Below are positions 1 to 54,919 of a stretch of 54,919 nt of DNA, one piece after another. Source of the stretch: a virus (taxonomy: Duplodnaviria > Caudoviricetes); IMG/VR virus record IMGVR_UViG_3300027736_000002, positions 1 through 54,919 of that record; one strand, given 5' to 3'. Below the pieces are notes generated by a model, which saw only the letters and a list, made by a program, of their open reading frames with translations, made no database searches and had not been told where the DNA came from. The position numbers and the translations under genes are program-made. Position 1 is the first letter of the stretch. Each line of letters begins with the position of its first letter.

Positions 1-127
1 ACGTCTACCACCGCTTGGTGGGTCCAGACCGATGCGCCAGACGGTTTGAAGCTGTTGATGCGTCGTGGCTTGGAGAAGTCTATGGAAGGCGACTTTGAGA
101 CTGACTCCATGCGCTACAAAGCGACAG
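1..127. repeat. Terminal direct repeat (127 bp, identical to 54793-54919); circular assembly overlap
   Basis: ACGTCTACCACC...AAAGCGACAG occurs at both ends; the capsid reading frame continues across the join. Confidence 0.97.
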
Positions 128-186
128 AGCGTTACGTGCTGGGTTGGACTGACCCACGCGGCGTTTTCGGAACCCCTGGGATCTAA
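1..186 (+). CDS. Major capsid protein, 3' part (continues from 54064 across the join)
   Basis: Frame 1 reads TSTTAWWVQTDAPDGLKLLMRR...RYKATERYVLGWTDPRGVFGTPGI*, in frame with ATG 54064; 304 aa in total. Confidence 0.9.
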   Translation, partial: TSTTAWWVQTDAPDGLKLLMRRGLEKSMEGDFETDSMRYKATERYVLGWTDPRGVFGTPGI

Positions 187-198
187 GACTACGGGCTT

Positions 199-227
199 TA
201 ACCCTCAACTCACAAGGTTGGGGGTTA
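199..227 (+). terminator. Stem-loop just after the capsid gene (possible terminator or stabiliser, weak U-tract)
   Basis: TAACCCTCAAC-TCACAAG-GTTGGGGGTTA, 11-bp stem with one G-U pair. Confidence 0.5.
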
Positions 228-239
228 TGGAGGTAGTTT

Positions 240-310
240 TAATGCGTCTGACAGCTTAGACCTCAAGCTGACGACATGCAGACAGACGCATTACACTTGC
301 ATGTAAGGAA
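240..310 (+). promoter_or_regulatory. Structured RNA leader with candidate pseudoknot abutting the RBS of the 316 gene
   Basis: Stem TAATGCGTCTG(240-250)/CAGACGCATTA(283-293); inner hairpin CAGCTT/AAGCTG; ACATGCA(274-280) complementary to TGCATGT(298-304), next to AAGGA. Confidence 0.55.
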
Positions 311-315
311 ACATC

Positions 316-795
316 ATGGCATCCACGACCTTTTCGGGCCCAGTAACGTCCACCAATGGATTCATTACTGGTTCAGGCTCACTCGTTCAAATCACGGCTG
401 CAACTACAGCCACTAGCGCAGCAAATGCTGGGCGCTTGAATCTGTTTAACGTAGCTGCCGGGGCAATCGTTACACTGCCTGCGGCTACTGGCAGTGGCAA
501 CCAATACAATTTTGCCGTGCAAACCACAGTCACTAGCAACAACTATGTTGTGCAAGTTGCAAACGCTACTGATGTAATGGCGGGTCGCGCCGTCATGTTG
601 CAAGACGCCGCCGATACAGTAGTCGGCTTTGAAACCGTTGCCGCATCTGACACTATTACCCTAAACGGCACCACCAAAGGCGGCACCAAGGGCGATACGA
701 TCTACATCACAGATATTGCCAGTGGATTGTTTTTGGTACATTGCAATTTGACCGGCACCGGCACAGAAGCTACACCATTCAGCGCTGCTGTTTGA
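316..795 (+). CDS. Virion structural protein (capsid-associated fibre/decoration-like)
   Basis: 159 aa, T/A/G-rich beta-type sequence, MASTTFSGPV start, RBS present, directly after the capsid gene. Confidence 0.65.
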   Translation: MASTTFSGPVTSTNGFITGSGSLVQITAATTATSAANAGRLNLFNVAAGAIVTLPAATGSGNQYNFAVQTTVTSNNYVVQVANATDVMAGRAVMLQDAADTVVGFETVAASDTITLNGTTKGGTKGDTIYITDIASGLFLVHCNLTGTGTEATPFSAAV

Positions 796-808
796 TCGGG
801 AGATCAAC

Positions 809-1219
809 ATGGCTGACGCAGTAGCATCACAAACTCTACTTGACGGCGAACGGCTGTTCATCGCCAAGTTTACAAACATATCTGACGGTACAGGTGAGAC
901 CGGCGTTGTAAAAATTGATGTCACCACTCTTGCGCGAAATTCTTTTAATTTGGCATGCAATGGTGTCAAAATCAACAAAATCTGGGCCACTACTCATGGC
1001 ATGGAAGTACGCATTCTTTGGGATGCTAGCACGGACGTATTTGCGTGGTTAGTTCCTCAGAATACAAACTACCTGATGGATTTCTCTTCTTTTGGCGGCT
1101 TGCAAAACAATGGTGGGACCGGAGTAACTGGAAACGTACTGTTTACCACTTCAGATGCTTCTAGTGGTGACATGTACACCATTGTCCTCGAATGTATCAA
1201 AACCTACGCAAGCGCGTAA
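809..1219 (+). CDS. Conserved phage virion protein, function unknown
   Basis: 136-aa ORF with GGGAG RBS in the head module. Confidence 0.65.
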   Translation: MADAVASQTLLDGERLFIAKFTNISDGTGETGVVKIDVTTLARNSFNLACNGVKINKIWATTHGMEVRILWDASTDVFAWLVPQNTNYLMDFSSFGGLQNNGGTGVTGNVLFTTSDASSGDMYTIVLECIKTYASA

Positions 1220-1230
1220 AAGGAAATAAC

Positions 1231-1614
1231 ATGGGCTGCACTTACGTAAAAGAGTTTAGTTTCGGCGGCAAGGTTACACCCACCGTAGCCGTGCATAAGC
1301 ATGAGAAAGCTTTGCACCCTGGCAAGCCAATGACCAAAATGGCCAAGGGCGGCAAGGTGATGGAGAAGGCCACAGGTGAGGTCTACCCAAGCCGCAAGGC
1401 CATGATGATGCATGAGAAGGAGGAAACTCCTAGGATGCAACGCGAAGAGATCATGCAAAAGTCTAGCATGCGTGCACCTCGCCGCTCAGTACCCGTAGCT
1501 CCAATGGCTCCGATGATTGCCATGAACAAGGGTGGTATGCACAAGATGCCTGACGGAAAAATGATGAAGAACTCCGCCATGAAAAAAGGTGGCATGGCAA
1601 ATTCAAATTGCTAA
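1231..1614 (+). CDS. Small basic Met/Lys-rich protein with four xxxGG motifs (possible internal head protein)
   Basis: AAGGAA RBS before ATG 1231; FSFGG, MAKGG, MNKGG, MKKGG motifs. Confidence 0.65.
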   Translation: MGCTYVKEFSFGGKVTPTVAVHKHEKALHPGKPMTKMAKGGKVMEKATGEVYPSRKAMMMHEKEETPRMQREEIMQKSSMRAPRRSVPVAPMAPMIAMNKGGMHKMPDGKMMKNSAMKKGGMANSNC

Positions 1615-1628
1615 TTTGAGCTTATAAT
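1606..1628 (+). promoter_or_regulatory. Putative late promoter (-10 TATAAT)
   Basis: TTGCTAATTTGAGCT-TATAAT; similar upstream context at 8884-8904 and 52841-52861. Confidence 0.5.
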
Positions 1629-1683
1629 TTAGTCTTCCGGGCGTGCTGAAACAGCGGCCACTTGACCCCAACCCGGAGCTGGT

Positions 1684-2664
1684 ATGGCGTTTTCTGGCAA
1701 TGTAAGCGGCACAACATTCAATGCGCTAAAGGTAGTCGACCATGCCTTTAGGCGTTGCCGTTTGCCTGCGCAAGCCATTACTGCTGAGATGCAGACTTAT
1801 GCACTAGAGTCACTCTACTTGCAGTTGTCTGAAATGGCAAACATCAAGACTCCTAGTTGGTGCATTGAAAAACTCATCTTGCCCTTCTACGAAAACCAGG
1901 AGATTATCCCTCTCCCTGTCGGCACGGTAGAGGTGCTCAATGCTAACTACCGAGTCATTCAGCCGGTGACTGGCACAGAAACAACAACCAGCACGTCGTA
2001 TACAGTCAACTTTGGCTCAGCCACGGTGGTAGACACGATTGGCATTGAATGGTCAGGCACCTCAGTTACTGTCACGTTTCAGGTCTCAACGAACGGCACA
2101 ACTTGGGTTACAGTCGGTAGCTCGTCGGTGGCCGCAGTTGCAGGTGAGATTGTTTGGACAGATATTTCCGGCGCTCTTGCGTACCAGTACTTCAGGATCA
2201 CCTCTGCTAGCACAATCCTTTATACGACCATTACGCTGGGCAACATGCCTCAGGAAATACCCTTTGGTGTGCTGAACAGGGATACCTACGTTGCGCAGTC
2301 AAACAAGGTTTTTCCAGGCAGGCCTAATAGCTACTGGTTTCAACGAGACATTCCAGAGCCTGTGATGCATGTGTGGCCCGCGCCATTTGCTGGCGCTGAG
2401 CAAGCCCAACTTATCGTTTGGCGTCATCGGCACATCATGGATACCGAAAACTTGCAGCAAGACGTTGAGGTGCCGCAGCGTTGGTTGGAAGCCATTGTGA
2501 ACGGGCTAGCCGCTAAGGTGGCCTCAGAAACAGCTCAAGTAGACATTAATTTGATTCCGATTCTTGAGCAGAAATATTTGGCGTCTCGTCAAACAGCTTG
2601 GGATGGCGACAATGATGGTTCGCCAATCTTTATCCAGCCTGCCATCGGTGCGTACACGCGATGA
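1684..2664 (+). CDS. Head-tail connector/adaptor-like protein with inserted beta-sandwich domain
   Basis: 326 aa; helical N- and C-termini (DVEVPQRWLEAIVNGLA) flank a discoidin-like insert (FQVSTNGTTW...YQYFRI). Confidence 0.55.
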   Translation: MAFSGNVSGTTFNALKVVDHAFRRCRLPAQAITAEMQTYALESLYLQLSEMANIKTPSWCIEKLILPFYENQEIIPLPVGTVEVLNANYRVIQPVTGTETTTSTSYTVNFGSATVVDTIGIEWSGTSVTVTFQVSTNGTTWVTVGSSSVAAVAGEIVWTDISGALAYQYFRITSASTILYTTITLGNMPQEIPFGVLNRDTYVAQSNKVFPGRPNSYWFQRDIPEPVMHVWPAPFAGAEQAQLIVWRHRHIMDTENLQQDVEVPQRWLEAIVNGLAAKVASETAQVDINLIPILEQKYLASRQTAWDGDNDGSPIFIQPAIGAYTR

Positions 2665-2960
2665 TATACCTAGACGTTTCTGGTCAGGCTACCTACGGGA
2701 TTGCCATATGCGGACGGTGTTCACGCAAGTTCTTACTTGCTGAACTGTCACCGGACCCAAATTCGCCGGGCCTTATGGTTTGCAAAGAAGACCTAGATGA
2801 CTATGATCCGTACCGACTTGCACCCCGAGCGCCTGACCAGATTGTGCTGCCTTTCACCCGCCCTGACACCCCTATCAATACGCATCCTGCAGGGTTGATA
2901 CAGGAAGCAGGTGACTTGTTCATCACTACCGAAGACGGTGATGAGTACTTGGAGATTTGA
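2661..2960 (+). CDS. Small Cys-motif phage protein
   Basis: 99 aa, AICGRC...LMVC, ATGA overlap with the upstream gene. Confidence 0.65.
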   Translation: MIYLDVSGQATYGIAICGRCSRKFLLAELSPDPNSPGLMVCKEDLDDYDPYRLAPRAPDQIVLPFTRPDTPINTHPAGLIQEAGDLFITTEDGDEYLEI

Positions 2961-4715
2961 ATGTCAGTACCTAGCAACCTAATCCCAACGCGAATCACGC
3001 AGCTTCCAACAGCTCCTGTAGCTGATGATAACAGTTTGATGATGATTGTCTACCAAGGCAACAACTACAAGATTCGTGTCGGTGACTTGCTAACTGTGGC
3101 AGGGGTTCCTATAACCCGGCAAGTGATTGCCGGTACAGGTTTGACAGGCGGCGGTGCGCTTTCTAGCAATGTGACTCTCAGTGTTGCGGTTGCTGGAATA
3201 GGGGCCACCCAGCTTAATGCCACAGGTGTAACCCCTGGTGTTTATGGTGACGCCACAAACATTCCGGTTTTCACGGTTGACTCAAACGGTCGCTTGGCTA
3301 CCGCAACCACTACACCGGCTGCCGTCCCATCGGTTACCGGCACGGCCAATCAAATTACTATATCGGCTGGGCCAACGATAGCCATAGCCAACAACCCCGT
3401 AGTTCCCGGCACGGGCGGCATGATTCTGCCCGTCGGCACGACAGGTCAGCGCGGAACATCAAGCGACGGCAATCTGCGGTACAACACCACAACGGCCAGT
3501 TTTGAGGGCTACGCCAACGGTGCATGGGGTTCCATTGTCAGCGGCTCCGGCGTCAGTTCAATTTCTTTTGGTTCAACCGGCTTGACTCCATCTACAACGA
3601 GTACAGGGGTTGTCACCGTTGCAGGAACATTAGCGGTACTCAACGGAGGCACCGGCGTTACCACATCCACAGGAACGACAAATGTCGTGCTGTCCAACAG
3701 CCCAACGCTGGTAACGCCGAATCTTGGCACGCCAACTGTTTTGGTTGGCACAAACATCACGGGAACGGCCACAGCTTTTACCGCAAGCAACGTCACAACC
3801 AATGCCAATCTGACAGGTGATGTGACATCGGTAGGAAACGCAACCACGCTTGCCACAGTGGCTTCGGCAGGCTCTACAGGGTCTAGCACAGCAATCCCTG
3901 TCATCACCATCAACGCCAAGGGCTTGACGACAAGCATCAGCACGGCAGCAGTCATTGCGCCCGCAGGAACCCTGTCTGGTGCAACGCTGGCATCTGGGGT
4001 TACAGCCTCCTCGCTGACAAGTTTGGGAACGATTACAAGCCTTGTGGTGACGGCAGGAACCATTGCCACAACGCCGTCAGCGGCCACAGACATTGCCAAC
4101 AAGTCGTATGTCGATACTGTTGCACAGGGCTTGGATACCAAAGCCTCCGTGGTGGCTGGAACAACGGCAAACATCACACTGTCTGGAGCGCAGACCATTG
4201 ATGGCATCTCAATCGTTGCAACTGACCGTGTTTTGGTAAAGAACCAAACAGCGCCAGCGGAAAACGGGATTTATGTTGCGTCGGCCACAGCATGGGCAAG
4301 AGCGGCTGACATGAGTACATGGGCACAAGTTCCCGGCGCTTACGTCTTTATTGAAACAGGAACCACACTGGCCGACACAGGTTGGGTCTGCACAAGTGAC
4401 GCAGGCGGCACAATCAATGTCACCGCCATGACTTGGGCGCAGTTCTCAGGCGCTGGCTCTGGGGTGAGTTCAATCACCTTTGGCACAACAGGGCTGACAC
4501 CCGCAACCACGACGACTGGCGCGGTGACGGTTGCAGGCACTTTGGCTATTGCCAACGGCGGAACCAACTCAACTGCAACTGCAACTGCGGGTGGCTCTGC
4601 ATACGGCACTGGAACTGCATTTGCGTTCACTGCGGCAGGAACTGCTGGGCAAGTATTAACATCGGCAGGAGCCAGCGCACCAGTGTGGGCAGGCATCTCG
4701 GGCGGAACATTTTAA
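2961..4715 (+). CDS. Tail fibre protein
   Basis: 584 aa, G/T/A-rich; LRYNTTTASFEGY and DRVLVKNQT fibre motifs; internal duplication GSGVSSIxFGxTGLTP. Confidence 0.8.
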   Translation: MSVPSNLIPTRITQLPTAPVADDNSLMMIVYQGNNYKIRVGDLLTVAGVPITRQVIAGTGLTGGGALSSNVTLSVAVAGIGATQLNATGVTPGVYGDATNIPVFTVDSNGRLATATTTPAAVPSVTGTANQITISAGPTIAIANNPVVPGTGGMILPVGTTGQRGTSSDGNLRYNTTTASFEGYANGAWGSIVSGSGVSSISFGSTGLTPSTTSTGVVTVAGTLAVLNGGTGVTTSTGTTNVVLSNSPTLVTPNLGTPTVLVGTNITGTATAFTASNVTTNANLTGDVTSVGNATTLATVASAGSTGSSTAIPVITINAKGLTTSISTAAVIAPAGTLSGATLASGVTASSLTSLGTITSLVVTAGTIATTPSAATDIANKSYVDTVAQGLDTKASVVAGTTANITLSGAQTIDGISIVATDRVLVKNQTAPAENGIYVASATAWARAADMSTWAQVPGAYVFIETGTTLADTGWVCTSDAGGTINVTAMTWAQFSGAGSGVSSITFGTTGLTPATTTTGAVTVAGTLAIANGGTNSTATATAGGSAYGTGTAFAFTAAGTAGQVLTSAGASAPVWAGISGGTF

Positions 4716-4724
4716 GGAACTCTC

Positions 4725-6518
4725 ATGGCACAAAGCGGCTACACCCCAATCTCCCTTTACTACTCGGCAACAGGCGCTGCTGTCCCGTCGGCTGGAAACC
4801 TAGTTGCTGGTGAATTGGCACTCAATACCAACGACGGCAAGCTGTACTTCAAGAACAGTTCTGGCGTAGTCACCCTGCTGGCAGGCTCAACTTCTGGCCC
4901 TGCTGGTGGCTCGACCACTCAGGTGCAGTACAACAATGCTGGCGTACTGGCAGGGATTACAGGCGCTACAAGCAACGGCACAGTACTGACCCTTGTTGCC
5001 CCTGTCCTTGGAGCAGCCACAGCCACATCACTGCAAGGCATCATTGGCAACGTCACCCCGGCTGCTGGTTCATTCACAACCCTCGGCGCATCGTCCACGG
5101 CTACGCTCAACACGCTTGTGTCAAGCGGTGCAACGCTGACGGGCGGGTCAATCAACGGCATGACTGTCGGCGCTACGACTGCGACCACGGGTGCGTTTAC
5201 TACGGTGAGTGCTACGGGTGATGTAACTCTTTCAACCCAGATTCTTTTAAACAACAATAAATATATTGGGTTTAAAAACACTACTGGTACTTATGCGGCT
5301 TCAATTTTTAACGACACATCCAATTTTTTAAATCTATATAACAGCGGCAATACAGGCACAATTTTCTATGTAAACGCTGCCGAACAAATGCGCTTGACCA
5401 GTGCAGGTCTAGCAGTCACCGGGACGCTGAGTGCTACGGGCACATTAAGCGGCGGCACAAGCGGCACAGCGTACAGCTTCTCAGGCAGTGCGCCAGCGAC
5501 CAGCTTGACGTTGGATAGCAGCGGTAACTTGGGCTTGGGGGTTACTCCGAGTGCTTGGAGTAGCGCAAGCAGACCCGCATTGCAATTAACAAATGGTGCG
5601 GCTTTGTTTAGTCGTAGTGCGGCTACTGCATTAGGTCAAAATGTTTTTTATAACAGCAGTGATGCTTCGGCATATATTGCTAATGGTTTTGCCACCTTGT
5701 ATTACCAAACAAGCGGCCAACACGCTTGGTACACGGCCCCAAGTAACTCATCTGGTGCAGGAGCAACACCTGTTTCCTTCACCCAAGCAATGACGCTGGA
5801 TGCAAGCGGTAACTTGGGTATTGGGACGAGTTCGCCTGCACAGAAACTTGGACTAAGCAGCGCGGATACTACTGGAACGGCTATAAACATCATCAACACC
5901 AGCACCGGCGGCTACAACTGGAACATATTCTCAGTTGGATCGTCGTCTGTTGTTGGCAATGTGGGCAGTCTTGCGTTTAGGGACAGCACCAATGGTGTTA
6001 CTCGCGCCGTTATCGACTCCAGCGGTAACTTGCTGGTGGGGACTACGACAGCAAGAGCGCAAATAACTACCGATTTTAATGGTTCAGCAACTAATGGTAT
6101 TGCATTAAATGATACTGCTTCAGCAAGCGGTACTGTTTTTGCTAACTTTTTTGTAAGTGGTACTAGTATTGGTTCTATTACAAGAATTGGTTCTACAAGT
6201 GCCGTTGCATTTAATACGACCTCTGACCAACGACTTAAATCAAAGATTCAAAATGCAAACCCAGTTCTTGAAAAATTGATGCAAGTCCAAGTCCGTCAAT
6301 ACGATTGGACTGTTGGTGATTTACATCAAGAGTATGGTTTTATTGCACAAGAACTTGAGCCTGTTTTGAATGGCGTAGTTACCAAAGGCAAAACTGAAAA
6401 TGATATGTGGCAACTTGACTATTCAAAGTTAACGCCACACTTAGTCAAAGCAATGCAAGAACAACAAGCCCTCATCACTCAACTCACCGCTCGTATCACT
6501 GCACTGGAGACAACATGA
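4725..6518 (+). CDS. Tail fibre with C-terminal intramolecular chaperone (peptidase S74-like)
   Basis: 597 aa; GELALNTNDGKLYFK N-terminus, repeated LDxSGNLGIG units, C-terminal SDQRLK...GFIAQEL...coiled coil. Confidence 0.85.
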   Translation: MAQSGYTPISLYYSATGAAVPSAGNLVAGELALNTNDGKLYFKNSSGVVTLLAGSTSGPAGGSTTQVQYNNAGVLAGITGATSNGTVLTLVAPVLGAATATSLQGIIGNVTPAAGSFTTLGASSTATLNTLVSSGATLTGGSINGMTVGATTATTGAFTTVSATGDVTLSTQILLNNNKYIGFKNTTGTYAASIFNDTSNFLNLYNSGNTGTIFYVNAAEQMRLTSAGLAVTGTLSATGTLSGGTSGTAYSFSGSAPATSLTLDSSGNLGLGVTPSAWSSASRPALQLTNGAALFSRSAATALGQNVFYNSSDASAYIANGFATLYYQTSGQHAWYTAPSNSSGAGATPVSFTQAMTLDASGNLGIGTSSPAQKLGLSSADTTGTAINIINTSTGGYNWNIFSVGSSSVVGNVGSLAFRDSTNGVTRAVIDSSGNLLVGTTTARAQITTDFNGSATNGIALNDTASASGTVFANFFVSGTSIGSITRIGSTSAVAFNTTSDQRLKSKIQNANPVLEKLMQVQVRQYDWTVGDLHQEYGFIAQELEPVLNGVVTKGKTENDMWQLDYSKLTPHLVKAMQEQQALITQLTARITALETT

Positions 6519-6814
6519 CAACCACTTGGACAATCACCCAGACCAACTACGAAACCGCAACGGGTTTCATCACCACAGCCCACTGGACTGCCACAGCAGT
6601 AGATGAGGGCTACACCGCATCAATCTGGTCAACCTGTTCATGGCAACCGGGTACGCCCACCATCCCCTACGCCAGCGTCACGATGCAAGAAGTTTTGGAT
6701 TGGTGCTACGCATCAGGCGTGGACAAGGACGCAACTGAGGCAGCACTGGCACAGCAGATTGCATTGCAGAAGAACCCCGTAACCGCCACTGGCACACCTT
6801 GGACAACAGCATGA
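6515..6814 (+). CDS. Small tail-fibre-associated protein
   Basis: 99 aa coupled to the fibre gene; IPYASVTMQEVLDWC and GTPW motifs. Confidence 0.65.
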   Translation: MTTTWTITQTNYETATGFITTAHWTATAVDEGYTASIWSTCSWQPGTPTIPYASVTMQEVLDWCYASGVDKDATEAALAQQIALQKNPVTATGTPWTTA

Positions 6815-6957
6815 CCCTCGACCTCGACATCAACGAAATCAATTTCATCCTGCAAACCTTGGGCGAGTTGCCCAGCAAATCAGGCGTGTGGCCCTTGATT
6901 GTCAAAATCAAAGAGCAAGCCGAGGCGCAAGTAACGAAAGCAAAAGATGAACCTTGA
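6811..6957 (+). CDS. Small hypothetical protein (48 aa), not in the ORF track
   Basis: MTLDLDINEINFILQTLGELPSKSGVWPLIVKIKEQAEAQ...; ATGA overlap. Confidence 0.65.
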   Translation: MTLDLDINEINFILQTLGELPSKSGVWPLIVKIKEQAEAQVTKAKDEP

Positions 6958-7111
6958 AGCACAATTCACAAGCCATGAAGCGGTCTGCGCCGAACGATAC
7001 GCGCAGATAAATGCAAGGCTAAAACGATTAGAGGGCGTGATTATGAAGACCGCCGGGGTGCTTATCGTCAGTATGTCAGCTATCGTTTATGCGTCACTCA
7101 CATTCCGTTGA
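6947..7111 (+). CDS. Small coiled-coil plus TM protein (54 aa), lysis region
   Basis: MNLEAQFTSHEAVCAERYAQINARLKRLE followed by a hydrophobic C-terminus. Confidence 0.65.
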   Translation: MNLEAQFTSHEAVCAERYAQINARLKRLEGVIMKTAGVLIVSMSAIVYASLTFR

Positions 7112-7113
7112 TC

Positions 7114-7266
7114 ATGGAGTTTTTCGAAGCACTGGCAAAAGGTTGGCCGATGCTGTTGGCGCTGATAACGCTCATCATCGTGCTGGCGAAGATGGACATC
7201 AAAATCGCCGTGCTTGAGGAAAAAGTTAAATCGTTGTTTGAGATTTTCAACCGCAAAGACAAATGA
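7114..7266 (+). CDS. Small membrane protein (50 aa)
   Basis: MEFFEALAKGWPMLLALITLIIVLAKMD..., one TM segment. Confidence 0.6.
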   Translation: MEFFEALAKGWPMLLALITLIIVLAKMDIKIAVLEEKVKSLFEIFNRKDK

Positions 7267-7487
7267 AAGCCAAGCTCACCTTCTTCGTTACGCTCATGGT
7301 CAGCATGACCTTGTGTATTGTTGTCCTGTCAATGTCCGGTGTAATGCTGATGGGCCTGTTTGACGAAAAGGTGGACAACAATAAAATTTTTGAGTTGGTT
7401 GGCCCTGCGTTTCAAACCATCGTCGGTGGTTTCATTGGCCTACTTGCTGGCGTCAAACTGTCCCATGAGGAAGAAAAGAAATGCTGA
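7263..7487 (+). CDS. Two-TM membrane protein (holin/antiholin candidate)
   Basis: 74 aa with two hydrophobic segments, upstream of the endolysin. Confidence 0.6.
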   Translation: MKAKLTFFVTLMVSMTLCIVVLSMSGVMLMGLFDEKVDNNKIFELVGPAFQTIVGGFIGLLAGVKLSHEEEKKC

Positions 7488-7972
7488 CCCTACTCTCAAC
7501 CCTAATCTCCTTCCTCGCTGGTGGCCTGCCCAAGCTGCTGGGTTTCTTCCAAGACCGCGCTGACAAGAAGCATGAAATGGCAATGGCCCAGTTGCAGATC
7601 GAGCGTGAGCTTGAGCTACGCAAAGCCGGGTTTGAGGCCCAGCAGCGAGTGGAGGAGATCAAAGTTGAGGGTCAAGCAATAGAAGCCGAGGCGTCAGAAC
7701 GGGCTGCGCTGTACGCGCACGACATAGCCATCGGGCAGGGTGCATCACAGTGGATGATCAATCTGCGCTCCGGTGTGCGCCCGATACTGACCTATGGGTT
7801 CTTCGGGCTGTTTGCCTTTGTCGAGATCGGCGGGTTTGTGTACGCATGGCAGCGGGACATTGCATTTGATGTGCTGATTGCCAAACTGTGGGACGCCGAC
7901 ACCCAGATCATCTTTGCGTCCATCATCAGCTTTCACTTCGGTGGACGGGCATTTAAAGGCGGCAAAGATTGA
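7481..7972 (+). CDS. Holin-like membrane protein (3TM type)
   Basis: 163 aa; N-terminal TM, coiled coil, LRSGVRPILTY, two C-terminal TMs ending FHFGGR; adjacent to the lysozyme. Confidence 0.65.
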   Translation: MLTLLSTLISFLAGGLPKLLGFFQDRADKKHEMAMAQLQIERELELRKAGFEAQQRVEEIKVEGQAIEAEASERAALYAHDIAIGQGASQWMINLRSGVRPILTYGFFGLFAFVEIGGFVYAWQRDIAFDVLIAKLWDADTQIIFASIISFHFGGRAFKGGKD

Positions 7973-8445
7973 AAGTCTCCGACCGGTGCAAAGAGATGAT
8001 CAAGCACCATGAGGGAGTGCGGTACAAGCCTTACCGTTGCCCAGCAAAACTTTGGACTGTAGGAGTAGGCCATGTTTTATACCCCGCTCAAGGACGTCTT
8101 CCTCTGGATCAAAGAGACGCTTTCCCGCTGGAGCCGCATGACAACCGTACTTTTTCGAGCGACGAAGTAGATGGAACCCTTGCTTTTGATCTCCAGCGAT
8201 TTGAAACTGGGGTCGCCAGACTTTTTCCTATGGGTCTTACCACAGGTCAAAACGATGCTCTCGTCAGCTTTGCTTTTAATTTGGGTCTGGGGGGAGTACA
8301 GCGAAGCACCCTCCGTCAAAAGGTTCTTCGGGGTGAGACGCAAGAAGCTGCCGACGAGTTCTTGAAGTTTACGAGGGGCGGGGGTAAAATTCTTCCGGGT
8401 TTGGTCAAGCGTAGAAACGATGAACGAGCTTTATTTTTATCTTAA
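7969..8445 (+). CDS. Endolysin, GH24 phage lysozyme
   Basis: IKHHEGVRYKPYRCPAKLWTVGVGH, DALVSFAFNLG, LPGLVKRRNDERALF. Confidence 0.93.
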   Translation: MKVSDRCKEMIKHHEGVRYKPYRCPAKLWTVGVGHVLYPAQGRLPLDQRDAFPLEPHDNRTFSSDEVDGTLAFDLQRFETGVARLFPMGLTTGQNDALVSFAFNLGLGGVQRSTLRQKVLRGETQEAADEFLKFTRGGGKILPGLVKRRNDERALFLS

Positions 8446-8457
8446 TGGAGAAACAAA

Positions 8458-8604
8458 ATGAAACCTGGACTTTACGCAAACATACACGCCAAGCAAGAAC
8501 GCATCAAAGCTGGAAGCAAGGAAAAGATGAACAAGGTCGGCAGCAAAGCAGCGCCTACTGCCAAAGACTTTAAAGACTCGGCAAAAACAGCAAAGAAGAA
8601 ATGA
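8458..8604 (+). CDS. Small basic protein (48 aa), not in the ORF track
   Basis: GGAG RBS; MKPGLYANIHAKQERIKAGSKEKM...SAKTAKKK*. Confidence 0.7.
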   Translation: MKPGLYANIHAKQERIKAGSKEKMNKVGSKAAPTAKDFKDSAKTAKKK

Positions 8605-8876
8605 AAGAGTCTGGCAAAAATCCAAAGGGTGGCTTAAATGCCGCAGGTCGAGCTGCTTACCATGCAGAGACCGGCGGCACGTTAAGGCCGCCAGTCAAGT
8701 CTGGTGACAACCCTCGTCGTGCATCTTTTTTGGCACGAATGGGCAATATGCCAGGGCCAGAACGCAAAGATGGTGAACCCACCAGGCTGCTGCTTAGTCT
8801 CAAGGCGTGGGGTGCTAGCAGCAAGGAAGACGCACGCTCTAAAGCCAAAAGCATCTCAGCGAGAAATAAAAAATGA
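8601..8876 (+). CDS. Small basic conserved phage protein
   Basis: 91 aa; GKNPKGGLNAAGRA...RRASFLARM...SLKAW. Confidence 0.7.
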   Translation: MKESGKNPKGGLNAAGRAAYHAETGGTLRPPVKSGDNPRRASFLARMGNMPGPERKDGEPTRLLLSLKAWGASSKEDARSKAKSISARNKK

Positions 8877-8883
8877 GCCTTAT

Positions 8884-8904
8884 TTGCAAAATTGGGTTTA
8901 TAAT
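8884..8904 (+). promoter_or_regulatory. Putative late promoter (-10 TATAAT)
   Basis: TTGCAAAATTGGGTT-TATAAT in an intergenic gap. Confidence 0.5.
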
Positions 8905-8953
8905 TCGCACCTGAGCATATGCTGCACCAGCTGCTATCATCAACGAGGCACTT

Positions 8954-9586
8954 ATGGCATATGCGATGACCTATGATAGCCTACTGGTAGATCTGCGCCG
9001 ATATTTGGAGCGCGGGTTTACAGAGGCTAGTGACCAGATTGTTTACGATCAACTGCCGAGGCTGGTAACGCTCGGAGAGCGTAGGATTTCCCGCGAACTA
9101 AAAATTCAGGGTTTTATCAGGGCAGTCACAACCCCGTTGTCTATAGGCGTTGCGGTCTACCTCAAGCCCGACCGCTGGCGTGATACGGTGTCAATGACTG
9201 TGGACGGCATCCCCATTTATGCAAGATCCTACGAATACCTGCGCAACTATTGGCCGGTAGAGGCAACAACCGGCAACCCAGCGTACTATGCTGACTATGA
9301 CTATCAGCACTGGTTAATTACGCCGACACCGGCTGCAGCCAAAACGCTAGAGATTTTGTACTACGAGCAACCTCGGTTTCTTGGTGACGATTTCCAGACC
9401 AATTGGGTCACAGAGTACATCCCAGATGTGCTGCTCTATGCCGCTTTGCTTGAGGCCACGCCTTTCCTTAAAAATGACGAGCGAATTCAGACCTGGCAAG
9501 CCATGTATGACAGAGCAGCGCAAGCGGTCAACGGCGAAGATTTGAAGCGCATTCTTGACCGCTCATCCAACCGGAGTGAAGCATAA
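8954..9586 (+). CDS. Head-tail adaptor / tail tubular-type protein
   Basis: 210 aa; MTYDSL, PTP...EILYY, NWVTEYIPDVLLYAALLEA pattern typical of podophage adaptors. Confidence 0.65.
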   Translation: MAYAMTYDSLLVDLRRYLERGFTEASDQIVYDQLPRLVTLGERRISRELKIQGFIRAVTTPLSIGVAVYLKPDRWRDTVSMTVDGIPIYARSYEYLRNYWPVEATTGNPAYYADYDYQHWLITPTPAAAKTLEILYYEQPRFLGDDFQTNWVTEYIPDVLLYAALLEATPFLKNDERIQTWQAMYDRAAQAVNGEDLKRILDRSSNRSEA

Positions 9587-10788
9587 TGCCCATTTATAAC
9601 GATGTGTTTGGCGGCGCAAACATCTACCCAAGTGAGATCAGCTATAGCTCAGTTGCGCTAAGTGCAGACATCACACTCAGCTGGCCAACTGAGGCGTCAA
9701 CAAGCACAAACCTAGCTACTCGCATCATGGACGTTACCGCCAGTGCTGGCGGGTATTTCATCACACTTCCTGACGCCAAAAAGACCGGCACTGGCCAAAC
9801 TATCCTGTTCAACAACCAGGGGTCTTTTACCTTTGTCGTCAAAGATGCGGCAGGGGTGCAGGTAGTATCAATTGCGTCCGGTACGATCTGGCAAATCTAC
9901 TTAACTAACAACAGCACGGTTGCCGGCAGTTGGGAGACTTTGCAATTTGGGTCTACCACCTCTACAGCAAATGCCTCGGCATTAGCCGGCACTGGTATTG
10001 TGGCCGTTGGGACTGTGTTGTCACAGTCGGTACCAATCACCAACTTCAACTCAAACTATACGGCGGGCGTTACCGACCGCGCCAAAATGTTTGTGTGGAC
10101 AGGCTCTGGTGGTGGAACACTTACACTACCGTCTGCTCCTACGATGGGCGACAACTGGTTCCTCTGCTTCCGCAACGGCGGTGGCGGCTCGGTTGTAGTT
10201 GACCCATCGGGCACGCCTCTTATCAATGGTGCGGCAACCTTGAGTTTTAGTCCAGGTGATTCAGCAATTATTGCTACGGACGGCACAAATTACTTCACAA
10301 TTGGATTTGGTCAGTCTGCAACATTTGCGTTTGATTACACCTCAATTGCGGTTGCAGGGACAGGCAACTACACGCTAACCGGATCAGAATTAAATCGAAT
10401 TGCGTACAATTTTACCGGCGTATTGACCGGGAATCGCGTCATTATTGTTCCTGCAACGGTCCAGCAGTACTGGGTGAGTAACGCCACAAGTGGTGCGTAC
10501 ACACTGACCGTAAAAACATCGGCAGGTACAGGTGTGGCAGTTACAGCCGGTGCTAGAGCCATACTTTATTCTGATGGCACAAATGTGGTTGATGCAAGCA
10601 CCGACACAGTATCGGTTCCGATTTCAATTGCTGATGGCGGCACGGGGGCTACAACCGCCGCAGGTGCTCGCATTAACTTAGGTGCCTCTTCTACCGGCGA
10701 TGCCATCTTCATTGCTGCAACCCAGCAGGCAGCTTGGACAGCCCTAGGAATAGCACCAGCGGGTGTAGTTGTTGGCGGGACATTCTAA
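9586..10788 (+). CDS. Tail structural protein
   Basis: 400 aa of repeated beta-rich units (TLPDA, TLPSA); ADGGTGATTAAGARINLG. Confidence 0.65.
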   Translation: MPIYNDVFGGANIYPSEISYSSVALSADITLSWPTEASTSTNLATRIMDVTASAGGYFITLPDAKKTGTGQTILFNNQGSFTFVVKDAAGVQVVSIASGTIWQIYLTNNSTVAGSWETLQFGSTTSTANASALAGTGIVAVGTVLSQSVPITNFNSNYTAGVTDRAKMFVWTGSGGGTLTLPSAPTMGDNWFLCFRNGGGGSVVVDPSGTPLINGAATLSFSPGDSAIIATDGTNYFTIGFGQSATFAFDYTSIAVAGTGNYTLTGSELNRIAYNFTGVLTGNRVIIVPATVQQYWVSNATSGAYTLTVKTSAGTGVAVTAGARAILYSDGTNVVDASTDTVSVPISIADGGTGATTAAGARINLGASSTGDAIFIAATQQAAWTALGIAPAGVVVGGTF

Positions 10789-12624
10789 ATGCCAGTACCT
10801 ACCGTAGTCTTAAAGTCTGCTCCCGGAATCAAACGGGACGGGACTAAATTTGACGGCGATTTCTACACCGACGGCCAGTGGGTGCGATTTCAGCGCGGGC
10901 TGCCTCGCAAAATTGGTGGTTATAGGTCAATCAACAAATATTTGACCCAAATATCCAGGGGCTTCACCTCGTTCACTCAACAGAGTTTGCAGTACTGTCA
11001 CTCAGGCGGCACAAGCACGCTAGAACGCTTTACGATTGACAGCAGCGGAAATAGTTCAATAATCAGTAGTCGAGCCCCCGTTGCTGTCTTTGCGACGGGC
11101 ACTGTTACTTTGTTGACCGGCGCCGCTGGATCAATAAATACGGTGACGGTCAACGGGGTTACGGTCACTTCAGGTTCTGTTGCCTACAGCACTAGTCTGG
11201 CCGTTACAGCTACGGCTCTTGCTGCAAACATCACGGCTTTCACGTCTTCGCCTAACTATAGTGCTGTAGCTGTTGGCACCACGGTCACAATTACGGCAGC
11301 GACTGCAAGCGCCTCAGTTAATGGGTTTGTGGTAGCCGTAACGCTAACCACACTTACGGCCTCAACTACCAACATGACTGGGGGCAGCGCGGCGTTAGTG
11401 AGTTCGGCGTACAACAAGTGGATGTTCCAGTACATGTACAGCTCATCCACAACCGATAACTCAATCATTGCGCACGTAGCACCCAATGGGCAATGTGTGT
11501 GCAATGACACAGGCGGCCAGATCTTTATCGGCGATGTTTTAACGACGGCAACGCTGACCGAAATTCCGTTGCCCTCAGGTGCTAATGTAACCGGCGGCAT
11601 CGTATCTCTACATCCTTACTTGTTCTACTACGGTACGGCAGGGATTGTGGGCTGGTCTGTGCCAGGAAGCCCCACTGATTTATCAGGCGCAGGCTCAGGT
11701 ATCGCCCGTGTGTGGGGGCAAAAGATTGTCAAGGGTATGCCGCTCAGGGCGGGCTCGGGCTCCGCCCCTGCCGGTTTATTCTGGGCCTATGATGCTGTAA
11801 TCCGCGCAACATTTACCGGCGGGGCCACTATATTTCAATTTGATGTGATAGCTACCGATACATCAATTATGTCCGAGGACTGTGTAGTTGACTATGACGG
11901 CGTGTTCTTTTGGGCCGGTGTTGATCGATTCTTGATGTTCAACGGCGTGGTGCGAGATGTTCCCAACACGCTCAACCAGAACTGGTTCTTCAACAATCTG
12001 AATGACAACCAGCGCAGCAAAGTGTTTGCTTTCAAAATGCCCTACTTTGGCGAGATTTGGTGGTGCTACCCACGGGATGACGCCACGGAATGTACCCATG
12101 CGGTCATCTACAACGTGCGAGAACAAACTTGGTATGACACGGCATTGCCGGAGTCAGGGCGAAGTGCTGGTGGTTTTAACAATGCTTTTGCTGCTCCTTT
12201 GCTTGTAGACGCTGTTTCTGCGTCAAGCGGCTATCGTGTCTGGATTCATGAACAGGGTACAGATGAGATTGACGGCATTACTTCATCGCCAGTTCAATCG
12301 TACTTTGAGACTGCTGACTTGTCGTCATTGGTACAGGGCAACGATGCACGACTTCGGATTACAGTCATTGAACCTGACTTTATTCAGTCTGGACCAATGA
12401 GTGTGCAGGTTACAGGCCGTGCTAACGCTCGTGCTCCGGAGGTGCTTAGTCAGCAGTGGATCTTTGAAGAAACGGCTACGCAATCCTACGAGCAAATCGT
12501 CATGATGAAGGAAATGCGCCGAGAGTTGCGTGTGCGTTTTGAGTCTAATGCCGTAGGTGGTAATTACCAGATGGGCCAAATTATTGGCCATATTGATAGC
12601 GGTGACAGGACGATGTTGGAATGA
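10789..12624 (+). CDS. Tail nozzle / packaged-DNA stabilisation protein-like
   Basis: 611 aa; PGIKRDGT, WVRFQRGLPRKIGG, FGEIWWCYP, beta-propeller-like pattern; position before the ejection genes. Confidence 0.6.
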   Translation: MPVPTVVLKSAPGIKRDGTKFDGDFYTDGQWVRFQRGLPRKIGGYRSINKYLTQISRGFTSFTQQSLQYCHSGGTSTLERFTIDSSGNSSIISSRAPVAVFATGTVTLLTGAAGSINTVTVNGVTVTSGSVAYSTSLAVTATALAANITAFTSSPNYSAVAVGTTVTITAATASASVNGFVVAVTLTTLTASTTNMTGGSAALVSSAYNKWMFQYMYSSSTTDNSIIAHVAPNGQCVCNDTGGQIFIGDVLTTATLTEIPLPSGANVTGGIVSLHPYLFYYGTAGIVGWSVPGSPTDLSGAGSGIARVWGQKIVKGMPLRAGSGSAPAGLFWAYDAVIRATFTGGATIFQFDVIATDTSIMSEDCVVDYDGVFFWAGVDRFLMFNGVVRDVPNTLNQNWFFNNLNDNQRSKVFAFKMPYFGEIWWCYPRDDATECTHAVIYNVREQTWYDTALPESGRSAGGFNNAFAAPLLVDAVSASSGYRVWIHEQGTDEIDGITSSPVQSYFETADLSSLVQGNDARLRITVIEPDFIQSGPMSVQVTGRANARAPEVLSQQWIFEETATQSYEQIVMMKEMRRELRVRFESNAVGGNYQMGQIIGHIDSGDRTMLE

Positions 12625-12851
12625 CAACAATTACACGCCCGTCGTACATGCAGCTCAATGATTGGGCCGACCAGATTGCGCTTGATTTAGATAGTTATGG
12701 TGCCTTTGGTAGGTTGGACAAAGATGGCAACTGGCAAGACTGGGCCATGCAATTTTTGAACAATACCTCACTAGGCCATAATTTTCCAAAGCCATACGAT
12801 TTTACAGATTGGCGTGAGTGGGCAGAACGGTTTTGCCAGGCTTTGTCATAA
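12621..12851 (+). CDS. Hypothetical protein (Trp-rich, 76 aa)
   Basis: ATGA overlap; WQDWA and WREWAERF. Confidence 0.65.
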   Translation: MTTITRPSYMQLNDWADQIALDLDSYGAFGRLDKDGNWQDWAMQFLNNTSLGHNFPKPYDFTDWREWAERFCQALS

Positions 12852-12860
12852 GGCACACAA

Positions 12861-14417
12861 ATGAATAAGCAAGAAATTTTAGAAATAGCCAAAAAAGACC
12901 CGCGATTTGCGCAGGCGATATTGACTGTTGAAAATCAAATGGGTGACACGGACATTGCTCCGGAGCAACTTGCTGAGCTGGTCAAGATGCTCGAGTTCGC
13001 CTTGAACAACCCAAATCAATATCCGCAAATTAGAGACGCAATCATCAAAGATGGATTAGCCCCAGCAGAAGATTTGCCTGAGCAATTTAACCCGGTTGTA
13101 CTAATCTCGGTTTTAGTCTTGTTGTACGGCTTGCAGGAGCGGTCTACTGCGAAAATGGCTAGGGGCGGCTTAGCCTCCGCTGCGCGACAGATGCGCATGG
13201 CCGGTCGCAATGGCGACACGATGCTGGCGCATATCAATCCACGAGAAGCCCAGATGCTTCGTCAAGCCGGTGGCAGTGGGACAATCAACCCAACCACGGG
13301 ATTGCCTGAATATTTTAGTTTTAGCGACTTGTGGAAAGTGGCTTTGCCAATTGCTTTGGACTTCATTGCGCCTGGAATCGGAACTACGCTAGGCACTGCT
13401 TTGGGTGCCTCTGCAGCATGGGCTCCTGCTTTGGGCGGCGCATTGATTGGCGCGGGCACGTCTGCCATAACCGGCGGCAACCCGTTGCAAGGCGCAATCA
13501 TGGGCGGCATGGGCGGCGGTTTAGGCGGCAACCTTGGGCAAATGTTTGCACCGGAGGCAAGCGCGGCCACACAAGGTTTGCTGGGCAGCGGTCTTGCCGG
13601 CGCTTTAGGTGGTATGGCTACAGGTCGTGGGCCGTTAGAAGGTGCCGCCCAAGGAGCTCTTGGCAACTATATCGGGAATGCTGTAGGAACCATGGGCGGT
13701 CCCGGTGCTCTTGGCACAGGCTTAGCTGCAGGTAGTGAGACTTTTAAGAACGCAATGGTTGCCGGTTACGACCCGCAAACAGCTTTGGCCGGGGGTGCAT
13801 TGTCAGGCCTAGCTGCTGGCATGCTCAAACCGTCACAGGCGGCAGTTGATACTATAAGCACAGACGCCAAACCAGCGGGTGTTTCGGCTAAACCCGGATC
13901 TAGTTTTGACAAGATGGGTGCCTTACTACCACTTGCTGGATTGCTATCTGCGCCTGCTGAAGCTCAAACAGCTGTCAAATCCATGTCGCCTGAGCAACAG
14001 GAATATTTTAACCGCCCATCCATTAAATGGGATTGGCCTAGGATGCAGCAAGATGCTGCTAAGTCTAACATGAGCCTAAGTCAGTTCATGGCGCAAAGTT
14101 GGCCACAAATTACATCAGGTACTTACAATATGCCTGTCGTCAAGAAAGCTAGGGGCGGTGCGCTGTCTCAAATTGCATACATGGCTAGGGGGAGCGGCTC
14201 TGGTCGTGACGACATGATTGACGCAAAGTTGAGCGATGGGGAGTATGTGTTTGATGCTGAAACTGTTGCTTTAATTGGCGATGGGTCTAGCAAAATGGGT
14301 GCGCAAAGATTAGATTTGATGCGCCAGCAAATTAGAAAACAGAAGGGCAAAGCATTGGCAAAGGGTAAGTTCTCGCCAGATGCAAAATCGCCATTGTCTT
14401 ATTTGAGAGGCGCATGA
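12861..14417 (+). CDS. Internal virion / DNA ejection protein
   Basis: 518 aa; glycine-zipper middle; GRNGDTMLAHINP...INPTTGLPEY; C-terminal GSGRDDMIDAKLSDGEYV. Confidence 0.65.
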   Translation: MNKQEILEIAKKDPRFAQAILTVENQMGDTDIAPEQLAELVKMLEFALNNPNQYPQIRDAIIKDGLAPAEDLPEQFNPVVLISVLVLLYGLQERSTAKMARGGLASAARQMRMAGRNGDTMLAHINPREAQMLRQAGGSGTINPTTGLPEYFSFSDLWKVALPIALDFIAPGIGTTLGTALGASAAWAPALGGALIGAGTSAITGGNPLQGAIMGGMGGGLGGNLGQMFAPEASAATQGLLGSGLAGALGGMATGRGPLEGAAQGALGNYIGNAVGTMGGPGALGTGLAAGSETFKNAMVAGYDPQTALAGGALSGLAAGMLKPSQAAVDTISTDAKPAGVSAKPGSSFDKMGALLPLAGLLSAPAEAQTAVKSMSPEQQEYFNRPSIKWDWPRMQQDAAKSNMSLSQFMAQSWPQITSGTYNMPVVKKARGGALSQIAYMARGSGSGRDDMIDAKLSDGEYVFDAETVALIGDGSSKMGAQRLDLMRQQIRKQKGKALAKGKFSPDAKSPLSYLRGA

Positions 14418-14418
14418 T

Positions 14419-16164
14419 ATGGGAAGTCTATTTACAGGGTCTCCACAAAGCGCCCCGTCGTATGCAACGTCTACGACTGAAACGCCAAAGTGGATGCAAG
14501 ATGCAATCTACAACCAGATTCAACTGGCGCAAAATCTTGCAAACACGCCGTACCAACCCTACAGTTTGCCTTCTGTTGCTGGACTCTCTCCTCTGCAACA
14601 ACAGGCTTACACAAACATCCAGGCAAACCAGGGCTCGTGGTCGCCACAACTTGCAGCGGCACAAACCGGCATGCAAAACATGGTTGGGTCAAATGCTAGC
14701 TACACAACAGGGCAACCGGGTCTAGCTGCTCAATCCACGTTACTGAATAAATTGCAAGGCAACCTTAACGATCCTTACAACACACTGAATACGGCTGTAA
14801 CAAGTGCCACAGGAATGAATGGGCTTACAAAAGCCCAATCCTACATAGACGATGCTAATAAAAATGCGGTAGCTGCCGGCGCTGTAAATACAACAACTGG
14901 TTTAGGCACCGCGCAAAACAAATATCTGAACGAAACGCTTGCAGGTGATGCGTCAAAATATGGTCAGGCATTATACAAATCTGCAGGTCTTCTAGATGCA
15001 GTTTCGGCAGCTGAACCATATTTAGCAGATGCTGATACTCAAACCGCAGCTGGACTAGCTGAAAAAGCATATACAAAAACTGAGCCTTACTTAACAGAAG
15101 CAAAAAAAGCCTCATACACAGACATTGCTAAATACATGTCTCCTTATCAGACAGGGGTCATGGATGTAATTGCCAAGCAAGGTGCAAGAAACTTGAGTGA
15201 GAACTTGCTACCTGCTGTGTCAGATCAATTTATTCGTGCAGGACAGTTTGGTGGTAACCGCATGGGCGAGTTTGGCTCACGGGCATTGCGCGACACGCAA
15301 GAGTCTGTGCTCAACCAACAGGCACAACTTGCCAACCAGGGCTACGGGCAGGCTCTCGGTGCTTCTCAAGCAGACCTCGCACGGCAAGCGCAATTAGCAG
15401 GCACTGTGGGTAGCATCTATGGTGCAGACCTTTCTCGCTTGTTGCAAGGTGGGGCTCAGTACGGTAACTTGGGGCAAACCGCTGCTCAGATTACTTCTGG
15501 ACAGATGCAAAATCTTACAAATGTAGGCCAAGCGCAAACCGCTGCTGGTCAGGCTCAACAGCAATTTGGGATGGGCGCAGCACAAGCCTCTCAAGCAGCT
15601 CAAGCACAAGATGCTGCACGACAATTACAGGCGGCTGGACAAATCAGCAATATTGGCCAGAATATAGGTGGATTGACTCAAGCTCAGCAACAGTTGGTGC
15701 TTTCTGGTGGCCAGGCTTTGTCCGGTGCTCAGCAGCAAGCCGTCTCGCAGGGACTTAGCGCGGCTGGTCAGTATGGAACGCTTGGCGCAACTGCTGGGCA
15801 GCTGGCCAGCACAGATGCCGCACGACAAATGTCTGCATTGAATCAAATGGCTAGCATGGCACAACAGCGGCAGGGTATGCAGACAGCGGATGCAGCAAGT
15901 CTAGAAGCCGCAGGGGCATCTCAGCAAGCCCAACAGCAGGCTCAACTCAATGCTGCTTATCAACAGTATCAGCAACAGCAGATGTATCCTAAACAGCAAG
16001 CAGATTTTCTCAGCACGCAAATCCGAGGCATGGCACCCATCACGCCACAAACGACAAACACAAGTGGGTCTACAACCACTTTTGCACCGTCACCATTGTC
16101 ACAATTGGCAACCGGACTGTATGCATACAAGGGTCTGAACGCGCTGGGTCAACCAACACAGTAA
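14419..16164 (+). CDS. Internal virion / DNA pilot (ejection) protein
   Basis: 581 aa, Q/A/G-rich helical; VAGLSPLQQQA, YMSPYQ, AGQFGGNR motifs. Confidence 0.65.
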   Translation: MGSLFTGSPQSAPSYATSTTETPKWMQDAIYNQIQLAQNLANTPYQPYSLPSVAGLSPLQQQAYTNIQANQGSWSPQLAAAQTGMQNMVGSNASYTTGQPGLAAQSTLLNKLQGNLNDPYNTLNTAVTSATGMNGLTKAQSYIDDANKNAVAAGAVNTTTGLGTAQNKYLNETLAGDASKYGQALYKSAGLLDAVSAAEPYLADADTQTAAGLAEKAYTKTEPYLTEAKKASYTDIAKYMSPYQTGVMDVIAKQGARNLSENLLPAVSDQFIRAGQFGGNRMGEFGSRALRDTQESVLNQQAQLANQGYGQALGASQADLARQAQLAGTVGSIYGADLSRLLQGGAQYGNLGQTAAQITSGQMQNLTNVGQAQTAAGQAQQQFGMGAAQASQAAQAQDAARQLQAAGQISNIGQNIGGLTQAQQQLVLSGGQALSGAQQQAVSQGLSAAGQYGTLGATAGQLASTDAARQMSALNQMASMAQQRQGMQTADAASLEAAGASQQAQQQAQLNAAYQQYQQQQMYPKQQADFLSTQIRGMAPITPQTTNTSGSTTTFAPSPLSQLATGLYAYKGLNALGQPTQ

Positions 16165-16173
16165 GGTTAAATT

Positions 16174-19100
16174 ATGGGCTATGAACTTGATCGATTGATG
16201 CAGCAGTTTGGTGTTAGTACACCAACTTTGTCCTATTCCGGCATGCCAATGCCAATGAAGCCAGATGATTTATCAACTACTGCTAGCTCAACAGATAAAG
16301 CAAACTATGATGCTTTGCTGGCCAAGTACAACGCGGATATGCCTTTGTACAACTCGAATCAAGCCATGTACAAGACTTATTCGGACGAATACAAGAATCG
16401 TTTGGCTAATACGTCTTTGTACGATGCACCGCAGTATCAAAGAGGAGCCGTGAGCAGCCCAGGCACTGGTAGCGCAATAGACCAATACTCACAGATGTAC
16501 TACGACGTGCTGGGGCGAGCGCCTGACGCCTCTGGCCTTGCGTATTGGAAAGGTAAATTTGGGGATATGATTTCTCCAGAAGAGTACGCTGAGTTTAGGC
16601 AGTCTGCGGCAGGGGAAATAGGTAGCCGACCCGTAAATAATTTGTCTACCACAGGTTTACCAGTTCTACCAGTTCTAACGGGTTTAACGGGTTTAACGGG
16701 TTTAACAGGCACAACAATCACCCCAGCCGCAGCATTGGCTCTAATGTATAGGAGCAGCACTACTGGCGCTTCAACAGCAGATTTTGACAAGTACGGCGGT
16801 TATGATAAAGTCAAAGCCGCTGCTACAGCTGCTGGGTTTAGTGCAACGCCTGAGTGGCAGCGAAGTTATGAGCAAAGTCTTAGAAATACCGGTACGGGTA
16901 CAGGTACTACAGGCTTAACAGGTACAGGTACAACGGTAGGTACAGGTACTACAGCGGGTACTACAACAGGCTTAACGGGCACAACAGGCTTAACGGGCAC
17001 AACAGGCACAACAGGTACAACAGGTACAACAGGCACGACAGGTACGACAGGTACGACAGGTACGACAGGTGCAACAGGTACGACTGGAGTTACAGGCACG
17101 ACAGGCACTACAGCTGCAACAGGTACAACTGGTGTAACGGGCACGACAGGTACAACAGGCACTACAGCTGCAACAGGCACAACAATCACCCCAGCCGCAG
17201 CATTGGCTCTAATGTACAAGTCTAGCATGAGCGGAGCACCAACAGCTGAATTTGATAAACTTGGCGGTTATGCCGCAGTTAAAGCCGCTGCTACAGCCGC
17301 TGGGTTTGACGCAACTCCTGAGTGGCAGCAGAGTTATAGGAAAAGTGTTGGTATGGCCAAAGGCGGCTACATAGACCACTACGCTGATGGCGGCGCAGTT
17401 CGCCACTATGAATATGGTGGGCCTGTTGCTGGAAGTATGGCCGAAGCCCAAGAATTGATCAAAGCCTTGGAGAGTGGAAAATTAACGGGGTACGAGCGCG
17501 AAGAGGCTTTGAGTAAAATTGCAGAAATTTATAGAAAGATTGATCAGGAGCCTTCTCAACTGGCTACTATGTCTAGGTACAGTGCGCCGCAGTTCCAAAG
17601 AAATCAAAGGGCTGTCCTGAATGAGCCTATCTACAACATGCCTACTGCGTTGCGCGTCCTTCAGACTGAGGCAAAGACTAATCCGTATGTTTTGCCATAC
17701 GATGGCGGTAATGGTAGCCCCGCTGGTGGAGAGCGTAGTTCAAACCCTGCCTGGGATGCTATGACATCTGAAGAAAAAGCTGCGTTTTATAGTGCCAATC
17801 CAATGTTTAGTGCAATTACACGAGCTGGTCAAAACATATTGGGGATTACAAGTCTTGGAACTCTGCAAAATTTATTAGTGCCCGATTTTGTGCGAGAACA
17901 ACAAGCTATTGCAAAAGGTACGGAGGCTTATTCAGGCTTTAGAAATTTTGGCAAAGAAAGCACCATTCCAAGTGGCGGTATGATTAGTCCTGGTTTATTT
18001 GATCCATATGCTGGGGATTCTGCTAAAGATACACGCGGTGTAGATTTTAGCGGTGCTGACAGTTCTGGTACGGGGTTTGCAGGCGATGTGTTTGCTTCCG
18101 GCGGCTACGTAGACAGCTACGCCCAAGGTGGTGCGGTTCGCCACTATCAAGCTGGCGGGGATGTTGTGTCAAGTATGGCTGAAGCGGAAAGATTAATTAA
18201 AGCATTGGAAGGTGGGAAATTAACAGAAAATGAGCGTGAAGACGCTATGAGCAGGGTTGCGGAAATTTATAGGAGGCTTGATGAGGAGCCTGCTCAAGCG
18301 GCCCAAATACCATCCGGCATGGATTTAATTGAGCCGATACCGGAGTCAGTACCAGTTATGGTCCAAGAGCCTGAGCAACGCACAATGTCGCAGATCCAGC
18401 AAGGTCTCACCGATACCTCACCGTTAACAGCGTTAAAAGAAGCAGTTGCCAAACCATACCCGGTTGCAGAAGCCGCGCCATTGGTCAGGCCAGTAGACCC
18501 CAGGCTCTTTGGCGAAAGCGATGAAGTTGCTACAGGCCCAGGCTACAGCCCTATGGATCCTAGGCTCTACGGTGAGAGCGATGAGGTTGCAACGGGTCGG
18601 GGTTACAGCCCTATGGACCCTAGACTTTTCGGCGAGACTAATGAGGTTGCTACAGGCCCAGGTTATTCAATGCCTGTGGCAAAACCAAAATTATTAGACT
18701 TAGCAGCAAAATACGCAAAAACCGGGTTTACCCCTACCTTTGCCGCAGGTAGCATTGACCCTGGCCCAGATCGGATGGCTTTGATATCGCAGGCCGCAAT
18801 TGCAAACAAGATTGCTAACCCTATCGTTAACATCCAACCTGAGTATGCTGACGACTCGGCAAGTCGGTTGTCTATGGATAAGCCTCAAGACACCACAATC
18901 CCAATGAGCCCAACTATGGCCATGCTGCAGAAGATGCTGTTGGCCAACCAATCCCAAACTTCACCCTATGCAGATGAGTTGCGTGTTGCTAGGGCTGCGG
19001 CCACAGCACAAACAAAAGCCTTCAACGACATGTTGGAGAAAGCAATCAAAGGCCAAGACGACAACAAGCCGTCAAACGCTGAGATGTACTTCCGTCTTGC

Positions 19101-20067
19101 CGCCGCATTTGGCGCGCCTACAAAAACAGGTAACTTTTTTGAAAGCCTGGCTGAAGTTAACAAGAGCATGGCTGAACAAGCTAAAGAGACTAGGTTGGCA
19201 GGCAAAGCTGGTCAAGCGCTCAGATTGCAACTTGGCTTAGAAGGTGCCAAGGCAGGTATGACTGCAGCTAAAGAAGATGTCACGGCATTGCGAGCATTGA
19301 CCAGCGAAGAGATGAAAGAGAAAGCGGCTTATGGGCGTGATTTGATTAAAGAATATTTCAAATCTGGCGAAGCCCAATCAACCTTTGGCAAGCAAGCACA
19401 AGACGAAGGTTTGATTCCAGGTACCGCTAAGTATCAAGCTCGCGTAGCAGCACTTTCTGATGAAGCACTTAGGAGGATGACAGCCGGGGCCGATGCTGCT
19501 GGTGCCGCTGCTCAAGCAAGTCTAGCAGCTATTGGCAGGGCTGATGAGGCCGCAAGACTTGCTAGGGAAAAGTTTGAAGCGGATCAAGCTACGAGAAAAG
19601 CAAACGCTGCCAAACTATCTGGGCCTGAGTTAAAACTTAAAACTGAGACTGAAGATTTAATTGCAAGTACAGACCAGGCACTTAAAAACTTGCAGCGGGC
19701 CTATGCGCTTAATCCAAATACTTTTGACACATCGGTTATTGACACCGTGCAACGCAAAGCTATGGAGGCTGCAGGCAGTAAAGATCCAAAAGTTCTGGCA
19801 ACTCGTGAACTTGAAAACTTGCTGAGCAAAGGTGCCATTGAGAAATTAAGGGCATCATTTGGCGGCAATCCAACTGAAGGGGAGCGCAAAATTTTGTTGA
19901 GTCTTGAGGGATTGGAAAGCAAGAGCATAGAAGAAAGAAAGCTGATTATGCTTAATGCTTACGATGCTTTAAAGATTACACAAGCTAGGCATAAAGCTAG
20001 ACTCAAAGACATTGTTTCAGGGGTCTATCGTACTACCACTCCATCAATTGCAGGGGAGACTGAATAA
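16174..20067 (+). CDS. Large modular internal virion / ejection protein
   Basis: 1297 aa; DUF4214-like motif, Gly-X-Thr repeats, two duplicated modules, 20-aa tandem repeats, helical C-terminus. Confidence 0.65.
16888..17185 (+). repeat. Degenerate 9-bp tandem repeat encoding (G-T-T)n
   Basis: ACAGGTACG/ACAGGCACA units. Confidence 0.9.
18496..18669 (+). repeat. Three 60-bp tandem repeats encoding DPRL(F/Y)GE(S/T)(D/N)EVATG(P/R)GYS
   Basis: Units start at 18496, 18556 and 18616. Confidence 0.9.
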
Positions 20068-22091
20068 TGGGCGATAAAGTTTCAAATCTGACTCTGTCTG
20101 ATCTTGTGTTAGGGAAGAGGTCAGTTGACCCCTACCTCAACACTGCTCGTGCGGTGTTAGGTCAAGGCGTTGGCATGGGTTGGGGTGATGAAGCTGAGGC
20201 TTGGTTGCGGTCAAAGTTGGGCAGTGAGTCTTACGAGACTTTGTTGCCGCAAATACGCAGCGAGTACGGCCAATATGCTAAGCAGTATCCCATCACCCAA
20301 GGGGTGTCTGAGTTCGTTGGCGGCGCTGCCCCAGGTGTAGCTATGATGTTTGTGCCAGGCATGCAACCGGCAGGTTTAATGCGGCTAGGGGCACTAGGTG
20401 CAGCAACCGGGGCCGTATCGGGTGCAGGCTCGGCAACTGAGGACAACCGCGCAAGCGGAGCAGGCGCTGGTGCTTTAATTGGCGGTGGGCTAGGTGTTAG
20501 CCTACCATTAGCTCTACGAGCTGCTGGCGGTGCTGGTAAGTGGCTCAGAGAGCGTTTGTTCTCAACTCCGAAAGTTGTCCAAGACCGAGCGCTAGAAAAA
20601 ATAAATGAGGCTATGCGTGACGCCAAGGTTACTCCCCGGGACGTTCAAGTAAAAATGGCACAAGACAGAGCGATGGGCGTTCCGTCGGTCATGGCCAATG
20701 CAAACCCTGCGCTTAGGGATCTGGCTGAAGCAGTTGCTCAACGCACAGGGCCGGGGAGCCACGCAATTGAAAACGCACTAACAACCCAAAAACTTGGCGC
20801 ACGCGAACGAATTCAGGCACAAACAAAAGCGGCGCTAAAGCCGGTCGAATATTACAACATGGAAGACAGTCTGACTGCACAGCTAAGAAATAATGCAAAA
20901 GGTCTGTACGAAAGAGCATACGCGCACGGTGACGTTGATGACCCCAGGATTGTTGAGGTACTTAAAAACCCGCAATTCAAAGCGTTCTTTGACAAGGCTC
21001 GGTCCATAGCTGACACAGAGGCCCAGACAGCAAAGCTCAAAGGTGAAGATCCACTTAAGTTTGCATTGCCTGAGATCTATAAACCGTCCGGCCGGTTTGA
21101 TGCTAGTGGTGCTGAAATTTTAGACCTAGTCAAGTTGCCAGATGTACGGACGCTGGACTACATCAAGCGTGGGATTGATGCTACGATTGATTCTGGGTTC
21201 CGAGGCAAAGGTATGAGCACAGCAGAAGCCTCGGCACTGAGAGATTTGCGCAAGCAATTTGTCAATGCCATTGATGAAAATGTGCCTGATTACAAACTTG
21301 CTCGAAAAACTTATGCTGGCGATTTGGAGATTTTGGATGCTTTACGGATGGGCAAAGATCAATTCAAGAATCTTGACCATGAGCAAGTCAAGAAGATGGT
21401 TGACGCAATGGGCTCTGGTGAGAAAGATGCTTTTAGAACAGGTGTTGCTCGTAGCATCTATGACACCATCATGGTGCCTTCAAATAATCCAAACACAGCA
21501 CAACGGGTTATTGGTTCCCCAGACATGCAAAAGAAGTTGGCAACGCTGTTTGACAACCCCGCTGAGTTTGACTTATACAAAGCGGCTCTTATGCGTGAGT
21601 CGCAACTGTTTGGAGAATCAAACAAAATTCTTGGCAATTCGGCAACCGCCAGGCGTCAAGAACTTGGTAGGTCTTTGGACGAAGATACCGGGATGATTGA
21701 AAGTGCAGCAAAAGCAGCCACTGGCAACTTTAGCGGGGCATTGAGTAGTCTAGTCATGGGTGCAATCAGGTCTGGCCAGATGTCCAAAGCACGGGCTGAA
21801 AAAATGGCTGAGATGCTGATGGCTAAGGATCCGAATGAAGTAGCTGCCGCTGTGCAAATGATTGAAGCCTATGCGGCCAAGCAAGCACCTAAGCAGTTCA
21901 GGGCCACATTAGGGGAAGCCGGTGCAGTCACCGGTACAAGTACTGCAATTTATCCAGCACCTGCCGCTACAGCATTTGACATCATGTCACCAACCACCGA
22001 CATTGAGCGGGCGTTGCAAGATCGTGATGAAAGTCCAATTCAAGGACCAGACATTGAAGAAGCATTGAAAAACCGCGACAAAACAAAGTAG
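20067..22091 (+). CDS. DNA ejection / internal virion protein
   Basis: 674 aa; GQGVGMGWGDEAEA N-terminus, glycine zipper, helical body, GNSATARR; last gene of the late arm. Confidence 0.65.
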   Translation: MGDKVSNLTLSDLVLGKRSVDPYLNTARAVLGQGVGMGWGDEAEAWLRSKLGSESYETLLPQIRSEYGQYAKQYPITQGVSEFVGGAAPGVAMMFVPGMQPAGLMRLGALGAATGAVSGAGSATEDNRASGAGAGALIGGGLGVSLPLALRAAGGAGKWLRERLFSTPKVVQDRALEKINEAMRDAKVTPRDVQVKMAQDRAMGVPSVMANANPALRDLAEAVAQRTGPGSHAIENALTTQKLGARERIQAQTKAALKPVEYYNMEDSLTAQLRNNAKGLYERAYAHGDVDDPRIVEVLKNPQFKAFFDKARSIADTEAQTAKLKGEDPLKFALPEIYKPSGRFDASGAEILDLVKLPDVRTLDYIKRGIDATIDSGFRGKGMSTAEASALRDLRKQFVNAIDENVPDYKLARKTYAGDLEILDALRMGKDQFKNLDHEQVKKMVDAMGSGEKDAFRTGVARSIYDTIMVPSNNPNTAQRVIGSPDMQKKLATLFDNPAEFDLYKAALMRESQLFGESNKILGNSATARRQELGRSLDEDTGMIESAAKAATGNFSGALSSLVMGAIRSGQMSKARAEKMAEMLMAKDPNEVAAAVQMIEAYAAKQAPKQFRATLGEAGAVTGTSTAIYPAPAATAFDIMSPTTDIERALQDRDESPIQGPDIEEALKNRDKTK

Positions 22092-22116
22092 AATATTGAC
22101 GCAGTTGTCAATCTTT

Positions 22117-22141
22117 AACCCCGCTTCGGCGGGGTTCTTTT
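22117..22141. terminator. Rho-independent terminator between the convergent arms
   Basis: AACCCCGC-TTCG-GCGGGGTT then CTTTT; lies where + and - strand genes converge. Confidence 0.85.
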
Positions 22142-22358
22142 ATGGATGCGGACAATCGTCAGGGATAAATGCTAGGCAATGTACGGCGGTGTACTTGCTT
22201 GTGGTCTTGACCCACCTATCAATGTAGGTGTCAGGCATCAAGGCCAATGACCTGCTCACGGCTGTCGGCGTTAACTTCAGCGCAAGTGCAAGTTCCAGGG
22301 CAGTCATACCATCTGGAGCCTGGGCTAGGGTTTCCCTAATTTTTTCTGAAATTACCAC
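22140..22358 (-). CDS. Small HTH-like protein
   Basis: PDGMTALELALALKLTPTAVSRSL. Confidence 0.65.
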   Translation of the reverse strand: MVISEKIRETLAQAPDGMTALELALALKLTPTAVSRSLALMPDTYIDRWVKTTSKYTAVHCLAFIPDDCPHP

Positions 22359-22447
22359 GGGGCATCCTCAAAGTTTTCAGGGTTAAACGGGATGGGTTTG
22401 CTTGGCTGCGCCGGAGGCAACTCGGTGGGGAAGGGCCAGTTATCCAT
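22352..22447 (-). CDS. Pro-rich micro-ORF (31 aa)
   Basis: MDNWPFPTELPPAQPSKPIPFNPENFEDAPW*; AAGGAA RBS; fills the gap between neighbours. Confidence 0.5.
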   Translation of the reverse strand: MDNWPFPTELPPAQPSKPIPFNPENFEDAPW

Positions 22448-22685
22448 TGCGTTCCTTCAGCATGGCCTCGATGGCTCGGGCGTTTTTGAGTATTTGATAA
22501 GGATTGACATTTGAGTCTGATGTCCCTATTCGAGGGTCTGCGCTCCAAATTTCGTCGTCCGTCAGCCCTACCCACTCACGCTGTGGTGGGCAAATCCAAC
22601 CCTCACAATTTTCACGTTCGGTAGCCTCACAATGTATGCAAGCACCGTTTGCAAACTCGCAAGGTTTTACTTCTTGTTTGGTCAT
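22440..22685 (-). CDS. Hypothetical protein, WVGLT family
   Basis: Start at ATGA overlap 22685; QREWVGLTDDEI...LKERNG. Confidence 0.65.
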   Translation of the reverse strand: MTKQEVKPCEFANGACIHCEATERENCEGWICPPQREWVGLTDDEIWSADPRIGTSDSNVNPYQILKNARAIEAMLKERNG

Positions 22686-22924
22686 GTGTTGCGCTCTTTT
22701 AAAATGGACTCCGCACTCATTGCGGCTTGAAATTTGGTTAGGCAAGACTGATTGATTGCTGGAATGTCTTCTTCCGTCAGCCCAACCCAAGGCCGCTGAG
22801 CTTTTGTTTGCCAGTAATGCACATCACACAAGTTACCCTGGTCAATATCATCTTTGTATAAATTGAATTGATAGCTACCGCAGTTCCAAGCGCCGCACTT
22901 ATGTTCACATCTTTTTTCAGCCAT
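22682..22924 (-). CDS. Hypothetical protein, WVGLT family
   Basis: Cys-rich N-terminus; QRPWVGLTEEDI...LKERNT. Confidence 0.65.
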   Translation of the reverse strand: MAEKRCEHKCGAWNCGSYQFNLYKDDIDQGNLCDVHYWQTKAQRPWVGLTEEDIPAINQSCLTKFQAAMSAESILKERNT

Positions 22925-23309
22925 TGTTCTTCTCCTTTAACTTGGCTTCCAAGGCTTGTCCAAACATTACTACGTTATTTCGTACTTCGTTATCAGGCGT
23001 TGATAATTTTCCATGAGTTAGGTCATACCAAAGTTGTGCCCAAGTACCTTTAATCTCGTCCTCTGTCAGCCCTACCCACGGGCGCTGTGATGGGGCGTCT
23101 TTGATCTGCGGGTTCATTATTTTTCCATCGCTTACACGCCTTACTTGCCCTGCATTCCAAGCGCGGTAGAACTCTTCTTCAATGCCGTCTTTGTGTCTCA
23201 TTTTTTCTTGCGGTGTTTTTTCCCGCACCAACAACTCCCCGTTCTCTAGCTTGTCGATCAACCTGAAGCCGTGCTTATCAAGCGCGAATTGTATTTCTGC
23301 TATGTTCAT
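22917..23309 (-). CDS. Hypothetical protein, WVGLT family
   Basis: Start MNIAEIQ at 23309; QRPWVGLTEDEI...LKEKNNG. Confidence 0.65.
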   Translation of the reverse strand: MNIAEIQFALDKHGFRLIDKLENGELLVREKTPQEKMRHKDGIEEEFYRAWNAGQVRRVSDGKIMNPQIKDAPSQRPWVGLTEDEIKGTWAQLWYDLTHGKLSTPDNEVRNNVVMFGQALEAKLKEKNNG

Positions 23310-23824
23310 GTGTTGCGCTCCTTCAGTCTTGCCTGCGCCCAAGCTACGCCTTGGTCAAACGCATCGGGCATATCTTCAATCTTGGCCCAATCCTCATCCG
23401 TCAGACCTACCCATGTGCGCTGTGCTGCTTTCCACCCCGCGACAAAGGCAATGGCGTCCAGCCCGTACTCAGCCAAGATGTTCTTGATTAACGGCCATTC
23501 GGAAGGTGCTGCGGGTGGGGCGGTGTAGAGTTTTGTGCCAACAGTCAAGTGCTGGCTAAACTCGCATTTAAATCCGTCATTGTTAACCTCTACCACTTTG
23601 CCAACAGGCTCCTGCTTTGGCAGGGGTGGGGGTTGTTGAACATCGTCAATCTCTCCGCAGTGGTAACACTGCCATGTCCAGCAACCTCTGGCATCGTGAC
23701 AAAAGCGACACGCCACCGGCTCGGCTTGCGGCACTGGTAATGCCTTCGTATCCCCGCAGTCTTTGTAATGACACGCGTCTCCGTCTTGGCAGGGACATCG
23801 TGGGTCTTTTCCTATGCATGTCAT
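23306..23824 (-). CDS. Hypothetical Cys-rich protein, WVGLT family
   Basis: Start MTCIGKDPRCPC at 23824; QEPV, LYTAPP, QRTWVGLTDED...LKERNT. Confidence 0.65.
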   Translation of the reverse strand: MTCIGKDPRCPCQDGDACHYKDCGDTKALPVPQAEPVACRFCHDARGCWTWQCYHCGEIDDVQQPPPLPKQEPVGKVVEVNNDGFKCEFSQHLTVGTKLYTAPPAAPSEWPLIKNILAEYGLDAIAFVAGWKAAQRTWVGLTDEDWAKIEDMPDAFDQGVAWAQARLKERNT

Positions 23825-24150
23825 GTCTTCTCCTTGATGCCGTGGGCGGCTTTGTGCTGCTCGATAACTGCAAATAAATTGTCCATGTTTTGCAAATCTG
23901 CGTCTCCCCAACCCAAGCTGCCGCAAAAACTATCCAACGAGTTTGCAGCAGCCTCCAAAACCTCCAGCGGCACAAGCACATCATCCGTCAGCGGCTTGCG
24001 CTGCACTGGCTGTGCCAAGGCTGCTTGGATGGAGGTGATGGCGTCAAGGATGTATTCAGGCGCTCCGTCTTCATCATGCTCACGATAAATGTCGCGCTCA
24101 GTTTCCAACGCCTTTAGCGCCTGTTGCGCGGCTTGTCGTAGTGTGGTCAT
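23821..24150 (-). CDS. Hypothetical protein related to the WVGLT family
   Basis: MTTLRQAAQQALKALE...QRKPLTDD...AAHGIKEKT. Confidence 0.65.
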   Translation of the reverse strand: MTTLRQAAQQALKALETERDIYREHDEDGAPEYILDAITSIQAALAQPVQRKPLTDDVLVPLEVLEAAANSLDSFCGSLGWGDADLQNMDNLFAVIEQHKAAHGIKEKT

Positions 24151-24314
24151 CACGCATCCCTCCACTGCCAGCCAAGCAACTGCTCGGTGTTTTTGATTTG
24201 CTCCTCCGACGGCTTGTGATACATTGCAAAGGATGTGTTTAGCAATCCCTCTTTGTACAGCACCCAAAAGCCCACAGGTGAGGGCGGTAAAATAAATTTG
24301 CCGTCATCAATCAT
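24150..24314 (-). CDS. Hypothetical protein (54 aa), not in the ORF track
   Basis: AGGAG RBS; MIDDGKFILPPSPVGFWVLY...LLGWQWRDA*. Confidence 0.6.
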   Translation of the reverse strand: MIDDGKFILPPSPVGFWVLYKEGLLNTSFAMYHKPSEEQIKNTEQLLGWQWRDA

Positions 24315-24323
24315 GTCAATCTC

Positions 24324-24647
24324 CTATAATCCAAAATCGGCCAGAAACTCGGCCAAGAATAAATAAAACAGTGGGTAGTCAGGCGGCGACTGTGAGTCAA
24401 AGTACACGGTAAATTCAGTAGCTGCAACCTCTGCAATCTTATTTTCCCAGCGTGTAGAGTAAACGTATTGTTCAGCCATCTCCCGCAGCGCCGTGCTGAC
24501 TGGGCCATAAGCCAAGTGAGCGTCCTCCGGGTGGATGCGGTAGTTAAATTTTGGCACCAAGTGAATACCAGAAACACCGTACCATGTTCCTTCCCACTCT
24601 GATTGCATCCTCGCGCCCCTTGCGGCAGCGTGTAACAGGCGGCTCAT
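24324..24647 (-). CDS. Hypothetical protein
   Basis: 107 aa; AAGGAG RBS and ATGA coupling. Confidence 0.6.
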   Translation of the reverse strand: MSRLLHAAARGARMQSEWEGTWYGVSGIHLVPKFNYRIHPEDAHLAYGPVSTALREMAEQYVYSTRWENKIAEVAATEFTVYFDSQSPPDYPLFYLFLAEFLADFGL

Positions 24648-24880
24648 GTTTGCTCTCCTTCTGCGTTAGCAATGGCTTCACGGGCTACATCGGTCAAACC
24701 GTAACGTGCGCCCATGTCTTTCAACGCCTTCAGCAGTTCCTGATTTACTGCATGGAGTCGGCGCAGTTCGGCGGCGGCGACAAGGTTGGCAAAGGCGAAA
24801 AGGTCATCATCGCCCGAATTATTGCCGTCGATAATTAACCCCGCCTCCCGCGCCATGCGATTGATGTCATCTTTGATCAT
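24644..24880 (-). CDS. Hypothetical protein (DDIxRMAREAG family)
   Basis: MIKDDINRMAREAG...FANLVAA. Confidence 0.65.
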   Translation of the reverse strand: MIKDDINRMAREAGLIIDGNNSGDDDLFAFANLVAAAELRRLHAVNQELLKALKDMGARYGLTDVAREAIANAEGEQT

Positions 24881-25089
24881 GTGCGCTCCTTAAGTTCGGT
24901 AATATAATCCTTAAGTTCGGTAATAAAATCCTTAAGTTCTTGAATTTTTTCCACGTAAGCCTTGCACTTGGCTAATTCGACAAGCTCGGCAAAGCGTTGG
25001 AGATATTTGTATTCACCGAACTCAAACCGATGGCCGTCATCACGGACTCCTGCAACCCGCGCCATCTTGATGATGTCGTCTTGCGTCAT
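24877..25089 (-). CDS. Hypothetical protein (DDIxKMARxAG family)
   Basis: MTQDDIIKMARVAG...LQRFAELV; 21-bp tandem repeat (ELKDxIT) near the C-terminus. Confidence 0.65.
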   Translation of the reverse strand: MTQDDIIKMARVAGVRDDGHRFEFGEYKYLQRFAELVELAKCKAYVEKIQELKDFITELKDYITELKERT

Positions 25090-25307
25090 GGTGTTCCCCT
25101 TGCTTTCAGCATGGCGTCTGCCATTATGTAAGCGTTTTTTGCGTAATATTGATCAGTAGCATCCCTGCCGTCTGGCGTACCTCTCGGGCTTGCAATCAAT
25201 GCTTGCATCGCCTTGGCAGCGAAGTAGTCCTTCAAGGTCATGCCATATGCGTGAGTAATAGGGTCATGGGTGGGGGGAAACGCTGGGCCTCCTGTGTTTG
25301 TTGTCAT
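25086..25307 (-). CDS. Conserved phage hypothetical protein (GGPAFP / GMTLxDYFAAKAMQ family)
   Basis: TGGPAFP...GMTLKDYFAAKAMQA...AYIMADAMLKAR. Confidence 0.8.
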   Translation of the reverse strand: MTTNTGGPAFPPTHDPITHAYGMTLKDYFAAKAMQALIASPRGTPDGRDATDQYYAKNAYIMADAMLKARGTP

Positions 25308-25441
25308 TTCAATATCTCCCGTTCCAGCACTGCAACCGCAGCGTCAATCTGTTCAAACAAATAGTGCGGTAATGATGTAGTCGTTGCGCCTTCGATTGCC
25401 GACAACAGCTTGAGTAGTTGAAGTAATTCTGGCTTGGTCAT
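25304..25441 (-). CDS. Hypothetical protein (45 aa), not in the ORF track
   Basis: MTKPELLQLLKLLSAIE...VLEREILK*; ATGA overlaps at both ends. Confidence 0.6.
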   Translation of the reverse strand: MTKPELLQLLKLLSAIEGATTTSLPHYLFEQIDAAVAVLEREILK

Positions 25442-25563
25442 AGCATCCCCCAGACAAACCCAGCTATGCCAGCCAAAAATGTAATTGTCATCAGCACTAA
25501 AAAGATTATTGTTACCCAGTGCATGATTTCATCGATCATGTTGTAGTCATCGTCATCGTTCAT
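25438..25563 (-). CDS. Small membrane protein (41 aa)
   Basis: MNDDDDYNMIDEIMHWVTIIFLVL...; ATGA overlaps. Confidence 0.55.
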   Translation of the reverse strand: MNDDDDYNMIDEIMHWVTIIFLVLMTITFLAGIAGFVWGML

Positions 25564-25772
25564 AGTTGCACCTTTCTTGTCTTGAGTCCGCGATGTGTGT
25601 AGCACTGCACCGACCCATCCTCTAGCATCTTCCAGGCGGCATTCTCGCCGCACATTTTTTGAATTAGCTCCTCTGCCGTATCTATCCGTGCCTCGTGTTC
25701 GCTGGGGCCGTCTAGCAAGTATGCTGCCGACAAGACCGAGGCTACTAAGGCTGCTGCAATCCAGTTTAGCAT
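25560..25772 (-). CDS. Small protein with N-terminal signal/TM segment
   Basis: MLNWIAAALVASVLSAAYLLDGP...CGENAAW...VQC. Confidence 0.65.
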   Translation of the reverse strand: MLNWIAAALVASVLSAAYLLDGPSEHEARIDTAEELIQKMCGENAAWKMLEDGSVQCYTHRGLKTRKVQL

Positions 25773-25918
25773 TCTCCTTCTCCTTTACACTTATGGCAAA
25801 TAGTGCCATCAAACTGACCTTCTCCTGAACCGGAGCAGGCTGGACAGATGCCTTCTTCTAAAACTTCTGGGCCATCGTCAGCCATATAGGCTGCTAGATC
25901 TTCTTCGTAGTCAATCAT
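25766..25918 (-). CDS. Small DnaJ-type zinc-finger protein (50 aa), not in the ORF track
   Basis: MIDYEEDL...CPACSGSGEG...CHKCKGEGEC*. Confidence 0.7.
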   Translation of the reverse strand: MIDYEEDLAAYMADDGPEVLEEGICPACSGSGEGQFDGTICHKCKGEGEC

Positions 25919-26378
25919 TATTAGCTCCAAAGAACTTCTGTAGCTGCTTGTACAGGGTGTGCGCTTCGGAAAGGGTCATCTTTTCGATGTCGATGGTGGC
26001 TGGTTGTGGAGTTGACTGCTCCAACAACTTAGCATTAACAAGATAAGGGTTGGCGGCACGCTCAACCTTTGTGGTGGGCAAAGCCCGCAATAGTTCATAC
26101 TCTTGCCCGACAGCGGCCCATTGCGCAACGAGGCGTTTAATGCTAGTGCCGCGCGGTCCTTTTATCCGGGTCAGTTCATGCCTGGCAAGGGCAACCATGC
26201 CACGTGAGTACATTGAGTTTATTGCTGAGCTGACATTGCCACGCGGCACATGCAGCATACTTGCAAGGCAGGCTGCGGAGCGCGGCAACTTGGAGTCGTG
26301 CAACAGCTGCCAAATACGCTGCGTGAGGGGCGGAAGTTTTACACCGGCTTGAGCTAGCGCAGACGAGATTTGATTCAT
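25911..26378 (-). CDS. Winged-helix DNA-binding protein
   Basis: QRIWQLLHD...LASMLHVPRGNVSSAINSMYSRGMV; first gene behind a repeated promoter. Confidence 0.65.
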   Translation of the reverse strand: MNQISSALAQAGVKLPPLTQRIWQLLHDSKLPRSAACLASMLHVPRGNVSSAINSMYSRGMVALARHELTRIKGPRGTSIKRLVAQWAAVGQEYELLRALPTTKVERAANPYLVNAKLLEQSTPQPATIDIEKMTLSEAHTLYKQLQKFFGANND

Positions 26379-26392
26379 AGGTTTTCCTTATA

Positions 26393-26460
26393 ACATTGAG
26401 ACGGCGAGACTGCCGTGAGTGCATTGTACAACACTTTTTTGAGTGCCATACAATTATTTT
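26393..26460 (-). promoter_or_regulatory. Repeated early promoter/leader element, copy 1
   Basis: Minus strand TTGTAT-N19-TACAAT, then ACGGC-N6-GCCGT hairpin, CTCAATGT and RBS. Confidence 0.8.
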
Positions 26461-28235
26461 GTGACCCCAAGGTCATTAAGCATGGCGTGAGCTTTTTTGA
26501 TGTACCAGTCATGGTCAATGTCATCAGGCAAAGAATCCGGCAGAATCATGAGCGGCTTGGCCCCATCGGTTATAGGGACCTTGTTGCCATTCTTTTTGTA
26601 GTGTATGGCCCCTTGCTCATCTTTGGCATAGTACCAACGGACTGCTTTACCTAGATACTCATTGTTCTTGATAGCCCCTCCGGTAACAGCTCTGACCGAG
26701 ATGAACTTACGAATCTCTGTACACTCATGGATTGTGGTCTCTATCGGAATGTCAAGCTGTAAGTAGTCCACAACGGCTTGCGTACAGATCTGAGTTGTCG
26801 GTGTTTTGGACAGGTTTTCATCGGCATAAACACCTTTGACTTTATACCCGCCATTGCGCTTAAGTGCAATGTAGTTGTTGATGTCACGCGAGTAGACCGC
26901 AGAATAAGAGGTCTCTTCAGTGCTAAAGCCAGTTGTTCTTTCCCACCTGGCAACAATGGTCTCCATGGCCGCTTGGTTGCGCTTTTGGCAATAGATGATG
27001 ATGCCATCAGTATTAGCACTCACAACACTAATGCTTTGTTCTTCAAGAGCCTCAATAAGCATTAGCAAGCTGAGTTGCCCAGTCACGGTTGTTTGAATAA
27101 GTAGGTTAGGTCCATAGAGGGCTGACCACCGTGACCCAAATTTGCCAAAGCTCCCGTTGATCGTAACTTTTAAAGCCTCGTTGATGACCTTATTGCCCTC
27201 TCTTTTTGCCTTGATTCTTTTCTCCACAAGGGATCTGTAGACGGTCAAGAAGTCAGGCCCGATATGGTCAGGATAAAGCTTCTGGTTCAGGATGACGCTA
27301 GGATAGTAGCTAGTCACGTCGCGGTCAACAATGATGTGGTTGGCGTCAGCTATGTAGTGAACTTTTTTCTCGCAAGAATGAATCCCGCCAATGCCTAGTT
27401 GGTATGTGCTAGACCCGACCTTGATCTTGAGTTTGCCGACCTCCAATGGTTCAGCAACGTCACCTTTTTCATTGAGTGTGAATGGCCGCGTCTTAAAAAT
27501 GTCTAAGGCATTGCCTAACCCTGGATGCTTAAACGCAACAAACAACGGAGGAACATAGTTGAATGAAAAGTCTTTAGGCAGACTAGGTCGAGAAACCTTC
27601 TCACCCTTGATTGCCTCGATCTGTTTTTTGATGACCGACTCAGCTATTTGAGCATCTGACTTTGACCGTAACTCCAAGCCATACTCTTTGCCCATCTGTT
27701 CACGTAGCTCAATCTGTTCACTGAGCCGGCCGTATAGGTCAATCGTTGTGTCTAAGTCGTTGATGCAGTAGCTACTCAGCAAGTCTCTTTCGTTTCGCTT
27801 GATCGTTGCGTTTGGTTCTATTGGCAAGTCTTGCATGCGTTTACTGTGCAAGCGACCACCATAGATCTTTAAACTTGCCTTCCCAGGTGCAACTTCAATC
27901 AAGTCAATGTGATCGATGTACTGGCATCTTGGCAATGTGTACTTTGATTCTGCATCCCAAGCCCTAAGATCATTGACAATGATGTCATCTGACAGAGCCT
28001 TCAGCTTTTGTGAATCAAAGCCGGCAATGGATCCTTTAAGCAAAAGCAGGTCATAGCGGTTGCCATTGAACGTGATGATTGTGTACTTGGACAAAAGGCT
28101 TTTAAGTGGCTCAACGTCAAAGTCTTCCCAGTCTGAGCGTTCAAAGGTTGCAATCTTGCCATTAGCAACGGACTTGATGGCAATCAAAAAGTAGTTGACA
28201 TAGCATTCAATGTCAAGTACAGCTTTATTCCGCAT
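26454..28235 (-). CDS. DNA polymerase, family B, with 3'-5' exonuclease domain
   Basis: ExoI LDIECY, ExoII FNGNRYD, ExoIII YCINDL; polymerase motifs DVTSYYPS, KVTINGSFGK, ANTDG. Confidence 0.88.
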   Translation of the reverse strand: MRNKAVLDIECYVNYFLIAIKSVANGKIATFERSDWEDFDVEPLKSLLSKYTIITFNGNRYDLLLLKGSIAGFDSQKLKALSDDIIVNDLRAWDAESKYTLPRCQYIDHIDLIEVAPGKASLKIYGGRLHSKRMQDLPIEPNATIKRNERDLLSSYCINDLDTTIDLYGRLSEQIELREQMGKEYGLELRSKSDAQIAESVIKKQIEAIKGEKVSRPSLPKDFSFNYVPPLFVAFKHPGLGNALDIFKTRPFTLNEKGDVAEPLEVGKLKIKVGSSTYQLGIGGIHSCEKKVHYIADANHIIVDRDVTSYYPSVILNQKLYPDHIGPDFLTVYRSLVEKRIKAKREGNKVINEALKVTINGSFGKFGSRWSALYGPNLLIQTTVTGQLSLLMLIEALEEQSISVVSANTDGIIIYCQKRNQAAMETIVARWERTTGFSTEETSYSAVYSRDINNYIALKRNGGYKVKGVYADENLSKTPTTQICTQAVVDYLQLDIPIETTIHECTEIRKFISVRAVTGGAIKNNEYLGKAVRWYYAKDEQGAIHYKKNGNKVPITDGAKPLMILPDSLPDDIDHDWYIKKAHAMLNDLGVTK

Positions 28236-28653
28236 ACTGACTCCATGCACGACCTGCTAAAACCCACAATTCTTTGCCACTGGATGGGTAGTCTTTATCG
28301 GCAACGATGCGCTTTATGCTTGTGCACAATGCTAGTTTGGTGCAGCTTATGCACGGCGCTGTTGTGCAGTACAAAGTGTCGGCTTCATCGACTTGACGCA
28401 GTCTAGCTATTGCGTTTTGTTCAGCATGGGCTGACATGCAAAGATCTAAGCCTGAACCACTAGGCAGTCCGGCTCCTGCACAAGGCACATCAATGCAATG
28501 TTGCGATCCTGGGAAAGACCCGTTGTAGCCGGAAGACAAGATGTATCCGTTGCCAGTTATCACGGCACCGACTTGCCTTCTGGAACAGGTTGCTCTTTTG
28601 GCAAATGCCCTAGCAACTTGCATGTAAGTCTGATCTAGCGTTGGTCTTGTCAT
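28225..28653 (-). CDS. dCMP deaminase
   Basis: ATCSRRQVGAVI, GYNG, HAEQNAI, PCISC zinc-deaminase motifs. Confidence 0.92.
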   Translation of the reverse strand: MTRPTLDQTYMQVARAFAKRATCSRRQVGAVITGNGYILSSGYNGSFPGSQHCIDVPCAGAGLPSGSGLDLCMSAHAEQNAIARLRQVDEADTLYCTTAPCISCTKLALCTSIKRIVADKDYPSSGKELWVLAGRAWSQYAE

Positions 28654-29768
28654 GATGGTTGCCGACCTTCTCTATGCTTGATGTGATTTATGTTGAATAT
28701 TTTTGAACGGTCTACGCTGTCATAGCCTCTAGGCTGGATGTATTGCTCGCAGTACCGAATCAAGTCACAACCGGGAGCAGCATCTTCAACGTCCATCGGT
28801 CTAGAGTTGAACAAGTCACAAAACATTCTTGTGCCGGTATCATAAAAGCTTTGTTTGCCCATTTTGCCTATAGGCTTAAAGACCAGCTCAAGGGCTGCTG
28901 TTGCATTTGCGCCATGATAGCAGTTTGAATTCTCATCAACGAGTTCTGGAAAGTACTCAGCAATGTCCATGACCCAGGCGGTTAGAACAAACTTGAACCT
29001 TCTCCATCCATGCAGTGTCTGCCAGTCTAAGCACCAGTCAACAGCGGATTGGATTTTTATCGGTTCTGATTGGTCAACCAACCAATTAAAAAAGTCTCGG
29101 GCAAGCTTAGGGGCTATGTCAACTAGGTACTCACGGCCTCCTTGACTATAGGCTGCCGAAGGCTTGTTAAACGAAGGTATTTGGTTGCCCATTGAACTAA
29201 ACATCGGGCCTTCAAAATCTTTGATCAACCGCCTAATTGAGTCCTCACCGTCTGCGTTCTTGCAGAGGTAAGGGACTGGCGAGTTGTACCAGCCATGCGG
29301 TGGCAGCTTAGCGTCACCGATCATGGCAAAGCTTGCACCTGAACCACAAATCCTGTGCACAAGAAAAATGTAGAACCATTCTGCATCGTTGAACTTGTCA
29401 GCGTAGCCTTCACATGCATAGCCGTGTTTGACATTCCATTTGTGTTTTGGATTGTCTTTGCCTAAAAACATTTCTTGTGGCACGTTTGAAAAGCCAGCAG
29501 CCCATCGGCTGACTGTGTCATAGATGTGAATGTTGTCTTGTAAAGGGCAGCCACTTTTAGTAGACTCAGGCAACATGCCAACGTTACGGTCTTGCAGCAA
29601 CTTAGCTCTATGGTGATACGCAACCGCTTCTAAGAAGTAGATCGACGGCTCTAGGTTGTAGTCTGAACAAAGATCCCATTCTTTGTTCAGTGCATCACGA
29701 TACGGATGCCTATCAATTTCATGCAACTCCAATGAGTGCAGTAGTTCAGGGCTATGGTTTAGCATCAT
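28650..29768 (-). CDS. HhH-glycosylase-fold DNA hypermodification protein (aGPT-PPase family: 5-hmdU DNA kinase / amino acid:DNA transferase relatives)
   Basis: FKFVLTAWVMDIAEYFP...YHGANATAAL...MDVEDAAPGCDLIRY resembles the F..D / G.GA / D.E...C...Y pattern of this family; gene context. Confidence 0.55.
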   Translation of the reverse strand: MMLNHSPELLHSLELHEIDRHPYRDALNKEWDLCSDYNLEPSIYFLEAVAYHHRAKLLQDRNVGMLPESTKSGCPLQDNIHIYDTVSRWAAGFSNVPQEMFLGKDNPKHKWNVKHGYACEGYADKFNDAEWFYIFLVHRICGSGASFAMIGDAKLPPHGWYNSPVPYLCKNADGEDSIRRLIKDFEGPMFSSMGNQIPSFNKPSAAYSQGGREYLVDIAPKLARDFFNWLVDQSEPIKIQSAVDWCLDWQTLHGWRRFKFVLTAWVMDIAEYFPELVDENSNCYHGANATAALELVFKPIGKMGKQSFYDTGTRMFCDLFNSRPMDVEDAAPGCDLIRYCEQYIQPRGYDSVDRSKIFNINHIKHREGRQPS

Positions 29769-30691
29769 GGCCCACGCTCCAGGTCAGACATGTCACCCCA
29801 TTCCCGCTGGCTTTTTAAGGGTATATTTTGGACTTGTTTATACTGAGCCACTACTTTGTCATCGGTGCCAACGTTTATGAAGATTGAGTCATCTATGCCA
29901 AAATTTTCAAAGTCTTCCCAGCACTTGGCATCATAGTTTGCCGTTGACGGGAAAGGTGGCCGTTTGTTTAGTGGTACGTCTTTCAAAAACGGTTGAGATG
30001 ATGACCATAGGATTGCATTGCCAATCTCACCATCATGCATATTACGAGCAACGATCACGCCACGGCAAGCTGCTTTAGGCCAAGCTATTTGCAATGCACG
30101 AATGGCTGTTCCAGTAGACACCGACATCCAAATCTCACTAGGATCTTTACCTAGTTGTTCAGTGACAAGTCCTGCAAGATTGATGATGCCGGCTGTGACC
30201 AATGGTGTTTTGCCAAGTCCAAAAGGCAAGTACTTTGCCCCATGCTTTTCAGCCCACTTCTTAGCATAGCTGTTTAAGGTTGGCATTGCTGCAATCTTGA
30301 TAAAACGCAAGTCAGACCCATAAGACAACAGTGCTTTTTGATGCATTGAAGGTTCGCCTGATGCTGGACAAAAGAACACGCAATGTTTGCCATAGAGTTT
30401 GGCAAGGGTTGCAATTGCATCCATAGCCATACCTACGCGAGGAGCACAATAGACTAAAACGTCTTCTTTGCACTCCGCTATCAACTGCTCAGCGCCGTAG
30501 CCTTTCAAGCTGCTAGCACTAGCATCGCCTCTGAACACCCACTTTTTACCATGGGGCCGTACTACTGGGGCTGACAGCTTTGACTTAAAGCCATTGCGCA
30601 TTGCAATGTAGTAGGACCTTGCATCATGTCTGCCCCAGCCTGCCGGAATGTCCATGTTTGACTTGCTAGTTGTGCACGTGAAGATACTCAT
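29765..30691 (-). CDS. PLP-dependent enzyme, fold type II, like phage hypermodification decarboxylases
   Basis: VFRGD...SLKGYGA (Schiff-base Lys), SVSTGTAIRALQ phosphate loop, PPFPSTANYDAKCW. Confidence 0.75.
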   Translation of the reverse strand: MSIFTCTTSKSNMDIPAGWGRHDARSYYIAMRNGFKSKLSAPVVRPHGKKWVFRGDASASSLKGYGAEQLIAECKEDVLVYCAPRVGMAMDAIATLAKLYGKHCVFFCPASGEPSMHQKALLSYGSDLRFIKIAAMPTLNSYAKKWAEKHGAKYLPFGLGKTPLVTAGIINLAGLVTEQLGKDPSEIWMSVSTGTAIRALQIAWPKAACRGVIVARNMHDGEIGNAILWSSSQPFLKDVPLNKRPPFPSTANYDAKCWEDFENFGIDDSIFINVGTDDKVVAQYKQVQNIPLKSQREWGDMSDLERGP

Positions 30692-31644
30692 AGTTGACCC
30701 CAATCAAAACGACGGTAAAAAGGAGGTGCAATGTGCACCGATGAGTTGAGCTCCATGAAAATGTTTGCATACTCTTCAGGGTCTACGGAGTACCAGCTGC
30801 TTGGCGGACTGATCAAGCATTGTTGGCTCATTTTGTCCATAAACAATTCAGTCCAATACCGCCTTTGATCTACTGTACCAGTGAATGGGGTTCCTTTATA
30901 AAAACCGGTTTGAGGGATCTTGCGCTTTTCCCATTCGATCGGTACAGGGGCGGCAATTTCAACTTGAATGTCATACTCACTGTTTAAAAAGTTGGCCACA
31001 TCGGCATAGTTGCTGCATAAGTCAATGACGGCTTGTTTAGGGGCGCTCTGTCGACCGATATGATGTCGGATGTCTATTGATCCACAGACTAAAGTTACGC
31101 GCCTTGGTTTGTGAACCAAGCGGCCTATTTGCTCAACAAAATAGCCTTTTTGTAATGCCCCATGCAACGTTAGTCCGTTTGTCCGGATTACACCTGAACC
31201 GCTAGCTGCAAAGGCCGTTGAGTGGCTGTCACCGATTGCGACTACGTCGTTTTTAAGATCTTGTTGGGTCAGTGTTGTCGAGGCTTGAAGGCGCGCATCT
31301 AGATTGGCCAAAAGGGCAGACGTCAGCCTAGTTGAGCATGTGGCCTGGCCTAAGCGTTTAGACAATTGGTGTGCATAGTTTGGCATAGGCCAATCCAAGC
31401 TGACTAGTTGTCCTTTGTAGTTTGCCAATTCTTCAAGCTTGTCAACTAAGCCTTCACTGACCCCTCCGAACAAATTGAGCACTCCGCCAAAATTGACGCC
31501 ATGCTCCACGTATAGGATTGGGCAAGTTAGCGGGTCAGTTGGCCCAGCAACAGGCACGCCAAGACATTCTGCCCAATGCATGGCCCAGCCACGCACATGG
31601 CTTTTTGGACGGACAGGTATGTTTTGAAATGGGTTGTAAATCAT
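30688..31644 (-). CDS. Two-domain protein: N-terminal T4 beta-glucosyltransferase-like acceptor domain plus C-terminal SGNH-like domain
   Basis: LNLFGG...LANYKGQLVSLDWPMP resembles recalled T4 BGT INFFGG...MAKYKSKIYYLFTDIRLP; VAIGDSHS, GSIDIRHH and SSVH fit SGNH blocks. Confidence 0.5.
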   Translation of the reverse strand: MIYNPFQNIPVRPKSHVRGWAMHWAECLGVPVAGPTDPLTCPILYVEHGVNFGGVLNLFGGVSEGLVDKLEELANYKGQLVSLDWPMPNYAHQLSKRLGQATCSTRLTSALLANLDARLQASTTLTQQDLKNDVVAIGDSHSTAFAASGSGVIRTNGLTLHGALQKGYFVEQIGRLVHKPRRVTLVCGSIDIRHHIGRQSAPKQAVIDLCSNYADVANFLNSEYDIQVEIAAPVPIEWEKRKIPQTGFYKGTPFTGTVDQRRYWTELFMDKMSQQCLISPPSSWYSVDPEEYANIFMELNSSVHIAPPFYRRFDWGQL

Positions 31645-32378
31645 TTTACAAGCCCGATGTGCCGTGGATAGATGTGCAAAGATCCTGCATTCCAGTACAT
31701 GTTGCCTTTGACTAAGTCAGGATAGGTTTGTTGCAGCCTGATCAAAGCAAAGTCGTGGACAGTATTTTGCCAAAAGTAGTCACCTTTATACCCATAGACT
31801 GCATCATTAGAACGCATGTTGACGATGTGGTTCAGCTGGCCGTCACGGATAAGTAGCTGAGTGCTGTACGTGCACATGAAGTCACGCATGCCGTCGATGA
31901 CCGAGTCTTCATGCATCGAGGGTCGAATGTAAATGATCACGGCTTGCCGGCTCTCTTTGTTTAAGACAAGGGAGTCAATTGCCTTATGGAATTGATAGCC
32001 GTTCTCAGCGCTAAAGACACACCATCCATAGTTTGAGTTGATCCGACCCTTCTTGCTTGCAACTTGTTGCCAGACCGCAGGCACAGGCGGAGCAATGTCA
32101 TTAGTGTTCAACGACTGGCTCATGTACCAACGCAGCTCACGAGCATTCCATTCGGCATTCACTTCACCAAAAATGGAAGGCTCATCGGCTATGAATGATG
32201 CATTGACAATCTCCAACATTCCAGATTCGTTTGGCTTCATAGCCTTGAACTGGTCTCGGATGCCTTGGACTGCTGTAAAGTAAGGTTTAACTGGTTTGAG
32301 CCTCGTTATCTGATCAAACAGTTTCTTTCCACGGTTGTAGAATTCTTTGTCTTTTCCTGTGCTGTTATCCTTACTCAT
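31641..32378 (-). CDS. dCMP hydroxymethylase (T4 gp42-like, thymidylate synthase fold)
   Basis: INSNYGW, YIRPSM, DFMCT (catalytic Cys), MRSNDAVYGYKGDYFWQ with Asp at the cytosine-specificity position, GSLHIYPRH. Confidence 0.88.
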   Translation of the reverse strand: MSKDNSTGKDKEFYNRGKKLFDQITRLKPVKPYFTAVQGIRDQFKAMKPNESGMLEIVNASFIADEPSIFGEVNAEWNARELRWYMSQSLNTNDIAPPVPAVWQQVASKKGRINSNYGWCVFSAENGYQFHKAIDSLVLNKESRQAVIIYIRPSMHEDSVIDGMRDFMCTYSTQLLIRDGQLNHIVNMRSNDAVYGYKGDYFWQNTVHDFALIRLQQTYPDLVKGNMYWNAGSLHIYPRHIGLVK

Positions 32379-33127
32379 TACTTGCTCCCTACAAAGCGGT
32401 CATCTTTATCTTTGTTGTGGGCTGTATGCTCCATCAGAATAAAGAGTTGGGTTCCAGCATGGGCAAGGTGGGGCAGCCCTGATTCTGGATCAGTGTCTTC
32501 ACCTTGCCAGAAAGCAAAAAGATGCCGTATGATGGAGCCATAGGTACGTGACCAAGCAACAGTCTCGCCTTGACGGTACGAGTTGGCAAAGTACTTCTTG
32601 GCACCAAAGCCAAACACATTGGCAACTTGCATCATTGGGTCTATTGGTAGCAGATCTACTCGCACCTTTGTTGCGTCAAACTTAGGTGCAAAGCCAGGTT
32701 GGATTGTGCCATCTGAGCTAGGTGCAATTGGGGATAGTGCAGGAACTCGGTCAATGATTTGTTCAAGTTCTGCTTCAGGGCCAATCCAACCTTTAGGTTT
32801 GACTAGGTCACGCTTGAAGCCACCACGCTTATCACCATTTTGGCCAACTTCTTTGGCCATGTTTGCCTTCATGACCTTCTCAAAGCCTTCAAGCAAAGGC
32901 AGCCCTTGTCTGTCAAGAGTGCCAACAGCAAACACGATCAGATCGAGAAGGGCGTCGTACTCATCGACCAATGTAGTTGCGGCGTTGTACTCATCAAGTT
33001 CCTCTTGCAAAGCTTTGACTCGAAAGGCTTTTTCATGAGGATCAAGATGCCAAGGCACGCCAATGCTTGATGTCAAACCAAATTTTTTGTGCATGGCCTT
33101 GACAAGGCCCATAATCCTGCTTTCCAT
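32378..33127 (-). CDS. Fused dNTP pyrophosphohydrolase: MazG/PRA-PH-like domain plus DUF5664-type (dATP/dGTP diphosphohydrolase) domain
   Basis: N-half LQEELDEY...DALLDL...ANMAK...DLVKPKGW; C-half KFDATKVRVDLLP...GAKKY...RHL...DPESGLPHLAHA. Confidence 0.8.
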   Translation of the reverse strand: MESRIMGLVKAMHKKFGLTSSIGVPWHLDPHEKAFRVKALQEELDEYNAATTLVDEYDALLDLIVFAVGTLDRQGLPLLEGFEKVMKANMAKEVGQNGDKRGGFKRDLVKPKGWIGPEAELEQIIDRVPALSPIAPSSDGTIQPGFAPKFDATKVRVDLLPIDPMMQVANVFGFGAKKYFANSYRQGETVAWSRTYGSIIRHLFAFWQGEDTDPESGLPHLAHAGTQLFILMEHTAHNKDKDDRFVGSK

Positions 33128-33199
33128 AACTAACTCCTTCGTATTGATTAAACGGGCTTTTCACCCGATCGACGCATTGACCTGCGCTAAGGTTTGTTT

Positions 33200-33724
33200 T
33201 TAGCCGAGCAAGTCGGCATCTTCTTTGGCAAAGTTGGCAAAGTCATCAGAAGCTTCAGTGCGACCACTAAAGGCCTCACCGTCTTTGACTTTCATGATGT
33301 TGTCCAAAGCAATCGACACGCCTTTGCCACCAGTAGGATGCTCCCAAGCATAAGCTCGGATTGACGCCCTGTAGTAAGCACCGCTATAGATCTCATTGGC
33401 ATCCATGATGGGTTTCAGAGAGGCATCAACAATGCCTGGCTTGTTGTTTGACGTGGCTTGCACGCTGTAGCAGCCCGCAAACTCAGGCCTTTCTTCTTCA
33501 TCACCATCTTTGACAGGCGACTTCATCTTTGGAGGGATTTTGCCCCATTTTGCTTTGGCTGTCTCATCAACCATTTTGTTGAGATCAGTCCAGAACGAAC
33601 TCTTTTTAGGCAGTGGGATGGTGATTTGGTAACGAGGCTTTGCACCTTCAACGCCTTTAATGGCATGCGGTTCAAGTACGTGCACAAAAGATCCACGGAA
33701 CTCAGGGGTAACAAGCTTTGACAT
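33200..33724 (-). CDS. ssb: Single-stranded DNA-binding protein (DUF2815 / T7 gp2.5-like)
   Basis: SPVKDGDE, IYSGAYYRASI, KGVSIALDNIMKVKDGEAFSG, acidic tail. Confidence 0.85.
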   Translation of the reverse strand: MSKLVTPEFRGSFVHVLEPHAIKGVEGAKPRYQITIPLPKKSSFWTDLNKMVDETAKAKWGKIPPKMKSPVKDGDEEERPEFAGCYSVQATSNNKPGIVDASLKPIMDANEIYSGAYYRASIRAYAWEHPTGGKGVSIALDNIMKVKDGEAFSGRTEASDDFANFAKEDADLLG

Positions 33725-33781
33725 TTTTAGTCCTTAAAACATTGATGAAAATGGGAGTCTTTCCTCCCTGTCATTTGGTCG

Positions 33782-34753
33782 TTAGACCACATCCATTAGC
33801 AACTCACGTGCTTTGTTCTTGAGAGTGTTGCCGTAACCAAACCATGCTGCATTCTGGTTAAGGCCATGATCAACGTGCTCAGTCACAGCATTGAGCAATC
33901 CCCAAGCTGTGCCTTCTGCTTCTGGCAGCTCATTGCCGATGGCTTGTCCATTGAACAAAGCCATGATAGACTGGAAAGCCTTTGTTTTTTCTACTGGCAC
34001 AACTTCCATCTTTTTGATGCCATCAACAAACTTAGTTGACATCGATGTAGGCAACAGCTTTTTAAGGAACTCAACCGCAAAGGTTGCATTGATTTGCTGT
34101 TTTGCAAGACGGCGTGAGTCGATCAAGAACTTTTCAAAGCCATTCAAAGCAATGCCAAGATCTAGTGCTGTGTCTTTTGCGCTGAACTCTTTTGAATGAT
34201 TGATACGGACCGTGTCACCAGACTCAGCTGAAGCATAACCGAGAGTGTTGCTGCACACAACACGGACTGAGGTAAATCGCGCCGTGGTTGCAAGAGTACC
34301 GTCATATGATGTTGCCAACAGGACATATGGTTTGACAACATCCTGGCCAATTATGGTAGCTCCATCATTGACTTTGGCCATTGCCCAGATACGCTTGCCA
34401 CCTGAGAGTGCGCCTGCTGATTCCAGTTCAAAGTGATTGTTCTCGGCAAGCTTGGCAAAAAAGTCCAACACATCTGCTGGTTGAACGATGTTGTAGTCAT
34501 TGCTGACAACACCGAGAGGGGCAAACGTGTCTGACCGATAGAGAACATCTTTGTTTGGGTACGCGGCAAACGAACCCTCGCTGTCTTGATACTGAACCGT
34601 TGAGCGGTTAACCGTGTGCGTCAAGCCTGCAGCTTTTGCCCACACGCCGATAGGCTGACCGGCTTCAAGAATCTGACCGAGACCATGCCATGCACCTTTT
34701 TTAGCAAGTGCAACGTTTGCTTGACCATTTGAGAAATCTAGTTCGTGTGCCAT
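33782..34753 (-). CDS. DUF932 family phage/plasmid protein
   Basis: MAHEL start; AWHGLG, LGVVSNDYNIVQ, AGALSGGKRIW, TSVRVVCSNTL, GTAWGLLNAVTEHVDH. Confidence 0.85.
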   Translation of the reverse strand: MAHELDFSNGQANVALAKKGAWHGLGQILEAGQPIGVWAKAAGLTHTVNRSTVQYQDSEGSFAAYPNKDVLYRSDTFAPLGVVSNDYNIVQPADVLDFFAKLAENNHFELESAGALSGGKRIWAMAKVNDGATIIGQDVVKPYVLLATSYDGTLATTARFTSVRVVCSNTLGYASAESGDTVRINHSKEFSAKDTALDLGIALNGFEKFLIDSRRLAKQQINATFAVEFLKKLLPTSMSTKFVDGIKKMEVVPVEKTKAFQSIMALFNGQAIGNELPEAEGTAWGLLNAVTEHVDHGLNQNAAWFGYGNTLKNKARELLMDVV

Positions 34754-34766
34754 TTTAGACCTTTTA

Positions 34767-34834
34767 ACATTGAGACGGCGACATTGCCGTGATTGCATTG
34801 TACAACACTTTTAGGCCTGTACACAACTATTTTG
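34767..34834 (-). promoter_or_regulatory. Repeated early promoter/leader element, copy 2
   Basis: TTGTGT-N18-TACAAT, ACGGC-AATGTC-GCCGT, CTCAATGT. Confidence 0.8.
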
Positions 34835-35936
34835 AGCTTTTTGCAAAATCTTTTTTTGCGGACTGAGTCTTGTCCACGGATGACCGCTTGTCTTTCTCAG
34901 GAGCAATGGTTGGTTGGCCAACGTCTACCTTGATCAAGGCGCTCATGTCTAGGCTTTCAGCTTTAAGAGCAATCTCCATTTGAGCCACGCTAAGCAAGAC
35001 TGACTTTGTATAGATCTGGTCATAGCCTTGTTTTTTCAACCATAACTCGGTTTTTGGCACGTCTTGCCATGACCTAGTCTTACGGCCTTCAACAACTTTC
35101 CAGCCAGGGATCAAGCCTCCGGTCAGTAAGATGTCTTTTGCTTTGGCTTCTACTGCTTCGACAAACGCGCTGAGCACCGACAACTTAGGCAACCATTCCT
35201 CTATAAGGTCCATTCCAACTGGCTTAGTCTTGAAGTCAATGGCTGCAGCCTCATTGGCTAAGCGGTTCATCTCTGGGCATTTGGCTTTTGCACGACACCA
35301 TTTGCAGGCTTTCTCGCTAGCCACAAACTTGTTAGGTTCGTTTTGAATGGCTGCGTAAGAACGCTTTAGTTCTTCAGCAAATGCTAAGAGTTCCTTTAGT
35401 TCAATGGTCCAGCTGTCAATACTGTTCATCGGTGGTTGAACGATAGTCATCATGATCGTGTCTACGTCGTACACAAGGCCGTATTTAAGGTAAGCACCCA
35501 ATGCATAGCAGAGCAACTGCGTGTTGCCTTCAGCCTCTACGCGCACACCGCTGCCGGTTTTAAGATCAATGACACGCATCAATGAACCATCAATGACGAT
35601 GGCGTCTGCGGTACCCCAGCAATCATTAATGACTTCTGCAAGTGTGACCTTTTCTTCGTAAAACTTTTGGCCGTTGAGGGCTTGGATGTAGTTGACATAG
35701 ACTTGAACAAGCTCAGCCATTTCATGCGTGATGATGTGGCCATTGATCGTCTTGCCAACAAACATGGTTGGTTCAAGGCCTTTAGTCAGACAAAGGTCAG
35801 ACACTGTGTGCATTGCAGTGCCTTTCTCTGCATAGATGCTTGAGTCGCCACCTTTGATGTCAGGTTCCAGATGGACGCTGCCTGGGCAAGTCATCCATCT
35901 AGAGCTAGCACTCGGTGAGAGCTTAGCGTGCTTCAT
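34827..35936 (-). CDS. DUF2800 / Cas4-like PD-(D/E)XK exonuclease
   Basis: HAKLSPSASSRWMTCPGS, EKGTAMH, WGTADA, IDLKTG, QLLCYALG, CKWCRAKAKC. Confidence 0.88.
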   Translation of the reverse strand: MKHAKLSPSASSRWMTCPGSVHLEPDIKGGDSSIYAEKGTAMHTVSDLCLTKGLEPTMFVGKTINGHIITHEMAELVQVYVNYIQALNGQKFYEEKVTLAEVINDCWGTADAIVIDGSLMRVIDLKTGSGVRVEAEGNTQLLCYALGAYLKYGLVYDVDTIMMTIVQPPMNSIDSWTIELKELLAFAEELKRSYAAIQNEPNKFVASEKACKWCRAKAKCPEMNRLANEAAAIDFKTKPVGMDLIEEWLPKLSVLSAFVEAVEAKAKDILLTGGLIPGWKVVEGRKTRSWQDVPKTELWLKKQGYDQIYTKSVLLSVAQMEIALKAESLDMSALIKVDVGQPTIAPEKDKRSSVDKTQSAKKDFAKSSK

Positions 35937-36249
35937 TGACCAATTCCATAGTTTGTTGGAATTGCTCTTCACCGATCTCGCTGACCTTTTTGACTCCAAG
36001 TTCAGCCAGGATGGCAAGAGCTTGTTCACGCTTGCCTGCGCCAATCAGTTTGGCCATTGCTTGGCGAATGTGGTCAAGCGTAAGTGGCTCAATCTCCACT
36101 TGTTTGGCTGGCTTTTTAGGGGTTGACACCTCTTGCTCAACAGCCTTAGGTTCCTCTTGTTCAACGGCCTTGGGTGTTGGTGCCTCTTCAGCCAAATCAA
36201 ACAATTCGGCCAACTCACGCAGCTTGGCTGCAATCAATTTTTCATTCAT
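35923..36249 (-). CDS. Nested in-frame 108-aa protein with its own RBS (helicase C-terminal segment)
   Basis: AAGGAG-N9-ATG at 36249; MNEKLIAAKLRELAE...KREQALAILAELGVKKVSEI. Confidence 0.6.
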   Translation of the reverse strand: MNEKLIAAKLRELAELFDLAEEAPTPKAVEQEEPKAVEQEVSTPKKPAKQVEIEPLTLDHIRQAMAKLIGAGKREQALAILAELGVKKVSEIGEEQFQQTMELVNEAR

Positions 36250-37464
36250 GTCCGTAGACTCCTTAATGACACTATCAATGACATCCATCTTGGTCAATAT
36301 CTTGTGTAAGATAATTTCATCGATGGACCCGGTTATCGTCAACAAGTCAATAGTGACATTGTCTTGTTGACCGATTCTGTGGCAGCGGTCTGCTGCCTGT
36401 TGAAGGTCTGAGGGAGACCATGGTGCTTCAACAAATACGACATGGCTTGCTGCTGTCAGGGTCAGACCTACTCCAGCAGCTTTGATGTTGCCTACAAAGA
36501 CCCTGCACTTGGCGTTGTTTTGAAATGTTTGAACTGCAGCATGCCTGTCTTCATTCTTGACTGCGCCGGTAACCATGACCGGTTCATAGTCCTTAAAGGC
36601 GGTCATGAGCCCGTCAATGATGTGAGTGTGATGAGCAAAGACTACAACCTTGTCTGTCTGTTCAAGACAGTCTTTGATGTAGCTTATAGATTGGTCTAGC
36701 TTGCGCTCTGCATTGAGGCGTCTGATGTCACTGATGGCTTCAAACGGAATCGAATCAGGCTTGTCAATCTCGTCAGCTGTAAATTGCTTCTCGCGCTTGT
36801 CAACTGGCAAATCAAGGGCAATGACTCGATAGGTTTTTGATGGCAAGTCAATGCACTCAGCTTTTGTCATCCGCAGCATGAACGGTTCTAACACTTTAAT
36901 CAGTTCACTTTTACGGCTTGAACCGCTGAAGTCGTAGGTGTCCCAGGGTGTTTTCCATCCTGCACAGAACCTCATACCAAACTCAAAGTAACCTAGCTTT
37001 GTGGCTCCAATCGAATAGAGTAAAGTCCACAGCTCGATAGGTCGATTGACTATAGGTGTGCCTGTCAACAGGCTGACATTGGTTGTGGTCTTGATCAGAC
37101 TCATTAACAGCTTTGTACGCTTGGCTTTGTAGTTCTTGATGTAGTGAGCTTCATCCACTATCAAAGTGACCGGTTTAGGTAGGTCAAGCTTGCCTAGTAT
37201 GTCGTAGTTGACAATGGTGACGTCAAGGCCTTTGATTGGATCCTTGGGGCTGCGAACAACCTGCACGCTAAGTTCAGGCCGCCACATCTTGAGCTCGGCT
37301 TGCCAGTTGAGTTTGAGTGATGCAGGACACACGACCAATGCAGGCACAGACAAGTCTAGGCTAGACACACCTGTCTTGCCTAGACCCATGTCAAGCGCAA
37401 GAATAGCCTTAGGTCGTTGACCTAGCCACTTGACGGCTTGGACTTGATGAGGGTACAGGTTCAT
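35923..37464 (-). CDS. SNF2-family helicase with in-frame C-terminal extension
   Basis: LYPHQ, DMGLGKT, DEAH, LTGTP, GVGLTL, QAADRCHRIGQ. Confidence 0.9.
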   Translation of the reverse strand: MNLYPHQVQAVKWLGQRPKAILALDMGLGKTGVSSLDLSVPALVVCPASLKLNWQAELKMWRPELSVQVVRSPKDPIKGLDVTIVNYDILGKLDLPKPVTLIVDEAHYIKNYKAKRTKLLMSLIKTTTNVSLLTGTPIVNRPIELWTLLYSIGATKLGYFEFGMRFCAGWKTPWDTYDFSGSSRKSELIKVLEPFMLRMTKAECIDLPSKTYRVIALDLPVDKREKQFTADEIDKPDSIPFEAISDIRRLNAERKLDQSISYIKDCLEQTDKVVVFAHHTHIIDGLMTAFKDYEPVMVTGAVKNEDRHAAVQTFQNNAKCRVFVGNIKAAGVGLTLTAASHVVFVEAPWSPSDLQQAADRCHRIGQQDNVTIDLLTITGSIDEIILHKILTKMDVIDSVIKESTDMNEKLIAAKLRELAELFDLAEEAPTPKAVEQEEPKAVEQEVSTPKKPAKQVEIEPLTLDHIRQAMAKLIGAGKREQALAILAELGVKKVSEIGEEQFQQTMELVNEAR

Positions 37465-37574
37465 TTGGCAATGGCCCAATACCAAATGCGACTGATGAGC
37501 ACACTTGCTGCCATGCCTAATAAAAGGAATGGCACTAAGATTGCCATAACAAAGAGTGCCAAGAAGACTTTCAT
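37461..37574 (-). CDS. Small membrane peptide (37 aa), not in the ORF track
   Basis: MKVFLALFVMAILVPFLLLGMAASVLISRIWYWAIAK*; ATGA overlaps at both ends. Confidence 0.6.
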   Translation of the reverse strand: MKVFLALFVMAILVPFLLLGMAASVLISRIWYWAIAK

Positions 37575-37732
37575 TTGATCAAGTCCAGACATTCTTTTGC
37601 ACACTGCTTGAGCTCACGAGTCGAGCTGCTGCCAAATGAAATGCCTGTTTCCATCATCTTGTATTGCACATCAAGTGCAAGCTCAAGACTGATGTTGAGC
37701 CACTTCATGATGTCTCTAGTAAGGGCGTTCAT
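37571..37732 (-). CDS. Hypothetical early protein (53 aa)
   Basis: MNALTRDIMKWLNISLELALDVQ...; GGAG RBS and ATGA overlap. Confidence 0.6.
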   Translation of the reverse strand: MNALTRDIMKWLNISLELALDVQYKMMETGISFGSSSTRELKQCAKECLDLIK

Positions 37733-37932
37733 GCAAGCTCCAAGGCAGTTTGCTTGACTTCGATCTTGTAGCCGAGGGCTTGAGCAAGCTTGAGTGTGTC
37801 GCGGCTCAAAGTATGTTGCCGTGCAATGTCGGCAAAGATTTGAGCAACAGAGTTGGCAGGATAGATCATCTCTTTTCCATAGACATTTTTGATGGTGACG
37901 ATGAGTGGGTTGTTGGCTGTGAGGACGGTCAT
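37729..37932 (-). CDS. Hypothetical early protein (67 aa)
   Basis: IVTIKNVYGKEMIYPAN...ALGYKIEV; first gene behind promoter copy 3. Confidence 0.7.
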   Translation of the reverse strand: MTVLTANNPLIVTIKNVYGKEMIYPANSVAQIFADIARQHTLSRDTLKLAQALGYKIEVKQTALELA

Positions 37933-37944
37933 GATAGGCTTTCG

Positions 37945-38021
37945 ACATTGAGACGGCGAGACTGCCGTGAGTGCATTGTACAACACTTTTTGAGTGTTGC
38001 ACAACTATTTTGCAACTATTT
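37945..38021 (-). promoter_or_regulatory. Repeated early promoter/leader element, copy 3
   Basis: TTGTGC-N18-TACAAT, palindromic spacer CAACACT-N5-AGTGTTG, leader hairpin. Confidence 0.8.
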
Positions 38022-38413
38022 TACTGCTTGGCCCAGTAGCCATAGACCATTTTGTGGGTGCAGTCCCAGGTGTCGTTTGCCACACTGTCAATCACTGCTA
38101 CAAGATGATGGGCTTGCTTGGCAATCACACTGCCTTTTGGCATATCACTGCAGCGAGCCTTACGGCCTATAAACTGAGGGGCCTTGTGCCATGCCCACCC
38201 ATAACGCTTGAGCACTACTGTGTAAATGTCTTTCATGATGCCATTGCGTGCTGACCTTGAACGACCGTTGTCACAGTTTGCTTGTGATAGTTCCTTGTAC
38301 ACGGCTTTGTAGTCAAGCTGCAAAGCTATTGCCATTGCCCGAGCTCCGCAGTCACCTGCTGTGCCCTTGAAGCCTGCAGCTTGACGGCCGCCGTCATTGA
38401 ATTTATATTCCAT
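38021..38413 (-). CDS. Conserved phage hypothetical protein
   Basis: FNDGGR...GDCGARAMAIA...HLVAVID...DTWDC...VYGYW. Confidence 0.75.
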   Translation of the reverse strand: MEYKFNDGGRQAAGFKGTAGDCGARAMAIALQLDYKAVYKELSQANCDNGRSRSARNGIMKDIYTVVLKRYGWAWHKAPQFIGRKARCSDMPKGSVIAKQAHHLVAVIDSVANDTWDCTHKMVYGYWAKQ

Positions 38414-38427
38414 GATGATCCTTTACA

Positions 38428-38504
38428 ACATTGAGACGGCGAGGTTGCCGTGATTGCATTGTACAACACTTTTTGAGTGTTGCACAACTATTTTGCAACT
38501 ATTT
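38428..38504 (-). promoter_or_regulatory. Repeated early promoter/leader element, copy 4
   Basis: Near-identical to 37945-38021. Confidence 0.8.
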
Positions 38505-38756
38505 GCGTTTATACATAGGGGTCCAGTCCTTGATGTCTGGTCTGAGCTGCTCTTTTGTGAATGGTATGGCCTTCATCGAGCCAAATTTTCTGGCCGCAAC
38601 ACGGCCGATCTGTCCTCGTGTGAACCAGTAGGAAACGGTGTTCCGGCTCATCTTTGCTTGCCGAGCCATCTCAGCCTTTGTACCCATGTGGACTAGGAGG
38701 AGGTCTAGGGCCTCTTGACAATCGGCTTTAAAAGGTTTGGGTTTTTTTTCAATCAT
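38499..38756 (-). CDS. Cro-like HTH transcriptional regulator
   Basis: GTKAEMARQAKMSRNTVSYWFTRGQI...EQLRPDI. Confidence 0.8.
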   Translation of the reverse strand: MIEKKPKPFKADCQEALDLLLVHMGTKAEMARQAKMSRNTVSYWFTRGQIGRVAARKFGSMKAIPFTKEQLRPDIKDWTPMYKRK

Positions 38757-38761
38757 GATGT

Positions 38762-38785
38762 ATTGTACATCAGTTTTTTGATGTA
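38762..38785. promoter_or_regulatory. Divergent control region with palindromic operator
   Basis: TACATCA-N6-TGATGTA overlaps a minus-strand TACAAT (38762-38767) and a plus-strand TATGAT (38784-38789). Confidence 0.55.
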
Positions 38786-38893
38786 TGATGTCAATGGGCT
38801 TGGGACGAATTAGCTACTCGACCGACAAGGATGCTTTCCCCTTTCACAGCATCCGCCCAACCTACACTTGTGAATGGGCATTGAAAGAAAAAC

Positions 38894-39097
38894 ATGGACT
38901 CTCCGCAGCCAACCTCTTCAATAGAGGGTCGCGTTTATGACAGCTGTGACGCAACCCGCATCTATCTCTCTGAAGCCATAAAGGCCACATCCAATTTGCC
39001 AAAAGGTATGAACAGAACGGCTTTGATCGTTGCGTTCATGGAGATTGGCGTGGCGGCACTCCTTGCCGACCAAGCAAGGGGAAGCCATGCAAACTAA
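38894..39097 (+). CDS. Hypothetical protein (67 aa)
   Basis: ORF overlapping the primase start. Confidence 0.45.
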   Translation: MDSPQPTSSIEGRVYDSCDATRIYLSEAIKATSNLPKGMNRTALIVAFMEIGVAALLADQARGSHAN

Positions 39098-41459
39098 ACC
39101 TACAGTCTTAGCAGTTTTACCAGAATTTATCCCTCAAGCTCTCAAGGCCATCCCAAGATGGGTCGTTTGGAAGCTAGTGCTTGACGGGAAAAAGTGGAAA
39201 AAAATACCGTATCAAACAAACGGTCGAATGGCAAAGAGTACAGACCCTAGTACATGGTCAACGTATGAAGATGCACTAGATGCCTATTTTGTCGATGGTT
39301 TTGATGGCATAGGCATAACAATCGATGGCTCTGGTGACTTTCAGGGCATTGATCTAGATGACTGCATCATTGATGGCAAAATGAACCATGTGGCCAATGA
39401 GCTGCTAGACCGGGTTGATGGCTATGCAGAGACCAGCCCTTCAGGTACAGGCATCAAACTATTCACTAGATCAAATTTAGCCAAGTCAGGCAAAGTTGGT
39501 GACATTGAGGTCTATAAAGAGGGCCGCTACTTTACAGTGACGGGCCATACCTTAAATGGTCACGGCCTTTTGCCCGACACTATCCAAGATGTAGACTGGT
39601 TTGTTGAACGACATTTTGGAACAAATGAGGCCCTTGGCCTTGAGTCTTATAAGCCGCCGCTCAATGATTGGGATCTTGAGCGGGTAGAGATTGAACTGCT
39701 GCCATTCATAGGTGACCTTGAGCCGTACGACCTATGGCTCCAACTTGGTATGGCTTTGCATCATCAAGGTCGAGGCGGTGAGGAATGGATGGAGCTTTGG
39801 GATCAAGCCAGTCGTCAGACTGGTTCATACGACCGCCGTGAGTTGGAATCCAAGTGGGACTCTTTTAGTGAACAACACGGCTCAGGGGGCGGGGCCATAA
39901 CCCTTGCCTCGATCATCAAAAAGGTCATTGAGTTCAAGAAGGCTGAGCAGACCAGGACTTTTGATCGTTGTAAGGCTTTGATTGTTGACGAGACTGACCT
40001 TGAGCAGCTTAAGACCGTGGTAGTTGAGGCAATCAAAGCTGAGCTTGGCCTTGACCACATCAGTCGCAATGTTTTGGCAGGCATTCTCAAGACCAAGTTC
40101 AAGGATCTAAACTTCCCCATCTCAATCAATGATGCCAAGAACCTGATCAAGCCAAAGATTCATGAGGGTGTACCAGAATGGTTAGGTGATTGGGTTTATG
40201 TCACTCACGAAGACAAGTTTTTCAATGTCAATAGCAAAAGGAAAGTCTCGCAACAGGGTTTTGGTGCAATGTTCAACCGGTTTTGTGGCGATGACTCAGC
40301 AGCTACATTGTCCTTAGATCTGTTTAGGATTCCTACTCCTGACAAGATCATCTACTTGCCTGCTGCTGAGGATCTGTTTGAGCTAAATGGGATTGAATGT
40401 GTCAATGAATACAACAAGAACAGCCCGCCAGATGTGCCTGCTTCTTTAAGTGCCGGCGACCTTAAAGCCATTGAAGTTGTGCAAGCCCATCTGTCAATGA
40501 TCTTAGTTGAACAACACGCTGTAGAGATCATGCTCAGTTGGATGGCTTACTGCGTTCAGAATCCAGGGTCTAAAATTCGGTGGGCTCCGTTGATCAAAGG
40601 CATTGAGGGCGACGGCAAGTCGGTGCTAGGCAACTTGATGATGGGTGTGATGGGTATGGCCAACGTAGGCATTGTGTCACCTAGCGTATTGGCAACCGGC
40701 TTTACGAGTTGGGCAGCAGGCAGGTGTGTCAATGTGCTTGAGGAGATTCGCATGGTTGGTCACAACCGCCATGATGTGCTGAATACCATAAAGCCGTATA
40801 TTACCAACGATCAGGTCACAATACACCCCAAAGGTATCAACGAGTATGTAGCACCAAACACGGTCAACTACATTGCATTCACAAACCACCACGATGCCCT
40901 CCCACTTGAGGACACGGATCGCCGATGGTGGGTTCAATTTACACCTTTTAACAATCAAGGTGAGTTGCTCAAAGTAGCCAATTCGGACTACTTCAGCAAC
41001 TTGTTCAATGCCATTCGTGATCATTCACCTGGGCTTAGGAAGTGGTTGCTTGAGTACCAACTCAACCCATTGTTCAATCCAAAAGGCCAAGCACCATCAT
41101 CTTTGGCTAAAGACCAGATGGTCAGTTTAAACGTAAGTGAGGATTTTGGTGTTGTAAAAGAATTGCTATCAGAAGGTGGATTCGGCTTCAATGATCAAAT
41201 TTTGTCTAGCCGCCACTTCACAACAGCGCTAAGTTTTATTGAAAATATCGAGGTACCAAAGACCATTTCGTTGAACAAAATCTTCATGAAACTTGGCTAT
41301 TCTGCGCTTGGACACCCCGTAAAATGGGAAGGTAAGGCTTGCACAATATGGCTAAAAGGTTCGTACTTGAAAACGTTTAAAGGAATGGAAAAATCTGAAG
41401 TGAACGAACAAATTAGAAATTTATTGGAAAAAACGCAAGGTAAAGACCTTTTAAGCTGA
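39087..41459 (+). CDS. Primase-helicase (AEP primase, PriCT-2, D5/DUF5906-type SF3 helicase)
   Basis: RWVVWK, GIDLDDC, YAETSPSGTG, GRYFTVTG; YDLWLQLGMALH...KWDSF; Walker A GIEGDGKS, VLEEI, FTNH, DRRW. Confidence 0.9.
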   Translation: MQTKPTVLAVLPEFIPQALKAIPRWVVWKLVLDGKKWKKIPYQTNGRMAKSTDPSTWSTYEDALDAYFVDGFDGIGITIDGSGDFQGIDLDDCIIDGKMNHVANELLDRVDGYAETSPSGTGIKLFTRSNLAKSGKVGDIEVYKEGRYFTVTGHTLNGHGLLPDTIQDVDWFVERHFGTNEALGLESYKPPLNDWDLERVEIELLPFIGDLEPYDLWLQLGMALHHQGRGGEEWMELWDQASRQTGSYDRRELESKWDSFSEQHGSGGGAITLASIIKKVIEFKKAEQTRTFDRCKALIVDETDLEQLKTVVVEAIKAELGLDHISRNVLAGILKTKFKDLNFPISINDAKNLIKPKIHEGVPEWLGDWVYVTHEDKFFNVNSKRKVSQQGFGAMFNRFCGDDSAATLSLDLFRIPTPDKIIYLPAAEDLFELNGIECVNEYNKNSPPDVPASLSAGDLKAIEVVQAHLSMILVEQHAVEIMLSWMAYCVQNPGSKIRWAPLIKGIEGDGKSVLGNLMMGVMGMANVGIVSPSVLATGFTSWAAGRCVNVLEEIRMVGHNRHDVLNTIKPYITNDQVTIHPKGINEYVAPNTVNYIAFTNHHDALPLEDTDRRWWVQFTPFNNQGELLKVANSDYFSNLFNAIRDHSPGLRKWLLEYQLNPLFNPKGQAPSSLAKDQMVSLNVSEDFGVVKELLSEGGFGFNDQILSSRHFTTALSFIENIEVPKTISLNKIFMKLGYSALGHPVKWEGKACTIWLKGSYLKTFKGMEKSEVNEQIRNLLEKTQGKDLLS

Positions 41460-41462
41460 ATG

Positions 41463-41678
41463 TCCCGAACTAAAGCTATCTCGAACCTCAATTCGAACCT
41501 CGATTCGAACTAGCTTAAGCTATTGATTTTTATACATATTTTACTTAAAAGGTTCGAAGTTCGAAATAATACTATAAAGTTGACAGCCGGCAGGAATGTA
41601 TATATGAACAAAAAATAGTATATATATCTGCCGGTGGGGATGGACTTCAATAAACCTCGAACCCCGAACCCCGAACCT
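41463..41678. other. Candidate replication origin (iterons, AT-rich core, IHF-like site)
   Basis: About nine CGAAC/GTTCG repeats in both orientations, AT-rich tract, CCGGCAG...CTGCCGG inverted repeat, minus-strand AATCAATAGCTTA; directly after the primase gene. Confidence 0.65.
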
Positions 41679-41701
41679 GGAAGTTTAGTGACGGAAAATA
41701 A

Positions 41702-42139
41702 ATGGTTGTATACAAACAAGTTAAGTCTAAGTCAGAGTCTAGCGAGCAAACGACTCTAGTTGCCAGGGTGCGCAACTTCCATCCTGACCTGGTTTTTATG
41801 AGCATCCCGAACGGAGGCAAAAGGGATCCACGAGTAGCTGCGCAGATGAAGCGTGAAGGCGTTTTGGCCGGCGTGCCTGATCTCTTTCTGGCAGAACCGA
41901 GGCAAGGGTCACATGGTTTGTTCATCGAGATGAAGAAGGTTGGTGGCCGGACAAGCAATAATCAGGATTCGATCATCGACAAGTTGAAAGAGAAAGGGTA
42001 TCACGTCGTAGTGTGCGAGGGAGCAGACGAGGCTTACAGTGAGTTTCTGCGCTATGTCTATGGTGATCAACCTCCTGCGTGGCTTAAGCGCTTTGTGGAT
42101 CATCCTGGTAAGACCACGATGCCAATTAAAAATAAATAG
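41702..42139 (+). CDS. VRR-NUC domain nuclease
   Basis: ESSEQ, IPNGGKR, GVLAGVPDL, LFIEMK, GGRTSNNQ. Confidence 0.9.
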   Translation: MVVYKQVKSKSESSEQTTLVARVRNFHPDLVFMSIPNGGKRDPRVAAQMKREGVLAGVPDLFLAEPRQGSHGLFIEMKKVGGRTSNNQDSIIDKLKEKGYHVVVCEGADEAYSEFLRYVYGDQPPAWLKRFVDHPGKTTMPIKNK

Positions 42140-42180
42140 GGTACAATCCGTAGAAGACAATCTGACCGAAAGGGTTGATT

Positions 42181-42657
42181 ATGCAATTACGAACCCCTGC
42201 TCCAAAGCGAACCGGCGGCGCATTGCCCGGGTCGAACAATGGCGGCGGTGCTAAACCTGGCAGCGTACGACCGGTTGGTTCTGGCCGGCAACCCGGTACT
42301 CCTAACAAAGTTACGCTGACTGCAAAGTTGGCGATTGCTGAGTTTGTCGACGGCAATGCGCATCGATTGACCGGCTGGCTTGATGCCGTGGCTGAAGGCA
42401 CACCAATGCTTGATCTTGACGGTAAACAAATTTACGATCAAGACGGCAACAAAGTCTACGTGACTCGGCCAAACCCTGAACGTGCTTTCAATCTGTTTCA
42501 AAGCGTGGTCGAGTATCATGTGCCTAAGTTGGCTCGCAGTGAAATCAGCGGACCAAATGGCAGTGCAATACCGATTGCTGCTGTCGATCTAAAGGGACTG
42601 AGTGACGTAGAGCTTGACACGATGCAGAGATTGATGAGCAAAGCAGCAGGCCAATGA
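42181..42657 (+). CDS. terS: Terminase small subunit
   Basis: GRQPGTPNKVT, EYHVPKLAR, EISGPNG; immediately before TerL. Confidence 0.75.
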   Translation: MQLRTPAPKRTGGALPGSNNGGGAKPGSVRPVGSGRQPGTPNKVTLTAKLAIAEFVDGNAHRLTGWLDAVAEGTPMLDLDGKQIYDQDGNKVYVTRPNPERAFNLFQSVVEYHVPKLARSEISGPNGSAIPIAAVDLKGLSDVELDTMQRLMSKAAGQ

Positions 42658-44231
42658 ACGCACCACTCAGCCCGGTTGCAATGCTTGACATGATCAAGCA
42701 TGAGCGAGACCGTCGCCGAGCTGAGGGTTGCTTGTATGACTTTGTCAAGCAAAGCTGGCATGTCGTAGAGCCTGGCATACCATTTATCCAGAGCTGGCAC
42801 ATCCAAGAGATCTGCGAACACCTTGAGGCCATCTCATGCGGTGACATTCGGCGGCTGCTCATCAACATACCGCCAAGGCACTCCAAGTCAACCATTGTGT
42901 CGGTCATGTGGCCGATGTGGGAATGGCTGACAACGCCTGAGCAGAAGTTCTTGTGTGCCAGCTACGCAGGCAACCTGAGCATTCGTGACAACTTGAAGGC
43001 ACGGCGCTTAGTGCAGTCGCCTTGGTATCAAGAACGTTGGGGCGGTTTGTTTGAACTGTCGGGCGACCAGAATGCCAAGCAACGGTTCGAGAACAGCAAG
43101 ACCGGCTACCGCATAGCCACGTCACCTGGCGGCACGGCTACAGGCGAAGGCGGCTCTCGATTGGTGCTTGACGATCCACACGGTGCACAAGAAGCCCAGT
43201 CAGACGCCATGCGTGAGAGTACGTTGGACTGGTTTGACATGGTCTGGTCAACGCGGCTGAACAACCCCAAGACCGACGCAATGGTAGTTGTGATGCAGCG
43301 GCTGCATGAGCGCGACATCAGCGGACACATACTCGATGACATCAAAGGCTGGGAGCACATTTGTATCCCTGCCGAGTGGGACGGCAAGGTGCGCAAGACA
43401 GTGCTCGGTCCATACGACCCACGCACCAAGAAAGGTGAACTCATCTGCCCTGAGCGCTTCGGGCCGATAGAGATCACGGCCTTAAAGCAGCTACTCGGTT
43501 CGTACGGCACAAGCGGTCAACTGCAGCAAGATCCTGTGCCGAGTACCGGCGGCTTGCTCAAGACTGCGTTCTTCCAGCAATGGCCACACAATGAACGGCT
43601 GCCGCAGTACGAGTACATACTGCAGAGCTACGACTGTGCATTCACCGAGAAGACTACAGGCGACCCTACGGCCTGCACGGTATGGGGAATGTTCACGCAC
43701 AAAGGCGAGCGGAACTGCATGCTGCTTGATGCTTGGGACGAACACCTCAGCTATCCTGACTTAAGAACCAAAGCCGTTAAGGATTGGACGACCGAGTATG
43801 GTGGCGACAACAATAATGGGGCAGGCATGCCTACTCGGGCTCGACGGCCTGATCGCATCTTGGTAGAAGCCAAGGCCAGTGGTCAATCGCTGCTTCAAGA
43901 CTTGCGTTTGGCCAGAGTGCCTGCAGTAGGGTATAATCCGGGAAACGCCGACAAAGTAAGCCGTGCACATCAAGCAGCACCCACCTTGGAGCTTGGACTA
44001 TTGTGGATACCCGAGTCAAAGCGCAACCCTGGACAGCCTGTCAGCTGGGCAGCGGCGTTCATCAAACAGCTTACCAAGTTCCCACTGGCCGAGCATGACG
44101 ACTATGTGGATACGTTTACGCAAGCCATCATCTACCTCAAGGATGATGGTTGGTTTGAGCTGCCGCAAGCCAAGGACGTTGACGAACCACGGCCTAAGAG
44201 CAAAGACAAGGTGAACCCATATGCCGCTTGA
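42654..44231 (+). CDS. terL: Terminase large subunit
   Basis: INIPPRHSKS Walker A, LVLDDPH Walker B, MQRLH, QSYDCA, VEAKASG, HDDYVDTFTQ nuclease motifs. Confidence 0.95.
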   Translation: MNAPLSPVAMLDMIKHERDRRRAEGCLYDFVKQSWHVVEPGIPFIQSWHIQEICEHLEAISCGDIRRLLINIPPRHSKSTIVSVMWPMWEWLTTPEQKFLCASYAGNLSIRDNLKARRLVQSPWYQERWGGLFELSGDQNAKQRFENSKTGYRIATSPGGTATGEGGSRLVLDDPHGAQEAQSDAMRESTLDWFDMVWSTRLNNPKTDAMVVVMQRLHERDISGHILDDIKGWEHICIPAEWDGKVRKTVLGPYDPRTKKGELICPERFGPIEITALKQLLGSYGTSGQLQQDPVPSTGGLLKTAFFQQWPHNERLPQYEYILQSYDCAFTEKTTGDPTACTVWGMFTHKGERNCMLLDAWDEHLSYPDLRTKAVKDWTTEYGGDNNNGAGMPTRARRPDRILVEAKASGQSLLQDLRLARVPAVGYNPGNADKVSRAHQAAPTLELGLLWIPESKRNPGQPVSWAAAFIKQLTKFPLAEHDDYVDTFTQAIIYLKDDGWFELPQAKDVDEPRPKSKDKVNPYAA

Positions 44232-47200
44232 CCCTCTTGACGAGTTCTTGCCTCCACGCTATCGGTCTGCTGGTCGTAGGCCTGAGGCCAACAACGACAG
44301 AACCGCTTCTGCTAATGCGCCATTGTCAGCGTTGAGGGGTTGGGCAGCAGGCACAGCAGGGTTAGCAGGAGATATAGAAGGCTTAGCCCGTGCAGGTATC
44401 TCCCAACTGCCGCCACAACTGCTGACAGCCTTTCCTGCACTTCGTGCATTTGGCATAGGCAGTCGCGCAGATCCCACGCCGCAAATGCCAACAACCGAGT
44501 TCTACAACGAATACCTACCCGGTGCTCAGTTGAATCAAACTCCAACAGGCAAAGCATTCACTACTTCAGGCAACTTGTTTGGCGGCACAGGAACTACGAC
44601 ACTTGCTAAGTATGGTATTAAGAGTGCAAAGGCAACGGGCCAAGCACTAGGGCCAACCGCTGTGCGGATAGGCGAGGACTATTTGCAGCGGCAAGGTTTG
44701 ATGCCCGGCGTTATTAAGCCCAAAGGTGGTAACCAATTGGCCGGTAGTTTTGAGAATTCATTGAAAGGGTTAAAAACCGACGTGCCTGCGTTTGACTTTT
44801 CTGAAGGCAGAAATATGAAACAAACGGACGCCAACTTTATCGAACAAAACTTTCCGGGAATCACTCAGGAATATTCGGACGCTTTTCGTGCTTCTGGGAT
44901 GCACTCAATGGACTACGCAAAAAAGCAAATTCCATGGTTGAAACAAAATCATCCGGAAATCATAGATTCGTTGTTGACAGGCAAAACAAAAGATCAGGCA
45001 CTCAATACCTGGATTGACAAACAACTGACCAATTATATTAAGAATGACATGGCCACCCCCGGAGACCCAATCCGGGCCTTAGCTGAGCGGGGTATAACCT
45101 ATGCTGAAATGGCGCCGCTTAATACTTATTTGAGTGACGTACTAGGTCGTCGTCGAGAATCTGTTGGCTTTCCTGCTAAGGGTTTTGGGCAATCAGAAGC
45201 AGCTCAACGTTGGGAAGCAGCTGCTGACGAGGCTATTCATAATGCCCCTGCTAGGGAACGGCTCAATACTACTATTTCAGCATCAGAAAAAAACCTATTG
45301 GAAAACCCATGGCTAGCTAAAGTTCCACCAGAGACAATGACGTATGGTGCTTACGCTAACTCGGGACAACAGCTAGGTTTTGACCACATCGTTGACGAAC
45401 TTCGTAATGCTACAGACTTAGCCAGTAGTCTGCCACCTAATTTACGTTTAAAGTCTAGTAGTTTACCACAATTAAGTGTACCTCAAGCTGTTGAGCGTGT
45501 CAGCCAGATCAATGCTTGGCGTGCTGCAGAAGCTATTAAAGCTGAAAAAGCAGGCATGATGGGCAACCTTAATGCTAATTCACGTCTTGAAGATCCAACA
45601 ACACAACTATCGTTTGTTGACAAGCCTGGAATGAAATGGGTTGACATCCCCGAGACAACCGACAAGATTGGGTTGAACCTTTGCACTACCATTGGTAAGC
45701 AAGGTGGTTGGTGTACTCAAGGCGAAGGGTTAGCTAAGAGTTATGGCTCTGGGCCAAATCGGCTTACTACTTTGATAGATGCCGATGGCCGCCCTCATGC
45801 ACAAGCAAAGATTACATCTATCCCCTATTCCGGGGACATCATGGATGACGTTGACGACATAATGCAAACAATGTCTGCAGCAGAACAGCGCAAATTCAAT
45901 AGGTATATAGGCTCTAACGAATTTGCACCGCATGGTGACGTTGACACGGAAGAAGTATTGGCATGGTTGCAAAGCAATATGCCTAAATCTTACAAGCGCT
46001 ACCTTGCATCAATCAGCGGCCCATCCAATATCACAGAGATTAAACCTGTTAGCAATGACTTCTCCAGTGCCCGTGCACTGGAGTACAAGAGTCGCGACCC
46101 ACAGTATCAGAACAAGATCACAGACTCAACGTTAAAGTTCCTTAACTCTAGTGAATGGGGTACGGTAACCGATTTGGACCACTTCAACATTGTTGATTTA
46201 AAGGATACCCATAGCGTTCAGAGGGCTTTAAGAGAAGTTTTAGATAGGGACTTGCCAAAAGATCGGATTGACAAGTTTAACTACGCGGTCAATTTTAATC
46301 CTGAAGCAAATCGGTTTATGTCAACCAGACAATTTTCTGATTTTCTTGAGCCGCCAGAAGGCTTTGCCAAGGGCGGCGCAGTCCACTTTGACGAAGGCGG
46401 TGCAGCCTTTGGCGTATTCCCGCAGATGAAGCCACGCCGGGCACTGCAAGACCGTGAGGCTGCGGCCAATGCACCACTATCTGCACTCCGAGGCTACGCA
46501 GCGGGTACTGCCGGATTGCCAGGAGACATTGAGGGGTTGGCCCGTGCAGGCATCTCTCAACTGCCGCCGCAAGTGTTGGCAGCTTTCCCTGCACTACGTG
46601 CATTTGGCATAGGCAGCCGTGCAGACCCTACTCCACAGCTACCAACCACTGAGTTCTATAACGAGTATCTGCCGGGTGCTCAGTTGAATCAAACTCCAAC
46701 AGGTAAAGCATTTACCGCTGCAGGCAACTTGCTTGGCGGTGCAGGCTCCACGACACTTGCTCGGTATGGCATCAAGAGTGCAAAGGCAACGGCCAAAGCA
46801 ATTGCTGAAGCTGCCCCCGGACCTGCTTCTGGCAGCCGTGCAGCCCAACTTGGTGTCATCAAAATGCCTGGCGGCAACTGGTTGTCCGGCTCGGTGGAAG
46901 AATCTGTGAGTCCAATGAAACGGCGTGGAACTCCTTCAATTGCATTTAGCCAAGAAGAAGCTGATGACTTTATTGCAAGAGGTTTTGTTAGAGATAAGTC
47001 AGGAGGAGATGGTTATTATTTACCGCCTGACCCGGTCAACAACTTCATTGACAAGAAGATTGCACCGTACATCCGCGATGAAATGGCCACACCTAATGAT
47101 CCGTTGCGAGCAATGGCTGAGAAGTATGCTGTGGACAAACCAGTTAGGCTGGCTGAGGTGCAAGGTCGGATTGATGCCTTTGCTGCCAAGATGGAACAAA

Positions 47201-48591
47201 CGGCTAGAAAGCGTGGCGTGCCTGTTGAGATGCTGACCTCAATGCGCCAGCAGATGATTGGCCTAGAGAAAGAGAGAGACCTGTTGCAAGTTAGGGAGGC
47301 ACTTCATGCAGAAATTTTACCAACCACATACGACATGGGACGTAAACGCAAAGAGAGAGGTTTCCCAGAAGAGGGTATGGGTGTATCTCCACAAGCCAAG
47401 GCATGGGAAAGCAAGTCTGACTCATTTATCAATAGCCTTAAAGCATCTGACCTGACCACCGGGGACTACCAAGGGGTTCAAATAAAAAATCCTTGGCTTT
47501 TTAAAGTTCCTTCGGAAACACCAGTTTATAACTTATATAACGGTTTAAATAGTGACCTTGGCTTTGACCACCTCGTTGATGAACTTCGCAATGCCACTAA
47601 TCCTGCATCTGGTTTGCCTAAAAACTTGCTCATTGACCCTGCCGACTTAGGCAAGCTCACAATGACTCAAGCGGTTGACCGTGTGGCTGACATCAATGCT
47701 TGGCGTGCCACACAGAAGATAGAAGCCAACCAATTGATTGCCAACAATGCAGCTACATTCCTGCACAAAGAGTATCCAACTATTCCCGGATTAGATACCC
47801 CTAATAAGCTTGGTTTAAAGTGGGTGCAAATTAGACATGACCCAACTCTTGATATTTTACCTAAAAGTCTTAAAGGTAAACAAGAAGGTGACGAATACGT
47901 TATTCGAAATTCTAAAGGTGAATTGCTGGTTTCGCACGACAATTATACTTACGCTTTTGATGATCTTAGGGAAAATTATCCTCAGTATTTTAAGAATGAC
48001 CCGCTTAAAAAGGCCTTAAAGTATGAAGGCGACGTCATGGGCCACTCTGTCGGCGGGTATGGCATTCAAGGTAACTATGGCGCAGGAGGCATAACCGCCA
48101 TTCGAGAAGGTGAAGCTAGCATTTATTCACTACGTGATGCAAAAGGTCAACCACAGGTGACAATTGAAACTAGACCTGGGTACACCACCTTTGACGCATG
48201 GAAACGTGATGATAAGTCTGGACCTGAAAGAATCATTCAAATCAAAGGCTTCAGGAACAAAAAACCTGCTGATGAGTACCTACCATTCGTGCAGGACTTT
48301 GTCAAGAGTGGCAATTGGTCTGAAGTTAATGACTTGGCGAATGCAGGGCTACATGATGCCCGCGCTGCTGGTAAGGCTATAGAAGGCCGACCCGCGTTCA
48401 TGACTGATGAGGAGCTCGAGGCATTTAAAGCTGAGTTTGCTCCTAAACCCGAAGGCATGGCCCACGGCGGCTTAGTCTCAACCAATTTTGACCCAATTAA
48501 AATTCAACAAATCATTGCTGGCTTAGATGATGAGTATGATCCTGAACGCATCCAGCAAATAGTTGCGCAACGTGAAAGTGCATATGCCTAA
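44221..48591 (+). CDS. Large internally duplicated protein with PcfJ-like C-terminal domain
   Basis: 1456 aa in two homologous halves; LKYEGDVMGHSVGGY...IYSLRD...VTIE...QIKG PcfJ-like motif. Confidence 0.7.
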   Translation: MPLDPLDEFLPPRYRSAGRRPEANNDRTASANAPLSALRGWAAGTAGLAGDIEGLARAGISQLPPQLLTAFPALRAFGIGSRADPTPQMPTTEFYNEYLPGAQLNQTPTGKAFTTSGNLFGGTGTTTLAKYGIKSAKATGQALGPTAVRIGEDYLQRQGLMPGVIKPKGGNQLAGSFENSLKGLKTDVPAFDFSEGRNMKQTDANFIEQNFPGITQEYSDAFRASGMHSMDYAKKQIPWLKQNHPEIIDSLLTGKTKDQALNTWIDKQLTNYIKNDMATPGDPIRALAERGITYAEMAPLNTYLSDVLGRRRESVGFPAKGFGQSEAAQRWEAAADEAIHNAPARERLNTTISASEKNLLENPWLAKVPPETMTYGAYANSGQQLGFDHIVDELRNATDLASSLPPNLRLKSSSLPQLSVPQAVERVSQINAWRAAEAIKAEKAGMMGNLNANSRLEDPTTQLSFVDKPGMKWVDIPETTDKIGLNLCTTIGKQGGWCTQGEGLAKSYGSGPNRLTTLIDADGRPHAQAKITSIPYSGDIMDDVDDIMQTMSAAEQRKFNRYIGSNEFAPHGDVDTEEVLAWLQSNMPKSYKRYLASISGPSNITEIKPVSNDFSSARALEYKSRDPQYQNKITDSTLKFLNSSEWGTVTDLDHFNIVDLKDTHSVQRALREVLDRDLPKDRIDKFNYAVNFNPEANRFMSTRQFSDFLEPPEGFAKGGAVHFDEGGAAFGVFPQMKPRRALQDREAAANAPLSALRGYAAGTAGLPGDIEGLARAGISQLPPQVLAAFPALRAFGIGSRADPTPQLPTTEFYNEYLPGAQLNQTPTGKAFTAAGNLLGGAGSTTLARYGIKSAKATAKAIAEAAPGPASGSRAAQLGVIKMPGGNWLSGSVEESVSPMKRRGTPSIAFSQEEADDFIARGFVRDKSGGDGYYLPPDPVNNFIDKKIAPYIRDEMATPNDPLRAMAEKYAVDKPVRLAEVQGRIDAFAAKMEQTARKRGVPVEMLTSMRQQMIGLEKERDLLQVREALHAEILPTTYDMGRKRKERGFPEEGMGVSPQAKAWESKSDSFINSLKASDLTTGDYQGVQIKNPWLFKVPSETPVYNLYNGLNSDLGFDHLVDELRNATNPASGLPKNLLIDPADLGKLTMTQAVDRVADINAWRATQKIEANQLIANNAATFLHKEYPTIPGLDTPNKLGLKWVQIRHDPTLDILPKSLKGKQEGDEYVIRNSKGELLVSHDNYTYAFDDLRENYPQYFKNDPLKKALKYEGDVMGHSVGGYGIQGNYGAGGITAIREGEASIYSLRDAKGQPQVTIETRPGYTTFDAWKRDDKSGPERIIQIKGFRNKKPADEYLPFVQDFVKSGNWSEVNDLANAGLHDARAAGKAIEGRPAFMTDEELEAFKAEFAPKPEGMAHGGLVSTNFDPIKIQQIIAGLDDEYDPERIQQIVAQRESAYA
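44311..46793 (+). repeat. Direct repeat pair of about 330 bp (44311-44640 and 46465-46793)
   Basis: Both encode ANAPLSALRG...PTTEFYNEYLPGAQLNQTPTGKAFT...YGIKSAKAT, mostly with synonymous differences. Confidence 0.9.
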
Positions 48592-51172
48592 AAATACAGA
48601 CCTGACCATTGAAGAAGACGAAATCGTTGAGGTAGATGATGACGAGTCAGACACCGAGGATACTGATGACGGCGGCGCAATGGTCAAACTCAAGAACGAG
48701 GACGACCAACGCCAAAAGCAAGCGCACTTTGCCAACATTGTTGACGAGGTTGACCAAGCCGACTTGCAAGACGCCGTCACCGACCTGCTAGACAAGGTTG
48801 CCAAGGACAAAGACGCACGGCAGAAGCGAGACAAGCTCTACGAGGAAGGCTTGCGCCGTACTGGCTTAGGTGACGATGCACCGGGCGGTGCGCAGTTCAC
48901 CGGCTCAACAAAGGTTGTCCACCCCATGCTGGTGGAAGCCTGCGTGGACTTCTCTAGCCGAGTGATGAAGGAGATCTTCCCTCCTGGCGGCCCAGTCAAG
49001 AGCAAGATCCTAGGCGAGAAGGAGAAGGACAAGGTCGCCAAGGCCGAGCGCAAGACTGACTACATGAACTGGCAGGCTACTGAGCAGATGGTTGAGTTCC
49101 GTGGTGAGTTAGAGCAGCTCAGTACCCAACTGCCCTTGGGCGGTGCTCAGTACCTCAAAATGATGTGGAGCGCCCAATACCTGCGCCCTTGCGCTGAGTT
49201 CATCCCCATCGATGATGTGTATTTGCCCTTTGCGGCTACCAACTTCTACAGCGCTGAGCGCAAGACCCACGTCCAGTATGTGACTAAGATGGAGTACCAG
49301 CGTCGGGTCAAATGTGAGATGTACATTGACGTTGACCTTGGTTCGCCAGAAGTGCCTGACTTCAGCAAGGCGTCGATTGCCAATGACAAAATTGAAGGGC
49401 GCAAGGACACCTCCTACAATGAAGACGGTCTGCGCACCATTTTCGAGATCTACACCCACTTAGACTTTGGTGATGGGGTTGAGCCGTACATCATCAGCAT
49501 TGACAAGACCAGCAGCAAGGCCGTGGCGCTGTACCGCAACTGGGAACCTGAAGACGAGCGCCGTGTAGAACTTGACTGGATTGTGGAATTCCCCTTTGTG
49601 CCATGGCGGGGTGCTTACCCCATCGGCCTGACCCACATGATTGGCGGCTTGTCAGGGGCAGCTACAGGTGCCTTACGCGCCCTGCTGGACTCCGCCCACA
49701 TTCAGAACATCCCAACCCTGCTCAAGCTAAAAGGCGGTCCTGGTGGCCAGACGCTCAACGTCCAACCCACCGAGGTTGTGGAACTTGAAGGCGGAGCGCT
49801 CATCGATGATGTGCGCAAACTGGCCATGCCGCTGCCGTTCAATGGTCCTAGCCCTGTACTGTTTCAGCTACTAGGCTTTGTGGTTGACGCAGGCAAGGGC
49901 GTTGTGCAGACCAGCTTTGAGAAGCTGAGCGATGCCAACCAAGCACAGCCGGTTGGTACCACGATGGCCCTGATTGAGCAGGGTATGGTGGTCTTCTCTA
50001 GCATTCACTCGCGCATCCATAGCTCAATGAGCCGTGTGTTTAAGATTCTGCACCGGATCAACAGCGCCTACCTGACCATTGAAGACATTGAAGCGCAGGC
50101 ATCTGGTTTGGATGTCAAGCCAGAAGACTTTGACGGTCCAATGGACGTTGTGCCGGTAAGTGACCCAGCAATCTTCAGCGAGACGCAACGCTTTGCTCAG
50201 ACTCAAGCGCTCATGCAACGCTCGGCCACCATGCCGCAGATGTATGACCAGCGCAAAATTGAGCAATTGTTTTTGCGCACGCTGAAGATCAGCGCTGACG
50301 ATGTACTACAACCCGCGCCAGGCACCGAGGACATTGACCCGGTGAGCGAGAACGTGGCTGCAGTTATGGGAACTCCTGTTTATGTTCTGCCGCAGCAAGA
50401 CCACATTGCTCACCTCAAAACACACTTGGCGTTTCTGAAGTCGCCGCTGTTTGGCCAGAACCCGGCCATCGTTAAAACCTACATGTTCCCGATGGCCACT
50501 CACCTGCGCGACCACTTGCTGAACTACTATCTGACTGAGGCTCATGAGGCAGTGGACGTTGCGCAGAAGAAGGACTTGATTGAGAAAGAAGCAGAGCAAC
50601 AGGTCAAGGTGATTCTCAAGGTGCAAGAAATCATTGAGCAACAGCTTAGCGGCTTTGCCCAAGAGTTGGCACAGATTGACCAAGCTGCTCAGCAGTTTAA
50701 ACCTCAACCGCCTATGCCGCCAGACAGCAGCATGCAAGTAGCACAACTCAATGCGCAGTTGCAAGGCCAAGCACTACAGCAACGCACACAACTTGATCAG
50801 GCAAAAATGCAGCAAACCGCTCAACTTGAGCAAGCAAAAATGCAGCAAACCGCTCAACTTGAGCAAGCAAAAATGCAGCAAGCTATACAGGCTGAACAAG
50901 TTAATATGCAACTTGAGCAAGCTAAGCTACAACTTGAGCAAGTCAAAGTGCAGCAAGATGCACAGCAAAATGCACAAAAGATGGCAGAAGACGCTCAGCA
51001 AACAATCCTCAAAGAGCAATCAGCGAACGAGCGCACAAAGATCGAACTGCAAACCCGCTATCAAATGAACACCGACGACAACAACACAGCCCTACGCTTA
51101 GCTGCAACCGAGTTAGCTACGGGCGAGAAGTTTGCCGTCTCAACAGGTACAGGCGTCAATCCCGGCACTTGA
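48584..51172 (+). CDS. Portal protein
   Basis: About 860 aa; VVHPMLVEACVDF, PVKSKILG, GLTHMIGGL, PVGTTMALIEQG, Q-rich coiled-coil barrel; follows TerL. Confidence 0.85.
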   Translation: MPKNTDLTIEEDEIVEVDDDESDTEDTDDGGAMVKLKNEDDQRQKQAHFANIVDEVDQADLQDAVTDLLDKVAKDKDARQKRDKLYEEGLRRTGLGDDAPGGAQFTGSTKVVHPMLVEACVDFSSRVMKEIFPPGGPVKSKILGEKEKDKVAKAERKTDYMNWQATEQMVEFRGELEQLSTQLPLGGAQYLKMMWSAQYLRPCAEFIPIDDVYLPFAATNFYSAERKTHVQYVTKMEYQRRVKCEMYIDVDLGSPEVPDFSKASIANDKIEGRKDTSYNEDGLRTIFEIYTHLDFGDGVEPYIISIDKTSSKAVALYRNWEPEDERRVELDWIVEFPFVPWRGAYPIGLTHMIGGLSGAATGALRALLDSAHIQNIPTLLKLKGGPGGQTLNVQPTEVVELEGGALIDDVRKLAMPLPFNGPSPVLFQLLGFVVDAGKGVVQTSFEKLSDANQAQPVGTTMALIEQGMVVFSSIHSRIHSSMSRVFKILHRINSAYLTIEDIEAQASGLDVKPEDFDGPMDVVPVSDPAIFSETQRFAQTQALMQRSATMPQMYDQRKIEQLFLRTLKISADDVLQPAPGTEDIDPVSENVAAVMGTPVYVLPQQDHIAHLKTHLAFLKSPLFGQNPAIVKTYMFPMATHLRDHLLNYYLTEAHEAVDVAQKKDLIEKEAEQQVKVILKVQEIIEQQLSGFAQELAQIDQAAQQFKPQPPMPPDSSMQVAQLNAQLQGQALQQRTQLDQAKMQQTAQLEQAKMQQTAQLEQAKMQQAIQAEQVNMQLEQAKLQLEQVKVQQDAQQNAQKMAEDAQQTILKEQSANERTKIELQTRYQMNTDDNNTALRLAATELATGEKFAVSTGTGVNPGT
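50789..50881 (+). repeat. Three 33-bp tandem repeats (QL(D/E)QAKMQQTA) in the portal C-terminus
   Basis: CAACTTGAGCAAGCAAAAATGCAGCAAACCGCT units. Confidence 0.9.
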
Positions 51173-51190
51173 CACACAGGAGAAACCACG

Positions 51191-51319
51191 ATGAACAATA
51201 CCCCCGCAGTCCCAATGAATAACGGCGCGGTCAAGCAACACCACCGCATGGCGGCAGGAGAGCCCGTAACTGGCCAGACCCTGCCCGCAGCGCCCGCAAT
51301 GCCAAAGACGCCTGCGTGA
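51191..51319 (+). CDS. Small hypothetical protein (42 aa), not in the ORF track
   Basis: AGGAG RBS; MNNTPAVPMNNGAVKQHHRMAAGEPV... Confidence 0.6.
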   Translation: MNNTPAVPMNNGAVKQHHRMAAGEPVTGQTLPAAPAMPKTPA

Positions 51320-51513
51320 GAATAGAAGACGTTTTGTTGCATCGGCTAAAAGCCGCGCAAGCAAGTTTTGCGCTTGAATCACTCAAGCGTCCTCAAAACC
51401 GCGATGCCTTTGAGTACGGCTATCGCGTGGGCGTTGTATCAGGTTACGACGCAGCGTTAGATGTACTTTTTACCATTTTGGAAGAGGAGAAAAACAGTGG
51501 CAATGACTTATGA
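51316..51513 (+). CDS. Hypothetical protein (65 aa)
   Basis: GTGA overlap; FEYGYRVGVVSG. Confidence 0.65.
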   Translation: MRIEDVLLHRLKAAQASFALESLKRPQNRDAFEYGYRVGVVSGYDAALDVLFTILEEEKNSGNDL

Positions 51514-51904
51514 GGACGCAATGGCAGAGGCTTTTCCGGCTGCAGAAGCCGGCATTCAGCCTTTTGGGAGCCGTGTTCTGGTACAAATTCGCAGTCCCAA
51601 ACAACGCACCGCTTCGGGCATAATTTTAGATGTGGGCTCCCGAGACACTGAAAAGTGGAATACTCAGGTAGCCAAAGTCATCTCAATTGGCCCCTTGGCA
51701 TTCAAGAATCGCAACACGATGGCCAGTTGGCCCGAGGGTTCTTGGTGCGAGGAGGGTGAGTATGTGCGAGTTGCCAAGTATGGTGGCGATAGGTGGGAGG
51801 TTCCCATGTCAAACGGCGAATCGGCGCTGTTTGTAATCTTTAACGACTTGGACATCATCGGGCGAGTTAACGTCGATCCGCTGTCCATTCGTGCATTCAT
51901 CTGA
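51503..51904 (+). CDS. groES: GroES-like co-chaperonin
   Basis: IQPFGSRVLVQ, TASGIIL, AKVISIGP, VAKYGG, NDLDIIG. Confidence 0.88.
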   Translation: MTYEDAMAEAFPAAEAGIQPFGSRVLVQIRSPKQRTASGIILDVGSRDTEKWNTQVAKVISIGPLAFKNRNTMASWPEGSWCEEGEYVRVAKYGGDRWEVPMSNGESALFVIFNDLDIIGRVNVDPLSIRAFI

Positions 51905-51917
51905 AAGGAGATGAGAA

Positions 51918-52829
51918 ATGGCTGAAACCCTGAACGAGAACGACGAGGACAAAAAGCCTCTAGAAGACCTTGTCATTTTGGAAGACAAACCGCCTCAAGA
52001 CGATGAGGATGATGATCGAATTAAGGCTGACGAAGACAGCGGCACTGACTCTGAGCGGGAAGCAATCCGTGAACGGCGTCGGTTAGAGAAAGTTGAGCGC
52101 CGTGACCGCAAAGACAAGGCAATCACTCGCGACAAAACAGAACTAGACTTCCTGCGCAAGCGCAATGACGAGCTAGAACGTCGCATGGGGGCGCAGGAGC
52201 AGCGCGCTCACCAGACGGACTTGCAGAACATTGACGCGCACATCCGTCGTGCGCAAGAAGAGGCTGAAATGTCAGACCGGGTCATCGCTAAAGCCATTGA
52301 GTCAAGCAACGGTGCTGACGTGGCGCAGGCGTTGAAGTACCGAGACCAGGCGTTGGCCAAAATCAATCAACTCCATGCTATTAAAGCGCAGGCTTCACAA
52401 GCGCCGGTAAAGCCGCAACAGCAAGTTGATGAAGCTACCCTGAACCACGCCAGGGACTTCATGGCTGACCACCCTTGGTATGACGTCAATGGGCGTGACG
52501 AGGATAGCGCAATTGTTCTAGCAATTGACCAATCGCTAAATAGGGACGGCTACGACTCTAAGTCTGACGAATATTGGGCAGAACTCAAACGTCGTGCCGC
52601 TCGCCGCCTGCCGGAGCGGTTTAAGACCGAAACACGGGTTGCACGAGGCGGTCCTGTCGTTGGTTCTGGCCGAGAACACGCGCCAACCTCAACTCGCAAT
52701 GAAGTCTACATCAATCCAGAACGAAAGCAAGCTCTGATTGAGGCAGGGGTGTGGGATGACCCTATTTTGCGCAAGAAATACGCTGCTCGATACGCAGAAT
52801 ACGACCGCAATCAACGCAATCAAGCATAA
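51918..52829 (+). CDS. Capsid scaffolding protein (putative)
   Basis: 303 aa; acidic N-terminus, long coiled coil, HPWY motif; lies between portal and capsid. Confidence 0.65.
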   Translation: MAETLNENDEDKKPLEDLVILEDKPPQDDEDDDRIKADEDSGTDSEREAIRERRRLEKVERRDRKDKAITRDKTELDFLRKRNDELERRMGAQEQRAHQTDLQNIDAHIRRAQEEAEMSDRVIAKAIESSNGADVAQALKYRDQALAKINQLHAIKAQASQAPVKPQQQVDEATLNHARDFMADHPWYDVNGRDEDSAIVLAIDQSLNRDGYDSKSDEYWAELKRRAARRLPERFKTETRVARGGPVVGSGREHAPTSTRNEVYINPERKQALIEAGVWDDPILRKKYAARYAEYDRNQRNQA

Positions 52830-52840
52830 AAAACTTTATT

Positions 52841-52861
52841 TTTCAAAAATTGAGGTATAAT
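52841..52861 (+). promoter_or_regulatory. Putative late promoter for the capsid operon
   Basis: TTTCAAAAATTGAGG-TATAAT with an AT-rich upstream tract. Confidence 0.55.
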
Positions 52862-52890
52862 CCTCAACAATCGCTGAAAGGAGCGAGAAT

Positions 52891-53421
52891 ATGTCCGACG
52901 AACGCTTAAAGAAATCCGCTGGTGACAATCGCGAGCAACGCGCTGTGCAAGACCGCACGGCGACTGAGAATCGTGAGTTGTCCGATGATGAGCGAGTTGA
53001 AATGTTCCGTCAACAGTTTTTCCAGTCCTCGTTACCTGACTTACCAAAGCTGCCCGGCTGGCATCCTTGCTGGCTAACAACGACGAACCCACGTGACTCT
53101 ATCCAAACTCGTATCCGCTTGGGCTATCAGCCCATCAAGCCAGAAGATGTTCCTGGCTGGGAATACGCCACCCTTAAAACAGGTGATTGGTCCGGATTCA
53201 TTGGGGTCAATGAGATGCTTGCGTTTAAGTTGCCCATGAGTTTGTACGAAAAGTACATGCGCGAAGCCCATCACGATGCCCCTCTGCGCGAAGAGGAAAA
53301 GCTCACCGATACGGCTGACTTCCTTGAGCAACAAGCACGATCATCTAAATCGAAGTTGACGCTGGGCGATGGTAATACAGAATTGGGACAAAAGCGGCAA
53401 GCTCAGTTTGATCTTGCTTGA
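52891..53421 (+). CDS. Conserved head-module protein
   Basis: 176 aa; LPGWHPCWL, RIRLGYQPIK, IGVNEMLAFKLP; AAGGAG RBS. Confidence 0.7.
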   Translation: MSDERLKKSAGDNREQRAVQDRTATENRELSDDERVEMFRQQFFQSSLPDLPKLPGWHPCWLTTTNPRDSIQTRIRLGYQPIKPEDVPGWEYATLKTGDWSGFIGVNEMLAFKLPMSLYEKYMREAHHDAPLREEEKLTDTADFLEQQARSSKSKLTLGDGNTELGQKRQAQFDLA

Positions 53422-53450
53422 CAGACTTTTAACCCCTTAGGAGAAAGCTA

Positions 53451-54050
53451 ATGTCCTCGACTAGCGCACCCTTTGGTTTTAGGGCAAGTTTCCACAACAG
53501 TGGACAGATGCGCCCTAAAGCCTACACAATCGCCAGCACTTACGCTGCCAACATTTTCGAGGGAGACCCCGTAAAGTTGGTGGATGCAGGTACTGTTCAA
53601 CTCGGCACATCTGACGGCACTCGCTCAGGAACTGTTGCTGGTATTTTGCTGCTCGGCATCTTTGCCGGCTGCCAATATACCGATGCATTGGGCAAGCCAA
53701 CCCTATCATCGTACTGGCCTTCTGGAGTAACCGCAACGGATATTACGGCTTGGGTCTATGACGATCCGGAAACTCTGTTCAACGTGCAGTACTCTAATCC
53801 GGGTACACCTGGCACCACGACTATGCAAACTGCCGTTGGTGAACAGATGGATTGGGTTGTGGCCTCGCCTGGCGGTTCCACCTCAACAGGGTTGTCAAAC
53901 ACCCAAATCGGCGTCATCGAAACCACATCTGGTCAATTCCAGTTGACTGGCTTTGCGGGCGAAATCAACGACTCCATAACAGACGCATACATTGTAGCCA
54001 TTGTTCGTATCAACGAGCATATCTACAAAGCTGCTGTTAACTCAATCTAA
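53451..54050 (+). CDS. Capsid decoration / minor capsid protein
   Basis: 199 aa; APFGFR, NIFEGDPV, GIFAGCQY, VYDDPETLFNVQ; directly before the capsid gene. Confidence 0.65.
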   Translation: MSSTSAPFGFRASFHNSGQMRPKAYTIASTYAANIFEGDPVKLVDAGTVQLGTSDGTRSGTVAGILLLGIFAGCQYTDALGKPTLSSYWPSGVTATDITAWVYDDPETLFNVQYSNPGTPGTTTMQTAVGEQMDWVVASPGGSTSTGLSNTQIGVIETTSGQFQLTGFAGEINDSITDAYIVAIVRINEHIYKAAVNSI

Positions 54051-54063
54051 GGAGGGCTGACAA

Positions 54064-54919
54064 ATGGCTACCCCAATGCGCAGTACCGACTTTAGGTCGG
54101 TTGTTGAGCCGATTATGAACGAGGTGTTCGACGGCGTTTATGAGCAACGTGCTGACGAATGGAAGATGGTCTTCCGTGAGCAAAAAGGCATTCCTCGGAA
54201 TTACCACGAAGAGCCCGTCTTGTACGGTTTCGGCGCGGCTCCTGAGTTGCCTGACGGCATGGCTGTGACCTACCAAAGCGGTGGTGTGCTCTTTATTCAG
54301 CGTTACCTTTACAAAGTGTTTGGCTTGGCCTTCGCGTTGACCAAGGTGCTCGTTGAAGACGGTGACCACATCCGCATCGGTCAGACTTACGCCAAGCACT
54401 TGGCTCAGTCGCTGATTGAGACTAAGGAAACCCTGGCTGCCAACATCCTGAACCGTGCCTTCAACAGCGCGTATCTGGGTGGTGACGGTGTTTCTTTGGT
54501 GTCTACAGCCCACCCGATTGTCAGTGGTACGTTTAGCAACCAGCTAACTACCGCTGCCGCTCTGTCGCAAACATCGCTTGAGCAGATTTTGGTTCAGATT
54601 CGCAACGCTGTTGACAACAACGGCAAGCGTATTCGTCTGGTGCCAAAGAAAATCGTTTCTGGACCCAGCAATGTGTTCCAGGCCGAAGTGCTACTCAAGT
54701 CTGTACTGCGCAGCGGCACTGCTGACAATGACATCAACCCGGTCAAGTCTATGGGCTTGCTGGCTGAAGGTCAGGGCAATCTGTCGCGTATCACGTCTAC
54801 CACCGCTTGGTGGGTCCAGACCGATGCGCCAGACGGTTTGAAGCTGTTGATGCGTCGTGGCTTGGAGAAGTCTATGGAAGGCGACTTTGAGACTGACTCC
54901 ATGCGCTACAAAGCGACAG
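54064..54919 (+). CDS. Major capsid protein, 5' part (ends at 186 across the join); absent from the ORF track
   Basis: AAGGAG RBS; MATPMRSTDFRSVVEP...LAFALTKVLVED...ANILNRAF...GGDGVSL...HP; Mu gpT-like HK97-fold pattern. Confidence 0.9.
   Translation, partial: MATPMRSTDFRSVVEPIMNEVFDGVYEQRADEWKMVFREQKGIPRNYHEEPVLYGFGAAPELPDGMAVTYQSGGVLFIQRYLYKVFGLAFALTKVLVEDGDHIRIGQTYAKHLAQSLIETKETLAANILNRAFNSAYLGGDGVSLVSTAHPIVSGTFSNQLTTAAALSQTSLEQILVQIRNAVDNNGKRIRLVPKKIVSGPSNVFQAEVLLKSVLRSGTADNDINPVKSMGLLAEGQGNLSRITSTTAWWVQTDAPDGLKLLMRRGLEKSMEGDFETDSMRYKAT
54793..54919. repeat. Terminal direct repeat (copy of 1-127)
   Basis: Exact sequence match. Confidence 0.97.

Follow-up and report, generated by a model that had tools for sequence, protein, structure and literature searches.

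The phage genome analyzed here carries a gene cluster in which three adjacent genes, X318, PLP312, and Y372, most likely encode enzymes that build a new, non-sugar decoration on 5-hydroxymethylcytosine (5hmC). Our main reading, to which we give a probability of about 0.5, is that the cluster directs a post-replicative, amino-acid-derived hypermodification of 5hmC, with X318 in place of kinase activation; this chemistry is what we infer from folds, families, and gene neighborhoods. The window, meaning the whole stretch of 54,919 nucleotides that was analyzed, is a complete 55-kb phage genome, and its replication module holds the modification cluster (positions 28225 to 33127; Table 1). As the first-pass annotation had described, six coupled open reading frames (ORFs) are present on the minus strand and run into the DNA polymerase gene. 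Adjacent genes share 1 to 4 nt, except at two junctions where TTG or GTG is the listed start. For PLP312, an in-frame ATG at 30691 would give the 4-nt overlap that is usual in the cluster and a protein of 308 aa, the length of most homologues, and this ATG is likely the true start. The arrangement is far beyond chance, as the same gene order is found in related IMG/VR contigs and the middle trio co-occurs across diverse phages. In our literature searches, we did not find the X318-PLP312-Y372 module described.

Table 1. Genes of the cluster and the adjoining polymerase gene, with predicted products
Gene	Position	Strand	Length	Predicted product
MazG249	32378..33127	(-)	249 aa	MazG/PRA-PH-like N-domain plus dGTP_diPhyd_N; two-domain dNTP pyrophosphohydrolase
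dCH245	31641..32378	(-)	245 aa	T4 gp42-type dCMP hydroxymethylase (5hm-dCMP synthase)
X318	30688..31644	(-)	318 aa	two-domain protein; C-terminal half of SGNH/GDSL fold
PLP312	29765..30703	(-)	312 aa	fold-type-II PLP enzyme, M6 gp52 family
Y372	28650..29768	(-)	372 aa	helix-hairpin-helix (HhH), DNA-glycosylase-like
dCD142	28225..28653	(-)	142 aa	dCMP deaminase
Pol598	26454..28250	(-)	598 aa	DNA polymerase just downstream; phrog_1252, E 1.4e-198

The enzymes that would supply the modified nucleotide are the most readily recognized. Both domains of the proposed double-domain dNTP pyrophosphatase MazG249 were found by Pfam, PF01503 (PRA-PH/MazG, E 3e-6) at residues 10-89 and PF18909 (dGTP_diPhyd_N, E 7e-28) at residues 149-244, and the protein matches phrog_801 (E 1.1e-32). 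The neighboring dCH245 matches T4 dCMP hydroxymethylase (1b49) with a phmmer E-value of 1.1e-58, and alignment to 1b49 pairs the Asp of its KGD motif, which had been proposed to select cytosine, with T4 Asp179. Three published positions, L143, D169, and N177, set 5hm-dCMP synthases apart from thymidylate synthases (TS) and 5-hydroxy-dCMP synthases (PMC13326640). All three signature residues of a 5hm-dCMP synthase are present in dCH245: its DFMC motif has the catalytic Cys and an Asp at the position of E. coli L143, RSND retains the Asp at D169, and KGD places an Asp at N177. From this strong homology and these residues, dCH245 is predicted with confidence to be a T4-type dCMP hydroxymethylase. 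The T4 gp42 match and the signature residues speak against a plain thymidylate synthase. The dCMP deaminase assignment of dCD142 was borne out by PF00383 (E 2.9e-20) and phrog_174 (E 3.1e-36), and the zinc motifs HAE and PCxxC are kept.

X318 belongs to phrog_13881 (E 1.9e-61) and had no Pfam match at E≤10. In its AF2 model (pLDDT 94.3), an N-terminal alpha/beta domain (residues 1-125) that matches no known family is followed by a C-terminal domain (residues 130-318) with an SGNH/GDSL fold, in which Ser140 (GDSH) and His304 are invariant in the family alignment. Foldseek matched X318 to pdb 2hsj (E 1.3e-4), and SGNH matches span Z 10-12.5, with VIA 7tog at Z 12.5 (rmsd 3.2, 171 aligned). The fold, the GDS(H) Ser, and the C-terminal His resemble those of SGNH/GDSL esterases and O-acyltransferases such as PatB, OafA, and acetyl-xylan esterases, but unlike these enzymes, X318 has an extra conserved N-terminal domain and is fused to or paired with a DNA-glycosylase-like protein. 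In place of the canonical block-III Asn and block-V Asp, X318 has GSID and SSVH, so classical acyl transfer by this protein is not assured, and we counted this incomplete site against the main reading. An SGNH enzyme that acts on DNA is, to our knowledge, not known. Among the 13 long or atypical proteins that were inspected, 8 join an N-terminal X318 domain to a C-terminal Y372 domain. We propose from the model that X318 may be a group-transfer or activating enzyme on 5hmC in DNA.

PLP312 falls in phrog_7093 (E 1.4e-43) together with M6 gp52 (E 2.2e-159), which agrees with its suggested kinship to thymidine-hypermodification decarboxylases; M6 gp52 is a PLP decarboxylase shown to act on DNA-bound amino acids (PMC8989533, in excerpt). 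The two proteins are 23% identical (BLASTP E 0.003), and their profiles align over 165 columns (hhalign E 0.0052) with common motifs STGT/SSGT and PFP..YD.K.W. The score against Pfam PALP was 24.8 bits, under the 35-bit cut-off, and Lys67 is invariant in the family alignment. Fold-type-II PLP enzymes catalyze many different reactions; for PLP312, we propose decarboxylation of a DNA-bound amino-acid adduct as the probable one.

Y372 had no Pfam or PHROG match, including to the Pfam aGPT-Pplase/ADDT/HMUDK_hel models. Its AF2 model (pLDDT 93.7) is closest, among 48,161 chains of solved structures, to PaMx11 gp46 (8z2m_A), an amino-acid:DNA transferase (AADT), with Z 9.6, which is middling for a helical protein, rmsd 4.1, and 208 aligned; the next fold matches are HhH glycosylases. 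Thus the fold part of the earlier HhH/aGPT-PPase-family assignment stands, and the family part found no Pfam model to match. Against AADT and HMUDK_hel profiles, hhalign gave E 0.033 and 0.24, neither significant, and this result and the low identity of PLP312 to M6 gp52 were both counted against the main reading. In the ESM Atlas, 26 of 30 Y372 matches lie in clusters with PF18723 on 13-14% of members. The family comprises 161 representatives, and its invariant polar residues include H138, R139, E328, D329, C334, and D335. The model points to a new clade close to the aGPT-Pplase superfamily (AADT/HMUDK_hel), and we propose that Y372 could be a base-flipping partner or a transferase on activated 5hmC.

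Pfam and PHROG scans of the window took in 49 of the 58 ORFs that are 70 aa or longer and found no glycosyltransferase, in keeping with the initial view that no complete glucosyltransferase is visible. A P-loop kinase, a 5-hmdU DNA kinase, a gp1-type dNMP kinase, and an M6-type transferase were likewise sought in the complete genome and none was found; the primase-helicase is the only real Walker-A protein, and a tail-fiber protein accounts for the second match to the motif. The 5-hmdU DNA kinase is obligatory in the thymidine pathway, and therefore the chemistry is no simple copy of that pathway. The first-pass proposal of thymidine-type amino-acid chemistry on 5hmC is partly supported, through the C-type hydroxymethylase, the PLP family, and the HhH fold.

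There were at least 570 matches, and the 77 IMG/VR loci with an X318 homologue come from the best 80 of these; they are not a random sample. In this set, Y372 was found beside X318 at 70 loci, PLP312 at 66, a dCH homologue at 57, and a MazG249 homologue nearby at 49. After collapse at 70% identity and a requirement for 3 kb on both sides, 21 non-redundant loci were left, with Y372 at 21, PLP312 at 19, and dCH at 17. We conclude that X318-PLP312-Y372 is a conserved module that is widespread in uncultured phages. The trio is also linked to C-specific hydroxymethylases, since TS homologues near X318 with a complete motif have Asp at the D169 and N177 positions in 48/48 cases (best 80 of at least 570 matches). 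At 23 of the 77 loci from these best 80 matches, the module lies between a gene-42 homologue and uvsX, where beta-gt stands in T4, and at 7 X318 and Y372 are followed by uvsX without PLP312; the PLP step is therefore not shared by all loci. Among the same 77 loci (best 80 of at least 570), UDP-glucose dehydrogenase and epimerase genes come right after Y372 at 12 and 10, and nucleotidyltransferase, cupin, and DAHP-synthase-family genes precede dCH at 16, 12, and 7. With such sugar-nucleotide genes beside the module at 7-16 of the 77, a sugar-type donor is still conceivable; these flanking genes and the 7 loci lacking PLP312 were counted against the main reading. Phages 44RR, 31, and 25 of Aeromonas have gene 42 and no glucosyltransferase (PMC2993671, in excerpt). 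All three encode a 795-aa X318 fusion, and 44RR gp42 has the same signature as dCH245; we counted these phages, like the beta-gt position of the module, in favor of the main reading. The C-terminal part of the 795-aa protein weakly matches HMUDK_hel (E 0.0036; E 8e-4), and no PLP312 homologue was found in the genome of the Aeromonas phage with this protein.

In the pathway that we propose, MazG249 would act as a dCTPase, giving dCMP and clearing dCTP, and dCH245 would convert dCMP to 5-hydroxymethyl-dCMP. Host kinases would raise 5hm-dCMP to the triphosphate, and Pol598 would then incorporate 5hm-dCTP as 5hmC in DNA. Host kinases are invoked because no dNMP kinase is detectable in the phage, and phosphorylation of 5hm-dCMP without a phage kinase was another point counted against the main reading. 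The folds, gene fusions, synteny, and kinase absence suggest that X318 and Y372 may act jointly on 5hmC in DNA: Y372, with its glycosylase-like fold, would flip the base out and hold it, while the Ser140-His304 site of X318 would activate the 5-CH2OH, most likely as an ester, in contrast to the phosphate from 5-hmdU DNA kinase. An amino acid would then be joined via its own side chain to the activated 5hmC, and PLP312, judging by its family membership, would turn the tethered amino acid into an amine, a reaction that its relatives M6 gp52 and ViI gp226 carry out on thymidine adducts. The resulting base would correspond, on cytosine, to bases like 5-(2-aminoethoxy)methyluracil. By analogy with T4, dCD142 would supply dUMP for dTMP, made by host thymidylate synthesis.

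The SGNH fold of X318, with its conserved Ser140 and His304, would also suit a 5hmC O-acyltransferase formed by X318 and Y372, where an ester or derivative is the final modification, as in 5-carbamoyloxymethylcytosine, Y372 serves only in DNA binding and base flipping, and the role of PLP312 is to prepare the donor or to trim the acyl group. The absence of PLP312 at 7 loci and the precedent of 5hmC carbamoylation (PMC8670742, in excerpt) favor this reading. The same is true of the X318-Y372 fusion order, which mirrors the catalytic-plus-helical layout of HMUDK, of the partial HMUDK_hel annotation of the ESM Atlas clusters nearest Y372, and of the Aeromonas 795-aa protein. The helical domain of 5-hmdU DNA kinase is thought to be its DNA-binding, base-flipping part. 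However, esters of 5-hydroxymethylpyrimidines are chemically labile, PLP312 is beside X318 at 19/21 non-redundant loci, its characterized relatives use DNA-bound amino acids rather than free donors in the excerpted source, and the many invariant polar residues of Y372 would be expected of an active site more than of a passive DNA clamp, and we consider this reading unlikely. It is improbable that the module glycosylates 5hmC or adds another nucleotide-activated alcohol, with X318 as a new DNA glycosyl/phospho-alcohol transferase whose N-domain derives from the half of T4 beta-glucosyltransferase (BGT) that binds the acceptor. In T4-like contigs, the module does take the place of beta-gt, with sugar-nucleotide genes beside it at some loci, and X318 had been described as a BGT/SGNH hybrid. 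The fold matches support the SGNH half, but the BGT half is not borne out and comes down to one short motif, LNLFGG / SLD..MP, that hhalign places on BGT residues 51-104 (E 0.029, probability 1.7%), with the invariant Asp84 opposite BGT Asp100, which we take to be the described catalytic base. BGT matches were absent from Pfam, from the X318 family profile run against PDB sequences, and from the Foldseek top 50 in PDB or BFVD. Moreover, an SGNH domain replaces the GT-B nucleotide-sugar-binding half, sugar genes are missing from the window's complete genome and from most loci, and the PLP enzyme would have no obvious role.

All of the genes lie in a nucleotide-metabolism block beside the polymerase, and the characterized 5hmC carbamoyltransferase accepts 5hm-dCTP too (PMC8670742, in excerpt), so the three enzymes might act on free 5hm-dCMP or 5hm-dCTP before replication; we regard this as very doubtful, since the nearest structural relatives of the HhH glycosylase-like Y372 bind duplex DNA and flip bases and M6 gp52-family enzymes act on DNA (PMC8989533, in excerpt). 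The alternative raised by the first-pass annotation, in which the deaminase turns 5hm-dCMP into 5hm-dUMP and the module hypermodifies thymine positions, draws on the translational coupling of the deaminase gene to the module and on the resemblance of the downstream enzymes to thymidine-hypermodification enzymes. We now find it highly unlikely, because the deaminase is absent at 8 of the 21 non-redundant flanked loci, the TS/PRA-PH/deaminase set also accompanies plain 5hmC pathways (PMC8670742, in excerpt), M6 too lists a putative dCMP deaminase (gp65), T-modifying phages use an Asn-type dUMP hydroxymethylase (M6 gp58), and T-type 5-hmdU DNA kinase, M6-type AADT, and HMUDK_hel occur at 0/77 X318 loci (best 80 of at least 570 matches). 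We give equally little credence to a trio unrelated to base modification, e.g., a nucleotide salvage, anti-defense, or DNA-repair module travelling with replication genes; X318 and Y372 are without a curated family, but the 48/48 tie to C-type hydroxymethylases is tight and specific, the module occupies the beta-gt position, and PLP312 is in a DNA-hypermodification PHROG.

The main reading of amino-acid-derived 5hmC hypermodification can be set against known systems. The T4 hmC pathway (gp56 dCTPase, gp42, gp1 kinase, and alpha/beta-glucosyltransferases) has the same first committed enzyme with the same signature residues, and in both the hydroxymethylase is found together with a dNTP pyrophosphatase and a dCMP deaminase, but here no glucosyltransferase or gp1-type kinase was found in the genome and the transferase slot is filled by SGNH-fold, PLP, and HhH proteins. 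The M6, ViI, and PaMx11 pathway consists of 5-hmdU DNA kinase, AADT (formerly aGPT-Pplase2), and PLP decarboxylase, and shares the logic that a TS homologue makes a hydroxymethylpyrimidine that is tailored later on DNA. It differs in using uracil and an Asn-type enzyme rather than cytosine and an Asp-type hydroxymethylase, in having a P-loop 5-hmdU DNA kinase, and in having no counterpart of X318. In RB69 and DLP3, 5-hydroxycytosine arabinosylation (NAR 2026, PMC13326640) similarly pairs a gp42-like TS homologue with post-replicative decoration of the C5 oxygen, but their synthases, which carry Asn at the D169 position, produce 5-hydroxy-dCMP, whereas the Asp is kept in dCH245 and in 48/48 complete-motif neighbors of X318 (best 80 of at least 570), and arabinosyltransferases are absent here. 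The 5hmC carbamoyltransferase of uncultured phages (MetaGPA, eLife 2021, PMC8670742, in excerpt) is a TobZ-like enzyme using carbamoyl phosphate and ATP, unlike the three-protein set of unrelated folds described here, and is also a non-sugar 5hmC O-modification on a chassis that combines a TS homologue with a PRA-PH pyrophosphatase and a dCMP deaminase; we counted it, as an O-acyl-type precedent in the same gene context, in favor of the main reading.

The viral record that makes up the window is complete, with direct terminal repeats and a completeness rating of 100%, and therefore the absence of a gene from it carries meaning. PHROG and Pfam scans, which covered 49 of the 58 ORFs with a length of 70 aa or more, describe a tailed phage: the plus strand carries the genes for structure, lysis and packaging, and replication functions form a block on the minus strand. 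The first-pass annotation had described six coupled genes running directly into the DNA polymerase, and this is what we observe, with overlapping ORFs followed by the polymerase on the same strand (see the table). Upstream of the cluster lie genes for SSB, a DUF932 protein, a PD-(D/E)XK exonuclease and an SNF2 helicase, as assigned by PHROG and Pfam. The 1456-aa ORF of the table had no PHROG or Pfam match.

Positions of the modification cluster, the adjoining polymerase gene and one further large ORF
Feature	Position	Strand	Remarks
Six-ORF cluster	28225–33127	minus	overlaps of 1–4 nt at most junctions
DNA polymerase, 598 aa		minus	directly downstream of cluster; phrog_1252, E 1.4e-198
ORF, 1456 aa	44221–48591	plus	between large terminase and portal-like protein

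Three of the cluster proteins are ordinary enzymes whose identities are well supported. The pyrophosphatase MazG249 carries both a PRA-PH/MazG domain and a dGTP_diPhyd_N domain in Pfam, as expected for the double-domain dNTP pyrophosphatase that had been annotated, and the assignment of dCD142 as a dCMP deaminase is borne out by PF00383 (E 2.9e-20) and by both zinc motifs, HAE (HAEQNA) and PCxxC (PCISC), in the translation. The third, dCH245, has a thymidylate-synthase fold (PF00303, E 3.6e-13) and matches the T4 dCMP hydroxymethylase 1b49 over residues 54–244 with a phmmer E of 1.1e-58, its DFMCT and KGDYFW motifs aligning with T4 C148 and D179. The annotation of this protein as a gp42-like hydroxymethylase with the cytosine-selecting Asp in KGD is supported. 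Some gp42-like proteins yield 5-hydroxy-dCMP instead of 5hm-dCMP, as shown in PMC13326640 (2026), where N177D is the diagnostic change for cytosine, an acidic residue at the L143 position admits water, and D169N marks the 5-hydroxy enzymes. In the DFMC, RSND and KGD motifs of dCH245, we find Asp at L143, Asp kept at D169 and Asp at N177 (E. coli numbering), a pattern of the T4 hydroxymethylase type that predicts a 5hm-dCMP synthase; a 5-hydroxy-dCMP synthase is ruled out by the Asp kept at the D169 position. The predicted synthesis of 5hm-dCMP, from dCMP and methylene-THF, is supported by homology, and the later steps we infer. The hydroxymethylase accounts for the single PF00303 match in the complete genome, which encodes no thymidylate synthase of its own and no detectable dNMP kinase.

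The decorations of 5hmC known in phages are sugars, with one carbamoyl case, and amino-acid-derived hypermodification is, to our knowledge, so far confined to thymine. A cytosine version, if true, would bring a new DNA base and new enzyme chemistry on duplex DNA. Enzymes that selectively derivatize 5hmC would be useful reagents for epigenomic mapping, and cytosine modifications influence how well phages withstand restriction and CRISPR nucleases, a point of interest for both the ecology and the engineering of phages. The chassis of the cluster is a familiar one: PMC8670742 describes a thymidylate synthase homologue, a PRA-PH pyrophosphatase and a dCMP deaminase around a 5hmC carbamoyltransferase, and the cluster shares this chassis with that system and with T4. 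What is new in comparison with the known hmC systems is the content of the transferase slot, occupied here by the SGNH-fold protein X318, the PLP enzyme PLP312 and the HhH protein Y372. Two of these families have yet to receive a curated annotation, and the third comes from thymidine hypermodification. We found no description of this module in the portions of the literature covered, TET-pathway papers included, a scope that left aside supplementary tables and the aGPT-Pplase survey of Iyer et al. 2013.

PLP312 is, by sequence, a member of the family of gp52 of phage M6, a phage with thymidine hypermodification. It matches phrog_7093 at E 1.4e-43 over profile positions 15–278 of 279, and M6 gp52 belongs to the core of the same family (E 2.2e-159), which upholds the annotated tie between this enzyme and thymidine hypermodification. 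Compared pairwise, the two proteins give a BLASTP E of 0.003 and have the motif PFP..YD.K.W in common. PLP312 scores 24.8 bits against PALP, under the 35-bit cut-off, and many of its homologues carry PF00291 in a precomputed table. In the family alignment, K67, the candidate Schiff-base lysine of a fold-type-II PLP enzyme, and the candidate phosphate-binding loop S196-T197-G198-T199 are invariant, and K67 would correspond to M6 K36 by motif alone (SSLKGYG versus SFSKIRG). A search of the PLP312 profile against PDB sequences gave nothing useful (best E 0.68). PMC8989533 reports that purified M6 gp52 and its counterpart gp226 of phage ViI decarboxylate, with PLP as cofactor, amino acids that have already been joined to thymine in DNA. 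A PLP312-like domain (32% identity, residues 56–283) is also found inside a large protein annotated as a "DNA modification methylase", gp1 of Erythrobacter phage vB_EliS_R6L (L002, record 65666..2423), and likewise in a large protein of Erythrobacter phage ZS04 and of Microcystis phage Mae-JY30; these are possibly another DNA-tailoring fusion.

Y372 had been annotated as an HhH-fold protein, and the fold is borne out. Iyer et al. reportedly named the aGPT-Pplases in a computational survey of 2013 in NAR. Y372 has no PHROG match and no Pfam match at E<=10; M6 gp51 scores 1.4e-46 with PF18724 (ADDT, formerly aGPT-Pplase2), a family that Y372 does not match. The Y372 model is all-helical (pLDDT 93.7), and in an exhaustive VIA search its first-ranked match among 48,161 representative chains is 8z2m_A, gp46 of the thymidine-hypermodifying phage PaMx11 (Z 9.6, rmsd 4.1, 208 aligned), a 5-phosphomethyl-dU glycinyltransferase with a two-helix-bundle, glycosylase-like fold. 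For a helical protein, a Z of this size is moderate. The next matches, from Z 8.6 downward, are AGOG, DUF2419 and other HhH glycosylases, a series that comes from the VIA search only, with Foldseek returning nothing from the PDB at E<=0.001. The Y372 family alignment gave no significant hhalign match to our own alignment of amino-acid:DNA transferases (AADT; 25 IMG/VR-derived sequences, E 0.033 over 19 columns), to our own profile of the 5-hmdU DNA kinase helical domain (HMUDK_hel; 17 IMG/VR-derived sequences, E 0.24 over 137 columns), to M6 gp51 (E 0.24) or to M6 gp55 (E 0.55). As a lead only, 26 of 30 ESM Atlas matches are viral clusters in which 13–14% of members carry PF18723 (HMUDK_hel, formerly aGPT-Pplase1). 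E328, D329, C334 and D335 are invariant in Y372, at a C-terminal position that, matched by eye, resembles the AADT active site (EVETVLC in M6 gp51), in which, according to PMC11472151, Glu243, Thr244 and Cys247 clamp metal and base. Since Y372 falls outside the AADT and HMUDK_hel sequence models with a fold near that of gp46, we place it in a new and remote clade close to the aGPT-Pplase superfamily and in neither Pfam family.

X318 had been described as a BGT/SGNH hybrid, BGT being the T4 beta-glucosyltransferase, and only the SGNH half of that description is confirmed. The Pfam scan found no match even at E<=10. The model (pLDDT 94.3) has two domains, of which residues 130–318 form an SGNH alpha/beta/alpha fold, with six Foldseek matches in the PDB at E<=1e-3 (best 2hsj, 1.3e-4) and 61 chains at Z>=8 in the VIA fold search, among them 7tog (Z 12.5, rmsd 3.2, 171 aligned). 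Across 50 sequences, G138, D139 and S140 of the block I GDS nucleophile motif and H304, the block V catalytic His, are invariant, Ser140 sitting in GDSH. The block III GxND oxyanion Asn and the block V DxxH Asp are missing, and the sequence reads G188-S189-I190-D191 and S301-S302-V303-H304 there, as judged by motif position, not superposition. Conservation is strong in the N-terminal domain, which has the motif HGVNFGG.LNLFGG and an invariant Asp84. Its comparison with BGT gave an hhalign E of 0.029 at a probability of 1.7% over 51 columns only; BGT is absent from the Foldseek top 50 of both the PDB and BFVD, the X318 family profile does not find it among PDB sequences (best E 0.06, a ribosomal protein), and an ESM Atlas query with this domain returned nothing usable. 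A BGT origin of the N-terminal domain is therefore unsupported by Pfam, profile or fold list, and where BGT has its C-terminal UDP-glucose-binding Rossmann domain X318 has the SGNH fold instead. Compared with the M6 gp54 kinase, the X318 family gave no significant match (hhalign E 0.17). Prediction of a complex from the Y372 and X318 alignments scored 0.00, which is evidence neither way.

It is comparative genomics that carries the argument for a module. Searching IMG/VR with the X318-family profile gave at least 570 confirmed stretches for a family that has no curated annotation. We analyzed 77 loci, of which 69 new and 4 earlier ones came from the best 80 of these matches and 4 came via Y372. 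In this set, drawn mainly from the best 80 of at least 570, Y372 occurs in 70 loci, PLP312 in 66, a dCH245 homologue in 57, MazG in 49 and the deaminase in 37; in seven loci X318 and Y372 are followed by uvsX and PLP312 is lacking. Redundancy and truncation at contig ends affect many loci. When X318 was collapsed at 70% identity and 3 kb was required on both sides, 21 loci remained, with Y372 in all 21, PLP312 and MazG in 19 each, dCH in 17 and the deaminase in 13. Of the neighboring thymidylate synthase homologues, 48 distinct ones have a complete motif, and every one of these carries Asp at the D169 and N177 positions alike, as does the more distant homologue in locus L010. The Y372 profile retrieved 161 proteins from 1.84 billion representatives, and 8 of 13 long or atypical proteins that we checked are X318–Y372 fusions, X318 being N-terminal (E 1e-42 to 1e-66) and Y372 C-terminal (E 1e-18 to 1e-127). 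A related-locus search with one natural fusion, P0326, found nothing. In the cultured-phage collection, tblastn with Y372 gave no match at E<=1e-3, PLP312 matched three records only (two Erythrobacter phages and one Microcystis phage), and blastn with the cluster region gave one 163-bp match, so a cultured phage with the full trio was not found there.

The module is carried by two phage lineages, the 55-kb lineage of the window and T4-like contigs with PolB, UvsX and a gp41-type helicase by Pfam. Close relatives of the window phage retain the entire block. In seven of them (L018, L020, L022, L023, L027, L028 and L030), the protein at the Y372 position is only 31–34% identical, compared with 70–96% for neighboring genes; L020, for example, has 89% identity for X318, 93% for PLP312, 96% for the deaminase and 32% for Y372. 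The pattern suggests that two Y372 types have been exchanged as a cassette, possibly with a change of the attached group. In 23 of the 77 loci (mainly from the best 80 of at least 570), the module is flanked by the gene-42 homologue on one side and uvsX on the other; the T4 gene order is 42, beta-gt, segA, uvsX. Sugar-nucleotide-type genes are seen beside it in T4-like loci of the same sample, among them L138, L149, L161, L164, L167, L169 and L170: UDP-glucose dehydrogenase (12 of 77) and an NAD epimerase/dehydratase (10 of 77) directly after Y372, and, before dCH, a DAHP-synthase-family protein (7 of 77), a cupin (12 of 77) and a small nucleotidyltransferase of phrog_7878 (16 of 77). A protein of about 327 aa (c9) with no Pfam or PHROG match lies between Y372 and X318 in 15 loci, among them L136, L141–L143, L168, L171, L174, L175, L177–L180, L182 and L184, in the order Y372-c9-X318-PLP312.

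In the thymidine pathway, the leaving group has to be made by a 5-hmdU DNA kinase (PMC8989533). Neither M6-type AADT nor HMUDK_hel occurs in any of the 77 loci (mainly from the best 80 of at least 570 X318 matches), and the window genome has no P-loop kinase, its Walker-A patterns being confined to the primase-helicase and a chance match in a tail fibre. Within the same sample, a phrog_761-like kinase occurs at 4 of 77 loci and a small ORF with an N-terminal Walker-A within 5 kb of X318 at 12 of 77. The module must therefore activate or derivatize the hydroxymethyl group differently. The phrog_761 "thymidylate kinase"-like P-loop proteins (170–347 aa) lie by the module only in the distant loci L010–L013, abutting X318 directly in L012 and L013, and may be the hm-dCMP kinase missing from the window phage.

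In the route that we propose, MazG249 would act as a dCTPase, and host kinases together with the phage polymerase would put 5hmC into DNA. X318 and Y372 would then act on it as a single unit, with X318 esterifying the hydroxyl via Ser140 and Y372 flipping the base and directing the exchange of the ester for an amino-acid side chain, from which PLP312 would take off the carboxylate. By analogy with the thymidine adducts of 345 u and 301 u in PMC8989533, an O-seryl adduct of 5hm-dC (257 u) would weigh about 344 u and its decarboxylated amine about 300 u. A labile acyloxymethyl intermediate would pass straight to the fused or partner glycosylase-like transferase, and an X318–Y372 fusion would make sense if the intermediate is indeed labile. 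The module may thus carry out post-replicative hypermodification of a 5-hydroxymethylpyrimidine, with new activation chemistry and a new base. We put the chance of the full proposal at about 30%: X318–Y372(–PLP312) would be a widespread, so far undescribed system whose product is the first hypermodified cytosine of amino-acid or amine type, would use SGNH acyl transfer and not a kinase for activation, and would explain the fate of hmC in T4-like Aeromonas phages.

Several results count against the specific chemistry, among them the divergent SGNH site of X318 and the lack of sequence-level family membership for Y372. The loci without PLP312 do so as well, and an alternative is that the ester itself is the finished modification, to be weighed against the presence of PLP312 at most loci. 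A minority of T4-like loci have sugar-nucleotide genes next to the module, which also count against this chemistry and would suit a module that uses a sugar-type donor; on the other side stands the SGNH fold of X318. The trio might instead act at the nucleotide level, its genes lying among those of three nucleotide enzymes, and against this we set the kinship of PLP312 with an enzyme that acts on thymine in DNA. A deaminase route to 5hmU, an unlikely reading, would find its enzyme in dCD142 and suit the thymidine association of PLP312; the deaminase is absent from 8 of the 21 non-redundant loci.

Amino-acid-type hypermodification of cytosine, if true, would be a testable explanation for those cultured T4-like Aeromonas phages that have gene 42 and lack a glucosyltransferase. 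Petrov et al. 2010 report genes 42 and 56 and no glucosyltransferase for phages 44RR, 31 and 25, and the authors, naming RB69 and JS98, ask whether such phages alter Hm-dCMP in another way. The gp42 of 44RR has the hydroxymethylase signature. An X318-type gene is also carried by Tenacibaculum phage PTm1. T4-like Aeromonas phages encode a 795-aa protein in which an X318 domain makes up residues 1–334 and the C-terminal part weakly resembles HMUDK_hel; hhalign comparison of this protein with the Y372 family (E 0.32) and the PLP312 family (E 0.83) gave nothing significant. A search of the 44RR genome with the PLP312 family alignment returned no homologue, an empty answer that is not informative. 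If the proposal is true, the same system would account for hmC use in 44RR, 31 and 25 and in many environmental T4-like phages without glucosyltransferases. Directly upstream of the gene for the 795-aa X318 fusion in 44RR lies a sodium:solute symporter-like gene (44RR2.8t ORF234c, L001 3399–4922).
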